A DNA stretch of 64,000 nucleotides, taken from Pelagibacteraceae bacterium (GTDB lineage Bacteria; Pseudomonadota; Alphaproteobacteria; Methylaequorales; Methylaequoraceae). The stretch lies in NCBI GenBank assembly GCA_042090305.1, contig JBELJQ010000002.1, forward strand, positions 1,970 through 65,969. The letters are read 5' to 3'. The translations under genes and the position numbers were made by a program. Shown one piece after another: positions 1 through 64,000 of the stretch (positions are counted from its first letter, which is position 1; each line of letters begins with the position of its first letter). The notes below the pieces were generated by a model that saw only the letters and a program-made list of their open reading frames with translations, did not search any database and was not told the DNA's origin.

Positions 1-825
1 AATGACATCTAATTCTATTATTTTCTTTTCGTAATCAAAAAATTTAAATAAAGATGAAATTCCAAGAATAAAAAGTAAATTGTAAATGTTAGAACCAATT
101 ATATTACCAAAAATTATGGCATTTTTTCCTCTTTTTGCTGCGGCAATAGATGTTACTAATTCGGGAAGAGAGGTTCCAATTGCAATTACTGATAAACCAA
201 TAAATGAATCAGGTATATTTAAGTTATCTGATAGTTTAATTGCAGATTCAACTGAAATATTAACTCCAAATAATGTTAAAATAATTGATACTACAACAAT
301 TGGCAAACCAAAAACAACAGGCTTCTCGTATGAAAATTTTGATAGAATATCCAAATTAATTTCGGAGTCAACTTCACTATTTCTTATTGAGTTTTTAAAA
401 CTATAGATCATATAAAAAATAAATGATGTTAGAAACATAATGCCAAATAAAAAATTAAACTTGTAAAACGTAAAAATCAAAAAGAACACTAAATGAATCA
501 TTAAATGAAAAATTATATCAAATTTTAATACTTTGGGTATTTTAACCAGGTTAATGAATCCTACTGCGGATAAAACTAGAAGTATATTTGCTATATTTGA
601 ACCTAAAATATTTCCAACTGATAAGTCAGGCGAACCACTCAAGACGGCCTCAATTGATACTAATAATTCAGATATAGATGTCCCAAACCCAATAATTACA
701 AGACCAATGAAAAATTCGGAAATTTTAAACTTTCTTCCAATAGCAGTAGAGTTACCTACTAAAAGATCAGCTCCTTTAATTGCAAGATAAAGACCAAATA
801 TTAATGTTATAAAGTCAAGTGACAT
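1..825 (-). CDS. CaCA-family Ca2+/Na+ antiporter (YrbG-like), partial: C-terminus runs off the left window edge
   Basis: Not in the supplied ORF track because there is no stop inside the window. The reverse frame is open from ATG at 825..823 to base 1 (275 codons): MSLDFITLIFGLYLAIKGADLLV... It has two alpha-repeat signatures, GFGTSISELLVS and AIGTSLPELVTS, and a multi-pass hydrophobic profile. The + strand ORFs 86..406 and 533..790 are its antisense shadows. Confidence 0.75.
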   Translation of the reverse strand, partial: MSLDFITLIFGLYLAIKGADLLVGNSTAIGRKFKISEFFIGLVIIGFGTSISELLVSIEAVLSGSPDLSVGNILGSNIANILLVLSAVGFINLVKIPKVLKFDIIFHLMIHLVFFLIFTFYKFNFLFGIMFLTSFIFYMIYSFKNSIRNSEVDSEINLDILSKFSYEKPVVFGLPIVVVSIILTLFGVNISVESAIKLSDNLNIPDSFIGLSVIAIGTSLPELVTSIAAAKRGKNAIIFGNIIGSNIYNLLFILGISSLFKFFDYEKKIIELDVI

Positions 826-838
826 TTATTGCAATTTA

Positions 839-1498
839 TCATTGCTCAGAATTAGAACTTGAAAGATCTTCATTGTCATAATCTTTCAGAGATTCTTTTT
901 TATTTTCATCATTATTCTTTAAATTTTTTTTTTTAGCGCCATCATTTTTTATATCATCGGTAATTTCTTCTTCACGATGACTGTCATTTTTTAAGGATTC
1001 AATTTCTTTTTTTTTGGGTTTATTAATTTCGTCTTTTTGGATTTTTGCATTTTCTTCTGAAGTGGCTACGTTGATTTTAAGGGTACAAGAGACTTCGGCA
1101 TGTAATTTAACATTGATATCATAAATACCAATTTTCTTTATTGCACTGTGGAGATTGATATTAGATGGTTTTATATCTAATTTTTGCTCCAGAAAATATT
1201 GAGAAATATCTTTTGGTGAGACCGAACCATATAGCTGGCCATTATCACTGGCATTTCGAATGAATATAATATCTTTATTTTCGATCTTTTTTAACATTAT
1301 TTCAGCTTCATCAACAGCTTTTTTACTTTGCGCCATAAGATCATTTTTGATCTTAGAGAAATATTCTTTATTAGATTTGTTAGCTCTTAGTGCTTTCTGT
1401 TGAGGAATTAAAAAATTTCTAGCAAACCCGTCCTTAACTTTAACAACATCACCAATTTTTCCTAATCTGTCGAATGTTTCTAATAAGATAACTTCCAT
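839..1498 (-). CDS. rplI: 50S ribosomal protein L9 with ~70-aa charged C-terminal extension
   Basis: N-terminus MEVILLETFDRLGKIGDVVKVKDGFARNFLIPQQKALRA is canonical L9. rpsF-rpsR-rplI synteny. 219 aa versus ~150 aa typical. Confidence 0.95.
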   Translation of the reverse strand: MEVILLETFDRLGKIGDVVKVKDGFARNFLIPQQKALRANKSNKEYFSKIKNDLMAQSKKAVDEAEIMLKKIENKDIIFIRNASDNGQLYGSVSPKDISQYFLEQKLDIKPSNINLHSAIKKIGIYDINVKLHAEVSCTLKINVATSEENAKIQKDEINKPKKKEIESLKNDSHREEEITDDIKNDGAKKKNLKNNDENKKESLKDYDNEDLSSSNSEQ

Positions 1499-1502
1499 TA
1501 TG

Positions 1503-2438
1503 TTATTCCTTAAAAAAGTTTTTTTTTATGTTTGTATACATACCAGCAATAAATATTAATAGTAAAAGAACATACCCTAAAAATATAAAAAGTAAAAATA
1601 ATATTATAAATTTTAAAAAAGGATTGAGATTTAGTTTTTTAAGATATAAGTGTAAAATTTTATATCCCTCAATCAAATATGGAATTGAAAGTATCATTAG
1701 TGTGTTGAGTAAATATATATTTAAGGCAGAAATATCTAGAAAAAAAACAAAAAGATTCGAAAAAAAAATAATTGAAAACCATTTAGGAGTATAGAAGTCT
1801 TCAACGTGGTAAGAAAATAATGGTTTTAGTTTTAGAAAATTACAAGAAATAGTTGATAGTTTAAAATTAAACATGAAGATGGTTAAGATAATAAATATAT
1901 TCATAGCTGGTAATATCATTACTATAAAATTCGTTACTTCTTTAAAATTTAAATTTTGATCATTAATAGGTTTTTGTTGAAGTGATGATAATAAATTTGA
2001 GACTAAATTAGCAATTTCAACCTGGTCTAATTTTTGATAATAGAAAAAAATGAACATAATTAAACCAATAACTACAATTGATATAAATATAGAGAAAACC
2101 TCTCCACTTGAAGTATTATTATCTATTTTCCTTTGATTCAAAACTGAAAAAGTAGTTGGAATCAGAGAGATTATTATTAGAAAAAATAGATTTTTTGGGT
2201 GAATAGATAATATCCAATCAAATTTATGGATTGATAATAAAATTGACACGGATATAAATAAACTACTAATTAGTTGGATAGGCTTGAGAATTAAAGAAAG
2301 TAAAACGATAGGAAAATAAGATAAAAAAAAGAAAAGTTGTAAAGAGGTTTTAAGAAGAATTAACTCAATTAAAATAAAAAATATTGAAGAATAAAAAACT
2401 ATTAAAATGTGATTCGGTTTTTCAGCGAGTGGGTTCAT
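1503..2438 (-). CDS. Polytopic membrane protein, DUF2232-like by position
   Basis: 311 aa and strongly hydrophobic. A membrane protein inserted between rpsR and rplI is the conserved alphaproteobacterial arrangement. The family name is from memory of that synteny, not from a search. Confidence 0.55.
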   Translation of the reverse strand: MNPLAEKPNHILIVFYSSIFFILIELILLKTSLQLFFFLSYFPIVLLSLILKPIQLISSLFISVSILLSIHKFDWILSIHPKNLFFLIIISLIPTTFSVLNQRKIDNNTSSGEVFSIFISIVVIGLIMFIFFYYQKLDQVEIANLVSNLLSSLQQKPINDQNLNFKEVTNFIVMILPAMNIFIILTIFMFNFKLSTISCNFLKLKPLFSYHVEDFYTPKWFSIIFFSNLFVFFLDISALNIYLLNTLMILSIPYLIEGYKILHLYLKKLNLNPFLKFIILFLLFIFLGYVLLLLIFIAGMYTNIKKNFFKE

Positions 2439-2683
2439 TATCTAGAAACATAGGGTAAAAGTGCTAGAAACCTAGCTCTCTTGACCGCTAAAGATAACTC
2501 TTTTTGTTTTTTTGTTGAAACTTGTGTAACTCTGCTTGGAAGAATTTTTCCTTTTTCTGTCATGTATCTTCGTAGAAGATTTATATTTTTATAATCAACA
2601 TTAGGTGCGTCTTTACCTGATAAAGGACAATTCTTTGAAAAAAAAGACCTAGATGATGTGTTGTCAAATACTTTATTTCTCAT
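2438..2683 (-). CDS. rpsR: 30S ribosomal protein S18
   Basis: Motif [43 protein letters not shown]. Sits between rpsF and rplI. Confidence 0.95.
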
Positions 2684-2696
2684 ATTTTCTCCTTAT

Positions 2697-3020
2697 TTAT
2701 GTTTTTTGTTCGACTAGTAGTGATTGTTCTTTGATTATTTCTTTAATTCTGATATTAAAAAATCTTAAAAAGTTAATATCTTGTTTTACTTTTATATCAA
2801 AATCTTTGAATAATTTTGCATCGCATTCACAATTGATCATGTAGTAGTAACCTTTAGAGTTTTTTTTTATTTTATAGGCTAGGTCCCTAAGGCCCCAGAA
2901 TTCTGTTTTGAGTACTTTACCACCACTATCCTTTATTTTTTTTATTAAATCTTCGTAGTAATCATCTGCGGCTTTTTTTGAAAGTTGTCCGCTTACTATA
3001 TATACGTTTTCATATAACAT
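2697..3020 (-). CDS. rpsF: 30S ribosomal protein S6
   Basis: MLYENVYIV... start, 107 aa, first gene of the rpsF-rpsR-rplI operon. Confidence 0.9.
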   Translation of the reverse strand: MLYENVYIVSGQLSKKAADDYYEDLIKKIKDSGGKVLKTEFWGLRDLAYKIKKNSKGYYYMINCECDAKLFKDFDIKVKQDINFLRFFNIRIKEIIKEQSLLVEQKT

Positions 3021-3133
3021 TTTATCTCCTTACGGTTAAACTCAAAAAGTTTAGCTATTTTTAAATAGCAAGGTTATTAATAAATGTTTATAACATTATA
3101 AAATGAATATTAAAGAGATAATTTAATTTAAAG

Positions 3134-4096
3134 ATGAAAGGCATAAATATCATTTTCCCTGGTCAAGGCTCACAGTCAGTTGGAATGGGTCTCAATCTTT
3201 ATGAAAATCATAATGAGGCTAAATTAGTTTTTGAGGAAGTAAATGATACCTTGAATTTCAATTTATCAAAAATAATCTTTGAAGGACCAGAGGATGAACT
3301 AAGACTAACAGAAAATACTCAACCAGCGCTGATGGCAACTAGTATTGCTATAGTAAGAATTATAGAATTTGAGTTAAAAAAAAAGTTAGGTGAATTTACT
3401 GATATTGTACTAGGGCATTCACTTGGAGAATATTCTGCGCTATGTAGTGTCAAATCAATTACTTTGAGTGAAGCATCTAGAGCTCTAAAAATGAGGGGTA
3501 AAGCCATGCAGGAATCTGTGACCGGACTCGATACATTAATGATTGCCGTTATTGGTCTAGACATTTTAGACGTTGAAAGCGCTATTGAAGATATTGAAAT
3601 CCCTAGTGGTGAGGTTTGTGAAATTGCAAATGATAATTGTCCTGGTCAGGTTATTCTTTCAGGAACAAAGGAAATTTTGGAGAAGTTTTCAATAATATTA
3701 AAGAAAAAAGGAGCAAGAACAGTATTGCCCCTAAAAGTAAGTGCTCCTTTTCATTGCAGCTTAATGAATGATGCATCAAAAAAAATGGAAAATGTGCTAT
3801 CTCAGATAAGTTTAAAGAAGTTAGAGACAAAATATATAAGTAACGTCACGGCCAACTTTGAAGATGATCCAGATAAAATAAAAGAATTGCTCGTAAAACA
3901 AATTTTTACAAGAGTCAAATGGAGAGAAAGTATAATAAAAGCTGAAAAAGAAGGTGCCAAAAATTTTCTTGAAATAGGGAGTGGAAAAGTGTTAACAGGA
4001 ATGAATAAGAGAATATCCAAGGATATTTTTTCAGAAAATATTTCAAACATGAAAGATATCGACTCATTTCTTAAAAATAATAAGGATATCATATGA
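3134..4096 (+). CDS. fabD: Malonyl-CoA:ACP transacylase
   Basis: FPGQGSQSVGMG and GHSLGEYSAL active-site motifs. fab operon context. Confidence 0.95.
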   Translation: MKGINIIFPGQGSQSVGMGLNLYENHNEAKLVFEEVNDTLNFNLSKIIFEGPEDELRLTENTQPALMATSIAIVRIIEFELKKKLGEFTDIVLGHSLGEYSALCSVKSITLSEASRALKMRGKAMQESVTGLDTLMIAVIGLDILDVESAIEDIEIPSGEVCEIANDNCPGQVILSGTKEILEKFSIILKKKGARTVLPLKVSAPFHCSLMNDASKKMENVLSQISLKKLETKYISNVTANFEDDPDKIKELLVKQIFTRVKWRESIIKAEKEGAKNFLEIGSGKVLTGMNKRISKDIFSENISNMKDIDSFLKNNKDII

Positions 4097-4812
4097 AAAA
4101 AATTTTAATAACTGGAGCTACTGGTGGAATTGGAAAAGAAATTTGCCTCTTATTAAGAAATGATTACGACATTTACGCAATGGGAAGAAATAAAGAAAAG
4201 CTTGGTAAACTACAAGAGGAAATATCTTCCATCAAAGGTACTTTCACCGCAGATTTGAATAATAAAAAAAGTATAGAAAGCTTTTTAGATAAAATAAATA
4301 AAGATAATATTGAATTTGATATTCTCGTCAATAATGCTGGTATAACCCAAGATAGTCTTTTTATAAGGATGGATTACGAAAAATGGAGTAAGGTTATTCA
4401 AACAAATCTTAATTCAAATTTTCTTTTAACAAATTTTTTTTCAAAGCAAATGATTAAAAAAAAGTGGGGAAGAATAATTAATATTACATCTGTTGTTTGC
4501 CATACTGGTAATGCTGGTCAGAGTAATTATACCGCCTCTAAGTCAGGAATAATTGGAATGTCAAAATCAATTGCTGCTGAACTAGCCAAAAGAAATATAA
4601 CAGTTAATTGTATCTCACCTGGTTTTATCGAAACGGAAATGACTTCAGAACTCTCAGAGGAACAAAAAAAATCAATTATGGATAAAATTCCTTTAAATAG
4701 AATCGGTCAACCAAAAGATGTAGCTAATTGTGTCAAATTTCTTGCATCTGATATGTCTGAATACATAACTGGTCAAACTATTCATGTTAATGGAGGACTC
4801 GCAATGTTATAA
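4093..4812 (+). CDS. fabG: 3-oxoacyl-ACP reductase (SDR)
   Basis: TGATGGIGKE cofactor motif, NNAGIT, YTASKSG catalytic Tyr-Lys. Lies between fabD and acpP. Confidence 0.9.
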   Translation: MKKILITGATGGIGKEICLLLRNDYDIYAMGRNKEKLGKLQEEISSIKGTFTADLNNKKSIESFLDKINKDNIEFDILVNNAGITQDSLFIRMDYEKWSKVIQTNLNSNFLLTNFFSKQMIKKKWGRIINITSVVCHTGNAGQSNYTASKSGIIGMSKSIAAELAKRNITVNCISPGFIETEMTSELSEEQKKSIMDKIPLNRIGQPKDVANCVKFLASDMSEYITGQTIHVNGGLAML

Positions 4813-4878
4813 TTGTAATTGATTTAAAAAAAAAAATATTTATTAATATATATAATTAATTATTGTAAGGACAAAAGT

Positions 4879-5115
4879 ATGAGCGATATATCAGAAAGAG
4901 TAAAAAAGATTGTAGTTGAGCATTTAGGTGTTGAATCAGAAAAAGTAATTGATTCGGCAAGTTTTGTTGATGACTTGGGTGCTGACAGTTTAGATACTGT
5001 CGAGTTAGTTATGGCTTTTGAAGAAGAATTTAGCATTGAAATTCCAGATGATGTCGCAGAAAAGATCACAACTATCAAAGACGCTATAGAACATATCGAA
5101 AAATCCCAAAATTAG
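4879..5115 (+). CDS. acpP: Acyl carrier protein
   Basis: [19 protein letters not shown] phosphopantetheine-attachment motif, 78 aa. Confidence 0.97.
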
Positions 5116-5117
5116 TT

Positions 5118-6371
5118 ATGAGAAGAGTGGTTGTTACAGGTATTGGTATGTGTACACCACTTGGCTTTGGATGGAACCATTGCTGGGAAAAATTGATTTC
5201 TGGTCAGTCGGGTGTTAAAAGGTTAGAAGGCTTTGAAATTGATGATTTATCTTCAAAGATAGGTGGACAGCTATCGATGGAGGGTGATGAAAGCCTTTTT
5301 CCAGAAAAAATAATACAGTTTAAAGATAAAAAGAAAATGGAGCCTTTCATTGAGTATGCTCTTATTGCCGCGCATGAAGCTTTAAAGGATTCTGGGTGGA
5401 GCGCAAAAAATGATGATGAATCATTTAAAACAGGTGTTATGATTGGTTCAGGAATTGGCGGACTCGACGGAATAAGAAAAAGTGCAGTTAATTTAGACAG
5501 AAGTCCAAGAAAAATATCTCCATTTTTTATACCATCTTGTCTGATAAATTTAGCAAGTGGACACATATCTATTAAATATAATTTTAAGGGACCTAATCAC
5601 TCAGTTGTAACTGCATGCTCGTCAGGCGCACATGCTATAGGAGATTCCTTTAGGCTGATTTCCGAGGGGACTGCTGATGTAATGGTTGCTGGTGGTACCG
5701 AGGCAGCTTGCACTAGATTTGGAATTGCTGGATTTTGCGCAATGAGAGCTCTATCGACCCAATATAATGATGACCCTCACCTAGCTTCTAGGCCGTGGGA
5801 TAAAGATAGGGACGGTTTTGTACTATCAGAAGGCTCTGGAATACTGGTTCTTGAAGAATATGAACACGCAAAAAAGAGGTCTGCAAATATTTATGCAGAA
5901 GTTATTGGATACGGGCTATCAGGGGATGCATCACATCCGACCGCTCCTGCTCCAGATGGAAGCGGGGCATACAGAGCTATGGAGATGGCTATTAAAAGAG
6001 CTGAAATAACCCCTGAACAAATTGGCTATGTTAATGCTCATGGAACATCTACGCCACTAGGAGATGAAATTGAATTTGGTGCAGTAAAAAGAATTTTTTC
6101 AAATGCAAGTGATAAGTTGTGTATGTCATCTACAAAATCATCAACAGGACATCTTTTGGGTGCTTCAGGTTCTGTTGAAGCGATTTTCTCAATCTTATCG
6201 ATAAAATTTGGAGAAATACCACCCACATTAAATCTTAATAATATCTCGGAAAGCTGCAAAGGTATCAACCTAGTTCCACACGAAAGTCTAAAAGAAAATG
6301 TTGATATATCTTTATCTAATTCATTTGGTTTTGGTGGGACTAATGTTTCTCTTTTATTTAAAAGAATATAG
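5118..6371 (+). CDS. fabF: 3-oxoacyl-ACP synthase II
   Basis: ACSSGAHAIG active-site Cys, NAHGTSTPLGD, SNSFGFGGTN. Follows acpP. Confidence 0.95.
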   Translation: MRRVVVTGIGMCTPLGFGWNHCWEKLISGQSGVKRLEGFEIDDLSSKIGGQLSMEGDESLFPEKIIQFKDKKKMEPFIEYALIAAHEALKDSGWSAKNDDESFKTGVMIGSGIGGLDGIRKSAVNLDRSPRKISPFFIPSCLINLASGHISIKYNFKGPNHSVVTACSSGAHAIGDSFRLISEGTADVMVAGGTEAACTRFGIAGFCAMRALSTQYNDDPHLASRPWDKDRDGFVLSEGSGILVLEEYEHAKKRSANIYAEVIGYGLSGDASHPTAPAPDGSGAYRAMEMAIKRAEITPEQIGYVNAHGTSTPLGDEIEFGAVKRIFSNASDKLCMSSTKSSTGHLLGASGSVEAIFSILSIKFGEIPPTLNLNNISESCKGINLVPHESLKENVDISLSNSFGFGGTNVSLLFKRI

Positions 6372-6376
6372 AGAAC

Positions 6377-7318
6377 GTGATTTATAAATTTTTTTTTGTT
6401 TTAGTTCTCCTAGCAAATACAATTTTTGAGCTTTTTCTTAAGGAAAATAAGATAAATACTCCTCAAGATATTATAATTGAAAAAGGGATGAGATTAGATC
6501 AAATATCTTCTCTTTTATATGAAAATGAAATTATCAATAATAAGAATTTATTTAAATTATGGGTAAGATTAAACTTTTCAGAAAAAAATATTATGTTTGG
6601 TGAGTATCGATTTGAAAATAAATTATCAATAAATAACGTCTTTAAAAAAATAAGCAAAGGAGAGACCTTTCTAAGAAAATTAACAATTATCGAGGGGTGG
6701 ACAAAGTTTAATTTGTATTCAAAGATCAAGCTATTGTTTCCAGAATCAAGTTTAAAATTAGACGAAATGCCAACTTACATAATTGCAGACACTTATTTTT
6801 TTAGTATCACGGAGGGCTCTGAAAAACTTATTGAAAATATCAAAAAAAAAAGTGCTGACACAGCAGATAAATTATGGAAAAAACGTCTAATAGATTCTCC
6901 ATTATCCAATATAAGTGAAATGTTTATTTTATCTTCAATAGTTGAGAAAGAAACTTCAATCAATGAAGAAAGAAATAAAATAGCAGGAGTCTTTTATAAT
7001 AGAATAAATAAGGGAATGAGGTTGCAATCAGATCCAACTGTTGTATATGCTTTGACTCAAGGAAAATCAAAACTTGAAAGGAAGTTACTAAGAAAGGACT
7101 TAAAATATAAATCGAAATTTAATACTTATGTGAACAAGGGTTTGCCGCCTGAACCAATATGCTATCCAGGTTTAAACTCCCTTAAAGCTGTAATTTCCCC
7201 TGAAAATAATAATTTATTTTTTTTCGTTGCTGATCCTAAAAATAATGGACACATTTTTTCAAAAGATTATGATCAACATCTAAAAAATATTAAAAAAATT
7301 AAAAATACTAAAAGATGA
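6377..7318 (+). CDS. mltG: Endolytic murein transglycosylase MltG (YceG family)
   Basis: N-terminal TM helix, SIVEKET, LQSDPTVVY and PGxxSLxA-like motifs. Conserved position after fabF. GTG start. Confidence 0.85.
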   Translation: MIYKFFFVLVLLANTIFELFLKENKINTPQDIIIEKGMRLDQISSLLYENEIINNKNLFKLWVRLNFSEKNIMFGEYRFENKLSINNVFKKISKGETFLRKLTIIEGWTKFNLYSKIKLLFPESSLKLDEMPTYIIADTYFFSITEGSEKLIENIKKKSADTADKLWKKRLIDSPLSNISEMFILSSIVEKETSINEERNKIAGVFYNRINKGMRLQSDPTVVYALTQGKSKLERKLLRKDLKYKSKFNTYVNKGLPPEPICYPGLNSLKAVISPENNNLFFFVADPKNNGHIFSKDYDQHLKNIKKIKNTKR

Positions 7319-7322
7319 AATT

Positions 7323-7958
7323 TTGATGATTAATAAAACAAATAGAAGGGGGTTAATGCTAGTTTTATCATCGCCATCGGGTGCTGGCAAGACCTCAATA
7401 TGTAAGAAAGTCCTAGAAGAAGATAATGAAATCATGATGTCAATTTCTTATACAACCAGAAAAAAAAGAAAGAGTGAGAAGGAGGGGGTAGATTATTTTT
7501 TTGTTTCTAAAAAAAAATTTAACGAATTAATCAAAAAGGATTTTTTCATTGAGTATGCCAATGTATTTGATAATTTGTATGGAACTCCAAAAAAATTTGT
7601 AAGAGATAATCTTAATAGCGGGGTTGATGTTATGTTTGATATAGATTGGCAAGGTGCACAAAAATTATTTAATTTTTCGAGCTCAGATATGACCTCTATT
7701 TTTATACTCCCCCCTAGCAACGAAGTTTTACTTAAAAGACTTAAAAATAGGGCGGAGGATAGTTCCGAAATTGTATCCAAGAGAATGAGTAAAGCAAAAT
7801 CAGAAATAAGTCATTGGATTGAATATGATTATGTTTTGATTAATGAAGATTTAAGAGATTGCTCAAAAAGCGTGCTTACAATTCTTAATGCTGAAAGAAA
7901 AAAACGGAATAGACAGCGATTTTTATTTAGTATGGTGGAGAAACTTTTAAATCAATAA
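7323..7958 (+). CDS. gmk: Guanylate kinase
   Basis: SSPSGAGKTS P-loop, TTRKKR, YGT motifs. The start could be the ATG at 7326 rather than the TTG at 7323. Confidence 0.93.
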   Translation: MMINKTNRRGLMLVLSSPSGAGKTSICKKVLEEDNEIMMSISYTTRKKRKSEKEGVDYFFVSKKKFNELIKKDFFIEYANVFDNLYGTPKKFVRDNLNSGVDVMFDIDWQGAQKLFNFSSSDMTSIFILPPSNEVLLKRLKNRAEDSSEIVSKRMSKAKSEISHWIEYDYVLINEDLRDCSKSVLTILNAERKKRNRQRFLFSMVEKLLNQ

Positions 7959-8720
7959 GTTTGATAAATTAAGGTATTCCTCGACTGTGATGTCTTGTGG
8001 TCTAAGCTCGACATTTATATCGCTATCTAGGATCTTTTTCTCAACTTCTGAACTAAATTTCTTTATATTATTTTTAAGCTTTTTCCTTCTGTGTGAGAAA
8101 CAAATCTTGAGAATTTCATCTAAATTATTAAAATTAAAATTTAATCTTTTTTTTGGAATTAACTTTATTATAGATGACATGACTCTAGGTTTTGGATAAA
8201 AGTTTTCAGGAGATACATCAAAGATTTTCTCGACTGTAAAGTGAAGCTGTACTAAAATAGACGTTCTGCCGTAGTGTTTATTTGATACCTCTGCTACCAA
8301 TCTATCAGCAACCTCCCTTTGAACCATTACTATGATCGATTCAAATTTCTTTACAAATGACAACCATTTTATAATAAGTGTTGTAGCAATATTATATGGT
8401 AGGTTGGCTACTAAATTAATCTTATTACTATTTATTTTATCCAAATCAAATTTAAGTGCATCTTGAAAAATCACTTCTAATTTTTCTGGATATTCATTTT
8501 GTATTTTTTTTAGAATGAAATCTAATTCTTTGTCTTTCTCTACAGCTATAATTTTTTTTGGATTTTGTTTAAGTAAAATTTTTGTTAATGCTCCTTTTCC
8601 TGGGCCAATTTCAAGAATTAGTTTATTTGCCAAGTTTTCTAATTTAGAAATCTTATCCAGAACCTCTTTATTTTTTAGAAAATGTTGTCCTAGACTTTTT
8701 TTCTGCGAAAATTTATACAT
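7947..8720 (-). CDS. rsmA: 16S rRNA (adenine1518/1519-N6)-dimethyltransferase
   Basis: KKSLGQHFL, EIGPGKGALT SAM motif, NLPYNI. pdxA-rsmA synteny. Confidence 0.93.
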   Translation of the reverse strand: MYKFSQKKSLGQHFLKNKEVLDKISKLENLANKLILEIGPGKGALTKILLKQNPKKIIAVEKDKELDFILKKIQNEYPEKLEVIFQDALKFDLDKINSNKINLVANLPYNIATTLIIKWLSFVKKFESIIVMVQREVADRLVAEVSNKHYGRTSILVQLHFTVEKIFDVSPENFYPKPRVMSSIIKLIPKKRLNFNFNNLDEILKICFSHRRKKLKNNIKKFSSEVEKKILDSDINVELRPQDITVEEYLNLSNLLI

Positions 8721-9726
8721 TAATTTTTAAAAAGTTAATGGCTGAGCAAAGACTATTTGGACTGGCTATATTTTTTTTTGCTATATCAAACGCTGGTCCA
8801 TGATCTGGAGAAACTCTAATAAATGGGAGACCACCAGTCACATTTATTGAATTATAGAAATCTAACAGCTTTATAGGAATAAGACCTTGGTCATGATAAA
8901 AGCATACTATCCCATCAAAATTAACTCTTACATTCTTCGCAAAACAAGAATCACCACTAAAAGGACCACTCACCTTGATTCTTTTAGATATTTGTTCAAT
9001 TACAGGTTTAATTAATGATATTTCCTCGTGACCAATAAGACCACCTTCTCCAGCATGGGGATTTACAGCAGCGACAGCTATTCTAGGTTTTGAAATTTTC
9101 CAAAGCTTTTTTAAAGAATCATTAAAAATTGATATTTTTTCCTCTAAGGTTTTTTTTGTGATTTTGTTTAGACATTCTTTTAATGGTAAATGTGTTGTAA
9201 CCAAGCCTACTATCAAATTCGGTCCTTTATCCGCTGGTTTTGAAGTTGAAAGAATCATTATTTCTTTATTAATTTTATTTTTACCTTTTGATGCTAAATG
9301 AGCAAGGTATTCGGTTTGTCCGCAAAAGTTAAACCCATTCTTTTTTAATGATTTTTTACAAACTGGCAATGTAACCATTCCAGATACTTCTTTTTTTTTA
9401 ATTAAATCATAACTATCATTTATTGATTTTAATACAAACTTTGAATTAGCAGAATCTGGCTCTCCTAATTTAAAATTTAAATTAATTTTCATATCTAAAA
9501 TTGGAAGATATTTACCAAATAATTCAGAAACTTGTTCTGGAGATTCAATTTTTTTCAGATTTGCATTAAGATTAAATTTTTTATTGATAAATTCTATTTT
9601 ATTGAAATCATCAAGTAGGAAGAATGATGGGAGTTTTAGTTTCTTTCTATTTATCCAAGACTTTATAGCTATCTCTGAAGCAATCCCTGAGGGTTCCCCC
9701 ATTGTTATGACCAAAGGCTTTTTCAT
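8713..9726 (-). CDS. pdxA: 4-hydroxythreonine-4-phosphate dehydrogenase
   Basis: ITMGEPSGI, VNPHAGEGG, SPDHGPAFDIA motifs. surA-pdxA-rsmA synteny. Confidence 0.9.
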   Translation of the reverse strand: MKKPLVITMGEPSGIASEIAIKSWINRKKLKLPSFFLLDDFNKIEFINKKFNLNANLKKIESPEQVSELFGKYLPILDMKINLNFKLGEPDSANSKFVLKSINDSYDLIKKKEVSGMVTLPVCKKSLKKNGFNFCGQTEYLAHLASKGKNKINKEIMILSTSKPADKGPNLIVGLVTTHLPLKECLNKITKKTLEEKISIFNDSLKKLWKISKPRIAVAAVNPHAGEGGLIGHEEISLIKPVIEQISKRIKVSGPFSGDSCFAKNVRVNFDGIVCFYHDQGLIPIKLLDFYNSINVTGGLPFIRVSPDHGPAFDIAKKNIASPNSLCSAINFLKINV

Positions 9727-9728
9727 AT

Positions 9729-10943
9729 TTACTTTGTAAAAAACTTTATATTAGCGTTCTTTCTGAGATTCGTAAGGAAAGTATTGGAAAGCTGATTGAA
9801 TTTATTGGCAAATATTCTTGTTTCAATTTTATTTCTATTAGCCTCATCGTTATTTTGACCAGATTTATCGCATATAAAAAGTATATTATATTCGCCTGAT
9901 ATTTCAATAATATCTGTAAACTCTCCTTTATTCCTTTCTTTTAGCTGGTTTAAAAAAACTTCTGATATTTCGCTTGCTTTAATATTATTTAATTTTAATG
10001 AAGAAATATCATCAAATTCTGAAAATTTTGAATTACATTGAATATCTGAATTTTTGACCTCTTCTAAGTTCTTATCAAATGAAGAGAACTTTATAAATGA
10101 ATAAGACAATTGATCTATTCCAAAAGTTCTTTTCTTATTTAATTTTAAAATTTTATAACCATTATTTGTTTTAATATTAGATTTGATATCACCAGCATTC
10201 ATATTATGGAGTAGTTCTTTTTGTTCTGCTTCTAAATTACTCTCAAGAACCCATTTATTCTTTTTTAGATTAGATGATGAGATACTTTCATCAAATTTGT
10301 AAGCTATTAGATCAAATGATGATTCTGAATCTAATAACGTAAGAACCCTATTCATTCTATTCTTTGTATTAACCCAGTCATCAAGTTTGTTATTTTTAAA
10401 AAATATTTCCGAAAAATTATATTCAATCTTACCTACTTTATTTTGCATATTTTCGATTAATCTATCAACTTCATTTTTATTTATTGTAATTTTCGATGAA
10501 AATTTTTGACGAGTAAACTTTTTCCACAGAAGTTCAGATTTTAATTGTTCTTTAACAACATCTATATCAATGTTTTCCTCAATAAGAAATTTTTTAAATT
10601 TATCATAATCAATTACTGGGAAATCATAAATTCTTGAAATGAAGTTTTTAAGTTCATCATCCGATATTTCAACATTAGATTTTTCAGCCTCAATTTTTTT
10701 TATTTTTTCTAAAATTAACAGCTCAAGAACTCTATCGCGCACATAATCTCTATTTTTAATATTATCTTCTAGCTTTAATGATTTAAGAACTAATTTTATT
10801 CTTTCAGATAAATCGTATGTTGTTATGGCTTCTGAGTCCACAGAAACAATTAAACCTTCAAATTTTTCCTCTGACGACAAACTTGATAAATAAAAAAAAA
10901 TAAATAGTATAACGCAAGATAGATTTTTAATTTTAAATATCAC
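9729..10943 (-). CDS. surA: Periplasmic chaperone SurA-like
   Basis: Signal peptide, SurA N-domain-like region (VDSEAITTYDLSERIKLVL...). Conserved lptD-surA-pdxA order. Sequence is divergent. Confidence 0.75.
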   Translation of the reverse strand: MIFKIKNLSCVILFIFFYLSSLSSEEKFEGLIVSVDSEAITTYDLSERIKLVLKSLKLEDNIKNRDYVRDRVLELLILEKIKKIEAEKSNVEISDDELKNFISRIYDFPVIDYDKFKKFLIEENIDIDVVKEQLKSELLWKKFTRQKFSSKITINKNEVDRLIENMQNKVGKIEYNFSEIFFKNNKLDDWVNTKNRMNRVLTLLDSESSFDLIAYKFDESISSSNLKKNKWVLESNLEAEQKELLHNMNAGDIKSNIKTNNGYKILKLNKKRTFGIDQLSYSFIKFSSFDKNLEEVKNSDIQCNSKFSEFDDISSLKLNNIKASEISEVFLNQLKERNKGEFTDIIEISGEYNILFICDKSGQNNDEANRNKIETRIFANKFNQLSNTFLTNLRKNANIKFFTK

Positions 10944-13122
10944 CTTCCATAATCTCCTTTAAACTAAATAATACCATAAAGTTATTTGATGTTGGATCTT
11001 CAGCATTATGCGTATATTTTCTGTTCCATGTAAAAGATATACCTAGACATTCATCTTCATACTTAAGCTTGGTACTGATATTATTAAATTTTATTTCGTT
11101 TTTTTTATCAAATGTTGTTGAAGTCGTAAAGGACCAAAAATCACTAATAAATTGATTGTACAAAAATGAATATTGATTCTTACCTTCAATCTGAGTTTTA
11201 CCACTATCATCAAGAACGGGTGGAGAATGAATATTACTAATCTGTAAAAAGTTTTTATTTTGATTAAATGTCACGTCAGTATATGCATTTTTAAGAGATA
11301 ATTTTTCCTGATCTAGAGAAAATGTCGATTTTATAGTAAAAGAATCCACTGGTCTTATTAAAACGTTTCCAACAAAGTCTGAAAACCTTCTTGAAATACC
11401 AGTGTTTTTCTGTAGGTAACTATGATTCTTGAAGTGATAACTTTGTCCAATGGCGATTTCACTAACAAATTCAGATTCTTTTGACTTTTTTTTTAATTTA
11501 AATCCGTAATCTATTCTAGATTGATTATCCATTCTATCATTGCTTGAAAACCTATTAACATTAAATATATCGAAATAATCTAGATCAAAATTACTGATAC
11601 TATTTTCATCCGGAATTGACCTGTTAAACGCTTTTTTGTTGGATTTGATAAATAGTACATTTGGTTCAAAAATAGTTAAATAATCTTTACTATTTTTAAA
11701 ATATGGTTTTGTTAACTTAGCCGAAAAAATTGGAAAAGCATTTATTCTATTTTTATTGTATTCAAATTTGCCATTATCAGGATTTTCATACTTACTTATA
11801 TTATAAAACCCTGCATTTAGATGGGTGCCAATTTCTAACTCTGTCCCATCAGCAAGGATTGTTGGAAATAAAAGGTTCTGATTGATAAAGAATTTTTTTG
11901 TTTCAACTCCTTTCTTTCGATAAAGATTAACAAACTCTCCATTAGTATTAAGATTTATTCTATTTAAAAAGTTTTGAGAATTAAGATCAAATTTGAATCT
12001 TGGGAAGATTTTGGGTTTTGACTCTTTACTTATGTTTGTTCTAAGATCTTGAATCAAATAAGACTCAAGACTGTAAAAATTCTGTTTTCTGTGAGAAGCT
12101 AGTTTAATTGAAGATTCAAGAATATCTCTATGTCCGTATCTATAAGTATTTAAATAGTTTCTATCTGTTGCTCTTTCTAATTTTAGATTTAGATATGTAT
12201 TCTCACTTATATCAAATTTTGATTCTGTCCTTAAATGCCCTCTTTTTTTATTTTCCTTTATTGAATTTACTTTTTGATTTTCTATAGTTCCACTAAAATC
12301 TGTTCTAATTTCTCCATTTTTAAAATTTTTTCTATGTTCCATAAATAATGCTGGATTTCTTTTTTGCGAGAACTTGGGTTGTATTGTAAGATCATTGTAT
12401 TTGTTAATTGGAATGTAATAGGGGATGTCAGTAGAAAAACCAAAATAATGATTTTGTTTATAACTTGGTGCAAGAAACCCAGCTTTTCTTTTTACAAATG
12501 GTGATGGTATAGAAAAATAAGGTATATAAAATATACTTCTGCCATTTAAGTCTAAATATGAATCATAGAATTTAACTGTCATATCTTTTTTATTATGAAT
12601 AATCTTTTTAGCCTTGACCTGTACAAGAGGTTGCTCATATTTATTTGTTTTTTTATTTTTACAAATATCACATGCTGTAAAAACACCACTCTCAAGTTTT
12701 TCCCAATACTGATCTCTTCTTTCCACCTTTTTTGCGGCTATTCTAATATGCTTGTCCTTTTTTCCCTCAACCTGGGTTGGTATATAAAGATAATTTTCGT
12801 GGATTATTGCATTATCTAAAGTTTTATCTGCTACTATTTTATTTGCTCTTAAAATGGTTCCATCTTTTTTATCAAAAATTTTTACTTTATCAGTTGCAGA
12901 AATTACATTAGTTTCATTATTTAAAAAAACTTTTTCAGCAGATAATTTAAATAAATCATCAATTACCTCTACATTTCCAGTAGCATAAATTCTTGTATTA
13001 TTCTTATCGTAAGTGAATTGGTCTGCATTAATTTCTAACTCGTCACTTGAAAATACCTCTGAAAAACAAAAAAATAAAAAGATAAATATTGAAAATATAA
13101 ATAACTTAGCCATCTTCAACAT
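10933..13122 (-). CDS. lptD: LPS-assembly outer membrane protein LptD
   Basis: 729 aa, signal peptide, OstA-like N-domain (INADQFTYDKNNTRIYATGNVEV), aromatic-rich beta-barrel body. Sits upstream of surA. Confidence 0.9.
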   Translation of the reverse strand: MLKMAKLFIFSIFIFLFFCFSEVFSSDELEINADQFTYDKNNTRIYATGNVEVIDDLFKLSAEKVFLNNETNVISATDKVKIFDKKDGTILRANKIVADKTLDNAIIHENYLYIPTQVEGKKDKHIRIAAKKVERRDQYWEKLESGVFTACDICKNKKTNKYEQPLVQVKAKKIIHNKKDMTVKFYDSYLDLNGRSIFYIPYFSIPSPFVKRKAGFLAPSYKQNHYFGFSTDIPYYIPINKYNDLTIQPKFSQKRNPALFMEHRKNFKNGEIRTDFSGTIENQKVNSIKENKKRGHLRTESKFDISENTYLNLKLERATDRNYLNTYRYGHRDILESSIKLASHRKQNFYSLESYLIQDLRTNISKESKPKIFPRFKFDLNSQNFLNRINLNTNGEFVNLYRKKGVETKKFFINQNLLFPTILADGTELEIGTHLNAGFYNISKYENPDNGKFEYNKNRINAFPIFSAKLTKPYFKNSKDYLTIFEPNVLFIKSNKKAFNRSIPDENSISNFDLDYFDIFNVNRFSSNDRMDNQSRIDYGFKLKKKSKESEFVSEIAIGQSYHFKNHSYLQKNTGISRRFSDFVGNVLIRPVDSFTIKSTFSLDQEKLSLKNAYTDVTFNQNKNFLQISNIHSPPVLDDSGKTQIEGKNQYSFLYNQFISDFWSFTTSTTFDKKNEIKFNNISTKLKYEDECLGISFTWNRKYTHNAEDPTSNNFMVLFSLKEIMEGDI

Positions 13123-14203
13123 GTATTAATGCACTAATTAAAAATAAATTGAAAATTAAGGGTATTGCCCATACTGCAAAAAAGATATTTAGATTTCCTG
13201 TTTGTCCTAATGTTTTTACTAAATCACCCGTAAAATGGAATATTACACCAACTATTATACCAATAACTACCATCATAAAGTTTTTTTTTACTCTATTTTT
13301 TTTTATAGATAAAAGACACCCTAGTAGTACCATTGATAGCAAGATAAGTGGATATGAATATAAGTAATTTTTGTAGACAATATGCTTTACAACTGAAAAC
13401 CCTGATTTTTCAAGGTTTGAGATATACTCATTTAACTCCCAAAAACTTATTGATTCTGGGGGTCTAAAATTCTTTTCAATTTTTTTAGCATCTAAATTTA
13501 TTAATAACTTAATTTTTTCAAATTTAGCAGGGAGTTTATTAATTTCTAATCTATAACCCTTATTAAGTTCCCAAAGTTCATCATTGACCATTTTCACACT
13601 CTCTACATCAATTCTTTCAAGAAATTGATTATTAAGATCAAATCTAAAAATCTTAACATTTTTTAATTCTTGTTCATCAGATGAGTATAATTTAGAATTT
13701 ATTACATATTCAAATTCTTCATTCTTCTCTCTAAGCCATAAACCTGTTTGTGAAACAGAATATAAACCTGATGAACCTTTAAAATATGTATTTTCTACAT
13801 TCTTAAATTTTATATTCATGTATGAAAATACTGGATTAAAAACAAATAAAAATAAAATACTGACAATAAATACATTTATGACCGCAGGAAGAATTAGCGA
13901 CCAAATTGAAAAACCTGATGCCCTTAGAACACTGAGCTCATTATTTTTATTCAACTTCATATAGGTATTCATTGAGCTGAGTAAAAAAACAGTTGGCAAA
14001 ATTATTGGAAATAAAGTCGGTATGTGTAAAAAAGCCATCTTGAGTAATATATTTAGTTCAATATTTTTACTTGAGCTTCTTCTTATAAGTTCAATTAAAT
14101 CAATTGATACAAATAATATACATGCGAAAGAAAATATTATTATAAAAGAGAAAAAATTTTCTTTTATTAGATATCGTAAGACTAGTTTACTCTTAAAAGT
14201 CAT
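13106..14203 (-). CDS. lptG: LPS export ABC permease LptG (YjgP/YjgQ family)
   Basis: Six-TM permease with a periplasmic insert. Second gene of the lptFG pair that is divergent from pepA. Confidence 0.8.
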   Translation of the reverse strand: MTFKSKLVLRYLIKENFFSFIIIFSFACILFVSIDLIELIRRSSSKNIELNILLKMAFLHIPTLFPIILPTVFLLSSMNTYMKLNKNNELSVLRASGFSIWSLILPAVINVFIVSILFLFVFNPVFSYMNIKFKNVENTYFKGSSGLYSVSQTGLWLREKNEEFEYVINSKLYSSDEQELKNVKIFRFDLNNQFLERIDVESVKMVNDELWELNKGYRLEINKLPAKFEKIKLLINLDAKKIEKNFRPPESISFWELNEYISNLEKSGFSVVKHIVYKNYLYSYPLILLSMVLLGCLLSIKKNRVKKNFMMVVIGIIVGVIFHFTGDLVKTLGQTGNLNIFFAVWAIPLIFNLFLISALIHVEDG

Positions 14204-15285
14204 ATTTTTTTTGACTTATGTAAAAAAAACGGAATTAGTAAAAAACTTATGCAAGCAGGAAGAAAATTAATGATTTGAAGATCAATAAATTTTATTGATA
14301 AGTTTGAGGATATTATTGATAGTACTTGCAAACTTATAATAGTAGAAAAAACAAATATAGTTCTGCGAAAATTTTCTGTTCTTTTATAAGTAAAGGTAAG
14401 TATTAATACTGCAATCAAAGAGCTAAATGTCAGGACATTTATTGGCATCGAGTATCTTAAGGTCAATTCAGCTTTAAAAGCTTGCTTATTATTTTGGTCA
14501 TCTTGAGAAAAAGCATTAGGGTTTTTTAATTCTTTTATAGTCCTTTCCGCAGGAGATTTCCATCGATTTACAAAATTACTATTATCATTTTGATTTATAT
14601 CTAATAGATATTTATCAAAGTAAAGTACAGAAAGCTTTTTATCCTCGGATTGAAATTGTTGCGAACCCTCCTCTAATAAAATTTTTGTCGACTCATCAGT
14701 AGAAATTATTGTTCCCTTCTTTGCAATAAGTGTTGAAGTTTGTTCATTATTTCTTGTGTCATGAATAAATACATTATGTAACCCTTCAGAACTTCTTTCT
14801 TTTACATAAATAGTGAAATTCTTCCCAATTGTATTGAACATCCCTTCTTGAAGAAGACTAGCTGAATAATCATTTTTCAATGTGTAAAACAGTATTTTAA
14901 AATCCGAATTTGATTTTGGAGACTGATAAAGTGTAAAATATAAACTCATAAGGCTTAATATTGATGAAAAAATAACAATTGGTTTTAGCATGTCAACAAA
15001 GGTATAACTCGAAGACTGAAGAATAATAAGTTCTCTATCAGTCTGCATTCTTGAAAATACAAAATAGGTTGATAAACAAACTATAATTGGCAAAATTACA
15101 GGAATAATTTGTGGTAATGATAATGATATAAGTTTAAAAAAAATATAAAAAGGGAGGCCTCGCCCCACCATTAACTCAATTAACTGAACGCTTTTTGCTA
15201 GGCAAAATAAGGAAATCACAAGCAAAAAAATGAGTAAAGAATTATAACAAAGTTGTTTAAATATGTATTTGTCAACTAATTTCAT
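14200..15285 (-). CDS. lptF: LPS export ABC permease LptF (YjgP/YjgQ family)
   Basis: Same family as lptG. The pepA-divergent position matches the E. coli and alphaproteobacterial arrangement. Confidence 0.8.
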   Translation of the reverse strand: MKLVDKYIFKQLCYNSLLIFLLVISLFCLAKSVQLIELMVGRGLPFYIFFKLISLSLPQIIPVILPIIVCLSTYFVFSRMQTDRELIILQSSSYTFVDMLKPIVIFSSILSLMSLYFTLYQSPKSNSDFKILFYTLKNDYSASLLQEGMFNTIGKNFTIYVKERSSEGLHNVFIHDTRNNEQTSTLIAKKGTIISTDESTKILLEEGSQQFQSEDKKLSVLYFDKYLLDINQNDNSNFVNRWKSPAERTIKELKNPNAFSQDDQNNKQAFKAELTLRYSMPINVLTFSSLIAVLILTFTYKRTENFRRTIFVFSTIISLQVLSIISSNLSIKFIDLQIINFLPACISFLLIPFFLHKSKKI

Positions 15286-15351
15286 TGAATAATTTAAAAA
15301 AAAACAATATACATTATTTATTACAAATTTTAATCTTAATTAATACTGAAA

Positions 15352-16821
15352 ATGAAAATAAGTTTCTCAAGCCAATATAACAAAAATGATGATCTTCTTA
15401 TAATTTATTCTAATAAAAGCAGATTATATAAAACTTCTAAATTTGAAAAAGACACCAGAATATTTATCGATAAGGTTGATGAAGTTAATAAATCAAAGAA
15501 AAACTTTCTAGAATCTTTGAAATTAAATGATTCAAGCAATATCAAAAATTTGATTATCGCTAAATCCGACTTGAGCTCAAACCCATCCAATATAGAATCA
15601 TTATCTGGCAAGATTCTTAGTGAGTTAGAAAAAAAGAAAATAAAAAAAATATCAATATTTGTAGATTATGGAAAAAATAACCTTGAAAGAACCAACCTAC
15701 TTAAGTCATTATCGTTTGGTTTCTTGATGAAAGATTATAGATTCGAAAAATATAAAACTATTACAAAAAAAGATTTTCAGGTTGAGAATCTTAAATTTGT
15801 TGTTTCTTTAGGTAAATCTGAAGTTAAAGAACTTGAGAGTCATATGGACACCGTAAACGGCATATACTTAACAAGAGACCTTGTTTCCGAACCTGCTAAT
15901 ATTTTATTTCCACAGAAATTCGTTGAGTTTTGTAATGTATTAAAAAAGGTAGGAGTAAAATTAGAGGTTTTAGATGAAAAAAAAATTACAAAACTTGGAA
16001 TGAACGCATTAATGGGAGTTGCACAAGGTTCAGTAAAACCCCCAAGAGTGTTAATCATGAAGTGGAATGGAAAAAAAGATAAGTCATTTTCCAAACCGTT
16101 AGCTTTTGTTGGAAAAGGTGTGACATTTGACACGGGAGGAATATCGATTAAACCATCCGGTGGAATGGAGGATATGAAGTGGGATATGGGAGGAGCAGGT
16201 GTGGTTGCTGGACTAATGTACACGCTTGCTGCTAGGAAATCTAAAGTTAATGTTGTAGGCATTGTTGGTTTAGTGGAGAACATGCCAGATGGAAATGCAC
16301 AAAGACCCGGTGATATTGTTAAATCAATGTCAGGTCAAACGATAGAGGTTCTAAATACAGATGCTGAGGGTAGATTGGTATTAGCAGATATAATTACTCA
16401 TGTAAGAAAAGAATTTAACCCTAAATTAATGGTTGATTTAGCTACCCTAACAGGTGCAATAATAGTGGCACTTGGTGAAAGGTATGCTGGTCTCTTTTCT
16501 AACTCTGATAAGCTTGCAGAGCAACTCTATAAATCTTCTGTTAACACAAAAGAATTGCTTTGGAGGTTACCGTTGGACAGTCATTTTGATGGATTGCTCA
16601 ACTGTTCAGTTGCTGATATGAAAAATATAACAGGTACAAGGGGTGCTGGAAGTATAACTGCTGCGCAGTTTATTAAACGTTTTGTTGGTGAAGTGGATTG
16701 GGCTCACTTAGATATTGCAGGAGTCACATGGTCAAAAAGAGGGACAGAATTTTCAAGACCTGGCGGAACAGGCTTTGGTGTTAGACTTTTGGATGACTTT
16801 GTTAAAAAAAATTATGAATAA
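15352..16821 (+). CDS. pepA: Leucyl aminopeptidase (M17)
   Basis: GKGVTFDTGGISIKP, NTDAEGRLVLAD, LATLTGA motifs. Confidence 0.95.
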   Translation: MKISFSSQYNKNDDLLIIYSNKSRLYKTSKFEKDTRIFIDKVDEVNKSKKNFLESLKLNDSSNIKNLIIAKSDLSSNPSNIESLSGKILSELEKKKIKKISIFVDYGKNNLERTNLLKSLSFGFLMKDYRFEKYKTITKKDFQVENLKFVVSLGKSEVKELESHMDTVNGIYLTRDLVSEPANILFPQKFVEFCNVLKKVGVKLEVLDEKKITKLGMNALMGVAQGSVKPPRVLIMKWNGKKDKSFSKPLAFVGKGVTFDTGGISIKPSGGMEDMKWDMGGAGVVAGLMYTLAARKSKVNVVGIVGLVENMPDGNAQRPGDIVKSMSGQTIEVLNTDAEGRLVLADIITHVRKEFNPKLMVDLATLTGAIIVALGERYAGLFSNSDKLAEQLYKSSVNTKELLWRLPLDSHFDGLLNCSVADMKNITGTRGAGSITAAQFIKRFVGEVDWAHLDIAGVTWSKRGTEFSRPGGTGFGVRLLDDFVKKNYE

Positions 16822-17278
16822 CAGGGTAATTCCTATCCAAGTAAATTTGTACTCTATTTCATCTGACTTCAAAGACATAATGTTGAGGTTATGCGAAAGT
16901 TTTATAAAAAAATCACAAAAAGCGATTATCATGCTCAAAGACATTCAAGAGTTAGAAGATTTAGATAAATTTTTATGGACTAGAAACAAAAATAGCTTTA
17001 TTCCACATAAATCTATTACAGACCAAATATTAGAAACAGACAGTATAATTCTTTCATACAATAATTTAAATGGATTAAAAGTTGATAAAAAATTTGATAC
17101 GTTGATTATTTCACCCTATAGAAGTATAAAAACATTTAAATTATTTAAAAAGTATCTAGTCTTCTCATATAAAAAAAATAACTCAGTTCCAAAATTATAT
17201 AAAGATAAACTAGAGTCAAAGGGTTTTAATGTTGTTTGTTATGACGAATATGAAAAATTTAAATGGAAAGTATCATAA
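16814..17278 (+). CDS. holC: DNA polymerase III chi subunit
   Basis: Conserved position after pepA. About 154 aa from the ATG at 16814, which overlaps the pepA stop (ATGAATAA). The track start at 16715 lies inside pepA and is rejected. Sequence is weakly conserved. Confidence 0.65.
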   Translation: MNNRVIPIQVNLYSISSDFKDIMLRLCESFIKKSQKAIIMLKDIQELEDLDKFLWTRNKNSFIPHKSITDQILETDSIILSYNNLNGLKVDKKFDTLIISPYRSIKTFKLFKKYLVFSYKKNNSVPKLYKDKLESKGFNVVCYDEYEKFKWKVS

Positions 17279-17298
17279 ACTTAATAGGAGAAATTGTT

Positions 17299-17718
17299 AT
17301 GCAACTCACTTTATCAATAATTAAACCAGATGCTGTTAAAAGGAATATTACTGGAGAGATTAATGCAATGATTGAAAAAAAAGGAATAAAGATAGTTGGT
17401 CAGAGAATGATTAAATTATCTTTAGAGGATGCTCAAAGGTTTTATATGATTCATAAAGATAGAGCATTTTATCAGGATTTATGTAATTATATGATTTCAG
17501 GCCCAATTGTTGTTCAAGTTCTTGAGGCTAAGGATGTAATTTCAAAATATAGAGAGTTAATGGGAGCAACCAACCCAGCCAACGCTGATGATAATACCAT
17601 TAGAAAGAATTATGGATTGTCTGTTGAAGAGAATTCTGTGCATGGTTCTGATAGTGAAGAAAATGCAAAGATTGAAGTAGAATTTTTTTTTAGTAACCAA
17701 GAAACATTTAGCTCTTAA
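17299..17718 (+). CDS. ndk: Nucleoside diphosphate kinase
   Basis: LSIIKPDAV, MISGPIVVQVLE, NSVHGSDS active-site His. AGGAG Shine-Dalgarno before the ATG at 17299. The track start at 17263 adds 12 non-conserved residues. Confidence 0.95.
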   Translation: MQLTLSIIKPDAVKRNITGEINAMIEKKGIKIVGQRMIKLSLEDAQRFYMIHKDRAFYQDLCNYMISGPIVVQVLEAKDVISKYRELMGATNPANADDNTIRKNYGLSVEENSVHGSDSEENAKIEVEFFFSNQETFSS

Positions 17719-17829
17719 TAAATCAAAAAGAACCAAAGAAAAACTAAGAGTATTATGACCAATATAGACGATATAATACTAAATTTCATAAATTTACTAT
17801 AAAATTCCTCGTGCTTTTTGCTATTTACT

Positions 17830-18402
17830 TTATCCATTACAATTCTCCAAATTTCTTAATACTTTTATATATAATTTATGTTCTTTCTTCAATATTTTTT
17901 TTGATAGAGATTTTTCATTATCATCCAAACTAACTTTTACGATATCTTGATCAATTATATTACCAGAGTCAATTTTTTCATTTACATAATGAACTGTACA
18001 TCCTGCATATTTTACATTGTTTTTAATTGCATTTAGTTGAGGTTTTAGACCTTTAAATGCTGGTAATAAAGAGGGGTGAATGTTAATTATTTTATTTTTC
18101 CATTTATTTACGAAATCTTTATCCAATACTTTCATAAAGCCTGCCAAACATATTAATTCGATACCATTTTTGATAAGGCTTTTTTCTAACAATAAATAAA
18201 AATTTTTATTATCAAAATTAGATTCATCGAGAGTTAAAGTTGGAATATTTCTAATTTCAGGAATAAGTAAACCAGGTGCCTTTGCGTTATTGGAAACGAT
18301 AAGTTCAATTGATGATTTTAATTCTTTTCTTTGACAGGCTCTTACTATCTCCTTCATATTACTTCCCCTGCCAGAAATAAAAATTGCTAATTTAAATCCC
18401 AT
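17830..18402 (-). CDS. purN: Phosphoribosylglycinamide formyltransferase
   Basis: ISGRGSNM, LAGFMKVL, NIHPSLLPAFKG motifs. purM-purN pair. Confidence 0.93.
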   Translation of the reverse strand: MGFKLAIFISGRGSNMKEIVRACQRKELKSSIELIVSNNAKAPGLLIPEIRNIPTLTLDESNFDNKNFYLLLEKSLIKNGIELICLAGFMKVLDKDFVNKWKNKIINIHPSLLPAFKGLKPQLNAIKNNVKYAGCTVHYVNEKIDSGNIIDQDIVKVSLDDNEKSLSKKILKKEHKLYIKVLRNLENCNG

Positions 18403-19448
18403 TCCCCAAACTTCTTCACTATAATATTCTGATTTGAAATATTATCCTTAACCTTACCTATTTGATGACTCTTAATTTTATTTTTTTTAAAATAATTTAA
18501 GAGTATATTTTTTTTCTCATTTGGTACAATCATAATCAAACCTAGACCACAATTAAATGTTTTAAGCATTTCTAAATTATCAATTTTACCTAATTTTTTT
18601 AACCATAAAAATTCATCTGGAATTTTGAAATTAGGTGCATCAATCACACCACAAAGATTATCTGGTAAAACTCGTGGAAGATTTTCAAAAATTCCTCCTC
18701 CAGTGATATGAGCGATTGTATTAACACATTTTTTTTTTATAAGTGGTAGCACATCATTTACATAAATACGTGTTGGCTTAAGAAGGATGTCACCTATTTT
18801 TTTTCTTTGTAATTTAAAATTATCATTTAATGAAATTTTATTAATTTCTAGTATTTTTCTTATCAATGAAAAACCGTTAGAATGAAATCCATTTGATTCA
18901 AGACCAAATATTAAATCATTAGCCTTAACACTACCTTTATTTAGAATATTCTCTCTCTCGACAACCCCTACAGAAAAACCCGCTAAATCGAAATCATTAT
19001 TTTGGTATAAACCAGGCATTTCCGCTGTTTCCCCCCCAACTAGAGAGCACTTTGACTCCATACATGCTTTATTAATACTCTTTATCAAATTTAGAAAGTC
19101 CTTTTTAATTATTTTAGATGATGAAATGTAATCTAGGAAAAATAGCGGCTCACCCCCACTAGCTAAAATATCGTTAACACACATAGCTACAAGATCAAAT
19201 CCAAGGTATTGAATTTTATTAAAGTCTAATGCAACCTTTAACTTTGTACCAACCCCATCGGTACTACTTAAAAGAATAGGATCCCTATAGTTTAATTTTT
19301 TTAGATCAAATAGTGAACAAAATCCTCCTTTATTATTAATAACTTCACGTCTATAGTTTCTAGAGGTAATTCTCTCAAGATTTTTTACTAATTTTGATGC
19401 TTTCTTAGTATCGACACCAGAGGATTTATAGGTAATCTTTATAGTCAA
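18387..19448 (-). CDS. purM: Phosphoribosylformylglycinamidine cyclo-ligase
   Basis: TDGVGTKLK, DLVAMCVNDI, GGETAEMPG, AHITGGG motifs. Confidence 0.95.
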   Translation of the reverse strand: MTIKITYKSSGVDTKKASKLVKNLERITSRNYRREVINNKGGFCSLFDLKKLNYRDPILLSSTDGVGTKLKVALDFNKIQYLGFDLVAMCVNDILASGGEPLFFLDYISSSKIIKKDFLNLIKSINKACMESKCSLVGGETAEMPGLYQNNDFDLAGFSVGVVERENILNKGSVKANDLIFGLESNGFHSNGFSLIRKILEINKISLNDNFKLQRKKIGDILLKPTRIYVNDVLPLIKKKCVNTIAHITGGGIFENLPRVLPDNLCGVIDAPNFKIPDEFLWLKKLGKIDNLEMLKTFNCGLGLIMIVPNEKKNILLNYFKKNKIKSHQIGKVKDNISNQNIIVKKFGEWDLN

Positions 19449-19526
19449 CTCCTAATTTTCTTTATTAATTACCTTAATAAAGATTTAATGTTATAAAATG
19501 ATCTAAACATAACAACTTTTGAATAT

Positions 19527-20621
19527 TTGCAAAATTTTTTTAGATATTTTTTTATTATATTTATTATAAACTTTCATGTACATGGAAATGATTCACTATA
19601 TCTCGTGAAAGATAATCAAATTTTCATTCAAAATGAAGATAACATTTCAGATTTAAGAGAAAAAGCAAAAAATATAGCATTTGAAAATGCCTTTGGAATT
19701 CTTGTAAAAAAAATTGCTGAACCACGAGATTTTTCAAAGTTGAATTTTCTTGAAGATATTAAAATAAATAGCTTGGTAACAGACTATAATATTACAAATG
19801 AAATCATTTCTGATATTAGTTATTCAGCAAATATTGCAGTAAATTTCAATCCGGGTCTAATTTTAGAGTTCTTTTCAAATAATAATATTAGGGTCCAAAC
19901 TCTAGTATCCGATCAATACTTAGTTTTACCAGTTATGAAAAAATTTAATACATTATACTTATGGGAGGCAAATAATCTTTGGTACGAGAATCTAAGAATA
20001 GAATATGATGATGTAAGCTTACTTAAATTATACTTTCCTGAGAAAAATCATCTCAATAAATTAAGAATTTCAGCAAATAAGATAATTAATAAAGATATAG
20101 AAAGTTTAAAAAAATTTCTTAAATTTCATAGTAAGAAAAATGCTATCATTGTAATACTTGAAGAAAACTTTGATAATAAAATAAAAAAATTTAAAAGTAG
20201 GGTTGAATTAATTACTTATACTAATGATAAATTTGAAATAATTAAATTTCCTCAAGACGAAAGATTTAATCAGATATCTTCAACCTCACAAATAAAACTT
20301 ATAGCTAAAATTACTATCAACGAGTTACAAAATTGGTGGAAAAATAAAATTGATTCTTTGGATTCTTTATCATCAAGTATTAGCACCTTTTTTATTCAAT
20401 ATAATTTCAATGATATTAAACGAAGTGTTTTTATAGAAAATGTATTACTTCAAGTTTTTAATGAAGAGGATCTCACTTTCAATGAAATTAAAGGAAACTC
20501 GGTATCCTTCAAAGTCAATTCCAGCTTTTCAGAAGATAAAATAAATCTTGCATTAGAGAAATATGGCTTAAAAATTTCATTAGTAGAAAAAAATATTTTT
20601 TTAATCAAAGAAACTAATTAA
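19527..20621 (+). CDS. Secreted hypothetical protein (DUF2066-like by synteny)
   Basis: Hydrophobic N-terminus. It sits between purM (divergent) and hda, where proteobacteria usually carry a DUF2066 protein. There is no sequence-level confirmation. Confidence 0.4.
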   Translation: MQNFFRYFFIIFIINFHVHGNDSLYLVKDNQIFIQNEDNISDLREKAKNIAFENAFGILVKKIAEPRDFSKLNFLEDIKINSLVTDYNITNEIISDISYSANIAVNFNPGLILEFFSNNNIRVQTLVSDQYLVLPVMKKFNTLYLWEANNLWYENLRIEYDDVSLLKLYFPEKNHLNKLRISANKIINKDIESLKKFLKFHSKKNAIIVILEENFDNKIKKFKSRVELITYTNDKFEIIKFPQDERFNQISSTSQIKLIAKITINELQNWWKNKIDSLDSLSSSISTFFIQYNFNDIKRSVFIENVLLQVFNEEDLTFNEIKGNSVSFKVNSSFSEDKINLALEKYGLKISLVEKNIFLIKETN

Positions 20622-21298
20622 TGAAACAAGATATAATTAGGTTTAATTTTAAATTCAATAATAATGATTTTTTTGTTAGTGAGAAAAACGAATTAGCATA
20701 CACAATAATTAAAAGTTGGCCCAATTGGTCTAATAAATTTGTATATATTTATGGTCCAGATAAGTGTGGTAAGTCCCAAATATGTTCTATTTGGAGAGGG
20801 TTATCTCAATGTATTTTCATAAATAAAGAAAACTTTTCTAAAAAGTTACTTAACTTGAATGATATTGAACACATTCAAAGTGAGAATTGGGTTATCGATG
20901 ATGTTGATCATATCATTGAGTTTAATAATAATTTTTATCAAGAAAAAATATTAAATCTTATTAATATAATTAAAACAAGTAACGAGTCCCATATGCTAAT
21001 GACAGCTAAAAAAACACCTAAATTTATAAATTCTAGTCTTAAGGATTTAATTTCAAGACTATCATCGTCTATTGTTGTTGAGATGAATGACCCAGATGAA
21101 AGTCTATTAAAAAAAATAATTGAGAAATATTTAAGTGATAGGAATATCTATATTTCAGAAGAAGAATTGAATTATCTTATTTGTAGAATAGAAAGGTCAT
21201 ATAAATCTGCTATCAAAGTTGCTAAATTAGTTGATGAAAAGTCACTGCAAAATAAAAGGAAAATAAATAAGTTATTCCTGAAAACAATTATTGACTAG
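20621..21298 (+). CDS. hda: DnaA-related regulatory inactivator Hda/HdaA
   Basis: 225 aa, AAA+ Walker A-like YIYGPDKCGKSQI. Conserved purM-neighbour position. Confidence 0.6.
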   Translation: MKQDIIRFNFKFNNNDFFVSEKNELAYTIIKSWPNWSNKFVYIYGPDKCGKSQICSIWRGLSQCIFINKENFSKKLLNLNDIEHIQSENWVIDDVDHIIEFNNNFYQEKILNLINIIKTSNESHMLMTAKKTPKFINSSLKDLISRLSSSIVVEMNDPDESLLKKIIEKYLSDRNIYISEEELNYLICRIERSYKSAIKVAKLVDEKSLQNKRKINKLFLKTIID

Positions 21299-22127
21299 AG
21301 AGATTAATTAATTCATCTAATTTTTTTCTTAGTTCTCTATCTTTTATTTTCTTTATAATATTTTCTTTTAATTTGTTTGATGATTTTTTCATTAAAAGTA
21401 ATTTAATTTCATGATTTTTAATTATCCATTTTATTGGAATATTTTTTTTGATTGCTACTTTTTCTCTCAATTCACAAATATATTTTAATAGGTTTAATTC
21501 CCTATCTGTTTTTGGAAAAAATTTTAATTTTCTCCAAGCGTATTTTGGTTTTTCTGTGTAGGTTTTAGGATCTGATATTTTTTTATGTAGTTGATTTACT
21601 TTATCTTTTCTTTTGACCCTTTTTAGCTCTCTATTTAATTTTTCATAAAGAGGTAAAAGGTATTTAACATCATTAATGGCATACAAAATTTTATCTTTTT
21701 TTAAAGGTCTTTTCCTCCAATCTATAAATTGATTATTTTTATTTAAACTGATTGCTAAAAAAAATTTGCAGGCTGCCGAATAACTTAATGAATAATTTTT
21801 TATAATTAATGAAATACATATTTGAAGATCAACTAACGGGGATGGGACTCTTTTAAAAATATTGAATAAGACCTCAATATCTTGACTTGCTGCAAAAAAT
21901 ACTTTTGTTATCTTATCATTGAACAATAAATCTTTTAAGAAATTTTCATCTAAATTATTTTCAATTGGATCTAAAATAATACTATTATTCAAGTTTGATA
22001 GTTGAATTAAACAAAGTTCAGGACGATAACTATTTACTCGGTAAAACTCAGTATCTATACCTAATAATTTATCCTTTTGACATTCTAAATAGAATTGTTT
22101 TAATTTATCTTTACTTAAAGTAGACAT
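21288..22127 (-). CDS. rnd: Ribonuclease D-like 3'-5' exonuclease (short form)
   Basis: DEDDy exonuclease motifs ([23 protein letters not shown]). 279 aa. Confidence 0.75.
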
Positions 22128-22166
22128 TTAATTAATTATTATCATTATAAATTATTTTCATCAATT

Positions 22167-23936
22167 ATGAGTATATATAGAACAAATACATGTGGAGAGC
22201 TATCTAGTCGAAATATAGACGAGGAAGTTTATTTATCAGGTTGGGTAAATAAAAAACGTGACCATGGTGGACTTTTGTTTATTGACCTTAGAGACCACTA
22301 TGGCATCACACAATGTGTATTTGACTCACAGATCAACAATTTTATTGATATAGAGTCAATAAAGCTTGAGAGTGTTATCAAAGTAAAAGGCAAAGTAATT
22401 AAAAGGTCAGATGAGACAATCAACAAATCACTTATCACCGGTGAAATTGAGATATTTGCTAATTCTTTTGAAATATTAAACCCCTCATTTCAAATCCCAT
22501 TCCAAGTTGCTATAGATGATGATTCACCTGAGGAATTACGCTTAAAATTCAGATATCTAGATTTGAGAAGAGATAAAATTCATAATAATATAGTTTTACG
22601 TTCGAATGTTATCAAATCATTAAGGGAAAAAATGAGTAATGCAGGTTTTCAAGAGATACAAACACCAATTCTAACCGCTTCATCTCCAGAAGGCGCTAGA
22701 GATTTTCTGGTACCAAGCAGACTAAATAAAGGTAAATTTTACGCCTTACCTCAAGCTCCACAGATATTTAAGCAACTATTAATGGTTTCAAATTTTGATA
22801 AATATTTTCAAATTGCTCCATGCTTCAGAGATGAAGATGCTAGGGCAGATAGGTCACCTGGAGAGTTTTATCAATTAGATTTTGAAATGTCATTTGTTGA
22901 ACAAGAGGATATATTCAATGAAATTGAGCCAATAATATTCGAAATTTTTAATGAATTTTCCAAAAGGAAGATTTCTAAACCACCATTCAAAAAAATATCC
23001 TATAAGGAATCTATGTTAATGTATGGAACTGATAAACCTGATCTACGAAACCCATTAGTGGTTATTGATGTTACAAGTTATTTTATAGATTCTGGTTTTA
23101 AAATATTTGAATCAAACATTTCTAATGGGTTTATTGTTAAGGCAATTGTTTGTCCCAAATCTGCAGATAAACCAAGAGCATGGTTTGATAAATTAAATAA
23201 TTGGGCCAGAGAGAATGGACAAAAGGGACTTGGTTATATTATCTTTTCAGAAAATAATTTAAAAGGACCAATAGCAAGTAATCTCAAAGAAGATAACTTA
23301 AAAAAAATTGTAGAATTTTCGAATATAAAAAATGGAGATTCAATCTTTTTTATATGTGATGAACCAAAGACCGCGACAAAATTTTCTGGAATAGCTAGAG
23401 AAAAATTATGTAAAGAATTAGATTTACTAAAAAAAGATAGTTTTGAATTTTGTTGGATTATTGATTATCCGATGTACGAAATAAACGAAAACTCAGAAAT
23501 AGATTTTAGTCATAATCCGTTTTCGATGCCACAAGGAGGAATGGATGCACTTCAAAATAAAGACCCACTTGAAATATTAGCCTATCAATTTGATATTGTT
23601 TGCAATGGAATTGAATTATCTTCTGGTGCGATAAGGAATCACAAGCCAGAGATTATGGTCAAAGCTTTTGAAGTTGCAGGTTATTCTGAAAAACAACTTA
23701 AAGATCAATTTGGTTTTCTCTTTGATGCATTTCAATATGGCGCCCCTCCTCATGGTGGGTCTGCGCCAGGAATTGATAGAATAGTAATGCTTTTAGCAGG
23801 GGAAGAAAATTTGAGAGAAGTTGTTGCTTTTCCAATGAATCAGAGAGCTGAAGACTTGATGCTAGGTTCGCCAAACACAGTTTCAGATAAACATCTAAAA
23901 GAGCTGGGACTAACAATAAAAAAAAATACTACTTAA
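22167..23936 (+). CDS. aspS: Aspartyl-tRNA synthetase
   Basis: FIDLRDHYG, class II motifs ([28 protein letters not shown]). 589 aa. Confidence 0.97.
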
Positions 23937-24096
23937 TTTTTTGTTCTTTGAAAATTACGTGTTTGCGAGCTTTTGGATCGTACTTTTTTAACTCAAGCTT
24001 CTCAGCTTTAGTCTTAGGATTTCTGAATTTCACGTAAAAGTAACCTGTATCAGCTGTACTGACCATTTTTACTTGTATAGTATTAGATTTTGCCAT
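23929..24096 (-). CDS. rpmG: 50S ribosomal protein L33
   Basis: Not in the ORF track (55 aa). Hand translation: [55 protein letters not shown]. Its stop overlaps the aspS 3' end by 8 nt (convergent). Confidence 0.9.
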
Positions 24097-24132
24097 GTAG
24101 TCTTTATAAAATATTTATCTGGACTGTCAAGT

Positions 24133-24489
24133 TTATATCGATTTATCATCAACAAAGATTTGAAAACCGATGAATGCTCCTTTTATTTTTGGAAGTAACC
24201 AAAGACATAAAATTATAGTTATAATTGGCCAAATTATCATTTGTAAGACGATAGGTGGACTTAAATTTTTCTCTATCAGCAGAACAATCGGAATAATTAC
24301 ATGTCCCACAATTAATATTGTAATGTATGCTGGACCATCATCAGATTTATAAGCTGATAAATTTTTCCCACAATTTTGACATTTAGGAAATATTTTTAGA
24401 AATTTAGAAAAAAGTGGAGACTCTCCACAGGAGGGGCATTTTTTCTTAAATCCTCTTTTCATAAATTTAGTTTTACTCATTACTGTCAA
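24133..24489 (-). CDS. DUF983 zinc-ribbon membrane protein
   Basis: CPSCG...CQNCG zinc ribbon followed by DDGPAYITILIVGHV and two TM helices. This is the typical DUF983 pattern. Confidence 0.7.
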   Translation of the reverse strand: MTVMSKTKFMKRGFKKKCPSCGESPLFSKFLKIFPKCQNCGKNLSAYKSDDGPAYITILIVGHVIIPIVLLIEKNLSPPIVLQMIIWPIITIILCLWLLPKIKGAFIGFQIFVDDKSI

Positions 24490-25930
24490 TTATTTTTACA
24501 TTCCCTAGTAAAATTTTTCCATTATTAATATTATTTTTTATAATTTTAAAATTAACTAACTGCCCAAGTTGAATGCTATTTTTTGAAATCTCTCTCGAAA
24601 TATGCCTAAACCTAGCAAGACCTGAGAAAGGTAAATCAATAGCCTTAATGAAAATACCAAAATCTTCTACACCATCTACAATTCCGTTAAAATAGTATTT
24701 TTTTTTTTTATTTATATACAAACTACAAGCTCTTTCAGTTACTTTTCGTTCTAAGTCATCTCCTCTTTTTTCTTGATTTGTAAGATATTCCATAAGATCT
24801 TTACTATTTTTATTTGAACTTTTACTAAAAATTATCTCTAGTAAGTCTCTATGAACAATTAAATCAGAATAACGTCTTATAGGTGAGGTGAAATGTGTGT
24901 AGTATTCAAGACCTAAACCGAAATGACCAATATTATTTATATCATAATAAGCTTTTGATTGTGTCCTCAACATTACATCATTTAAAAAGTTAAAATCCTT
25001 CGATGAGATATTTTGCAAATAAAAGTTAAAGTCACTTTGTGTATTAAAATCCCTATTATTTTTTATTTGTCTATCTGCTAGGGCTCTTTTCAATTCAACT
25101 ATTTTTTCTTTCTTGGGCTTGTCATGATTTCTAAATGCTGATTTTACTCCTTTAGAAAATAATAACTTGGCCGTTACATTATTGGCGAGCACCATTAATT
25201 CTTCAATTAGCCTATATGATTTATAATTTTTTTTTTTTTTAAATTCAAAATCCTCAGAGTTTTTAAAGTTCACCTCGTACTCTTGATTACTAAATTTTAA
25301 TTTCCCCCTTTTTTCTGAAACGTTAACCAAAATGTCTTGTGCGTGAAATAGATTTTTAACTAAACAAAAATACTTGCTTTTTTTATTACTTTGAATTTCA
25401 TCAACCTCTTGGTAAGTCAGTCTAGCTACCGACCTAATCTTACCTCTATGAAACTGATACTTATCAATTTTATTCCCTTTGATCTGAATTTCACAAATAA
25501 CACATGCCCTTATTTTTCTTGGTATAAGTGAACAAATATCATTTGATAATTTTTCAGGAAGCATAGGAATAACTCTATCTGGAAAATAAAACGAATTACC
25601 TCTTTTCCTCGCTTCCAAATCGATTGGGTCATTTTTTTCCACAAAAAAACTAACATCTGCTATTGCAACCATAATTCTTGTATTATTACTGTTAACTTCA
25701 CAATATACTGCATCATCAAAATCTTTACTATTTTCACCATCAATTGTTATGAAAGGGATAGAAGTGAAATCTTTATGCGAATTATCATCAAATTTTCTTA
25801 TAGATTTTAGTTGGGATATGATCTTATTTGAAAACCCTTGTCTTAATGATGTGTTTTTGATTTCTGCGTCAATAATATCTGAAAGATTAATTCTTTTTGA
25901 TAGCTTCTTTTTTTTTTTGTACTTTTTCAT
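24473..25930 (-). CDS. rnr: RNase II/R-family exoribonuclease, minimal form (RNB + S1, no N-terminal cold-shock domains)
   Basis: RNB motifs ITIDGENSKDFDDAVY, HFGLGLEYYTHFTSPIRRYSDL. C-terminal S1-like FNGIVDGVEDFGIFIK. Only 485 aa. Confidence 0.8.
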   Translation of the reverse strand: MKKYKKKKKLSKRINLSDIIDAEIKNTSLRQGFSNKIISQLKSIRKFDDNSHKDFTSIPFITIDGENSKDFDDAVYCEVNSNNTRIMVAIADVSFFVEKNDPIDLEARKRGNSFYFPDRVIPMLPEKLSNDICSLIPRKIRACVICEIQIKGNKIDKYQFHRGKIRSVARLTYQEVDEIQSNKKSKYFCLVKNLFHAQDILVNVSEKRGKLKFSNQEYEVNFKNSEDFEFKKKKNYKSYRLIEELMVLANNVTAKLLFSKGVKSAFRNHDKPKKEKIVELKRALADRQIKNNRDFNTQSDFNFYLQNISSKDFNFLNDVMLRTQSKAYYDINNIGHFGLGLEYYTHFTSPIRRYSDLIVHRDLLEIIFSKSSNKNSKDLMEYLTNQEKRGDDLERKVTERACSLYINKKKKYYFNGIVDGVEDFGIFIKAIDLPFSGLARFRHISREISKNSIQLGQLVNFKIIKNNINNGKILLGNVKIIDSNE

Positions 25931-28352
25931 CTATTACTTTTAATGCTTCCTGAAGAGATATTTTCTTATCAGTAAGTTCTTTTGGAATTGAGAAATTTTT
26001 TTTATTGTATGATAAATAGTCTGGTCTTCCTTTTATACCTTTTTTTTGAATAATTAATTTTTTTGAATCTGGATGTATACCAATTTCTATTTCTTTTTTT
26101 AACTTAAGATTTTCTTCAATCAATTCAATTGCTCTATTTATACCGATCTCCGTAACATCATCCTCCTTTAATGAAATAAATTTATTATTATGCTTGAGGT
26201 AAGGTCCATAAGGACCAATTGAAGCAACAATAATCTTTTTTGATTCTGGATGTTCACCAATTTTTCTTGGTAATGATAAAAGTTTTATAGATTTATCCAA
26301 ATCAACTTCTTCATTTTTCATTTTTTTTGGTATGCTGATTCTTTTTGGTTTGTTCTCATCTGAAGGGGTTTCAAGATATCTACCATATCTTCCAATTTTT
26401 AATAAAATCTGATTGTTTGAGCTAGGATCTATGCCTATTAATTTTCCATCACCAGATAATTCTTTATTTTCCTCATCGTCACCTATAGCATGGCTATAAT
26501 TACACCCATTGGAATCTTTATTGTAGTTTGTACATCCAATAAATGGACCAGTGTACGAAAATTTGATTGTTAAAGCACCATCTTTACATTTAGGACACTT
26601 TTGTTCTTTCAAAATTTCCGGACTTTCTTCATTTATTTTATCTATTACTTGAGAAATACTGTGTTTTTCAACTTCATCTACAGTTTGATTAAGTAAATCT
26701 AAGAATTTCTGAAGCGTAGTTTTCCAATCAAGTTTTGATTCTGTAATTTTATCTAATTGCTCTTCTAATCCAGCTGTGAAACTATAATCTACAAATTTAT
26801 CAAAAAATCCATCGAGAAATTTTGAGAGAATTTTACCTTTAGAAGTTGGTATTAAAGCTTTATTTTTAATGTTTATATAGGTATTTTTTTCAAGTTTTGT
26901 GAAAATTGCTACATAAGTTGAGGGTCTTCCAATGCCAAGCTCTTCTAACTTTTTAATTAATCCCGCTTCTGAATATCTATTAGGAGGTTTTGTAAAATTT
27001 TGTTTGATATTTAAATTATTGACTAAAATTTTTTCTCCTTTTTCTAGTTCAGGGAGGGTTTGTTCTTCTTCTTTAGGATCTTTAAAGTTATAAATTTTTT
27101 TAAAACCATCAAAAACCTGTATGGAACCTGATGCTTTCAAAATAAACTCACCACCCTTAAAATAATATAACGTTTCAAGGGTTTGACTTTGAGACATTTG
27201 CGATGCAACAGTTCTTTTCCATATTAAATCATATAATTTAAATTGATCATTAGTTAGGATATCTTTGATATCATCTGGTTTTATTTTTAATTGTGTAGGT
27301 GTGACTGCTTCGTGGCCTTGTTGAACAAATTTAGATTTTTCTTTGTATATGATTTCTTTTTCAGAAAGATAATTACCTCCAATCTGGCTATTAATCATTT
27401 CTCTTAGCTCATCAATTTCGCCCTTTTTCATCTTATTAGAGTCTGTTCTATGATAGGTGATAAGAGCACCTAATTTTCCTAAACCATCACCATCTTTTAA
27501 TTGTTGAGCAAGTGTATTAGTGTATTTAGGACTGAAACCTAATTTTGATGAGGCATCTTGAAGTAAAAGTGAGTTTGAATATGGTGAATATGGATTTCTT
27601 CTCTTTTCTCTTTTAACAACGTTTTCCACAAAAAACTCTGAATTGATTATTTTCTTTTTAAGTTCTAGAGCATCTTTTTCATTCTCTACTGACAATTTAT
27701 TAAATTTTTTTTCTTTTACTGAAATTAATTCACATGAAATTTTATTATTACTTTTATCCTTCAAACTAATATCTAACTCCCAAAATTCTTTCTTAATAAA
27801 TAAATCTATTTCTTTTTCTTTTTCACATAATAATTTCAATGTAGGCGATTGTACTCTCCCAGCTGAATTACCAAATATAGTTCTTCTTTTTGTAATTGGA
27901 GAGATTTTGTATCCAAAAAATCTATCGAGAAACCTCCTAGTCATTGCTGCATTTACCAGACTTTGATTTATTTCTCTTGGTTTATTTATAGCATCAATAA
28001 TATCCTCTTTTCTAATTGCAGAAAATTCAATTCTTTTAAAGGTTTTATTATCAAGTAATTTTTTTTCTCTACATATTTCAATTAAATGCCAAGCAATCAA
28101 CTCACCCTCTCTGTCAGGGTCAAGAGCTAGAAATATTTCATCGGATTTTTTTATGAGACTCAGAATGGGCTCAATCTTTTTTTTATCCACTTCCCACTTT
28201 TTAACAATGAAATCATTATTCTCTTCGATTCCCATTCCACTTGTTGGTAGATCTCGAAAGTGTCCAATGCTCGCCATTACTTCAAAATCCTGGTCTAAGT
28301 AGCCCTTTATTGTTTTGGCTTTGGCTGGTGATTCAACGACTAGTAGTTTCAT
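25887..28352 (-). CDS. topA: DNA topoisomerase I
   Basis: Toprim start MKLLVVESPAKAKTI, DPDREGE, active-site region ITYHRTDS, C-terminal zinc-ribbon CPKC. Confidence 0.97.
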   Translation of the reverse strand: MKLLVVESPAKAKTIKGYLDQDFEVMASIGHFRDLPTSGMGIEENNDFIVKKWEVDKKKIEPILSLIKKSDEIFLALDPDREGELIAWHLIEICREKKLLDNKTFKRIEFSAIRKEDIIDAINKPREINQSLVNAAMTRRFLDRFFGYKISPITKRRTIFGNSAGRVQSPTLKLLCEKEKEIDLFIKKEFWELDISLKDKSNNKISCELISVKEKKFNKLSVENEKDALELKKKIINSEFFVENVVKREKRRNPYSPYSNSLLLQDASSKLGFSPKYTNTLAQQLKDGDGLGKLGALITYHRTDSNKMKKGEIDELREMINSQIGGNYLSEKEIIYKEKSKFVQQGHEAVTPTQLKIKPDDIKDILTNDQFKLYDLIWKRTVASQMSQSQTLETLYYFKGGEFILKASGSIQVFDGFKKIYNFKDPKEEEQTLPELEKGEKILVNNLNIKQNFTKPPNRYSEAGLIKKLEELGIGRPSTYVAIFTKLEKNTYINIKNKALIPTSKGKILSKFLDGFFDKFVDYSFTAGLEEQLDKITESKLDWKTTLQKFLDLLNQTVDEVEKHSISQVIDKINEESPEILKEQKCPKCKDGALTIKFSYTGPFIGCTNYNKDSNGCNYSHAIGDDEENKELSGDGKLIGIDPSSNNQILLKIGRYGRYLETPSDENKPKRISIPKKMKNEEVDLDKSIKLLSLPRKIGEHPESKKIIVASIGPYGPYLKHNNKFISLKEDDVTEIGINRAIELIEENLKLKKEIEIGIHPDSKKLIIQKKGIKGRPDYLSYNKKNFSIPKELTDKKISLQEALKVIDEKVQKKKEAIKKN

Positions 28353-28395
28353 AATTTATCAGATTTACTATATTGATAAATTGAAAAAGTCAAAA

Positions 28396-28992
28396 TTAAT
28401 TTTCTTTTTTTAAAATTATTTTTGACTCTTGACCTTTGAAAAGTCTTAATATGTTAGCTTTATGTTTATAAATAATCAAAGTTAAGATAAATAACATTAC
28501 AAATAATAAGTCGTCATTTTTTGTAAAAACAAATAAAGAAGTGGAAATCAAAGCTACCAACGCTGCTAAAGAAGAATATCTTGTTATTAACGCGGTTAGC
28601 AACCAGATGAGAACATAAAATTGTCCATAAATTGGATTGTATGCGAGTAAGGAACCAATTAAAACTGCAATTCCTTTACCTCCTTTAAATTTTATCCAAA
28701 CTGGAAAGAGGTGACCTATAAATATTGCAAGTATAGCTTCTTCGATATGAGTAAAATTTAAACTCTTTATCAAAAGCATTAAAGGAATATAAGCCTTTGC
28801 TACATCAAGTATAAGTGTTAAAAGACCAACTTTCCACCCACTTATTCTCAACATGTTGGTTGCCCCAATATTTTTTGAACCAGACTGTCTTGGATCATCT
28901 TTTCTTAATAATTTTGAAATAAGCAAACCACATGGTATTGAGCCAAGAAAGTAACATATTAAAATTATTAAAAGGTCAGAGTTTGTAAACAA
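28396..28992 (-). CDS. plsY: Glycerol-3-phosphate acyltransferase PlsY
   Basis: GSKNIGATNMLR and FKGGKGIA motifs. Polytopic, 198 aa. Confidence 0.93.
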   Translation of the reverse strand: MFTNSDLLIILICYFLGSIPCGLLISKLLRKDDPRQSGSKNIGATNMLRISGWKVGLLTLILDVAKAYIPLMLLIKSLNFTHIEEAILAIFIGHLFPVWIKFKGGKGIAVLIGSLLAYNPIYGQFYVLIWLLTALITRYSSLAALVALISTSLFVFTKNDDLLFVMLFILTLIIYKHKANILRLFKGQESKIILKKEN

Positions 28993-30295
28993 GTCGTCCT
29001 CTTACGAATGTCATAATATTTTTCCCCTCTAATAGCATTCCATCAAATGGAGAGTTTTTAGATTTTGAAAAGAACTTTTCAGGAACTACTTTCCACGATT
29101 TTTCGGGATCAAATATTGAAATATCAGCTTCCATTTTCTCTTCAATCATTCCTGAGTTTAGTCCAAGTATTTTTGATGGATTATAAGATACTAGAGAAAT
29201 AGCTTTGAAAATATCAAGGTAATTATTTTTGACTAGAGATAAAGTGCATGACAAAAGAGTTTCAAGTCCTACTCCTCCAAATTCTGCTTGATTAAAAGGG
29301 AGTCTTTTTCCATCCTGATCATGGGGGGTATGATCAGATACAATTGAATCTATTGTGCCATCAATCAACCCCTTGATAATTTCCTGTCTATCCTCTTCAT
29401 TTCTTAGTGGTGGCGATAACTTCAAAAAAGTTCTATAACTCTCTAAAGATATATCATTTAATAAGAAATAGGGGGGGGCTGTATCACATGTAATTGGTAA
29501 TCCTTCTTTCTTTGCTTTTCTGATTACATCAACTGATTCTTTGGTGGAAATATGACTAACATGGTATCTGCAACCAGTGTCCTTTACCAACCAGATGTCT
29601 CTTTCAATTATCATTGCTTCTGCATAACTAGGTATACCAACCAACCCAAGTCTTGTTGAAATTTCACCTTCATTAATTACACCTTCTCCCGATAAATCAG
29701 GCTCCTCAGCATGTTGAATTATTAAACCATTGAAAGATTTAGCGTAATTCAAAGCTCTTTTCATGACTCTTGCATTTGCAACAGTTCTTAAACCATCAGT
29801 GAATCCTAATGCTCCTGATTTTTCCATTAACTGTAACTCACATATTTCCTTTCCAATGAACCCTCGCGTAATACAACCAGTACAGAATATTTTACTTAAT
29901 GCAACTTCTCTGGCCTTTCTTTGAATACTTTGAATTATCGCAGGTTGATCAATAGGAGGGGAAGTATTTGGCATGCATAATAATGAAGTAACTCCACCAC
30001 TTGTGGCTGACATGGATACACTTTTTATTGTTTCTTTATGCTCAAGTCCAGGTTCGCCAATATTGACCCTCATATCCACAAGACCTGGAGAAACTAATAG
30101 GTTCTTACAATCTATTATTTCAATATTAGAGTCATTTTTTTTTAAGTTTTCACCAATTTTCTCAATTACTTTACCATTAATAAGAATATCTTTTTTTTCT
30201 AAAGCTTTTCTTTTAAGATTTATTATTTTCCCATCTTTTAACAAATAATTTTTAGATTGCTTTTTATTATTATCAAAGGGATCGTCAATACTCAT
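28976..30295 (-). CDS. pyrC: Dihydroorotase-like protein, probably the non-catalytic PyrC' partner of ATCase
   Basis: Class I DHOase fold motifs ([22 protein letters not shown]). The N-terminal metal-binding DxHxH is replaced by [11 protein letters not shown]. Overlaps pyrB by 4 nt. Confidence 0.8.
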
Positions 30296-31251
30296 TTCTT
30301 TCCTTTTTCATGAGTTAGTGCTTTAAGACATGCCATTCTTACAGCAACACCCATTCTTACTTGTTCAAAAATTGCTGACCTATCAATATCATCTGCGAGT
30401 TCAGAATCAATTTCGACTCCTCTGTTCATTGGTCCTGGATGTAAAATAAGTGCTTCTGGTTTAGCATATTTTAGTTTTTCTCTATCAATACCATAAAATC
30501 TAAAGTATTCTCTCACAGATGGAACAAATGAACCCGACATTCTTTCCAATTGCAGCCTTAGCATAATTATTATATCAACATTTTCTAGACCACTTCGCAT
30601 GTCATAGAATACTTTAACACCAAGTGATTCTATAGCTTTAGGTATTAACGTAGCTGGGCCTATTACTCTTACTTCAGCTCCCAATGTATTTAAAAGGTGT
30701 ATATTTGATCTTGCCACTCTGCTATGCATTATATCTCCACAAATAGCAACGCGTAATCCACAAATTGTTTTTTTCCTACTTAGTATTGTTAATGCATCAA
30801 GCAGTGCTTGCGTTGGGTGTTCATGTGGACCATCGCCGGCATTGATAACACCACAATTAACTTTTTCAGAAAGCAGTTTTACAGCTCCGGCATCATAATG
30901 TCTCACAACTAAAATATCTGGTTGCATCGCGTTCAATGTCATAGCAGTATCAATCATTGTTTCACCTTTTTTGATTGAACTTGATCCTAGGGCGATATTA
31001 AGTATGTCAGCATTAAGTTTTTTTCCTGCCAATTCAAATGAAGTTCTGGTTCTCGTTGAGTTTTCAAAGAAAAGGTTTATACATATTTTATTTTTAAGAA
31101 AGTCAAATTTCTTTTTCTTATCTGACTTCAAATGATTAACAAATTTTTTTGAGAGTTCTAATAGATAGTTTATCTCACTTGGAATCAATCCCTCGATACC
31201 TAGTAAATGCCTGTGAGGATAGCTATCTAATTTAAGTTCCTCTTTCATCAA
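30292..31251 (-). CDS. pyrB: Aspartate carbamoyltransferase catalytic chain
   Basis: [27 protein letters not shown] motifs. Confidence 0.96.
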
Positions 31252-31293
31252 GTGGAATCATATAATTAAAAAAAAAAATGTTCAACTAACTTG

Positions 31294-32517
31294 TTAAATA
31301 ATCTTTTTTTCTTTTAGAATCTTAATTTGTTTTTTACTTAATTTTAGAAATTTAGATAAGATTTTTTCAGTATCCTCTCCTAATGATGGGGGGCTTTTTT
31401 TATACTTAACTTTGCTTTCTGAAAACTTTATTGGATTTCCAATTATCTTAATCTTTCTATTTAATTTTTTGTGAGTCATTTCAATTTTCATTTTTCTGGA
31501 ATTCACTTGAGGGTCGTCGAATACTTGTTTTATATTATTTATTGGCCCACATGGAACATTTAATTTATTGAGTCCTGAAACCCATTGATTTATAGTTTTA
31601 AGTTTCAAGATTTTTAGTATTTTTTTATTAAGTTGGTCTCTATTTTTTACCCTCAATGAGTTTGTATTAAATTTTGGGTCTTTATGTAAGTCAGGTATAC
31701 CAGCAAACTCACAAAATTTTCTAAACTGTCTATCATTTGCTATAGCTAAAACCATCAAGCCATCTTTTGCCTCAACAGTTTGATAAGGGACAATCGAGGG
31801 GTGGTCATTACCAATTCTAGTTGGTATTTTTTTTGAAATAAGATAACTTTGCGCAACATAACTTAACCATGATACTTGAGAATCCATTAATGATATATCC
31901 AAATGCTGACCTTTTGATGTTATATCTCTAAATCTAAGAGCAGCTAAGATTGCATTTGATGCATACAAACCCGTAATAATATCTGAAACTCCTACACCTA
32001 TTTTAGTAGGGTCTCCATTTCTTTCTCCTGTGATACTCATAATCCCACCCATTGCTTGGACTAAATAGTCATAACCACCTCTTTTTGAGTAAGGTCCACT
32101 TTGACCAAAACCTGTTATGGAACAATATATTATTTTAGGGTTAATTTTTATTATACTTTTGTAATCTAAACCATATTGTTTTAAATTACCGGCTCTAAAA
32201 TTTTCAACTAAAACATCACATTTTTTTATTAATTTTAGAATTAGGGTTTGTCCCTCTTTTTTTGTTAGATCGATGGTTATGGAATGCTTATTTCTATTAA
32301 CACTTAGAAAATATGCGCTTTCTTTTGGTTGTTTTGAGTCATTATCAAGATAAGGAGGACCAAGGTTCCTTGAGTCATCACCTGTAATGGGTCGTTCGAT
32401 TTTAATAATATTCGCACCAAGATCACCTAATAGTTGTGTCGATGTGGGACCAGCCAGAACTCTTGTTAAATCTAATATGTTTATACCTTCAAGAGGTTGT
32501 CTAATTTTGTTTTTCAT
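31294..32517 (-). CDS. Family III CoA-transferase (CaiB/BaiF)
   Basis: LDLTRVLAGPTSTQLLGDLGANIIKIERPITGDDSR N-terminal signature. 407 aa. Confidence 0.85.
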   Translation of the reverse strand: MKNKIRQPLEGINILDLTRVLAGPTSTQLLGDLGANIIKIERPITGDDSRNLGPPYLDNDSKQPKESAYFLSVNRNKHSITIDLTKKEGQTLILKLIKKCDVLVENFRAGNLKQYGLDYKSIIKINPKIIYCSITGFGQSGPYSKRGGYDYLVQAMGGIMSITGERNGDPTKIGVGVSDIITGLYASNAILAALRFRDITSKGQHLDISLMDSQVSWLSYVAQSYLISKKIPTRIGNDHPSIVPYQTVEAKDGLMVLAIANDRQFRKFCEFAGIPDLHKDPKFNTNSLRVKNRDQLNKKILKILKLKTINQWVSGLNKLNVPCGPINNIKQVFDDPQVNSRKMKIEMTHKKLNRKIKIIGNPIKFSESKVKYKKSPPSLGEDTEKILSKFLKLSKKQIKILKEKKII

Positions 32518-32971
32518 TAGGTTTATTTTCTCTTAAAAAATCATCTAAAATTATTTTTGCGGCATATTTATCAATTTTTTGTTTTTTTTTTAAAATACCT
32601 TTAGTAAGAATTTCTGCCTCAAAACTAGAATAATTTTCATCCCAAAAGTGAATAGGAATATTTATCTTACTATCTAGTAAATTAAAATCCATATTTTTAG
32701 TAATATCTACTATAAATTGTGAAATTTTATTTAAAGAACCATTTTCATTAAGCGGCAAACCAACAAGAATAGCCCCAACTTCGTATTCTTTTATTATTTT
32801 TATTATTTTTTCATAGAAGTTTTTATCTCGTATCAATGTATCAATTGGTGTTGCTATACTTTGTAATTTATTAGATATTGCTAGCCCAATCTTTTTTTTT
32901 CCAAAATCGATGCATAAAATCTTTTCATCATCAATAGAATTTAAGAATTCTTTTATATTGCGAATTATCAT
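32501..32971 (-). CDS. ruvX: Putative pre-16S rRNA nuclease / Holliday junction resolvase-like YqgF
   Basis: ILCIDFGKKKIGLAISN and GLPLNENGS motifs. Divergent from gatC, as in alphaproteobacteria. Confidence 0.85.
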   Translation of the reverse strand: MIIRNIKEFLNSIDDEKILCIDFGKKKIGLAISNKLQSIATPIDTLIRDKNFYEKIIKIIKEYEVGAILVGLPLNENGSLNKISQFIVDITKNMDFNLLDSKINIPIHFWDENYSSFEAEILTKGILKKKQKIDKYAAKIILDDFLRENKPNEKQN

Positions 32972-33017
32972 AACCAGTGTTATTTATAATCTATCATATA
33001 TCTATAATATATTAAAA

Positions 33018-33305
33018 ATGTCCATTGATAATTCTACAGTAAAAAAAGTTGCAATGTTAGCTAGAATAAAAATCGAAACTAGCGATGAGGAAAACTTAAA
33101 GGGAGAGCTCAACAATATTTTAGAATGGGTTGATATGCTTAAAAAGGTTAATACGGAGAACACTGATCCAATGCTTTCAGTGTTCAATGAATCTATGCCT
33201 ATGAGAGATGATAACCCTAATTGTTTGTATTCTAATGAAGATATTCTATCAAATGCTCCTGATAGAAAATCTGGTTTTTTTATCGTGCCCAAGGTTATTG
33301 AGTGA
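33018..33305 (+). CDS. gatC: Glu/Asp-tRNA amidotransferase subunit C
   Basis: [20 protein letters not shown]...NILEWVDML is typical GatC. The track start at 32910 would overlap ruvX and add 36 unrelated residues. Confidence 0.9.
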
Positions 33306-34756
33306 CAGATTTTTCAAAGTTAAATATTCGAAGTGCTCTGAAAGGATTGAAAAACAAAGAGTTTACATCAACTGAGTTAACGGAATTTTTTATAAAAAAA
33401 ATAGAATCAAATAACAAACTTAATTGTTTTATAACAAATACTTTTGATATTGCACTTGAAATGGCAAAGAAATCTGATCTTAAAATACAAAAAAATGAAA
33501 ATATCGGTCCCTTACAGGGTATTCCAATAGGAATGAAAGATCTATTTTGTACTAAAAATGTAAGAACAACGGCTGGTTCAAAGATTCTAGAAAAATTTGT
33601 ACCATTTTATGAGTCTACAGTTTCACAAAATTTGTGGAATTCTGGAGCTGTTCTTTTAGGTAAAACAAATATGGATGAGTTTGCCATGGGTTCAGCAAAT
33701 ACAACGAGTTTTTTTGGTAATGTTATAAACCCGATTAAATCAAAGAATAATCCAAAAGAATTAGTACCTGGAGGATCATCTGGTGGGTCAGCAGCCTCTG
33801 TTGCTTCATATCAATGTCTTGCTGCAACTGGTTCAGATACTGGCGGATCAATTAGGCAACCGGCATCATTTTGTGGGCTCGTGGGTTTAAAACCGACATA
33901 TGGAAGGTGTTCACGGTTTGGAATGGTTGCATTTGCATCCTCTTTAGACCAAGCTGGACCAATCACTCTTACTGTTGAAGATTCAGCTATAATGCTTCAG
34001 TCGATGGTTAGTTATGATTCCAAGGATTCAACTAGTTCGAAAAAAGAAATACCTGATTTTCTTGATTTTAAAAACTTTGATTGTAAAGGAAAAAAAATTG
34101 GAATTCCTAAAGAGTATTCTTTAGATGGATTGAATTCTGAAATTAAAAAAATATGGGATAACGGAATAAATTGGCTCAAGTCTGCTGGGGCAGAAATTAT
34201 TGATATTTCCTTACCTCATACAGAATCGGCTTTACCAACTTACTATATAATTGCTCCAGCTGAGGCGTCAGCTAATTTAGCTAGGTATGACGGTATTAGG
34301 TATGGGTATAGAGCAGAAAATAAAAGTGAACTCAATGATCTTTATGAATATACAAGGGCAGAGGGTTTTGGAAAGGAAGTTAAAAGAAGACTTATGATTG
34401 GAACTTATGTTTTATCTGCAGGTTATTATGATGCTTATTATCTTAAAGCACTTAAAGTTAGAAAGTTAATTTCTGATGATTTCGCAAAAGTCTTTAAGGA
34501 ATGCGATGTAATTTTAACCCCAACAACCCCTAATGTTGCTTTTCCCATAGGTGAAAAACAATCGGATCCAATTGAGATGTATTTGAATGATGTTTTAACG
34601 GTTCCAGCAAGCCTTGCTGGACTTCCTGCTATTTCGATTTCTTCTGGATTTAATAAAGAACAGTTACCGGTGGGTTTGCAAATAATAGGTAAACCATTCG
34701 ACGAAGTTTCTATTCTTGGAGTAGCAAAAACTATTGAGGATTCTAGAGGTTTTTAA
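33302..34756 (+). CDS. gatA: Glu/Asp-tRNA amidotransferase subunit A
   Basis: Amidase signature [12 protein letters not shown]...[15 protein letters not shown] start overlaps the gatC stop. Confidence 0.96.
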
Positions 34757-36208
34757 ATGGAATATTTTATTGAAGGAAAATCAAGTAATTGGGAGGTGGT
34801 CTTAGGACTAGAGGTTCACGCTCAAATTAGTTCTAAATCTAAGCTTTTTTCAAGTGCACCAACTGATTGGGGAGGAGAGCCTAACACCCAAGTTGAATTA
34901 GTTGATTGCGGAATGCCAGGTGCACTTCCCGTAATAAACGAATATTGTGTGAATCAGGCTATTTTAACTGGACTTAGCCTTGATGCTGTCATCAACAAAA
35001 AATCAGTTTTTGATAGAAAAAACTATTTTTACCCAGATTTACCCCAGGGATATCAAATCTCTCAGTTTGAATTTCCAATTATTGGAAAAGGTTCATTGAG
35101 TATTAACATAGATGGTAATGAAAAAGTAATAGGTATAACAAGAATTCACCTAGAACAAGATGCGGGAAAAAGTATTCATGATCAGGAAGTTAATAATTCT
35201 TTTATAGATTTAAATAGATCTGGTTGTGCTTTAATGGAAATCGTTTCTGAGCCAGATATGAGTAGTCCAATTGAAGCTGCAGAATATGTTAAAAAGTTAA
35301 GAAATATTTTAAAATATATAGGTAGTTGTGATGGGAATATGGAAAAAGGAAACCTTAGAGCTGATGTTAATGTATCAGTGAGAAAAAAGGGGGGCGAGTT
35401 GGGAACAAGGTGTGAGATAAAAAATGTAAATTCAATAAAATATATTCAACAAGCGATTGAATATGAGGCTAACCGTCAAGTAAATCTCATTGAAGCGGGT
35501 AAAACAATAACACAAGAAACACGTTTATTTGATCCTGATAAGAATGAAACTCGATCAATGCGAGGAAAAGAAGAGTCTCATGATTATAGATACTTTCCAG
35601 ATCCTGATTTACCCCCTCTTATTTTGGATGATAAAATGATTGATAACCTTCGTTCAAATCTTCCAGAACTTCCGGATCAAAAAAAGGCGAGATTCATTAA
35701 AGATTTTAAAATATCAAGTTATGACGCTGAAGTTCTTATTAATGATAAGTTTATATCAGACTTTTTTGAAGAAATTGTTAAAGGAAGAGATTCAAAGGTT
35801 GTTATAAGTTGGATAACGGTTGAGTTATTCTCATACTTAAAAAAAATTAACAAAACTCTCGAAGAAACTGCAATTAAAACAAAAAAAATCAGCTCGCTCA
35901 TTGATTTAATTATCAATGGTAAAATATCTAATCGACAAGCAAAAGATATCTTTGAGGATTACTTGAAAAGTGAAATCTATGCAAATGATTATATTGAAGA
36001 AAAAGGACTTGTTCAGTTATCTGATTCATCACAAATTGAGGGTTTAATTCAAAAAGTATTAGATGAAAATATAAAAATGGTAGAACAATACAAACAAGGA
36101 AAAGACAAATTATTTGGTTTTTTTGTTGGCCAAGTTATGAAAGTTTCTAATGGTAAAGCAAACCCAAAAATGGTAAATGAGATTTTAAAAAGCAAATTAT
36201 CAAATTGA
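34757..36208 (+). CDS. gatB: Glu/Asp-tRNA amidotransferase subunit B
   Basis: GLEVHAQ, DRKNYFYPDLPQGYQISQ, RIHLEQDAGK motifs. Confidence 0.96.
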   Translation: MEYFIEGKSSNWEVVLGLEVHAQISSKSKLFSSAPTDWGGEPNTQVELVDCGMPGALPVINEYCVNQAILTGLSLDAVINKKSVFDRKNYFYPDLPQGYQISQFEFPIIGKGSLSINIDGNEKVIGITRIHLEQDAGKSIHDQEVNNSFIDLNRSGCALMEIVSEPDMSSPIEAAEYVKKLRNILKYIGSCDGNMEKGNLRADVNVSVRKKGGELGTRCEIKNVNSIKYIQQAIEYEANRQVNLIEAGKTITQETRLFDPDKNETRSMRGKEESHDYRYFPDPDLPPLILDDKMIDNLRSNLPELPDQKKARFIKDFKISSYDAEVLINDKFISDFFEEIVKGRDSKVVISWITVELFSYLKKINKTLEETAIKTKKISSLIDLIINGKISNRQAKDIFEDYLKSEIYANDYIEEKGLVQLSDSSQIEGLIQKVLDENIKMVEQYKQGKDKLFGFFVGQVMKVSNGKANPKMVNEILKSKLSN

Positions 36209-36218
36209 ATAACCTTAT

Positions 36219-36310
36219 GGAGAGGTGGCCGAGTGGCTGAAGGCGACGGTTTGCTAAACCGTTATAGGTGGCAACACCTATCGTGGGTTCGAATCCCATC
36301 CTCTCCGCCA
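36219..36310 (+). tRNA. tRNA-Ser (anticodon GCT), CCA encoded
   Basis: Hand-folded. Acceptor GGAGAGG/CCTCTCC, anticodon stem ACGGT/ACCGT with loop TTGCTAA, long variable arm (TATAGGTGGCAACACCTATC), T-loop GGTTCGAATCC, 3' GCCA. Confidence 0.93.
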
Positions 36311-36379
36311 CTAATAGCATATTAAAATTCCTAATAAATAAAACTTAATAAAAGAAATCCATTAAGATAATTGTGGTAT

Positions 36380-36814
36380 TTATATGGTAGTATTAAAATT
36401 TGCTAAAGTGAAATAATAAATCAAATTGCAGATATGAAAAAGGATTCCGATGATAATGATTAAAAAAGAGATTGCGGTAATTCGCATTCCTAATCTTCTT
36501 TTAGCTAAGTCCTCATTCGAATTTAAAATAGAATCTGAGTGTACCTTTCTTCCTATGCAAAGCATTAAAACTGATGCGAATGATATGTAATGGTAACTGT
36601 TAAAATATAAAATCAAACTTAGTAGTAAGCAAAATGGAACTGTTTCGCAAAAATTAGAGTGCGCCCTTATGGCTCTATGAAGGTCTTCATTGTTATATCC
36701 AAGAGGTGTTTTATTACCTCTTCTTAGTCTGGTTACATTTTTGAATAGTGAAAAATAAAGAACCACAAGATATAATATTGTAACTAGGTAAAGAATTTGA
36801 AAAAGCGTGTTCAT
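36380..36814 (-). CDS. MAPEG-family membrane protein (glutathione-transferase-like)
   Basis: 144 aa, four hydrophobic helices, RAHSNFCETVPF motif resembling the MAPEG RAHxNxxExxP signature. Confidence 0.5.
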   Translation of the reverse strand: MNTLFQILYLVTILYLVVLYFSLFKNVTRLRRGNKTPLGYNNEDLHRAIRAHSNFCETVPFCLLLSLILYFNSYHYISFASVLMLCIGRKVHSDSILNSNEDLAKRRLGMRITAISFLIIIIGILFHICNLIYYFTLANFNTTI

Positions 36815-36867
36815 TTTATAAGTTTAAGTATTACATATTAATTATTATTTATAAATAAGGAATAATT

Positions 36868-38289
36868 ATGAAAGATAAAGTATCAATTCATTGGTTTAGA
36901 CAGGACCTAAGGCTAAATGATAACCCTTCTCTAACTTACTTATCAAATAAATCTAGTAAAGTTGTTTGTGTATATATATACGATAATATAAATTGTGACA
37001 GAGAGCTTGGTTCAGCAAGTAAAATCTGGTTACATCATTCTCTTAATTCGTTAAATAGTGACTTAAATGGAAAACTTATTATTTTAAAGGGTGATCCTTT
37101 AAAAGAAATTGATAAACTCAGGAATTTTTTTGATATTCAGGAAATTACATGGAATAGATGTTATGAACCTTGGTCAATTAAAAGAGACGTTAAAATAAAG
37201 GAATATTTTAAAGATATTTTTTCCGTAAGATCATTTAATGGTTTACTATTATGGGAACCGTGGAATATACTTAAAGATAATGGAACTCCATATAAGGTGT
37301 TCACTCCTTATTATAAAAGGGGGTGTTTAGCAAATCCTTTGCCTGCGAAGCCTCAGTCATATGTTCCAAACTTTTCAAATCATAATTTTAAAGATACAGG
37401 GCCGGATAGCTTAGGTCTGCTTAGTGGGAAAATATGGGAAAAAAAAATTCAGGCCAATTGGCAAATAAGTGAACTTTCTGGTTTAAATTTAATGAAAAGT
37501 TTTTTTTCTGATAAATTAAATAACTATGCAGAGGGAAGAAACTTTCCTTCGCAACAGAATGTATCTAGACTCTCCCCCTACATTCACTGGGGACAGTTAT
37601 CTGTAAATACACTTTGGAATGAAGCTGAGAAATTGGAGTCAAAAGGTAATGATATAAATTTAGAAATATTTAAGAGTGAATTAGCATGGAGAGAGTTCGC
37701 ATATTATTTACTTTATCATTGTCCTAAGCTTTCTAAAGAAAACCTTCAAACTAAATTTGATAAATTTCCCTGGAAAAAAAATACTGATTTTTTTAATTCA
37801 TGGATAGAGGGAAAGACCGGTTATCCTATTATAGACGCTGGAATGAGAGAACTCTATCAAACTGGTTATATGCATAATAGAGTAAGAATGATTGTGGGTT
37901 CATTTCTTGTTAAGAACTTATTAATCGACTGGAGAGATGGAGAAAATTGGTTTTGGGATTGTCTATTTGACGCCAGCCCTGCTAGTAATCCTGCAAGCTG
38001 GCAATGGGTTTCAGGTACCGGAACTGATTCTGCACCATACTTCAGAATATTTAACCCTATTACGCAAGGTAAAAAGTTCGATCCTGATGGAGAATATATT
38101 AAAAAATTTGTTCCCGAATTAAAAAACTTACCGGATAAATATATATTCTGCCCTTGGGAAACCCCATGTGAAATCCAAAAAAAAGTGAATCTTTTTTTAG
38201 GAAAAGACTATCCGACTCCTCTAGTTGATATTAAAGAATCTAGAGAGAGAGCTCTTCATGCATTTACATCAATAAAACAAAAAAATTAA
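36868..38289 (+). CDS. phrB: Deoxyribodipyrimidine (CPD) photolyase, class I
   Basis: WFRQDLRLNDNPSL, TGYPIIDAGMRELYQTGYMHNRVRMIVGSFL, NPASWQWVSGTGTDSAPYFRIFNP. Confidence 0.93.
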   Translation: MKDKVSIHWFRQDLRLNDNPSLTYLSNKSSKVVCVYIYDNINCDRELGSASKIWLHHSLNSLNSDLNGKLIILKGDPLKEIDKLRNFFDIQEITWNRCYEPWSIKRDVKIKEYFKDIFSVRSFNGLLLWEPWNILKDNGTPYKVFTPYYKRGCLANPLPAKPQSYVPNFSNHNFKDTGPDSLGLLSGKIWEKKIQANWQISELSGLNLMKSFFSDKLNNYAEGRNFPSQQNVSRLSPYIHWGQLSVNTLWNEAEKLESKGNDINLEIFKSELAWREFAYYLLYHCPKLSKENLQTKFDKFPWKKNTDFFNSWIEGKTGYPIIDAGMRELYQTGYMHNRVRMIVGSFLVKNLLIDWRDGENWFWDCLFDASPASNPASWQWVSGTGTDSAPYFRIFNPITQGKKFDPDGEYIKKFVPELKNLPDKYIFCPWETPCEIQKKVNLFLGKDYPTPLVDIKESRERALHAFTSIKQKN

Positions 38290-39776
38290 TGAAAAAAAAA
38301 CTATTCTTAATATTAGGAAATCAACTTTTTAATCCCCAATATTTAATGGAATTTAAAAGTGATCATATTTTTTTTATGTGCGAAGATTACCATCTTTGTT
38401 CCTATGAAAAGCATCATAAACACAAAATACTGCTTTTCTTATCTTCAATGAGGTCTTTTAAAGATGAAATGGATACGAATAAGTTTGAATTAATATATAA
38501 AAAAATTAATGAAGAAAGTTTCAAAGTTCAATATTTAGAAAAGTTAGTAAGCGAACTGGAAAATTTAAAAGTTAAAGAAGTTTCTATGTTTGAAATTGAA
38601 GATAAACCGTTTGAAAAAATAATCCTAGATGGATTAGTAAATTTTAAGGTAAATTATATCGATTCACCATCTTTCTTAAGTACAAGGGAAGATTTCAAAA
38701 TTTATCTATCTAATTCTAAGAAGCCATTTATGGCAAATTTTTATAAAACGCAAAGAATAAAACACAATTTATTAATTGATAATGACAATAAACCAGTTGG
38801 AGGAAAGTGGAGCTTTGACTCTGAAAATAGAAAAAAATTACCTAAAAATATAGAAATTCCTGAAAATATTATTTTTAAGGAGACTTTTCATACGAAAGAA
38901 CTAAAAAAAGAAGTTAATCAGAAATTCACAGAAAACCCAGGAGATACAAGAGATTTCTGGCTTGGTACAACAAGAAAAAATGCACAGGAATCTCTTGATC
39001 ATTTTATAAAGTTTAAACTTAATTTATTTGGTGATTATGAAGATGCAGTTGATCAAAGGAATAATATTTTATTTCACTCAGCTTTAAGCCCTTATATAAA
39101 TTTAGGCTTGATAACACCATCAGAAATCTTGTTGAAGCTTAAGTCAATTGATAAAGAAACTAATATTAATTCACTTGAAGGATATATCAGACAAGTTGTT
39201 GGGTGGAGAGAGTTTATCAGAGGTATATACCAGAATTATAGTGAAGAATTAGAATCCAAAAATTTTTTTAATAATAAACGTAAAATGAAAAAAAGTTGGT
39301 ATACCGGAACCACTGGGATACCGCCTCTTGACTATTCTATAAATAATGCATTGAAATACGGTTGGTCTCATCACATAGAAAGATTAATGATATTATCAAA
39401 TATTATGAATCTATCTGGCATAAATCCAAAAGAGGTTTATAGGTGGTTTATGGAAATGTTTGTTGATTCATCAGAGTGGGTTATGACACCAAATGTTTAC
39501 GGTATGGGTTTGTTTAGTGATGGAGGAATATTTGCTACTAAACCTTATATTTGTGGTTCTGCATATTTTCTCAAAATGATGGACTTTAAAAAGGGTGATT
39601 GGTGTCATACAATGGATGGTTTATATTGGAATTTTATAAATAAAAATAGAAATTTTTTTCAAAAAAACCCTAGACTTTCAATGATGGTTAGAATACTTGA
39701 TAAAATGAATAAAGAAAGAAAAGATAAAATCTTTAAAGCAGCTAATGAATTTATAGATAAAAATACTGAAGATTAA
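38289..39776 (+). CDS. Cryptochrome/photolyase-family protein of the CryPro / FeS-BCP (6-4)-photolyase-related group (COG3046-like)
   Basis: GGKWSFDSENRK, YEDAVDQ, LSPYINLGLITP, GWREFIRGIY, GWSHHIERLM, MTPNVYGM motifs. ATGA overlap with phrB. Only 4 Cys in total (31, 37, 422, 439). Confidence 0.8.
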   Translation: MKKKLFLILGNQLFNPQYLMEFKSDHIFFMCEDYHLCSYEKHHKHKILLFLSSMRSFKDEMDTNKFELIYKKINEESFKVQYLEKLVSELENLKVKEVSMFEIEDKPFEKIILDGLVNFKVNYIDSPSFLSTREDFKIYLSNSKKPFMANFYKTQRIKHNLLIDNDNKPVGGKWSFDSENRKKLPKNIEIPENIIFKETFHTKELKKEVNQKFTENPGDTRDFWLGTTRKNAQESLDHFIKFKLNLFGDYEDAVDQRNNILFHSALSPYINLGLITPSEILLKLKSIDKETNINSLEGYIRQVVGWREFIRGIYQNYSEELESKNFFNNKRKMKKSWYTGTTGIPPLDYSINNALKYGWSHHIERLMILSNIMNLSGINPKEVYRWFMEMFVDSSEWVMTPNVYGMGLFSDGGIFATKPYICGSAYFLKMMDFKKGDWCHTMDGLYWNFINKNRNFFQKNPRLSMMVRILDKMNKERKDKIFKAANEFIDKNTED

Positions 39777-39923
39777 ATGGTACATAAAAAACTGCATCTT
39801 CAAACAAAAATTTGTTTTTCTTGTAAAAAAGAATTTTCATGGCGAAAAAAATGGGAAAAGAATTGGGAGAATATAAAGTTCTGCTCTAGGAAATGTTCTA
39901 AGAATTTTACTAAAGTTTTGTAA
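39777..39923 (+). CDS. DUF2256 zinc-ribbon protein (photolyase-associated small protein)
   Basis: Not in the ORF track (48 aa). Hand translation: MVHKKLHLQTKICFSCKKEFSWRKKWEKNWENIKFCSRKCSKNFTKVL. It has the CxxC...WRKKW...CSxxC pattern. Starts immediately after the upstream TAA. Confidence 0.75.
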   Translation: MVHKKLHLQTKICFSCKKEFSWRKKWEKNWENIKFCSRKCSKNFTKVL

Positions 39924-40554
39924 AACGAAGGTAAGGTTTTACAGTCCTAAATGATTTGAAAATATCTCTTGCTTCGTTATCTGATATAGCCGGGATTATT
40001 ATTACCTCCTCACCTTTTTTCCAGTTCACAGGGGTAGCCACTTTTTGCTTTGATGTTAATTGAATCGAGTCAAGGACCCTTAAAATTTCGTTGAAGTTTC
40101 TGCCTGTTGTCATTGGATAAGTCAACATCATTCTAATTTTTTTTTCTGTATCAACTAAAAATACTGATCTAACAGTAGCGTTCGTCATTGCTGTTCTGTT
40201 TTCACTTGCATTTTCATCGGATGGTAACATATTAAATAACTTTGCAACGTGGAGGTTTGAATCAGATATTAAAGGATAATCAATTTTAACACCACTAACT
40301 TCCTCGATATCATTTTTCCATTTATTATGGTCTTCAACCGAATCAATGCTCAGACCTAGTATTTTACAATTTCGTTTTTCAAATTCTTTTTGAATTTGTC
40401 CCATATAGCCAAGTTCTGTTGTACAAACTGGAGTAAAATCTTTTGGGTGTGAAAAAAGTATTGCCCATGAATTATTGATATAATCATGAAATTTTATGGT
40501 CCCGTGAGTAGAATTCGCTTCAAAATCTGGAGACAAACTATTTATTCTTAACAT
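39910..40554 (-). CDS. 1-Cys peroxiredoxin (Prx6-type)
   Basis: HPKDFTPVCTTELG peroxidatic Cys motif. 214 aa with a Prx6-like C-terminal domain. Confidence 0.93.
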   Translation of the reverse strand: MLRINSLSPDFEANSTHGTIKFHDYINNSWAILFSHPKDFTPVCTTELGYMGQIQKEFEKRNCKILGLSIDSVEDHNKWKNDIEEVSGVKIDYPLISDSNLHVAKLFNMLPSDENASENRTAMTNATVRSVFLVDTEKKIRMMLTYPMTTGRNFNEILRVLDSIQLTSKQKVATPVNWKKGEEVIIIPAISDNEARDIFKSFRTVKPYLRFTKL

Positions 40555-40568
40555 AATTAGATATTAAT

Positions 40569-40586
40569 AAAAAAAAAAAAAAAAAA
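40569..40586. repeat. A18 homopolymer in the divergent peroxiredoxin / decarboxylase intergenic region
   Basis: Counted directly: 18 consecutive A, followed 10 nt later by T-rich runs. Confidence 0.9.
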
Positions 40587-40639
40587 TATAACTTTTTTGT
40601 TTTTTTTTCTTGTAATGTTTAAATCCAAGTAAAGATTTT

Positions 40640-41776
40640 TTGATAATAAAATTTTTGGTGAAGAAAGTCCTGATTTTGCTAAAACAATTAAACTTAAATA
40701 ATAATGAGCCTTTTTTTTGCTTCTCGCCTCATATTCTGAGGAAGAATGTAATACAATTTAAAGATAAATTTCCTGGACGTTTAATATATTCGGTTAAAGC
40801 AAATCCATCAAAACATGTTTTGAAATTAATGAAAAATTGTGGTGTTAACTCTTTTGATGCTGCATCAATCAAAGAAATTGAGACTGTCTATAATGTACTT
40901 GATAATGTGAGAATTTACTTTATGAATACGGTTAAATCCAGATGCTCTATAAGAGAAGCTTATTTTAAATATAATATTAAAGATTTTTCATTAGATACCT
41001 TAGAAGAACTAAATAAGATTTTAGAAGAAACTCTTTATGCTGAAGATTTGAATCTTCATTTAAGATTATCAATTCCAAATAACTTTTCAAAAATTAATTT
41101 GTCGAGTAAGTTTGGAGCAACTGTAAACGAGGCAAAGATTATTTTAGATAAAATGAGAAAAATTTCATGTAAGGTAGGTATTAGTTTTCATGCAGGTTCA
41201 CAATGTATGAACCCAAAAGCATACAAAACCGCTATAAAAATTTCTAATGAAGTTATTAAAGAAAATTCAGCTATTATAGATTATTTTAATGTGGGAGGGG
41301 GATTTCCTGCAAAATACCCAGGTTCAAAGATATTACCACTAACTGAATATTTCAGTGTAATCAATAAAGAATTTAAAAATCTGGGCTTGCCCAAAAAAGT
41401 AAAATTAATGGCTGAACCTGGGAGGTGCTTAGTTTCTGATTCAATGAGCCTGAATGTCAAAGTTACCCTACGTAAATTTAACTTTTTATATATAAACGAC
41501 GGGGTTCACGGCTCTCTTTACGATGCTGGAGTAAATAAATTTAAGCATTCGGTGAATATTATTAACAGAAAAGTTTCAAATAAAAAATTATTTCCATTTA
41601 GTTTTTATGGACCAACATGTGATTCGAGTGATTTCATGGAGGGCCCTTTTTTACTTCCTAATTGTATAAGAGAAGGTGATTGGATACAAATTCATGAAAT
41701 GGGGGCGTATGCCATTACAATGCAATCAGATTTCAATGGATTTTTCTCAAAAAAAAAAATTTTTATAAACAAGTAG
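40640..41776 (+). CDS. Group IV PLP decarboxylase, ornithine/lysine decarboxylase-like
   Basis: YSVKANP (PLP Lys), HAGSQC, GGGFP, EPGR, GPTCDSSD motifs. The start is uncertain (TTG at 40640 or GTG a few codons downstream). Confidence 0.8.
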   Translation: MIIKFLVKKVLILLKQLNLNNNEPFFCFSPHILRKNVIQFKDKFPGRLIYSVKANPSKHVLKLMKNCGVNSFDAASIKEIETVYNVLDNVRIYFMNTVKSRCSIREAYFKYNIKDFSLDTLEELNKILEETLYAEDLNLHLRLSIPNNFSKINLSSKFGATVNEAKIILDKMRKISCKVGISFHAGSQCMNPKAYKTAIKISNEVIKENSAIIDYFNVGGGFPAKYPGSKILPLTEYFSVINKEFKNLGLPKKVKLMAEPGRCLVSDSMSLNVKVTLRKFNFLYINDGVHGSLYDAGVNKFKHSVNIINRKVSNKKLFPFSFYGPTCDSSDFMEGPFLLPNCIREGDWIQIHEMGAYAITMQSDFNGFFSKKKIFINK

Positions 41777-41780
41777 GGTT

Positions 41781-42638
41781 TTAGAGAATAAAAAACACTC
41801 CAGTAGACAAAATTATTACACCTACTATTTTTTGTACATTTATTTTTTCTTTAAAAATTAAAAATCCAAAAAGAACCGCACATGTTTGCCCTAATGTCCT
41901 TTTTATAGCTTCCATAATTGCTACATAGTTCTCTAATACTGAATAAAATTGTAATACCGTAGCAATAGTTCCCACACACAAAGTTATAATAATTAAGCCA
42001 GAATTTTTATATATTTTATTTAAATTAGTTAGATCTTTTCGCGAAATAATGAGTAGGAAGAGAAGCATACCAAATGATTGAATTAAACCGTGCATATTAA
42101 CGGATGTATAATTCAAGCAAATTTTATCAAAAATTGGAGTGATACTCCACAATACTGAAACAAGAATCATTAAGCGTGCCCCTAAGTTCAAACTTATTAC
42201 TTTAAAACTTTTAAAAATAGATTTGATTTCAAATTTTTCAGCGTACAAGATTAATGTTCCTAGAACTATTATTAAGATTCCGAAATATTCTATTTTTTTA
42301 AGTGTCTCATTCAATATCAGATATGAAAAAAAAGAACTGAATATTGGTGTTAATGACAAAAGTGGGATTGTTAAACTCAAATCGGAAAGAACTAAAGATC
42401 TTAAAAATATTATTGCTGAAATCACGCTGATTAAAACTAAAATCAAGCCTGGTACAAAATATGGTTTTTCAATTTTAAAATTCTCTTCAAAAAAAAACCA
42501 AAAAAAAAAAAATATAAATTGAACAATCATAAATAATATTAATAAAACTTTAGGACTAATGTATTTGAGCGATAATTTTCTTGTAATATCAAATAATGCC
42601 CAGAAAAAACCATTTAAAATACAGATAAATATAGACAT
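41781..42638 (-). CDS. EamA/DMT-family transporter
   Basis: 285 aa, about 10 TM helices in two repeated halves. Confidence 0.75.
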   Translation of the reverse strand: MSIFICILNGFFWALFDITRKLSLKYISPKVLLILFMIVQFIFFFFWFFFEENFKIEKPYFVPGLILVLISVISAIIFLRSLVLSDLSLTIPLLSLTPIFSSFFSYLILNETLKKIEYFGILIIVLGTLILYAEKFEIKSIFKSFKVISLNLGARLMILVSVLWSITPIFDKICLNYTSVNMHGLIQSFGMLLFLLIISRKDLTNLNKIYKNSGLIIITLCVGTIATVLQFYSVLENYVAIMEAIKRTLGQTCAVLFGFLIFKEKINVQKIVGVIILSTGVFFIL

Positions 42639-42848
42639 TAGTTATGTGTTCCTTTTTTCGTTTTTAATTTTTAAATTTGTGAACATACAAAGCTCACGAA
42701 GTTAGCAATTATGCAAAATTGGACGAAAACAATAGATATGTCAATAACTACATTTTAAAATTAGAACCTCAAACTTTAAATATTATCGAGGAGAAATTTA
42801 AAATTTTAAAACACTATAAAACTTTTATTTTAGAAAAATAAATTTGAT

Positions 42849-43640
42849 TTACATTCCTGGCAGTCTCATAAGACTAGCACCAACAGAGTCAAGTTCTTCA
42901 GTCATTTGAATCATTTTCACATGCATTTCAAATTTTCTTTGTTGATCAATAGTATTGACCATTTCTTCAACTGCATTAACATTACTTTTTTCTAATGTGC
43001 CGGCAACAAGCTTGCCTTGATTATTTGGCTCAATATCTACTAAACCTATCTGCCCATTCTCGTTAGGCTCAGATTCTAATCTGATATGACCATCAAGAGT
43101 TTTCTTTAGTCGATCATTTTCGGTGGGAACAAATGTAGCAATTAATGCAGCATTTACTGGAAGAGCATCTGGCTCTGCACCTGTTGGCTCAATAATGATT
43201 TCACCATTTGGTGAAATATCAATTCGCCTAAATGCTGGTAAAACAATTGGTTGCAACCCATCATCTAATATTTTATTTCCAGCTCCATCTAGAAGTTCAC
43301 CATTTTCACTAGTTTGTAGGTCACCTCTTCTCGAAAGTGCTGGCTTGCCTCCATCTCTAGGCTCAATTAGGAAATATCCGTTTCCATCGATTGCAATATC
43401 GAGAGGGTTACCAGTAGTGTCCATAGATCCTTGTTGTGTTGAAAATCCACCAACATTTCTACTGGAAACGATTCTTGGCTCAACTCCATTCTGCCTGTTA
43501 AGATAAATTGAACCAAAGTCTGTAACAACATCTTGACGATATCCAGGAGTACTAAGATTAGATAAATTATGAGAAGTGGCCGTTTGATTTTCCATCAACA
43601 TTTTTAGACTATTAAGAGCCGTTTGTGCCATTCTATCCAT
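42849..43640 (-). CDS. flgF: Flagellar basal-body rod protein FlgF
   Basis: N-terminus TSHNLSNLSTPGYR. C-terminus LEKSNVNAVEEMVNTIDQQRKFEMHVKMI matches FlgF (E. coli ...ANARRFEMQMKVI). Follows flgE. Confidence 0.85.
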   Translation of the reverse strand: MDRMAQTALNSLKMLMENQTATSHNLSNLSTPGYRQDVVTDFGSIYLNRQNGVEPRIVSSRNVGGFSTQQGSMDTTGNPLDIAIDGNGYFLIEPRDGGKPALSRRGDLQTSENGELLDGAGNKILDDGLQPIVLPAFRRIDISPNGEIIIEPTGAEPDALPVNAALIATFVPTENDRLKKTLDGHIRLESEPNENGQIGLVDIEPNNQGKLVAGTLEKSNVNAVEEMVNTIDQQRKFEMHVKMIQMTEELDSVGASLMRLPGM

Positions 43641-43669
43641 AACTTTTCTCCAAAAATAATACCGAATTA

Positions 43670-46600
43670 TTACATTCTAATATTTACAATCGCCTGTGTT
43701 GTTGCAGCTGTTGTTTCAATCGATTTAGCATTCGCCTGAAAGTTTCTTTGAGCTGTGATTAAATTAACAAGTTCTTCTGTAATATCAACATTAGATCTTT
43801 CAAGTGAACCTGAAAGAACAGTACCAAAACCCTCGGCACCTGCTTCACCAACTGTTGCAGTTCCTGATACAGCTGTTTCTACATATGTTGCATTACCAAT
43901 TTGTTTCAAACCATTTTGGTTGTTAAAGTTTGCCAATACAATCTTACCAAGTGGATTATTCTGTCCATTGGTATAGTTTGCTCTAACGGTACCTGATGCA
44001 TCAATCTCTAGACCATCCAATCTTCCAGATGTAAAACCATCCTGATTAACAGTCGATACGAAGAATGGCTGTGCTAACTGAGTTGACTTTGTAAAGTCAA
44101 TATCAAGGTCAATACTAAAACCAGCTTCCTGTTTCTCGTAATGAACTCCCTGTTTAGGACTTAGAATACTTCCTGATTTGTCAAATGTAAGTTCACCCTC
44201 GTCAATGTATAGTGGAAAATATCCATCTACCAAATTTGCAGGAGGCGTGGTAACTTTATTACCAGCAGCGTCAACAAATAGATTAAGTCCGTCCGCGTTA
44301 GTTGCCTGTTTAAGATTATAAATCTGAGGGACTGATCCTACGCCTAAATCAACGTTATCCAGCCCAAATTTAGAAGCACCTCTGACTTTAATAGTTGATT
44401 CCTTACCAGTTGTTCCGTTGGTAAATGTGAAATTATTAGTGGATGAGTTATATTTTACAGTAATACCCCCACCAACTACTCCGGTACTATCTTCAATCTG
44501 ATTAATTCTTTCTTGAAGAGCTTCTGCAAGAGTTGTTCCCACATAAAATCCCTGAGGTATCTCAATAACCCCAGCGACACCATTTACAGATACGTTAAAA
44601 ATATTTTCATTACTTTGATTTGTTAATCTAAAAACCTGAGATAAATCTTCAGTAGCTGATGAGCCAACTGCTTGTGCTGGCTGGGCGGCTAATCCTTTAG
44701 CATCAGTTGTAATTGCATTAGTTTTAGTAACACCAATTCCCAATAGGTTGTTATCTCCCGAGAAAAAGTCCGTACTGTCAGTCACTGATCCATCGGTAGT
44801 AGATAATAGGTACCTTCCAACAACAATACTTGAAGCAGTTTGAGCTTGGTTAACTCCAATTGCACCATTAGCTGCAATTGTTTCACCTGTTGTACCACTG
44901 CTAAATTCAAAAGATTTTAACTCACTATTATAGCCAACCTTAACTCCAAATCGTTTATCGTTGAGTTGAATTTCAGCTCCGTCAGCAACAAAAGTACTTG
45001 CAGAAAATTTAACACCACCTCTGATGAGTGTTTCAGAAGTATCATCAGCGGTTGGTATTCCAAGATTATTTTCATTAGTTGCAGTTGTTGAACCAAAAAT
45101 CTTGAAACTATTAAAATTACTATTTGTTCCCGTACCTATGAGATTTCTATCCACTTCAAACTGAAGTCTTTGATTTAACACATCATAAGAAACTTCAATT
45201 GGCGGATCTTGCTCATCAACCCAATGTGTTGCTGGTATTGTTTTATCAGTTGATGTTCCATCACCGTTAAGATAAACATCTCTTGTAGTTGCAGATGTAT
45301 TTTCTCCTAATCCTAGTAATTCATAAGAATCAATCGTTGCACCAGAAGTTACTTCACCAACTTTTAGTGTAAATACTTCGGCTAAGTCATCAATGATATT
45401 CTTAGCTGCACCATCTGCAGTTGTTTTTGTTACCATTGCTGCATTTGTATAATCATGCTTAGTCGTTGTTCCTATTTCCCTTACGACAATCTTTGAGCTA
45501 CTAAAGTTGACCGGTGCTCCAGAATAAACGTTTTGTGCTCCCTCAAAGAATGCCTCTACTGATGTAGATTCTTCAGAATAGATTTTCGCTGAATCATTTG
45601 CATCAGCTACAGACAAAGAAAAATCTGAATCTGGAAAATTTAATCCTGCAGTACTAGCTTCAACATAATAATAAGTAGTACCACCCACACTTTCAGACCC
45701 TGTTGTAGAAATAGTAAACTCTCGACCATTCACAAAATCAGAATTTGTATTCATTGTTGTATCTGAATAAAATGATCCAATAAATCTAACTTTTTCATTA
45801 GCTGTGAGTGCTGGGTCAGATGACCCAAAATAAAATCTAACAGTATTTTCAGATTGATCGTATGACACGGCTGTTGTGCTTGCGTTATCACCTAGTGAAT
45901 CTACCTCATCATAAACATGAAGTTCAGGACTTTTACCATGATATGAATAAGTCAGATTTCTAGCTGTAGAAGTAGCTCCAGATGCCGTTAACGCTGCTGC
46001 ATCAGTTGCAGTACGATGATTAAAAGTGAATGCCTGACTTTGGTCCAGTATAGTACTAATAGACTTACCAGATGCTCTGTAGAATAAGCTATCACCCACA
46101 CCTAAAGCAGTTGCACTAGCTACTGCATCGGTAGATGGTGTAACAGCATATTCATTTAGAGCTGCATTTAAACGAGCCTGAGTATGCGCTAAAAATTGGT
46201 CTCTTGTAAAATCCGGTGAAGCTCCAGTTAGGGTGATTCCCTCTAAATCAGAAACATATGAATCACTTAGTAGATCCACTGAAACTGGTGTAGTTAAACC
46301 CGTAGATGTTCCATCAGCGTTTAATTTTAATAAATCAATTGTTAAAGTATCATCAACATTTTGTACAATTTGAATTTTTTTATCATCTCCATAAGCTGCA
46401 TTAACAGCTCTTTGGATCTCTGTAGATAATTGTGCTGCATTATAAGCGCCTGGTCTAATATCAATGTTTACAGGTTGGTCACTATTATCAACGTTAATTG
46501 TCATAAAATTTGTCCCCCAATATACACTGGAAGTTGTGTCACCACTTTCACGAGTTGAGTTAAATTTCATTGGGTCTGTAACAATAGTTACAGTTTTGTC

Positions 46601-47542
46601 TCCTTCTTCACCAAAATCAAACGCACTTGATTCACCTGTTACCTTAGCTGGTGTTGAATCAATTAATGTTTGTAAATCATCTAACTTATACAAGGCAGAG
46701 CCTTTTCCTTCCAAGAAATAGTTATCATCTGGAACTGATGTAGTTTGTTGACCGAAACGATCAATAAAAATAGGTTGTTGAGTATCTGTAACTGAACGCA
46801 CTAAATCTGGATCAATTACCGTATCGTTAATGACCAATCTAGTTTCAAATTTATTGGTAGGATCATCAGCTGATGCTGCTTGTGTACGAATAAAAAATAT
46901 AGTTGCAATTGTGGGGTTACCTAAATCATCAAAGATTGTGATTGATGTTGAGTTATTGTAGGTAGTTGGATCATTAGGATCAAAAACATAACCATTTTCA
47001 AATTGTGGTTTATCGGTAATAATTTCACTTGTAGCAGAAACGTTTACACCTAATTCGATAGATGTTGTTGCCTTCGGAGTTCCTGAAGTTACTGGTAGTT
47101 GAAGAGGCACAGCACTAACTAAATCTTTTGCTGTAACTGATCCATCCTCGTTAACCGGAAAAGTAAGTAAAAACTGACCAGATGAATCTGTAACATATCT
47201 ATCATTATTCACGTTAAATGAACCGTTCCTTGTATAAACCGTCTGACCAGAAGTAAGTGATGGTTTTAATGAAAAGAAACCCTGTCCAGAAATTGCTACA
47301 TCTAAAACGTTAAGAGATGATGTAATATTACCCTGAGTAAACTGCTGCTTTACACTTTTTAGAATTGTACCAGAACCGATCGATGACGATGCATTCTGTA
47401 GTGGAGAAGTTGCAAAAATATCACCAAATTCAGCTCTTGACCTTTTGAAACCGGTTGTATTAACGTTTGCTATATTATTCGAAGTTGCAGAAATATCTGA
47501 CTGTGCTCCGTTTAACCCTGTTAATGCAGTATAAAATGACAT
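43670..47542 (-). CDS. flgE: Flagellar hook protein FlgE, giant form (1290 aa)
   Basis: N-terminus MSFYTALTGLNGAQSDISATSNNIANVNTTGFKRSRAEF. C-terminus LERSNVDITEELVNLITAQRNFQANAKSIETT. Follows flgD. Residues ~235-1085 are an extra Thr/Ser/Gly/Asp/Asn-rich, Cys-free insertion. Confidence 0.85.
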   Translation of the reverse strand: MSFYTALTGLNGAQSDISATSNNIANVNTTGFKRSRAEFGDIFATSPLQNASSSIGSGTILKSVKQQFTQGNITSSLNVLDVAISGQGFFSLKPSLTSGQTVYTRNGSFNVNNDRYVTDSSGQFLLTFPVNEDGSVTAKDLVSAVPLQLPVTSGTPKATTSIELGVNVSATSEIITDKPQFENGYVFDPNDPTTYNNSTSITIFDDLGNPTIATIFFIRTQAASADDPTNKFETRLVINDTVIDPDLVRSVTDTQQPIFIDRFGQQTTSVPDDNYFLEGKGSALYKLDDLQTLIDSTPAKVTGESSAFDFGEEGDKTVTIVTDPMKFNSTRESGDTTSSVYWGTNFMTINVDNSDQPVNIDIRPGAYNAAQLSTEIQRAVNAAYGDDKKIQIVQNVDDTLTIDLLKLNADGTSTGLTTPVSVDLLSDSYVSDLEGITLTGASPDFTRDQFLAHTQARLNAALNEYAVTPSTDAVASATALGVGDSLFYRASGKSISTILDQSQAFTFNHRTATDAAALTASGATSTARNLTYSYHGKSPELHVYDEVDSLGDNASTTAVSYDQSENTVRFYFGSSDPALTANEKVRFIGSFYSDTTMNTNSDFVNGREFTISTTGSESVGGTTYYYVEASTAGLNFPDSDFSLSVADANDSAKIYSEESTSVEAFFEGAQNVYSGAPVNFSSSKIVVREIGTTTKHDYTNAAMVTKTTADGAAKNIIDDLAEVFTLKVGEVTSGATIDSYELLGLGENTSATTRDVYLNGDGTSTDKTIPATHWVDEQDPPIEVSYDVLNQRLQFEVDRNLIGTGTNSNFNSFKIFGSTTATNENNLGIPTADDTSETLIRGGVKFSASTFVADGAEIQLNDKRFGVKVGYNSELKSFEFSSGTTGETIAANGAIGVNQAQTASSIVVGRYLLSTTDGSVTDSTDFFSGDNNLLGIGVTKTNAITTDAKGLAAQPAQAVGSSATEDLSQVFRLTNQSNENIFNVSVNGVAGVIEIPQGFYVGTTLAEALQERINQIEDSTGVVGGGITVKYNSSTNNFTFTNGTTGKESTIKVRGASKFGLDNVDLGVGSVPQIYNLKQATNADGLNLFVDAAGNKVTTPPANLVDGYFPLYIDEGELTFDKSGSILSPKQGVHYEKQEAGFSIDLDIDFTKSTQLAQPFFVSTVNQDGFTSGRLDGLEIDASGTVRANYTNGQNNPLGKIVLANFNNQNGLKQIGNATYVETAVSGTATVGEAGAEGFGTVLSGSLERSNVDITEELVNLITAQRNFQANAKSIETTAATTQAIVNIRM

Positions 47543-47564
47543 TTTTTATTTCTCCTTTAAGTTA

Positions 47565-48269
47565 TTAATCGTTTGTTTTAAGCTTGATTGCATCATTTGC
47601 TGAAATCTCACCATAATCTTTTGTTTCTAAAATTACATCCTCACTATTTTTTGGAGCAGAAGCTGCTATAACCTTATTATAGACGGCTGTACTTATTCCA
47701 TCACTTGCTTGACCATTCCCAGCATATGCTTGGATTGTAAGACGTGTTTTATTGCGTTTTATATCATCAGGTAAATCCGTCCAACTAAAACCAACCAAAC
47801 CTCTATCATTTGAACCAAGATTCATCGTATGAACAATTTCACCACTTGGGTTTGTGAAGGTTATACCCACATCATTTGAGTAAGCCGGCAAATCTACAAC
47901 TCCATGTATTTCACCTTTATCATCTGGGCTCGCAACTTGACCTGGAACTAAAACGGAATGACCTAAAAATTGAGCTGCCGTTGCCACTCTGTTAGGTTCT
48001 AACTTTGATCCTAAATTAGTTAAATTATTATTAATTTCAGTTATACCTGTTACAGTAGAAAATTGTGCCATTTGTGCGATAAAGTCACCATTATCCATTG
48101 GTGCAAATGGATCTTGATTCTGAAGCTGTGTTGTCATTAATTTCAAAAAATCTTCTTGACCAAGCGTATTTTTATTACCTTCTTTTTTTACATCATCTTG
48201 TGTTTTAACTCCCAACTTAGAGAGAATTTTGTTTAATGATTGTTCAGATGTATTTGAAATGTCAGTCAT
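47565..48269 (-). CDS. flgD: Flagellar hook capping/assembly protein FlgD
   Basis: LGQEDFLKLMTTQLQNQDPFAPMDNGDFIAQMAQFSTV is the FlgD signature. flgC-flgD-flgE order. Confidence 0.9.
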   Translation of the reverse strand: MTDISNTSEQSLNKILSKLGVKTQDDVKKEGNKNTLGQEDFLKLMTTQLQNQDPFAPMDNGDFIAQMAQFSTVTGITEINNNLTNLGSKLEPNRVATAAQFLGHSVLVPGQVASPDDKGEIHGVVDLPAYSNDVGITFTNPSGEIVHTMNLGSNDRGLVGFSWTDLPDDIKRNKTRLTIQAYAGNGQASDGISTAVYNKVIAASAPKNSEDVILETKDYGEISANDAIKLKTND

Positions 48270-48282
48270 AATTTACCCCTAT

Positions 48283-48696
48283 TTATTTTCCTAAACTTGC
48301 AGTTTTAAGCATTAGTGCTTTTATTGTTGATATTACTTCAACATTGTTTTGATAGTGTCTAGATGCTTCAAGCATATCTACATATTCTTCTTCAATATTG
48401 ACTGGAGCTCTATAAATAAAACCCTCTTGGTCAGCCATTGGATGGCCAGGTTTATACTCTTTAATTGGCTCAACATCCATTTTTTCTACAGAAACCGCAT
48501 CTACTGTCGAGATTCCCCTTTTCCTAATTAAGTCAAAATATTTAGTTTCGAAAACTGGTTTAACCGGTTTGTAAGCGTCTTGAGGACTAGAAGCAATATT
48601 ATCAGCATTAGCAAGATTACTAGCAGTTGCATTTAGTCTGACTAATTGAGCTCCCATTGCTCTTTGAGCTATATGATATATGTTTTTAATATCCAT
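48283..48696 (-). CDS. flgC: Flagellar basal-body rod protein FlgC
   Basis: LNATASNLANADN and VDMLEASRHYQNNVEV motifs. 137 aa. Confidence 0.92.
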   Translation of the reverse strand: MDIKNIYHIAQRAMGAQLVRLNATASNLANADNIASSPQDAYKPVKPVFETKYFDLIRKRGISTVDAVSVEKMDVEPIKEYKPGHPMADQEGFIYRAPVNIEEEYVDMLEASRHYQNNVEVISTIKALMLKTASLGK

Positions 48697-49085
48697 TATT
48701 CTCCTCTAATTGCGCTTAGCAAACCTCTGATTTTTGAATTTACAAAATCTAAGGTTGTTTGGTATCTAACTGAGTTTTGTGCGAATTCCATTTGCTCTAC
48801 AGCTAATTCAACCGTATTTCCATCAACTGATGGGTTTATAGACTGTCTATACTGGACTTTTCCTGGTAAATACTTTGTTGTTAATGCAATGTGACTATCA
48901 CTTGAAGTTTTTAGTGGACCGTTATTTAACGATCTTGCTAGTTCTACTTCAAAATCAACATCTCTTGCTTTAAAATTTGGAGTAGATGCATTTGCAATAT
49001 TAGATGCTAAAATTTCATTCTTCTTGTTTCTAATACTTAATGCATTGCTGTATACATCAAATTGTTGTTTAATATTGTTAACCAT
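48696..49085 (-). CDS. flgB: Flagellar basal-body rod protein FlgB
   Basis: ILASNIANASTPNFKARDVDFE and FAQNSVRYQTTLDF motifs. I place the start at ATG 49085. The track start at 49130 lies on top of the sigma-54 promoter. Confidence 0.85.
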   Translation of the reverse strand: MVNNIKQQFDVYSNALSIRNKKNEILASNIANASTPNFKARDVDFEVELARSLNNGPLKTSSDSHIALTTKYLPGKVQYRQSINPSVDGNTVELAVEQMEFAQNSVRYQTTLDFVNSKIRGLLSAIRGE

Positions 49086-49101
49086 AATTTTTTTTCGCTT
49101 T

Positions 49102-49117
49102 TGGTTTGGAATTTGCA
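49102..49117 (+). promoter_or_regulatory. Possible sigma-54 promoter for the divergent 369-aa gene
   Basis: The + strand reads TGGTTTGGAATTTGCA. GG-N10-GC spacing is exact and the -12 TTGCA is perfect. The -24 element deviates (TGGTTT). It shares the palindrome ATTTGCAAAT with the flgB promoter. The predicted +1 is near 49128, with a GAAAGG SD before the ATG at 49149. Confidence 0.45.
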
Positions 49118-49129
49118 AATTGAATGCCA
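49113..49129 (-). promoter_or_regulatory. Sigma-54 (-24/-12) promoter of the flgBCDEF operon
   Basis: Reverse strand reads TGGCATTCAATTTGCAA, versus consensus TGGCACG-N4-TTGCW. GG and GC have the exact spacing. The predicted +1 is near 49103, 18 nt before the flgB ATG. Confidence 0.75.
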
Positions 49130-49148
49130 AAAGAAAGGTTTTTAAATT

Positions 49149-50258
49149 ATGACTGAAAATAGAACATTTGAAACAAACTTAGATCCCGAGGTTGAAAAAA
49201 TAAGAGATCAGATAATTTCTAAGATTGGAGATAAACCTTTAGAAGAAGTAAATAAGATAATTAAAAAGCTTCTAATGGAAAATATGGATGAAACTATGAG
49301 ATTAGCTGCTCTAGCAGCAAGAGTTAAAATCATAAGAGGCAAAATAGCTCTACTTTATGATAGAAAAGTCCAAATCAAGCCTAATTTAAAAACTAAAATA
49401 CCAACCGAAGAAAAAATTATTGAATCAAAAAGAAATGAAACTAGGTGGGTAAGAATAAAAATGCTTGAGGCTGGCGAGGTGAATGGTAAACAAATTGATA
49501 AAGATGTAATTCTAGATGTTAAAGAAGAAGATTCAAAAATCTTAATTGATGCAAAAAAAGCAGAGATCATTAAAGAAAACGCAGAAAATGCTGAACCAAT
49601 TAGTAAAGCAGAACCTTTAAAAAAGGAAACTCCACCAAAAGAGAGCGAAAATTTAAAGGACTCAGAAAAGAAAGAAAATGTGAAAGATGAAACAACGAAT
49701 GACACAAATATTGAAAAAACAGTTCCAGATAATGATGACCCTAAGGAAAAAAAAATAAATTCGGATGCTAAAGAACCCAAAGATGAAAAGGTGAATCCCG
49801 ATACAGAAGCTACAAAAGATGAGAATGTAAATTCAAATAAAGAATCATTAAGTGATGATAAATCTAGTAAAGATTTACTAGATAAACATTTAGAAAAAGA
49901 AAAAATAGAGGATAAAGATATAAATGAAGAAGAGGGGAGTGATGCAAATAAAGAAATAAAAAATTCCAGTACGGAAGAAACTAGATCTAAAACTGTTAAA
50001 GATAATCAGAATAAAGATAAGGTTAGCGAGGCAGCTGAAGAAGTTGAAACCGATAAATTAGAAAAAGTTGATGAAAATAAAAAAGTGGAGAGCAAAACTT
50101 TGGACGATAAACCTAAAGCTTCATCTGAAGATTCTAAGCAAAATGGTGTAGAAAGTAATGAAGCAATAGATAATTCTAAAAATGATGATTCTGAAAAAAA
50201 AATATCTGAAGAAAATGAATCAACAGAAAATGAATCAACAGAAAATAAAAAATTATAG
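49149..50258 (+). CDS. Hypothetical protein: ~140-aa N-terminal domain plus ~230-aa Lys/Glu/Asp/Asn-rich disordered tail
   Basis: 369-aa ORF divergent from flgB. I recognise no motif. The tail has no Cys or aromatic residues and ends in a TENESTENESTEN repeat. Confidence 0.6.
   Translation: MTENRTFETNLDPEVEKIRDQIISKIGDKPLEEVNKIIKKLLMENMDETMRLAALAARVKIIRGKIALLYDRKVQIKPNLKTKIPTEEKIIESKRNETRWVRIKMLEAGEVNGKQIDKDVILDVKEEDSKILIDAKKAEIIKENAENAEPISKAEPLKKETPPKESENLKDSEKKENVKDETTNDTNIEKTVPDNDDPKEKKINSDAKEPKDEKVNPDTEATKDENVNSNKESLSDDKSSKDLLDKHLEKEKIEDKDINEEEGSDANKEIKNSSTEETRSKTVKDNQNKDKVSEAAEEVETDKLEKVDENKKVESKTLDDKPKASSEDSKQNGVESNEAIDNSKNDDSEKKISEENESTENESTENKKL
50211..50246 (+). repeat. 15-bp tandem repeat (GAAAATGAATCAACA x2.4) in the 3' end of the 369-aa ORF
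   Basis: Read directly: gaaaatgaatcaaca gaaaatgaatcaaca gaaaat. It is in frame and encodes ENEST ENEST EN. Confidence 0.9.
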
Positions 50259-50262
50259 AATT

Positions 50263-50628
50263 ATGCTAATTCGAAAGCACTTATTTAATTTGAAGTTAAT
50301 ATTCTTTTTAATGTTTATTTTTTTTTTAAATAGCTGTGAAGACTTATTTTTGAGGTTTAAGTATGAAACATATGAATGTCAGGAAAATAATATGGACCTT
50401 AGAAAGGTTTCAATTAAAGACAACGACGTCGGTGATCTCGTTGATGTGGAAATAGGTAACTATCTTTATAAATTCAAAATCATTGCAGTGAGTGACAAAG
50501 ATATGATTATAGAAGAGGAAGTTGAGGATTTCTCAATCAAAATAAATCATAACACCAATAACATGGAAGCAAAATTGAATAACTTAATATTTAAAGTAAA
50601 TTGTGATAAAAAAACTTTTAAAATGTAG
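50263..50628 (+). CDS. Putative small lipoprotein
   Basis: From the ATG at 50263: MLIRKHLFNLKLIFFLMFIFFLNSCEDLF. This is a signal peptide plus a lipobox-like LNSC. 121 aa. The track start at 50182 overlaps the upstream gene. Confidence 0.5.
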   Translation: MLIRKHLFNLKLIFFLMFIFFLNSCEDLFLRFKYETYECQENNMDLRKVSIKDNDVGDLVDVEIGNYLYKFKIIAVSDKDMIIEEEVEDFSIKINHNTNNMEAKLNNLIFKVNCDKKTFKM

Positions 50629-50637
50629 TTCTATTAG

Positions 50638-51063
50638 TTAACGTTTACCATGAAATTTTATAATTGGTTCAACTTCTTCGGTAGATAAGTTAGTTGCTTC
50701 AGAAATTTCTGAAATATTTTTTCCCTGATTAGCCATTTGAATGGCCATCGTAATTTTTGATTCACCGCTTGATGAATCCGCTAAACGTGCAATCTCTAAA
50801 TCAATCTTTTCTAATGTATACTTATAATCTTCAATAACTTTCTTCTGGTCTGTAAATAAAAGTTCTAGTCTTCTAAACTCTTCAATGAGATCTTTGATTG
50901 CCCTTTCAAGCATATAAACTTTCTTCGCGTTATCTTTATTCTTTTTATTATCCAGATAATACCCTAATGCAATAATGGATAACATAAATAAAGATATAAG
51001 AGTCAAGAGCAAAATAAAGTTATTTGATGATTCATTAGAAAAAAGATTATTAATAAAGTTCAT
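50638..51063 (-). CDS. Membrane-anchored coiled-coil protein with C-terminal HTH-like segment (DUF2802-like?)
   Basis: N-terminal TM helix, coiled-coil middle, C-terminus ITMAIQMANQGKNISEISEATNLSTEEVEPIIKF. This resembles the DUF2802 proteins of gamma-proteobacterial flagellar/chemotaxis clusters. Assignment is from memory only. Confidence 0.35.
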   Translation of the reverse strand: MNFINNLFSNESSNNFILLLTLISLFMLSIIALGYYLDNKKNKDNAKKVYMLERAIKDLIEEFRRLELLFTDQKKVIEDYKYTLEKIDLEIARLADSSSGESKITMAIQMANQGKNISEISEATNLSTEEVEPIIKFHGKR

Positions 51064-51094
51064 AAAACAATGATATTATTATAGTGAAACAATC

Positions 51095-51379
51095 TCAACT
51101 TGTATTAATTTTTCTATCTTTAAGGAATTTAACGAAGTCAGTTAAAATTTGGCTTTGAGATTTCTGTTTTGAGACAAGTATAGACAAAGTCTTTTCCAAC
51201 TCATTGATTTTTTCTTTAAGGTCAGTCTCTTGATTATTATTTTCTGAGCTTGCTAAAAGTTCTGTGATTAGCTTCGACTCTGTTATTATTTCTTCTTCTA
51301 TTTTAAGTATTTCAGTATTATTTTTTGCATCTATAAGACTTTTTAGAAGAGACACAACATAATCAATTTTTTTTTTCAT
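51095..51379 (-). CDS. Possible FlgN-like export chaperone
   Basis: 94 aa, all-helical, Leu/Glu/Lys-rich. It lies directly downstream of flgM, as in the flgA-flgM-flgN operons. The call is by position only. Confidence 0.35.
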   Translation of the reverse strand: MKKKIDYVVSLLKSLIDAKNNTEILKIEEEIITESKLITELLASSENNNQETDLKEKINELEKTLSILVSKQKSQSQILTDFVKFLKDRKINTS

Positions 51380-51395
51380 TGATATGTGAGGTCTA

Positions 51396-51707
51396 CTATT
51401 TCATTTCTTTATATGCATCAAACAAAGCATCTGTGAGTTTATCTAAGTCAATAGGATAATCACCATTAGCAATAGCTGCTTTAATTCTAGATGTTGTTTG
51501 TTTGTCAATTGGTGGTTCCTTAGCCATATCCTTTACTCTCTCTTTGGAAATGAACTGCGAAACTTTCCCAAAATTACTATCAATTCCAGCTTTTGAATGA
51601 TCAACTTTAGAAACTTCGCTACTTTTCTTGTTAGCTGAGGGTTCGCTAGATACTTTAGTATCTTTAAACGTCGAACTTAAGTTTTTTATGTTAATCTTAT
51701 CAATCAT
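51396..51707 (-). CDS. flgM: Anti-sigma-28 factor FlgM
   Basis: 103 aa, disordered Ser/Lys-rich N-half. C-terminus IDKQTTSRIKAAIANGDYPIDLDKLTDALF matches the FlgM sigma-28-binding region. Follows flgA. Confidence 0.8.
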   Translation of the reverse strand: MIDKINIKNLSSTFKDTKVSSEPSANKKSSEVSKVDHSKAGIDSNFGKVSQFISKERVKDMAKEPPIDKQTTSRIKAAIANGDYPIDLDKLTDALFDAYKEMK

Positions 51708-51728
51708 TTTTTATATTCCTTTTAATTA

Positions 51729-51755
51729 TTAACGACAATAACCTAAAATTGTTTA
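51729..51755 (-). promoter_or_regulatory. Candidate sigma-28 (FliA) promoter for flgM
   Basis: Reverse strand reads TAAA-N15-GTCGTTAA, versus consensus TAAA-N15-GCCGATAA (6/8 in the -10). It overlaps the flgA stop and lies ~20 nt upstream of the flgM SD and ATG. Confidence 0.5.
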
Positions 51756-52438
51756 GCATGCATTATAACTTTTTTTTCATTTTTTGCATAAACTCGCAAA
51801 ATTTTTCCACTTTTAACATTCTTAACTGTTAGTTTATCCATAAAATTTGCATTTTCAAGCGCAATACCTGATTCTTTTATAGTTATACTAGATTTATTGT
51901 TGACTATTGTGACAATTGAATTTTTTTCAATCAGCCAATCTTGTTCAACATCATTAAATTGGATTGCGATATTCTTATTCATATTTCTTTTTAGTTTTTT
52001 ACCCAAGATCTCTGATTTATTTGTAATAAAAGCACTGTTATTACTTTTTTTACTTAATTCTATTAGATTTTCTTCTTTTATTACTGTTCCACTCCTTAGG
52101 TTTTCTTTTAATGCAAATGTTTTTAATACGCTGTAACTTCTAACTTTTTGTTTAATATTTTTTTTATTTCTTACTATAAATTGCCAAGGATTTTTCCCTA
52201 TACATTTTACTTTTATAAGTTTAAATTCTCCTGAAATATCATTGATAATTAAGTCTGAATATTTACAAAATGGATATTTTAATTCTTCTAAAATTTCAAT
52301 ATTTGAAGTTTGACCTTTATTATCTAACCAAGTTTCAATAGCTACTTGTAAGTCTTTTCCATTAACAGTTTTAGATAAACATGGAGTAAAACTCAGTGAT
52401 ACTAAAAAAAATATTATATTTCTAACTCTTTTTTTCAT
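51743..52438 (-). CDS. flgA: Flagellar P-ring assembly chaperone FlgA
   Basis: Signal peptide, SAF-like segment LKENLRSGTVIKEENL. C-terminus LTVKNVKSGKILRVYAKNEKKV is typical of FlgA. Confidence 0.75.
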   Translation of the reverse strand: MKKRVRNIIFFLVSLSFTPCLSKTVNGKDLQVAIETWLDNKGQTSNIEILEELKYPFCKYSDLIINDISGEFKLIKVKCIGKNPWQFIVRNKKNIKQKVRSYSVLKTFALKENLRSGTVIKEENLIELSKKSNNSAFITNKSEILGKKLKRNMNKNIAIQFNDVEQDWLIEKNSIVTIVNNKSSITIKESGIALENANFMDKLTVKNVKSGKILRVYAKNEKKVIMHAKQF

Positions 52439-52440
52439 AT

Positions 52441-52869
52441 TTATGGGTTAAAAAAGTATATATGTTGACTGTTTGTATTAGATGAATGGTCAATATTTTT
52501 AATGTTTTTTATGAGGTTCATTATTTGATTTAATGAAGGGATAGTTAAACTTTTTCCAGCAAACATATAATTCGGGTTGTTTCTAACAAATGCATGTTTA
52601 TTCATTTCTAGTACTGAAACTTCTATCATTCTCATATTTAAACCACTATTACCGTAATATTTTTTTAAAATATCACTTAAAGATTCTCCTTTTTTTATCT
52701 TATGTTTGACGTGATGACTTGGATTTTTTACAAAATCATTGTTTTTATTTGGAGATGTGCCCTTAGAATAATTTCCTTTGTAATCAAGAACAACAAATGG
52801 TTCCTGAGAGAATGAAAAGGTGGATATTAATAGTGTTATAAATAAAATTTTAATTTGAATAATTCTCAT
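52441..52869 (-). CDS. Secreted small protein with FimV-type LysM peptidoglycan-binding motif
   Basis: Signal peptide, then HKIKKGESLSDILKKYYGNSGLNMRMIEVSVLEMNKHAFVRNNPNYMFAGKSLTIPS. This resembles the FimV/HubP N-terminal LysM (..GDTL..IA......Q....L...NP.AF...N.N.L..G..L.IP). Confidence 0.55.
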   Translation of the reverse strand: MRIIQIKILFITLLISTFSFSQEPFVVLDYKGNYSKGTSPNKNNDFVKNPSHHVKHKIKKGESLSDILKKYYGNSGLNMRMIEVSVLEMNKHAFVRNNPNYMFAGKSLTIPSLNQIMNLIKNIKNIDHSSNTNSQHIYFFNP

Positions 52870-52878
52870 ATAACTTTC

Positions 52879-54060
52879 CTAGTTAATAAATTTTATAAAT
52901 TTACCTTCAATAAATTCGTTTTTATTATTTGGGTTTAAGGGTTCAATCTCAGAAAAATCTTCATTTATGTTTTTAACTGTAACAACAATCCAATCATTCA
53001 TACTGACATCCATTCCATTTGGGGAAATTATACCAAGCTTATCTTTACTAAGACCTTGATTACTTCCTAATGAAACAATTAGCTTGTTGTTGATTTTTTT
53101 TACAACCGCTTCAAGTGGACGACATTTTAGCTGATCCATAACTCTGTACTGAACTTTTGATAAACTTTTTTCAACTAATACTCTTATTTTATCGTATGAC
53201 TTTTTGTAAAAGGCGTCAATATGCTGATATCCAGTTTTTTGTCCTAAAAATAAAGAAAAGTCATATTCTAAACTATCTATGAGATTAAAATTACTATTTT
53301 GATAAACGTCCAGTCTAAGTTTTATTAATATCTCTTTTGAGAATCTACCAATATTTCCGTCAATACTGTCTATGATTACAGTTGGATGAACAGCAAATTC
53401 ACCATCTTTTAGAGACATAGATTTTCCTTCCACAATACTGTCGTAGTCTAAGTCTGAAGATTTGATTGGTATTTTCTTTACATTAAAAAAAACATTTGAT
53501 TTATCTCTTAACCTTATAAAATCAATATTTCTTAAATTTTTTCTAATATTTTCTGAAATAACATTTGGAAGTTTATGAGTCCATGGTTCAAGCTTACTTG
53601 AAACTGTAAAGTGAGGAGAAAGAAATGACAAATTTACAAAATTTCTATCAGAGCAATCAGAAGATGTATTTATATTTATTAGATATGCCTTAATTTTTAT
53701 TACATAATGACTTTTATCCTCTTTTTCATCCAATATCACAAAATCAGTAATGGTAGACGCTGGTCTAACTAAAAGGTTTTCGCTTAATCTAGTTAAATTG
53801 TCTACATTAGAATATCCGTCAATTTTCGCACCACCTCTTAAACTTGCAAGATATAATGCATCATCAAGAGCTCTTTTTTTTGCAATTTCCTTATTACCAT
53901 CACTTATAACAGCTCTTCCTTCTGTAATAATTTCTTTTAGACCAAAACTATCAGCCAAAGCATATGTGGAAATAAGCAAAAGAAATAATACACTTAAAAA
54001 AAATGAAACTAGTTCTCTTAAAACTACATCAAATAAGCTATATTCAACTTTTCTAAACAT
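52879..54060 (-). CDS. FlgT-like periplasmic flagellar protein (tentative)
   Basis: 393 aa, N-terminal signal/anchor. EGRAVISDGNKEIAKKRALDDALYLASLRGGAKIDGYSNV resembles an FlgT_N/LPP20-type fold. Size and position next to flgP match Vibrio flgT (~380 aa). Confidence 0.4.
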   Translation of the reverse strand: MFRKVEYSLFDVVLRELVSFFLSVLFLLLISTYALADSFGLKEIITEGRAVISDGNKEIAKKRALDDALYLASLRGGAKIDGYSNVDNLTRLSENLLVRPASTITDFVILDEKEDKSHYVIKIKAYLININTSSDCSDRNFVNLSFLSPHFTVSSKLEPWTHKLPNVISENIRKNLRNIDFIRLRDKSNVFFNVKKIPIKSSDLDYDSIVEGKSMSLKDGEFAVHPTVIIDSIDGNIGRFSKEILIKLRLDVYQNSNFNLIDSLEYDFSLFLGQKTGYQHIDAFYKKSYDKIRVLVEKSLSKVQYRVMDQLKCRPLEAVVKKINNKLIVSLGSNQGLSKDKLGIISPNGMDVSMNDWIVVTVKNINEDFSEIEPLNPNNKNEFIEGKFIKFIN

Positions 54061-54063
54061 ATT

Positions 54064-54570
54064 CTATAAAGTTTGGGCAGACCTAAATAAATAGGCAACC
54101 ATGTCTTGGTCTATTTCTAAAACAGTTTCATAAGTGTCTTGACCAGTTGGATTTATTCTTACTGTTCTCGCGCCTCTGATAACTCCGGATACTACACCTC
54201 TAAAAGTGTCATTTTGAACCATTAAATCAATAACAGTTGTATTACTGTCTACTTTTAATCCATGAATTTGTTCAGCTAAATCTCTCATTGCCGACATTCT
54301 CGCAGCTCTTATAGCCATCAATCTTTTCTGTTCAATACTCTGGCCTGGTTGACTAGATACCACTGCATAACCCGTTGCAGTGAGTGTCGGAAAATTAATA
54401 GATGCACCATCAAGTAACTCTCTTGTTTTGTTTAACTGATCAGTAGGGGTTGAATAATCCTGACTATTAGCTAACTTTTGATTATTGTTTGGTAATCCTA
54501 TATTATCTAATAAGTTTGTCGAACATGATTGCACCAAAATTGCAATAATAAATAAATATATGTACTTCAT
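54064..54570 (-). CDS. FlgP-like LPP20-family flagellar lipoprotein
   Basis: Lipobox-like ILVQSCS. LPP20 core TATGYAVVSSQPGQSIEQKRLMAIRAARMSAMRDLAEQIHGLKVDSNTTV. Confidence 0.6.
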   Translation of the reverse strand: MKYIYLFIIAILVQSCSTNLLDNIGLPNNNQKLANSQDYSTPTDQLNKTRELLDGASINFPTLTATGYAVVSSQPGQSIEQKRLMAIRAARMSAMRDLAEQIHGLKVDSNTTVIDLMVQNDTFRGVVSGVIRGARTVRINPTGQDTYETVLEIDQDMVAYLFRSAQTL

Positions 54571-54602
54571 TTTTTATCCTCAAATGTTGTTTTTGGTAAT
54601 TT

Positions 54603-54619
54603 GTGCATAAATTATGCCA
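54603..54619 (-). promoter_or_regulatory. Sigma-54 promoter of the flgP-flgT-LysM-flgA(-flgM...) operon
   Basis: Reverse strand reads TGGCATAATTTATGCAC. GG/GC spacing is exact; the -12 is ATGCA. The predicted +1 is near 54593, 23 nt before the ATG at 54570. Confidence 0.65.
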
Positions 54620-54656
54620 AGAAGATAATTATCAGAAAACTCTCCATAGTAGATAA

Positions 54657-54673
54657 TGGCATAGCCCTTGCAT
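54657..54673 (+). promoter_or_regulatory. Sigma-54 promoter of the flhA-flhF-flhG-fliA operon
   Basis: The + strand reads TGGCATAGCCCTTGCAT, a near-perfect match to TGGCACG-N4-TTGCW. The predicted +1 is near 54683, 88 nt before the flhA ATG. Confidence 0.75.
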
Positions 54674-54770
54674 CTTATATGTTAATGAATTTTATTTTTA
54701 AAATAATAGGGATTTCTGGGATTTTTAACAGTCAATTTTTTGACTATAAAAATCTTATTAAAGGATAATT

Positions 54771-56918
54771 ATGGATTTAGTACTAAAAACATTCCGATCA
54801 CAAAACTTAATAAGTTTTCTAAGAACATTCAGTATTCCTATCGGAATAATGGTCTTAGTTGCAATGATGGTAATTCCACTAAATCCTTGGATGTTAGATA
54901 TCTTATTCACAACAAATATTCTTGTTTCACTATTAGTACTTATGGTGGCTCTGCAGACCTTTAGACCATTAGATTTTTCAAGTTTTCCTACTGTACTTTT
55001 ATTTGCCACAGTTTTGAGACTTGGATTAAATGTAGCATCGACCCGTGTAATTCTAAAATCTGGGCATAATGGAACTGACTCAGCAGGAAGTATTATCGAG
55101 GCATTTGGAGAATTTGTAATGTCAGGAAGTTATGCTGTGGGACTTTTTGTATTCTCAATTTTAGTAATAATAAATTTAATTGTAATAACTAAGGGAGCAG
55201 GAAGAGTTTCAGAGGTCGCAGCACGGTTTACCCTTGACGCTATGCCAGGAAAGCAAATGGCAATAGATGCTGACTTAAATGCTGGAGTAATTACAAGTGA
55301 AGAAGCAAAAGAAAGAAGAAGTGAAATTGCTAAGGAAGGAGAATTTTACGGAGCAATGGATGGTGCAGCAAAATTTGTTAAGGGTGATGCTGTTGCAGGT
55401 ATTCTAATTTTAGTAATAAACATAATTGGTGGTTTGATAATAGGGACAACACAGCATGATTTAACTCTTAATCAGTCGGCTGAGTCATATATTTTATTAA
55501 CAGTAGGTGATGGTCTTGTTGCTCAGATACCTTCTTTACTTTTAGCGATGGCAACGGCAACCATCGTTACAAGAATCTCGTCCGACAATGATGATCTAGC
55601 CGGTCAAATTTCAAATCAGATGGGTTTGTCAAAAGCATGGACGCCTGTTTCAGCAGTATTACTAGTATTTGGACTTGTTCCAGGAATGCCAAATACCCTT
55701 TTCATAGCTGGATCAATAATTGCTGGAACAATAGCATGGATTACCTCTAAAAAAACAAAAAAAGAGAGCGATGAAGAATTGAATAATAATGATACTGAAG
55801 ATTCTGATTCAATTGGACAAATTGATATCGAAGACGTATCAGATAATGCATCAATTTCTCTTGATTTAGGTTATGGCTTAATTTCAATGGTTGATTCAAG
55901 TGATAAAAAGTCTGCAGGACCTCTTATTTCTAAAATCACGGGTATAAGAAAACAGGTATCAAAAGATCTAGGCTTTGTTATTCCTAATGTCAGAGTAAAG
56001 GATGACCTCACATTAGAAGCTAATTCTTACAGAATAAGGATTGGTCATACAATAGTTGCGCAGGATAAAGTTTATGTCGATAGAAAATTAGCAATGCCAA
56101 GTGATGAAACTCAATTAAAAATTCAAGGTATTCAAGTAAAAGACCCAACTTTTGGTTTAGATTCTTTTTGGATAGAGCAGCATTTAGTATCAAAGGCTGA
56201 AGCAAATCATTATATGATAATTGAGCCAGAGGCAGTGATTGCAACTCATCTTAATCATATTTTACTTAGATTTTCAGGAGAGTTGATAAGTCAAGATGAT
56301 GTTCAGTCTTTAGTAGATAATCTTGGCAAAACTAATCCTCAATTGATTCAGTCAGTTATACCAAAGCTAGTTCCTTTACATCACTTAACAATAATTCTTA
56401 GGAATCTTTTATCTGAGCGAGTTCCAATAAATGATTTAAAAAAAATATTAGAAGCATTAACGAATTTATCAGAGAAAAAACTTAGTCCAGAAGAGTTGTC
56501 AGAAGCAGTAAGACCAGCAATCTCATCACTTCTTATCCAAAAAATATCAAATATAAATGAAGCATTGGATGTTGTTACATTTAATCCTGAATTTGAGCAA
56601 ATGCTGATTTCAATGTCTAAAAAAAGTGGTTCAGATGGAATTCTTATTGATCCTCAATTAGCTAAACAAATGATAAGCTCTTTAATTGAGGTTGGTGAAA
56701 AATTTTCAATGGATGGCAATCCTCTTGTTATTGTTACAGCGCCAGTCATTAGAAAAGATATAGCTGTATTGTTAAGACAGCATATTGAAGATCTCGTGGT
56801 TTTATCATTTACAGAACTACCTGAAAATAAAAGAGTAAAAGTTGTCTCAACTATCGGAGAAAAAATCATTAATAATAATACACAAAAGGAGAAATCTAAT
56901 GAAAACGCAACTGTTTAA
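54771..56918 (+). CDS. flhA: Flagellar type III export gate protein FlhA
   Basis: 715 aa. FHIPEP-family motifs (RFTLDAMPGKQMAIDADL, GAMDGAAKFVKGDA, LLTVGDGLVAQIPSLL) plus a cytoplasmic C-domain. Confidence 0.95.
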   Translation: MDLVLKTFRSQNLISFLRTFSIPIGIMVLVAMMVIPLNPWMLDILFTTNILVSLLVLMVALQTFRPLDFSSFPTVLLFATVLRLGLNVASTRVILKSGHNGTDSAGSIIEAFGEFVMSGSYAVGLFVFSILVIINLIVITKGAGRVSEVAARFTLDAMPGKQMAIDADLNAGVITSEEAKERRSEIAKEGEFYGAMDGAAKFVKGDAVAGILILVINIIGGLIIGTTQHDLTLNQSAESYILLTVGDGLVAQIPSLLLAMATATIVTRISSDNDDLAGQISNQMGLSKAWTPVSAVLLVFGLVPGMPNTLFIAGSIIAGTIAWITSKKTKKESDEELNNNDTEDSDSIGQIDIEDVSDNASISLDLGYGLISMVDSSDKKSAGPLISKITGIRKQVSKDLGFVIPNVRVKDDLTLEANSYRIRIGHTIVAQDKVYVDRKLAMPSDETQLKIQGIQVKDPTFGLDSFWIEQHLVSKAEANHYMIIEPEAVIATHLNHILLRFSGELISQDDVQSLVDNLGKTNPQLIQSVIPKLVPLHHLTIILRNLLSERVPINDLKKILEALTNLSEKKLSPEELSEAVRPAISSLLIQKISNINEALDVVTFNPEFEQMLISMSKKSGSDGILIDPQLAKQMISSLIEVGEKFSMDGNPLVIVTAPVIRKDIAVLLRQHIEDLVVLSFTELPENKRVKVVSTIGEKIINNNTQKEKSNENATV

Positions 56919-58023
56919 AGCTAAAGATATGAAGTCTGCTATAAACCTTGTAAACGATCAATTTGGCGAAAAGGCTATAATTTTATCTACTAGGAAAAAT
57001 AATGGTCTTGTTGAGGTGGAAGCTTCTGATACCGAGGATGTAATTCAAAAACATAAAGAGAAAATCAAAGATAAGGAAAGTTTCTCAAAAGTTTTTATGA
57101 AAGAAATTAAGGAAAAGAATGATAATGTTTCATTTTTTGATACAGAAAATAAGACAAAGTACGAAAGTAGTCAAAAACTTGAAGTTTATGATGAAATTAA
57201 GCAACAAATTTATTCTTTAAGGGATGATTTAAGTAGAATGGTTTTAACTGACCAGTCAGGAATTTCTGATGAACTCTCTCACTTAACACCTATTAAACTT
57301 CGACAAGAAAAGTTTTTACCAGAAGTCATTAATAAATTTAGTCATTCATTTATTGGAAAAAATAGTGAAGATGGCAGGATTGCTTTTTTCAGAGAATTAT
57401 CTAGAAAACTTGCATCTAACGATTTTTCTAGAATGTTAAATTCCAATAATATATTTATTTTTGGAAACTCTGGGTCTGGAAAATCTACATTATCTGCTAA
57501 AATTGCTTCATTTCTATCGGATAAAAGGTCAACAAAAGAAATAAACTTTATTGATGTTTCTAATTCAGGAACTTCACACAGTGATATTCTTAGATCATAT
57601 AGTAGGGTTCTAAGCTTTCCCGTAAAAGATTATAAATATTTTGATTTCAATCAAAATCAAAATGATCGCTCAAAAATTAATATTTTTGATTTTTCAGGAG
57701 ATCTTAATTTTAGTTTGCAAAAAATTAATGAGATAAAAAATTCATTTCCGTCTTTTGATTTTTGTTCTATATTAGCTATACCAAGTGGTTCTAATTCTGA
57801 AATGATAAAAGGAATGTGCGAGAGAGTTTCAGATGTAAGACCAATGGTTGCTATCACAAAGCTTGATGAATGCTGGGTGGGAGCTGAAGAATTTTCTTCA
57901 CTTGCATTAAATAATGCAAGAATAGGCTTAGTTACTGGTACAAAAGTATTGATTAACTCAGTAATCGAAGCTAATGAGAATTCTCTAACGAAATATATGA
58001 AAGAGAACTTAAAAGGTGTCTGA
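56899..58023 (+). CDS. flhF: Flagellar placement SRP-type GTPase FlhF (divergent G motifs)
   Basis: From the ATG at 56899 (AGGAG SD): MKTQLFKAKDMKSAINLVNDQFGEKAIILS is a typical FlhF B-domain start. G1 is GNSGSGKST, G3 is DFSG, G4 is TKLDE. Follows flhA. Confidence 0.8.
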   Translation: MKTQLFKAKDMKSAINLVNDQFGEKAIILSTRKNNGLVEVEASDTEDVIQKHKEKIKDKESFSKVFMKEIKEKNDNVSFFDTENKTKYESSQKLEVYDEIKQQIYSLRDDLSRMVLTDQSGISDELSHLTPIKLRQEKFLPEVINKFSHSFIGKNSEDGRIAFFRELSRKLASNDFSRMLNSNNIFIFGNSGSGKSTLSAKIASFLSDKRSTKEINFIDVSNSGTSHSDILRSYSRVLSFPVKDYKYFDFNQNQNDRSKINIFDFSGDLNFSLQKINEIKNSFPSFDFCSILAIPSGSNSEMIKGMCERVSDVRPMVAITKLDECWVGAEEFSSLALNNARIGLVTGTKVLINSVIEANENSLTKYMKENLKGV

Positions 58024-58810
58024 TTCGGTTGCAATTACTAGTGGAAAAGGTGGGGTAGGCAAAACAACTTTTGCTGTCAACTTATCCATAGCTTTTAAAA
58101 AAATCTCTGATGAGGTTTTCTTATTAGATACTGATCTAGGTATGGCTAACTCTCATGTTCTTCTTGGAGACAACCCTAACTATACTATAGCTGATGTAAT
58201 TTCAGGTAATAAAAAAGTTTCTGAAATCATTTATAAAAATAAATATGGAATAAATCTTATATCTGGAGGAACTGCCTCAAACAATGTTCTTAACATAGAA
58301 AATAAGGCCAGATATTCCATATTAAATGGAATTGAAAATCATTTAATGAAATACAATAGTCTTAAACTTATTGTGGATATAGCTGCAGGAGCTGATGATA
58401 ATTCACTTATTTTCTCTATGGCATGCGATAGGATCGTGATAGTTATTGTTGGCGAGCCTACTAGTTTTATTGATTCATATGCTCTTATAAAAGCTTTATA
58501 TGCAAAATCATCCTTTAAAAACTATTGCATTGCCGTCAATCAAGTTGATGATGAGGCAAATGGAGTGGAATTATTCAAAAAATTTCAAGCAATTACATCT
58601 AAGTTTTTAGATGTTAATCTTCATTATGTAGGTTCTGTTAAAAGCTCAAGAAAGATTTCAAGATCTATTGTAGATAGAAAACCAATAACGGTCAGCGATC
58701 CTAAATCTGATATATCTCTAAATTTTTTTAAAATAGCAAAGAAGGTTACAGAGACACCTGTTAACGAATGGGGGGGCTTAACTTTTCTTTCACAAAAAAA
58801 AAGAGCGTAA
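58016..58810 (+). CDS. flhG: MinD/ParA-type ATPase FlhG (FleN)
   Basis: Deviant Walker A SGKGGVGKTT at residues 9-18. Sits between flhF and fliA. GTG start overlaps the flhF stop. Confidence 0.85.
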   Translation: MSDSVAITSGKGGVGKTTFAVNLSIAFKKISDEVFLLDTDLGMANSHVLLGDNPNYTIADVISGNKKVSEIIYKNKYGINLISGGTASNNVLNIENKARYSILNGIENHLMKYNSLKLIVDIAAGADDNSLIFSMACDRIVIVIVGEPTSFIDSYALIKALYAKSSFKNYCIAVNQVDDEANGVELFKKFQAITSKFLDVNLHYVGSVKSSRKISRSIVDRKPITVSDPKSDISLNFFKIAKKVTETPVNEWGGLTFLSQKKRA

Positions 58811-58819
58811 AATATCAGT

Positions 58820-59521
58820 ATGAATAATTTATATTCTCAAAATTCAGATACTATAGTCAATGATCTAATTGAAAAAAACCTCGATTTGGTAAAAAAAATT
58901 GCATGGCAAATTCATGGAAGAGTTAATAATGTAATTGAAATTGAGGATCTGGTTCAACAAGGTATGGAAGGTCTTGTGCATGCTGCTCAAAAATATTCTC
59001 AAAGAGAAAATATAACTTTCCCTCAATATGCCCAATTAAGAATAAGAGGAAGTATAATTGATTTTTTAAGAAAAAATTCAAATCTTTGTAGGACTACAAT
59101 AAAGAAAAAACAAGACTTTGAAAGAAAAAGAAATAATCTACAACAGGAATTGGGAAGAGAACCAACTCAAGATGAAATAGTCAATTATTTAGGTATTTCA
59201 TTTGATGAGTATGATTACTGGAAAAAATCATTTGAGGCAAATAATATTCAAAGTTTAGACAATGCGTATAATGAGTATTCCTTGTTATATGCTTCCCATG
59301 AAGAAAGTCCAGAAAAGAAATTAGAGAATAAAGAGTTAAAGGAACAAATTAAAAGTGCATTAAAAGTTTTAAATCAAAGAGAGGCATTAATTGCACAACT
59401 TTATTATGTTGAGGAATTAAACATATACGAGATTTCAGATGTTCTTGAAATAAGTACTGGAAGAATATCTCAAATAAAAAAGAAGATTGTTGAAAAATTA
59501 AGATATGAAATCATCAAATAA
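58820..59521 (+). CDS. fliA: Flagellar sigma factor FliA (sigma-28)
   Basis: Region 2 DLVQQGMEGLVHAAQKY...YAQLRIRGSIIDFLR. Region 4 LNIYEISDVLEISTGRISQIKKKIVEKLR. 233 aa. Confidence 0.92.
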   Translation: MNNLYSQNSDTIVNDLIEKNLDLVKKIAWQIHGRVNNVIEIEDLVQQGMEGLVHAAQKYSQRENITFPQYAQLRIRGSIIDFLRKNSNLCRTTIKKKQDFERKRNNLQQELGREPTQDEIVNYLGISFDEYDYWKKSFEANNIQSLDNAYNEYSLLYASHEESPEKKLENKELKEQIKSALKVLNQREALIAQLYYVEELNIYEISDVLEISTGRISQIKKKIVEKLRYEIIK

Positions 59522-59906
59522 TTGGAAAAGCCTGAATAATGTTGTTTTAAGAGTTGATAATGTAGAAGCAATCTACACTAAAAAAACAGAAATAATTCTA
59601 AATTGTGGTTTCGAAAATATTTCTAAAGGAAGATGCAACTTGAGAGTGAGTGTAAATAATAAAAATAAAAAAAACAACTTATATGTTTTTACTGATAAGG
59701 CATTGATGGAGGTTGAGTTATACTATAGTAAATCTGAAATTGATGAAATTTTGAAACTTATTTTTCTTAAGAAATCTTCAAAAAAATCTATTATTATTCT
59801 AAATATTTCTGATAATTTATTAATAAATGAAAATAACTACTTATATATAAAAAACAATATAACTATCGCTATAAACTCAATCGATTGGAAAATTCCTTTA
59901 TCTTAA
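59505..59906 (+). CDS. Hypothetical protein (133 aa) translationally coupled to fliA
   Basis: ORF overlaps the fliA 3' end by 17 nt. Asn/Lys/Ile-rich, no signal peptide, no motif I recognise. Confidence 0.45.
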   Translation: MKSSNNWKSLNNVVLRVDNVEAIYTKKTEIILNCGFENISKGRCNLRVSVNNKNKKNNLYVFTDKALMEVELYYSKSEIDEILKLIFLKKSSKKSIIILNISDNLLINENNYLYIKNNITIAINSIDWKIPLS

Positions 59907-59907
59907 T

Positions 59908-60693
59908 TTACCTGGATGAAAACTTTTTTGTTATTTCTACTTCTGACTGAAGAATTTTTGAACATCCATTAAATGCACGTTGTGTCCTCAACATTAAAAC
60001 AATTTCATCAGTAATGTCTGTATTAGATCTCTCAAGAAATCCAGGCTCAATCTTTCCGATTGTCCCTTCCTTTGGTCTTCCAAACTCAGGTAAACCACTT
60101 TCACCAGTTCTTTTAAACCTTGCATTACCTATATTTTGAAGTCCGTGTTCATTTACAAAGTCAGCAAGCTCAAGCTGCCCTACATTTTCAGTATTATCTA
60201 GTCCATAAGTTGCTAAAATAGAACCATCAGATTTTACAGAAATCTCAGAGAGTAATTGCTGACCAGCCCCTTCGAAAGGTATGTTTATGGGTTGCTGACC
60301 TTCACCTAGTAGCGGTAGTCCATCAGTATTAACAAGGTTACCTGTTCTATCTAATTGAAATGAACCATCTCTTGTAAAAACTGGTTCATCAGTTGATGTT
60401 TCTCTCCCAATTGGTGTTCCCAGAGCAAAAAAACCTTCGCCCATGATTGCTAAATCTAAACTACCATTAGTTTGTTGAAGTGAGCCTTGTGAAAAGTTTT
60501 GTCTTGGCTTAATTGTCCTAACTCCAATACCATTTGCTTTTTCTGTAGAATCATTGTGAATTGACCTGTACATATCCTCAAACTGAGCTTCACTTTTTTT
60601 GAATCCGTTTGTACCGGCATTAGCAATATTATTTGAAATTACTGATAAATCTCTATTAGATGCATCTAGACCAGTTCTAATTATATTAAACAT
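59908..60693 (-). CDS. flgG: Flagellar rod/hook-family protein, FlgG-like (261 aa)
   Basis: From the ATG at 60693: MFNIIRTGLDASNRDLSVISNNIANAGTNGFKKSEAQFED. C-terminus LERSNTDITDEIVLMLRTQRAFNGCSKIL. GEGFFAL and FTRDGSF motifs. The 350-aa track ORF is extended artefactually through the antisense of tRNA-Val. Confidence 0.75.
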   Translation of the reverse strand: MFNIIRTGLDASNRDLSVISNNIANAGTNGFKKSEAQFEDMYRSIHNDSTEKANGIGVRTIKPRQNFSQGSLQQTNGSLDLAIMGEGFFALGTPIGRETSTDEPVFTRDGSFQLDRTGNLVNTDGLPLLGEGQQPINIPFEGAGQQLLSEISVKSDGSILATYGLDNTENVGQLELADFVNEHGLQNIGNARFKRTGESGLPEFGRPKEGTIGKIEPGFLERSNTDITDEIVLMLRTQRAFNGCSKILQSEVEITKKFSSR

Positions 60694-60704
60694 GAAGCAT
60701 GAAC

Positions 60705-60720
60705 AGCAATTATTATGCCA
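60705..60720 (-). promoter_or_regulatory. Sigma-54 promoter of the flgG-like gene
   Basis: Reverse strand reads TGGCATAATAATTGCT, with exact GG-N10-GC spacing and a TTGCT -12. The C of the GC is only 13 nt upstream of the ATG. Confidence 0.65.
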
Positions 60721-60768
60721 TTTTTTATTGTTGAGATTCTTTTTTAAATGTATATTGGGATTGTTATC

Positions 60769-60844
60769 GGGCGGATAGCTCAGCTGGGAGAGCAATTGCT
60801 CGACACGCAATAGGTCGCAGGTTCGAACCCTGTTCCGCCCACCA
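60769..60844 (+). tRNA. tRNA-Val (anticodon GAC), CCA encoded, with C at position 33
   Basis: Hand-folded. Acceptor GGGCGGA/TCCGCCC, D arm GCTC-AGCTGGGA-GAGC, anticodon stem ATTGC/GCAAT with loop TCGACAC, T arm GCAGG-TTCGAAC-CCTGT, A73, CCA. Confidence 0.85.
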
Positions 60845-60856
60845 ACATATTGAAAA

Positions 60857-61936
60857 ATGAAAAGAAGAAAATTTTTAGATAAATCAATTAAAGGCGTTTT
60901 AGCGGGTGGTGCCTCAACAATGTTTATTCCTAATATTGTTAAAGCCAAAAAAAAGCACACATGGGTTGCAGTATCAGCATTTGATAAAGCTGGAATACTT
61001 GGAAGAGCTTTTCAAAAACTTTGTGAAGAGATTACTAGAATATCATCAGGGGAGTTAAATATCAGATTATTCCATGCAAATGAGTTGGTAAGTGCTTTTG
61101 AATCTTTTGATGTTGTTCAAAGTGGTACCTGTCAAATGGGTTTTGGGTCACCTTATTATTGGGCAGGAAAGTCAAAGGCAATTTCATTCTTGTCTGGTAT
61201 ACCTTTTGGAATGAATTATCAGGAGATGAGCGCTTGGTTTTATAAAGGTGATGGTATCAAGTTAGCTGATTCTATTTACAACCAGTTTAATCTAAAATTC
61301 TTTCCAGCTGGTAATACTGGAAATCAAATGGGTGGATGGTTCAATAAAGAAATAAACATAACCAGTGATTTTAAGGGTTTAAAATTTAGAATGCCTGGTT
61401 TAGGCGGTGAAGTATTAAAGAGCTTTGGAACAAATGTAGTTTTATTGCCAGGTCCAGACGTGGTTCCAGCGATTTCATCAGGAACTATTGACGGAACTGA
61501 GTGGATTGGGCCTGCAGCAGATTTAGGTAAGGGACTTCATAAAGTTTGCAAATATTACTATTATCCTGGGTGGCATGAACCAGGAACATGTTTAGAAGCA
61601 TTTATAAATTTAAAATATTGGAATAAACTTGATAATAATTTAAAAAAACTTGTTAGTACATGTTGCGCTAAGTCTAACTCATCCATTGCTGCTGAGTTTT
61701 TTATAAGGAATAGTTTTGCTATTAAGAAGCTTAAAGATGATTATAACGTCAACTTTAAAAAATACCCTAAAGATTTATTAATAAAATTAAAAAAGCAATC
61801 AGATGAAATAACCCAGAACTTAGCATCCCAAGATCCTAAGGGAACTCAAATATTAGATAATATATTAAAACATCGTGAGATTTTTATGTTTTGGTCAAAT
61901 TACTCTGAGAAAAGTTTTTTAGAGTCCAGACTATAA
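60857..61936 (+). CDS. TRAP transporter substrate-binding protein (DctP family, Tat signal)
   Basis: Twin-arginine signal MKRRKFLDKSIKGVLAGGAS. DctP-family body (COG4663-like). Adjacent to the dctQM genes. Confidence 0.85.
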   Translation: MKRRKFLDKSIKGVLAGGASTMFIPNIVKAKKKHTWVAVSAFDKAGILGRAFQKLCEEITRISSGELNIRLFHANELVSAFESFDVVQSGTCQMGFGSPYYWAGKSKAISFLSGIPFGMNYQEMSAWFYKGDGIKLADSIYNQFNLKFFPAGNTGNQMGGWFNKEINITSDFKGLKFRMPGLGGEVLKSFGTNVVLLPGPDVVPAISSGTIDGTEWIGPAADLGKGLHKVCKYYYYPGWHEPGTCLEAFINLKYWNKLDNNLKKLVSTCCAKSNSSIAAEFFIRNSFAIKKLKDDYNVNFKKYPKDLLIKLKKQSDEITQNLASQDPKGTQILDNILKHREIFMFWSNYSEKSFLESRL

Positions 61937-61937
61937 T

Positions 61938-63311
61938 TTATAGCTCACTTGGCAACCATGTAATTAAATTTGGAAAGTAAAATAAAATGATTAGTAATAT
62001 TATTTGTATAAAAATAAAAGGTAAAACTCCCAAATAAATTTCTGAAGTTTTTACTAAATTATTAGAAACACCCCTCAAATAAAAAAGTGCAAAACCAAAT
62101 GGTGGTGTTAAAAAGCTGGTTTGAAGATTAATAGCAAACATAATTGCTAGCCAAACTGGGTCAAACCCCATAGAAATTAAGGCAGGTCCAACGATTGGTA
62201 CAATAACAAAAACAATTTGAAAAAAGTCAAGAAAAAATCCGAGTAAAAAAATTGTTACCATTACGATAATGAATGCGTATATCTTCCCTCCAGGAATATC
62301 TACTAAAAAATCTTCTACTAAAATATCCCCACCAAAACCACGAAATACTAAGGAAAATAAAGAAGCCCCAATCAGTACAAAAAATACCATAGAATTGATT
62401 TTAATAGATTGAATACAAACATCGTTAAGAGTCTCAAAGTTAAATTTTCCTCTGGTCATGGCTATTATAATCGAACCTAATGCACCTAACGAGGCTGATT
62501 CTGTGGGGGTTGCAACGCCGAATAAAATTGAACCAAGTACAGTTAAAATCAATAAAGTTGGAGGCATAACTATTTTGAGAAAATCTCTTAAGTTAATCTT
62601 AGTTAAATTATTTTTCCTCGGTAATTTATTAGGATAGAAAATAGAATACATAAAAATCCAAACTGCATACATTAAAACTAAAATTAATCCAGGTATAATT
62701 GCGCCTGCAAAAAGATCTACACTACTTACAGGAGTTGGTGCAAAGTCTCCAGATATTTGAGAAGCTTGTTCATTTGCTCCCTGAAATACATCGGCTAGTA
62801 ACACTAAAACTATTGATGGAGGTATAATTTGACCAAGAGTTCCACTTGCACAGATCACTCCTGCTGCAATCTTTTTATCGTAGTTCCACTTGAGCATTAA
62901 GGGAAGGCTTAAGATTCCCATTGTTACAACAGTTGCTCCAACAATGCCGGTTGAAGCTGCCATCAAAACACCAACTACTAAGACAGAGTATACCAATCCC
63001 CCTTTCACATTACCCCAAATTCGACTAATACTCTCCAAAAGTTCTGATGCAATGCCTGACTTTTCAAGCATAATTCCCATAAAAATAAAAAGAGGAACTG
63101 CAATTAATGTTTCATTTCCTATTATTCCAAAGATTCTATTAGGTAAAACATTTAAAAGAATAATTGGGAAAAGATCGAGAAAATATCCAATTGAACCAAT
63201 TATTATTGAAACTCCGGCCAAAGTAAGAGCAACAGGAAAGCCCATTAAAAGAAAAATTGCTAATATAAAGAATAACAAAAAACAAAAGAATTCGTGGCTA
63301 ATTATTTCCAT
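61938..63311 (-). CDS. TRAP transporter large permease (DctM family)
   Basis: 457 aa polytopic protein, Gly/Ile/Leu-rich. Follows the small permease with a 14-nt overlap. Confidence 0.85.
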   Translation of the reverse strand: MEIISHEFFCFLLFFILAIFLLMGFPVALTLAGVSIIIGSIGYFLDLFPIILLNVLPNRIFGIIGNETLIAVPLFIFMGIMLEKSGIASELLESISRIWGNVKGGLVYSVLVVGVLMAASTGIVGATVVTMGILSLPLMLKWNYDKKIAAGVICASGTLGQIIPPSIVLVLLADVFQGANEQASQISGDFAPTPVSSVDLFAGAIIPGLILVLMYAVWIFMYSIFYPNKLPRKNNLTKINLRDFLKIVMPPTLLILTVLGSILFGVATPTESASLGALGSIIIAMTRGKFNFETLNDVCIQSIKINSMVFFVLIGASLFSLVFRGFGGDILVEDFLVDIPGGKIYAFIIVMVTIFLLGFFLDFFQIVFVIVPIVGPALISMGFDPVWLAIMFAINLQTSFLTPPFGFALFYLRGVSNNLVKTSEIYLGVLPFIFIQIILLIILFYFPNLITWLPSEL

Positions 63312-63798
63312 TATTTCTCACAAAATTTATTAAAAATCTAATTATCTCGAAAACAAAAAGTATACCTAAGAAGAAAATAAAGAACTTTAATATAAATATA
63401 TTTGAGAGTCCTCCGGTTTCTTTTGAGCTTTCATCAAGTAAAAAAGATCTTAAAAAATAGTCGTAGCCACTTGTCAGAAGAATAAACGTGAATGGTACGC
63501 AAAAAATTAGATAACCGATAATATTAACAAATCTTTTTTTTCGTTTACTTAGATTTCTATATATTATATCAATTCGTACGTGCTCATCTTTGTATAAGGT
63601 ATAACAAATTCCAAGAAGAATAAATAAACAATGAACCCAAATATACAAATCTTGTAGCCAAATGAATCCAATTGAGAATACATATCTTAGCAAAACAGTT
63701 AAAGAGACTAACAAGATTAAAATAACTATAAAAAAACAAGACATTCTTCCAGATAAGTCAATTAATTTAGTGATCGATGATAGAATTTTATTTAGCAT
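63298..63798 (-). CDS. TRAP transporter small permease (DctQ family)
   Basis: 166 aa, four TM helices, immediately upstream of dctM. Confidence 0.8.
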   Translation of the reverse strand: MLNKILSSITKLIDLSGRMSCFFIVILILLVSLTVLLRYVFSIGFIWLQDLYIWVHCLFILLGICYTLYKDEHVRIDIIYRNLSKRKKRFVNIIGYLIFCVPFTFILLTSGYDYFLRSFLLDESSKETGGLSNIFILKFFIFFLGILFVFEIIRFLINFVRNNGNN

Positions 63799-63867
63799 TG
63801 AATAATATTAATTAATTTTCTTTAATTGACAATTTTTAAGAATTAATTATTTTACAAACATATTATT

Positions 63868-63993
63868 ATGAAAGTTTTAAGATCCATAAAATCAGCAAAG
63901 CTAAGACATAGAGATTGTCGCGTCGTTAAGAGAAAAGGGCGCCTCTATGTTATAAACAAAACAGATGCGAGGTTTAAAGCCAGACAAGGTTAG
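63868..63993 (+). CDS. rpmJ: 50S ribosomal protein L36
   Basis: Not in the ORF track (41 aa). Hand translation: [41 protein letters not shown]. This is the alphaproteobacterial-type L36. Confidence 0.9.
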
Positions 63994-64000
63994 CTTATTT

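Follow-up and report, generated by a model that had tools for sequence, protein, structure and literature searches.

The flgP-flhA locus

The window analysed here, a stretch of 64,000 nucleotides, belongs to contig C26 of a genome of 1.53 Mb with a GC content of 29.7%, which is 88% complete and about 94% covered by open reading frames (ORFs). Within it, two flagellar operons diverge from a gap of 200 bp, with the ATG of flgP at 54570 on the minus strand and that of flhA at 54771 (Table 1). The genes of the minus-strand operon were recognised from Pfam matches to LPP20 (flgP-like), FlgT_N, ChapFlgA, FlgM and DUF2802, together with an NCBIfam match to FimV_core for the LysM/FimV-like gene. Those of the plus-strand operon match FHIPEP, ParA/MinD-type families and Sigma70 r2, r3 and r4, and flhF was called from its NCBIfam match to FlhF. 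This gene content places sigma-28 (fliA) in the plus-strand operon and the anti-sigma factor (flgM) in the minus-strand operon. The gap itself holds two divergent elements that read as sigma-54 promoters, referred to below as PflgP and PflhA, and a short palindrome in the flhA leader.

Table 1. Features of the flgP-flhA region and of the two flagellar activator genes. Plain numbers are positions in the window; positions prefixed G000 lie on other contigs of the same genome, and signed positions refer to the fleT-like promoter.
Feature	Position	Strand	Sequence or content	Basis or conservation
Minus-strand operon	50638..54570	-	flgP-like lipoprotein, flgT-like, LysM/FimV-like, flgA, flgM, orf94, DUF2802 gene	ORF list and domain matches
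flgP mRNA 5' end	54593..54594	-	observed 54594, predicted +1 54593	
PflgP, predicted sigma-54 promoter	54603..54619	-	TGGCATAATTTATGCAC; GG 54618-54617, GC 54606-54605	direct reading and exact pattern match
Spacer between the two -24 elements	54620..54656	.	37 bp	sequence unconserved
PflhA, predicted sigma-54 promoter	54657..54673	+	TGGCATAGCCCTTGCAT; GC 54670-54671; predicted +1 54683	direct reading and pattern match
Putative FleQ-type enhancer box	54731..54744	.	GTCAATTTTTTGAC, GTCA-N6-TGAC, A/T-rich centre	half-sites invariant in 21 genomes
Plus-strand operon	54771..59906	+	flhA, flhF, flhG, fliA, orf133 (133 aa)	ORF list and domain matches
FleT-like activator gene	G000:C10:16386-17540		384 aa; Sigma54_activat and AAA_lid domains, without HTH	
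FleQ-like activator gene	G000:C10:17728-18798		356 aa; AAA+ domain right at the start, HTH at the end, without N-terminal domain	
fleT-like sigma-54 element			TTGGyAA-N4-TTCTTGCTT, GG-N10-GC	kept in 14 genomes
IHF-like site at fleT-like promoter	about -73		WATCAA-N4-TTR	14 genomes
Box at fleT-like promoter	-116 to -130		TTGTCA-N6-TGACA	14 genomes

Two divergent sigma-54 elements and their conservation

Direct reading confirmed the positions of both elements as given in a first-pass annotation of the window, including the 37 bp that separate them. Both carry the GG-N10-GC spacing and fit the consensus TGGCAC-N5-TTGCW; the -12 motif of PflgP reads ATGCA in place of TTGCA, and the purine at that position is kept in the relatives. 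The two GG dinucleotides lie 41 bp apart, about four helical turns, an arrangement in which two sigma-54 holoenzymes may be able to sit back to back. With -12 assigned to the C of the GC pair, transcription is predicted to start at 54593 for flgP and at 54683 for flhA. The distances of 23 and 88 nt to the two start codons that had been assigned to the motifs are correct as leader lengths counted from these predicted starts, but not as distances from the motif ends.

To these data we added the flgP-flhA intergenic regions of 20 relatives from the same family, whose FlhA proteins are 74-90% identical to that of the window, giving a comparison set of 21 genomes from 14 genera. Both sigma-54 elements are present in 21/21 genomes, PflgP as TGGCAy-(A/T)5-rTGCA and PflhA with TGGCA and TTGCAT invariant on either side of an N5 spacer that varies. 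The DNA between the -24 elements, which measures 28-38 bp in the relatives, has no conserved columns. Only three invariant islands emerge from the intergenic alignment, namely the minus-strand element, the plus-strand element and the GTCA-N6-TGAC palindrome in the flhA leader; the comparison among relatives that had been suggested as a check thus shows both promoter elements unchanged in all genomes while the surrounding DNA drifts.

The closest named FlhA record comes from a single-cell genome labelled 'uncultured Alphaproteobacteria bacterium'. Outside the family, FlhA identity is 57% in a 'Rhodobiaceae' MAG and then about 45% in gammaproteobacteria. This MAG, with a GC content of 60%, has divergent sigma-54 motifs upstream of flhA as well, 72 bp apart and adjoining genes of flgP and flgT size.

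A sigma-54 regulon of flagellar and nitrogen genes

The exact pattern TGGCAYNNNNNWTGCW (TGGCAY-N5-WTGCW) occurs four times in the window, against 0.18 matches expected and with none of 100 shuffles reaching that number, and 14 times in the 1.53-Mb genome, where mononucleotide shuffles give an expectation of 2.4 +/- 1.4 and a maximum of 5. Once over-extended ORF starts had been corrected, 11 of the 14 genomic matches were found to be correctly oriented and no more than about 100 nt ahead of a gene start. For two others, the distance to the gene downstream is longer, 242 nt for glnD and 370 nt for glnA, and the last has no ORF of at least 80 aa downstream. The motif is therefore rare and nearly confined to promoter positions, which is the outcome that the genome-wide scan proposed in the first-pass annotation needed to yield if the elements are promoters. 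The two further window sites named there, at flgB (49114-49129, minus strand) and at a flgF/G-like gene (60705-60720, minus strand), also exist.

The accompanying claim that such sites are unlikely to arise by chance stands for the exact pattern, which is enriched in both the window and the genome, but not for the form with one mismatch, of which the window has 4 examples against 3.0 expected, a difference that is not significant. This near-expected count is what a reading of the motifs as chance matches in AT-rich DNA would predict. That reading is effectively refuted by the enrichment of the exact pattern together with the invariance of the elements over 14 genera; the location of the sites just upstream of gene starts, the presence of divergent motifs in the 60%-GC relative and an RNA 5' end at the predicted flgP position, described below, count against it as well.

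Nine of the 14 genomic matches stand ahead of flagellar or flagellum-linked genes. The genes downstream of matches comprise flgG, fliK, flgB, a flgF-like gene, flhA, flgP, a gene for an SLT transglycosylase, glnA, glnD and, on contig C24, a FliS-like gene and three neighbours, two of which encode proteins of TPR-repeat appearance. Relaxed forms of the pattern add amt, encoding an ammonium transporter, and the fleT-like gene, whose -24 element is TGGCAA. Collectively, the sigma-54 matches form a coherent regulon that unites flagellar with nitrogen genes.

Three of these sites have features of their own. The four motifs on contig C24 are clustered (G000:C24:3059-11046), ahead of the FliS-like gene and three larger genes, and this segment may represent a sigma-54-controlled island for flagellin modification. 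At G000:C21:15184-15240, a palindrome (TTGACATCTGTCAA) follows a perfect sigma-54 motif (TGGCATGTTATTTGC), and the 2.8 kb downstream of the motif contain no ORF of at least 80 aa; the motif may be the promoter of a small gene or of a small RNA. Lastly, the flgF/G-like motif of the window falls within the longest GTG-started ORF (59908-60960). Family matches to this ORF begin only at residue 90, which places the true start about 88 codons downstream and gives a protein of about 260 aa.

RpoN and its activators

The genome encodes rpoN (PF04552 match, 205 bits, in a 491-aa open frame; G000:C27:14824-15303), and this is the single match in an 88%-complete genome. It also carries four strong sigma-54 activator genes, identified by PF00158 matches. 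Two of them are ntrC and ntrX, which lie in a dusB-ntrB-ntrC-ntrY-ntrX-trkA block typical of alphaproteobacteria. The remaining two form a divergent pair within the fli cluster on contig C10, and the GAFTGA loop is visible in both. Hence, the sigma factor and the enhancer-binding proteins whose presence had been named as a check on the promoter prediction are both found, the latter as a FleQ-like and a FleT-like activator.

The gene of the FleT-like activator heads an operon that continues with fliE, fliF, fliG, a gene in the position of fliH, fliI and a gene in the position of fliJ, the last two being assigned by size and position only. The first 117 residues of the FleT-like protein have no Pfam or NCBIfam match; the FleT of Rhodobacter sphaeroides has been described as being without an N-terminal domain. 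For the FleQ-like activator, the best PDB match is Pseudomonas aeruginosa FleQ (8p53_C, residues 148-483, E = 6e-86), over the AAA+ and DNA-binding domains, and its recognition helix (RTTLIEKMKKY) is near-identical to that of P. aeruginosa FleQ (RTTLVEKMRKY).

A FleQ-type box in the flhA leader

The third invariant island, GTCA-N6-TGAC, equals the published FleQ consensus, which is GTCaNTAAAtTGAC in P. aeruginosa and GTCAaAAAAtTGAC in P. putida and was derived from promoters that include flhA (PMC6120874). Genome-wide there are only seven such boxes, four of them intergenic. A box is also present between the FleT-like and FleQ-like genes (G000:C10:17500-17760), in 14/14 genomes. At the fleT-like promoter, the enhancer, an IHF-like site and the sigma-54 element follow one another in the canonical, textbook order, with a difference of about one helical turn between the two shorter spacings. 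Given this order, the box is very probably the DNA site of the activator.

The same intergenic box precedes the ATG of the fleQ-like gene by 16-55 nt, and that gene may thus be autoregulated. Further exact boxes were seen at G000:C27:16320-16333 (GTCAGAAAAATGAC), in front of both rpoN (75 nt from its start) and a divergent gene of 195 aa (99 nt), and at G000:C10:7203-7216 (GTCAAACTTATGAC), in the 114-bp gap between fliN and fliO. No second box or shared dyad was found near the other 11 sigma-54 promoters, flagellar ones included, and the activator can evidently work at such flagellar promoters without this site or through another.

The first-pass annotation had reasoned that, with so little room between the promoters, any enhancer-binding site would have to lie inside the opposite transcription unit. 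The sole other conserved element does indeed sit in the flhA leader. In the window, this element is centred at +54.5 with respect to the predicted flhA start and at -144.5 with respect to the flgP start. Relative to the predicted flhA start, the centre falls between +52.5 and +55.5 in 15 genomes, at +74.5 in one and between +83.5 and +84.5 in five, and relative to the flgP start it ranges from -142.5 to -174.5. The leader indels behind these differences measure about 21 and about 30 bp and keep the helical phase, with a phase concentration of R = 0.89 toward PflhA and R = 0.78 toward PflgP, values that depend on only two independent indel events. The 21-genome alignment has no conserved IHF-like site between the box and either PflgP or PflhA.

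A box with this placement might serve one promoter only, even if both promoters are real. It would then be either an upstream enhancer for PflgP, at -144, or a downstream site for PflhA, and the other promoter would be activated from solution or through an unrecognised site inside flgP. We consider such a division somewhat unlikely. It is in keeping with the other flagellar sigma-54 promoters that have no box, with the fleT promoter, which uses its box solely from -128, and with a weak box-like sequence (one mismatch) about 230-250 nt inside flgP in 8/21 genomes, which could be a second site. Similarly, the divergent flhA and flgA promoters in R. sphaeroides reportedly depend, each for the most part, on a downstream site of their own. 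However, the candidate inside flgP is missing from the window, the intergenic region has a single conserved island besides the promoters, and the helical phase of that island is held toward both of them.

The inverted repeat had initially been described as a perfect small hairpin at 54730-54745. The sequence is present (AGTCAATTTTTTGACT), but it is better read as a DNA site: conservation is limited to the 4+4 core, and the pairs show no covariation. An RNA hairpin in the 5' UTRs of flhA and the fleQ-like gene, controlling mRNA stability or translation, would agree with the position of the repeat in both leaders (13-26 nt before the flhA ATG), with RNA contigs that begin 11-19 nt upstream of it and with folding energies of -3 to -7.5 kcal/mol. 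Nevertheless, we regard this explanation as very improbable: the stem is weak, with only 4 bp conserved and the flanking pairs lost, and it never covaries; the distance to the fleQ-like ATG is as variable as noted above; the sequence is that of a known protein-binding consensus; and at the fleT promoter the repeat stands at an enhancer distance that is fixed and phase-locked, with an IHF-like site in between.

Transcript evidence from metatranscriptomes

Logan contigs from 13 seawater metatranscriptome runs were matched to the window; the RNA evidence throughout consists of assembled contigs of low depth without strand information. Both flgP and flhA are transcribed, and the core of the intergenic region, 54595-54717, is uncovered in all 13 runs. 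In four DNA metagenomes (4.8-24.5x), single contigs cross this region, which rules out faulty assembly as the source of the gap in the RNA.

On the flgP side, contigs stop at 54572-54594, and none of the 13 runs passes 54594. Fold-back junctions are traces left by self-primed cDNA at the 5' end of an RNA. One fold-back contig, from run X7, has its junction at 54594, and a relative from another genus (G013) has junctions at 497 and 496 in two samples, where 496 is the predicted position. These junctions suggest, but do not prove, that the flgP mRNA begins at the predicted start in two genera.

As regards the transcription starts, whose mapping had been called for, the RNA contigs fit the flgP prediction, while the flhA start is left unconfirmed, with contigs that begin 29-39 nt downstream of it. 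Four RNA contigs on the flhA side start only at 54718-54722, 35-39 nt past the predicted 54683, and in a relative of the same genus (L118), where the prediction is 1113, flhA contigs start at 1142 and 1150, an offset of 29 and 37 nt. In both species these contigs begin at or near GGG, 11-19 nt upstream of the box. The late starts could reflect poor coverage of the leader, whose first 35 nt are 86% A+T, 5' processing of the transcript or an unknown promoter.

The last of these possibilities would mean that the plus-strand motif is not a working flhA promoter. The mRNA would begin near 54718 from an unrecognised promoter, and TGGCAT-N5-TTGCAT would have another role, for example as a sigma-54 site modulating PflgP. 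Besides the four contigs and the equivalent starts in the same-genus relative, 54683-54717 is covered in 0/13 metatranscriptome runs, and searching public RNA runs for words of the flhA leader brought up no RNA run that contains it, only two runs of unknown type that behave like DNA. We nonetheless find a start near 54718 improbable. No sigma-70-like hexamers fit it, and the segment upstream is unconserved in the 21-genome alignment, in which the sigma-54 element is invariant. In Pseudomonas, flhA depends on sigma-54 and FleQ. Moreover, the flhA contigs are only 3-10x deep over an A+T-rich leader, and 5' processing would be expected to give the same picture. We keep 54683 as the predicted flhA start.

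Additional observations were made on transcript levels and on one relative. In L118, an exact RNA contig from run X5 (747-1084, G003:C6) extends across the predicted flgP promoter and ends 3 nt short of the flhA -24 element. In this species, flgP transcription may have a start further upstream, or the contig may come from an antisense RNA; the window species gave no comparable contig. In the relatives L118 and L133, flgP contigs are several-fold deeper than those of flhA (10-120x and 0-10x, respectively); in the window species, the flgP side (54350-54600) and the flhA side (54720-54950) are similar in depth.

Comparison with known flagellar control systems

A close parallel in layout is with the Fla1 flagellum of Rhodobacter (Cereibacter) sphaeroides. 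Work by Poggio from 2005 reportedly set out a Fla1 hierarchy with RpoN2, FleQ and FleT, and work by Pena-Sanchez from 2009 is said to describe a divergent pair of sigma-54 promoters, flhAp and flgAp, with a separation of about 53 bp and activator sites downstream of both. Those sites reportedly lie about 200 bp downstream of their promoters, in contrast to the single box at +54 here. In the Fla1 cascade, class III promoters are activated by a hetero-oligomer of FleQ and FleT. The laterally acquired Fla1 flagellum, with its FleQ/FleT layout and its FlgP and FlgT proteins, has been documented in several reports (PMC7277832, PMC10084136, PMC11999139). As here, an alphaproteobacterium carries a gamma-type flagellum with FlgP and FlgT, an HTH-less FleT is encoded by the first gene of a fliEFGHIJ operon beside a DNA-binding FleQ, and fliA and flgM both belong to the sigma-54 class. 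Despite these analogies, the divergent partner of flhA here is an operon that starts with flgP-flgT and has flgA later on; there is one rpoN rather than four, and no dedicated flagellar RpoN paralogue; and the FleT-like protein keeps its 117-residue N-terminal region. In addition, Rhodobacter FlhA is not among the best 80 relatives of the window FlhA by protein similarity.

In Pseudomonas, flhA is transcribed by sigma-54 with FleQ (PMC6120874), and FleQ sites may sit downstream of the promoter, in the leader, as indicated by the title of Jyot 2002, by PMC6120874 and by a P. putida preprint. The locus described here shares with the class II FleQ promoters of Pseudomonas (flhA, fliE, fliL and fleSR) the combination of sigma-54 element and FleQ-type box, and it shares the operon order flhA-flhF-fleN(flhG)-fliA. 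It differs in that the activator is without the N-terminal REC-like domain, its alignment starting at FleQ residue 148; in that a FleT-like partner is found instead of a FleSR-type two-component pair; and in that flhA has a divergent neighbour, a second sigma-54 operon at a distance of only 37 bp.

The canonical NtrC-type architecture is matched by the fleT-like promoter, with its box, IHF-like site and GG-N10-GC element. In the terms of that architecture, PflgP sees the box at -144, and PflhA sees the same box from downstream; unlike the canonical case, neither has a conserved IHF-like site between box and promoter. Caulobacter crescentus also has divergent flagellar sigma-54 promoters with shared activator sites, some of them downstream of the start, recognised through the FlbD/ftr system. 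There, the activator FlbD has a receiver domain and acts at the ftr site on an alpha-type flagellar gene set, whereas the present locus has a different member of the activator family, a different site sequence and a gamma-type gene set. The parts and the logic of the locus are already known from Pseudomonas and Rhodobacter, and no new mechanism is revealed; what makes the locus of interest is its lineage and the very compact single-enhancer geometry.

A proposed shared enhancer for two flagellar operons

Our preferred reading, to which we assign a probability of about 0.6, is that PflgP and PflhA, as a back-to-back pair of sigma-54 promoters, both depend on FleQ and share one enhancer, which would make the flgP-flhA gap a compact two-way flagellar control region. 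In this model, PflgP would drive flgP-flgT-lysM-flgA-flgM and two further genes, and PflhA would drive flhA-flhF-flhG-fliA. A FleQ-like enhancer-binding protein with AAA+ and HTH domains would bind the single palindrome in the flhA leader and open both promoters, and the FleT-like partner, which has no HTH, may act together with it. From its position, downstream of PflhA as at the Pseudomonas flhA promoter and at a classical enhancer distance from PflgP, one enhancer could serve both. The export gate, FlhF/FlhG and sigma-28 would in this way be co-regulated with outer-ring proteins, FlgA and the anti-sigma factor FlgM.

More tentatively, and with less confidence than in the shared enhancer itself, the phase-locked box might be a two-way enhancer that needs no IHF site and reaches PflgP across a second bound holoenzyme, so that one activator hexamer would time or balance the expression of fliA against that of flgM.

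Our findings provide a testable map of flagellar regulation in abundant, uncultured and streamlined marine alphaproteobacteria. The map takes in the sigma-54 regulon, the truncated FleQ with its FleT-like partner, and the single conserved putative enhancer that lies between the two operons. With a geometry that is fixed and preserves phase, the locus offers a clean natural case of one enhancer-bound activator facing two sigma-54 promoters, one of which would be served from downstream. If the model is correct, a two-way enhancer occurs in marine alphaproteobacteria that combine a very small genome with a gamma-type flagellum, and the shared enhancer would couple the expression of fliA and flgM.
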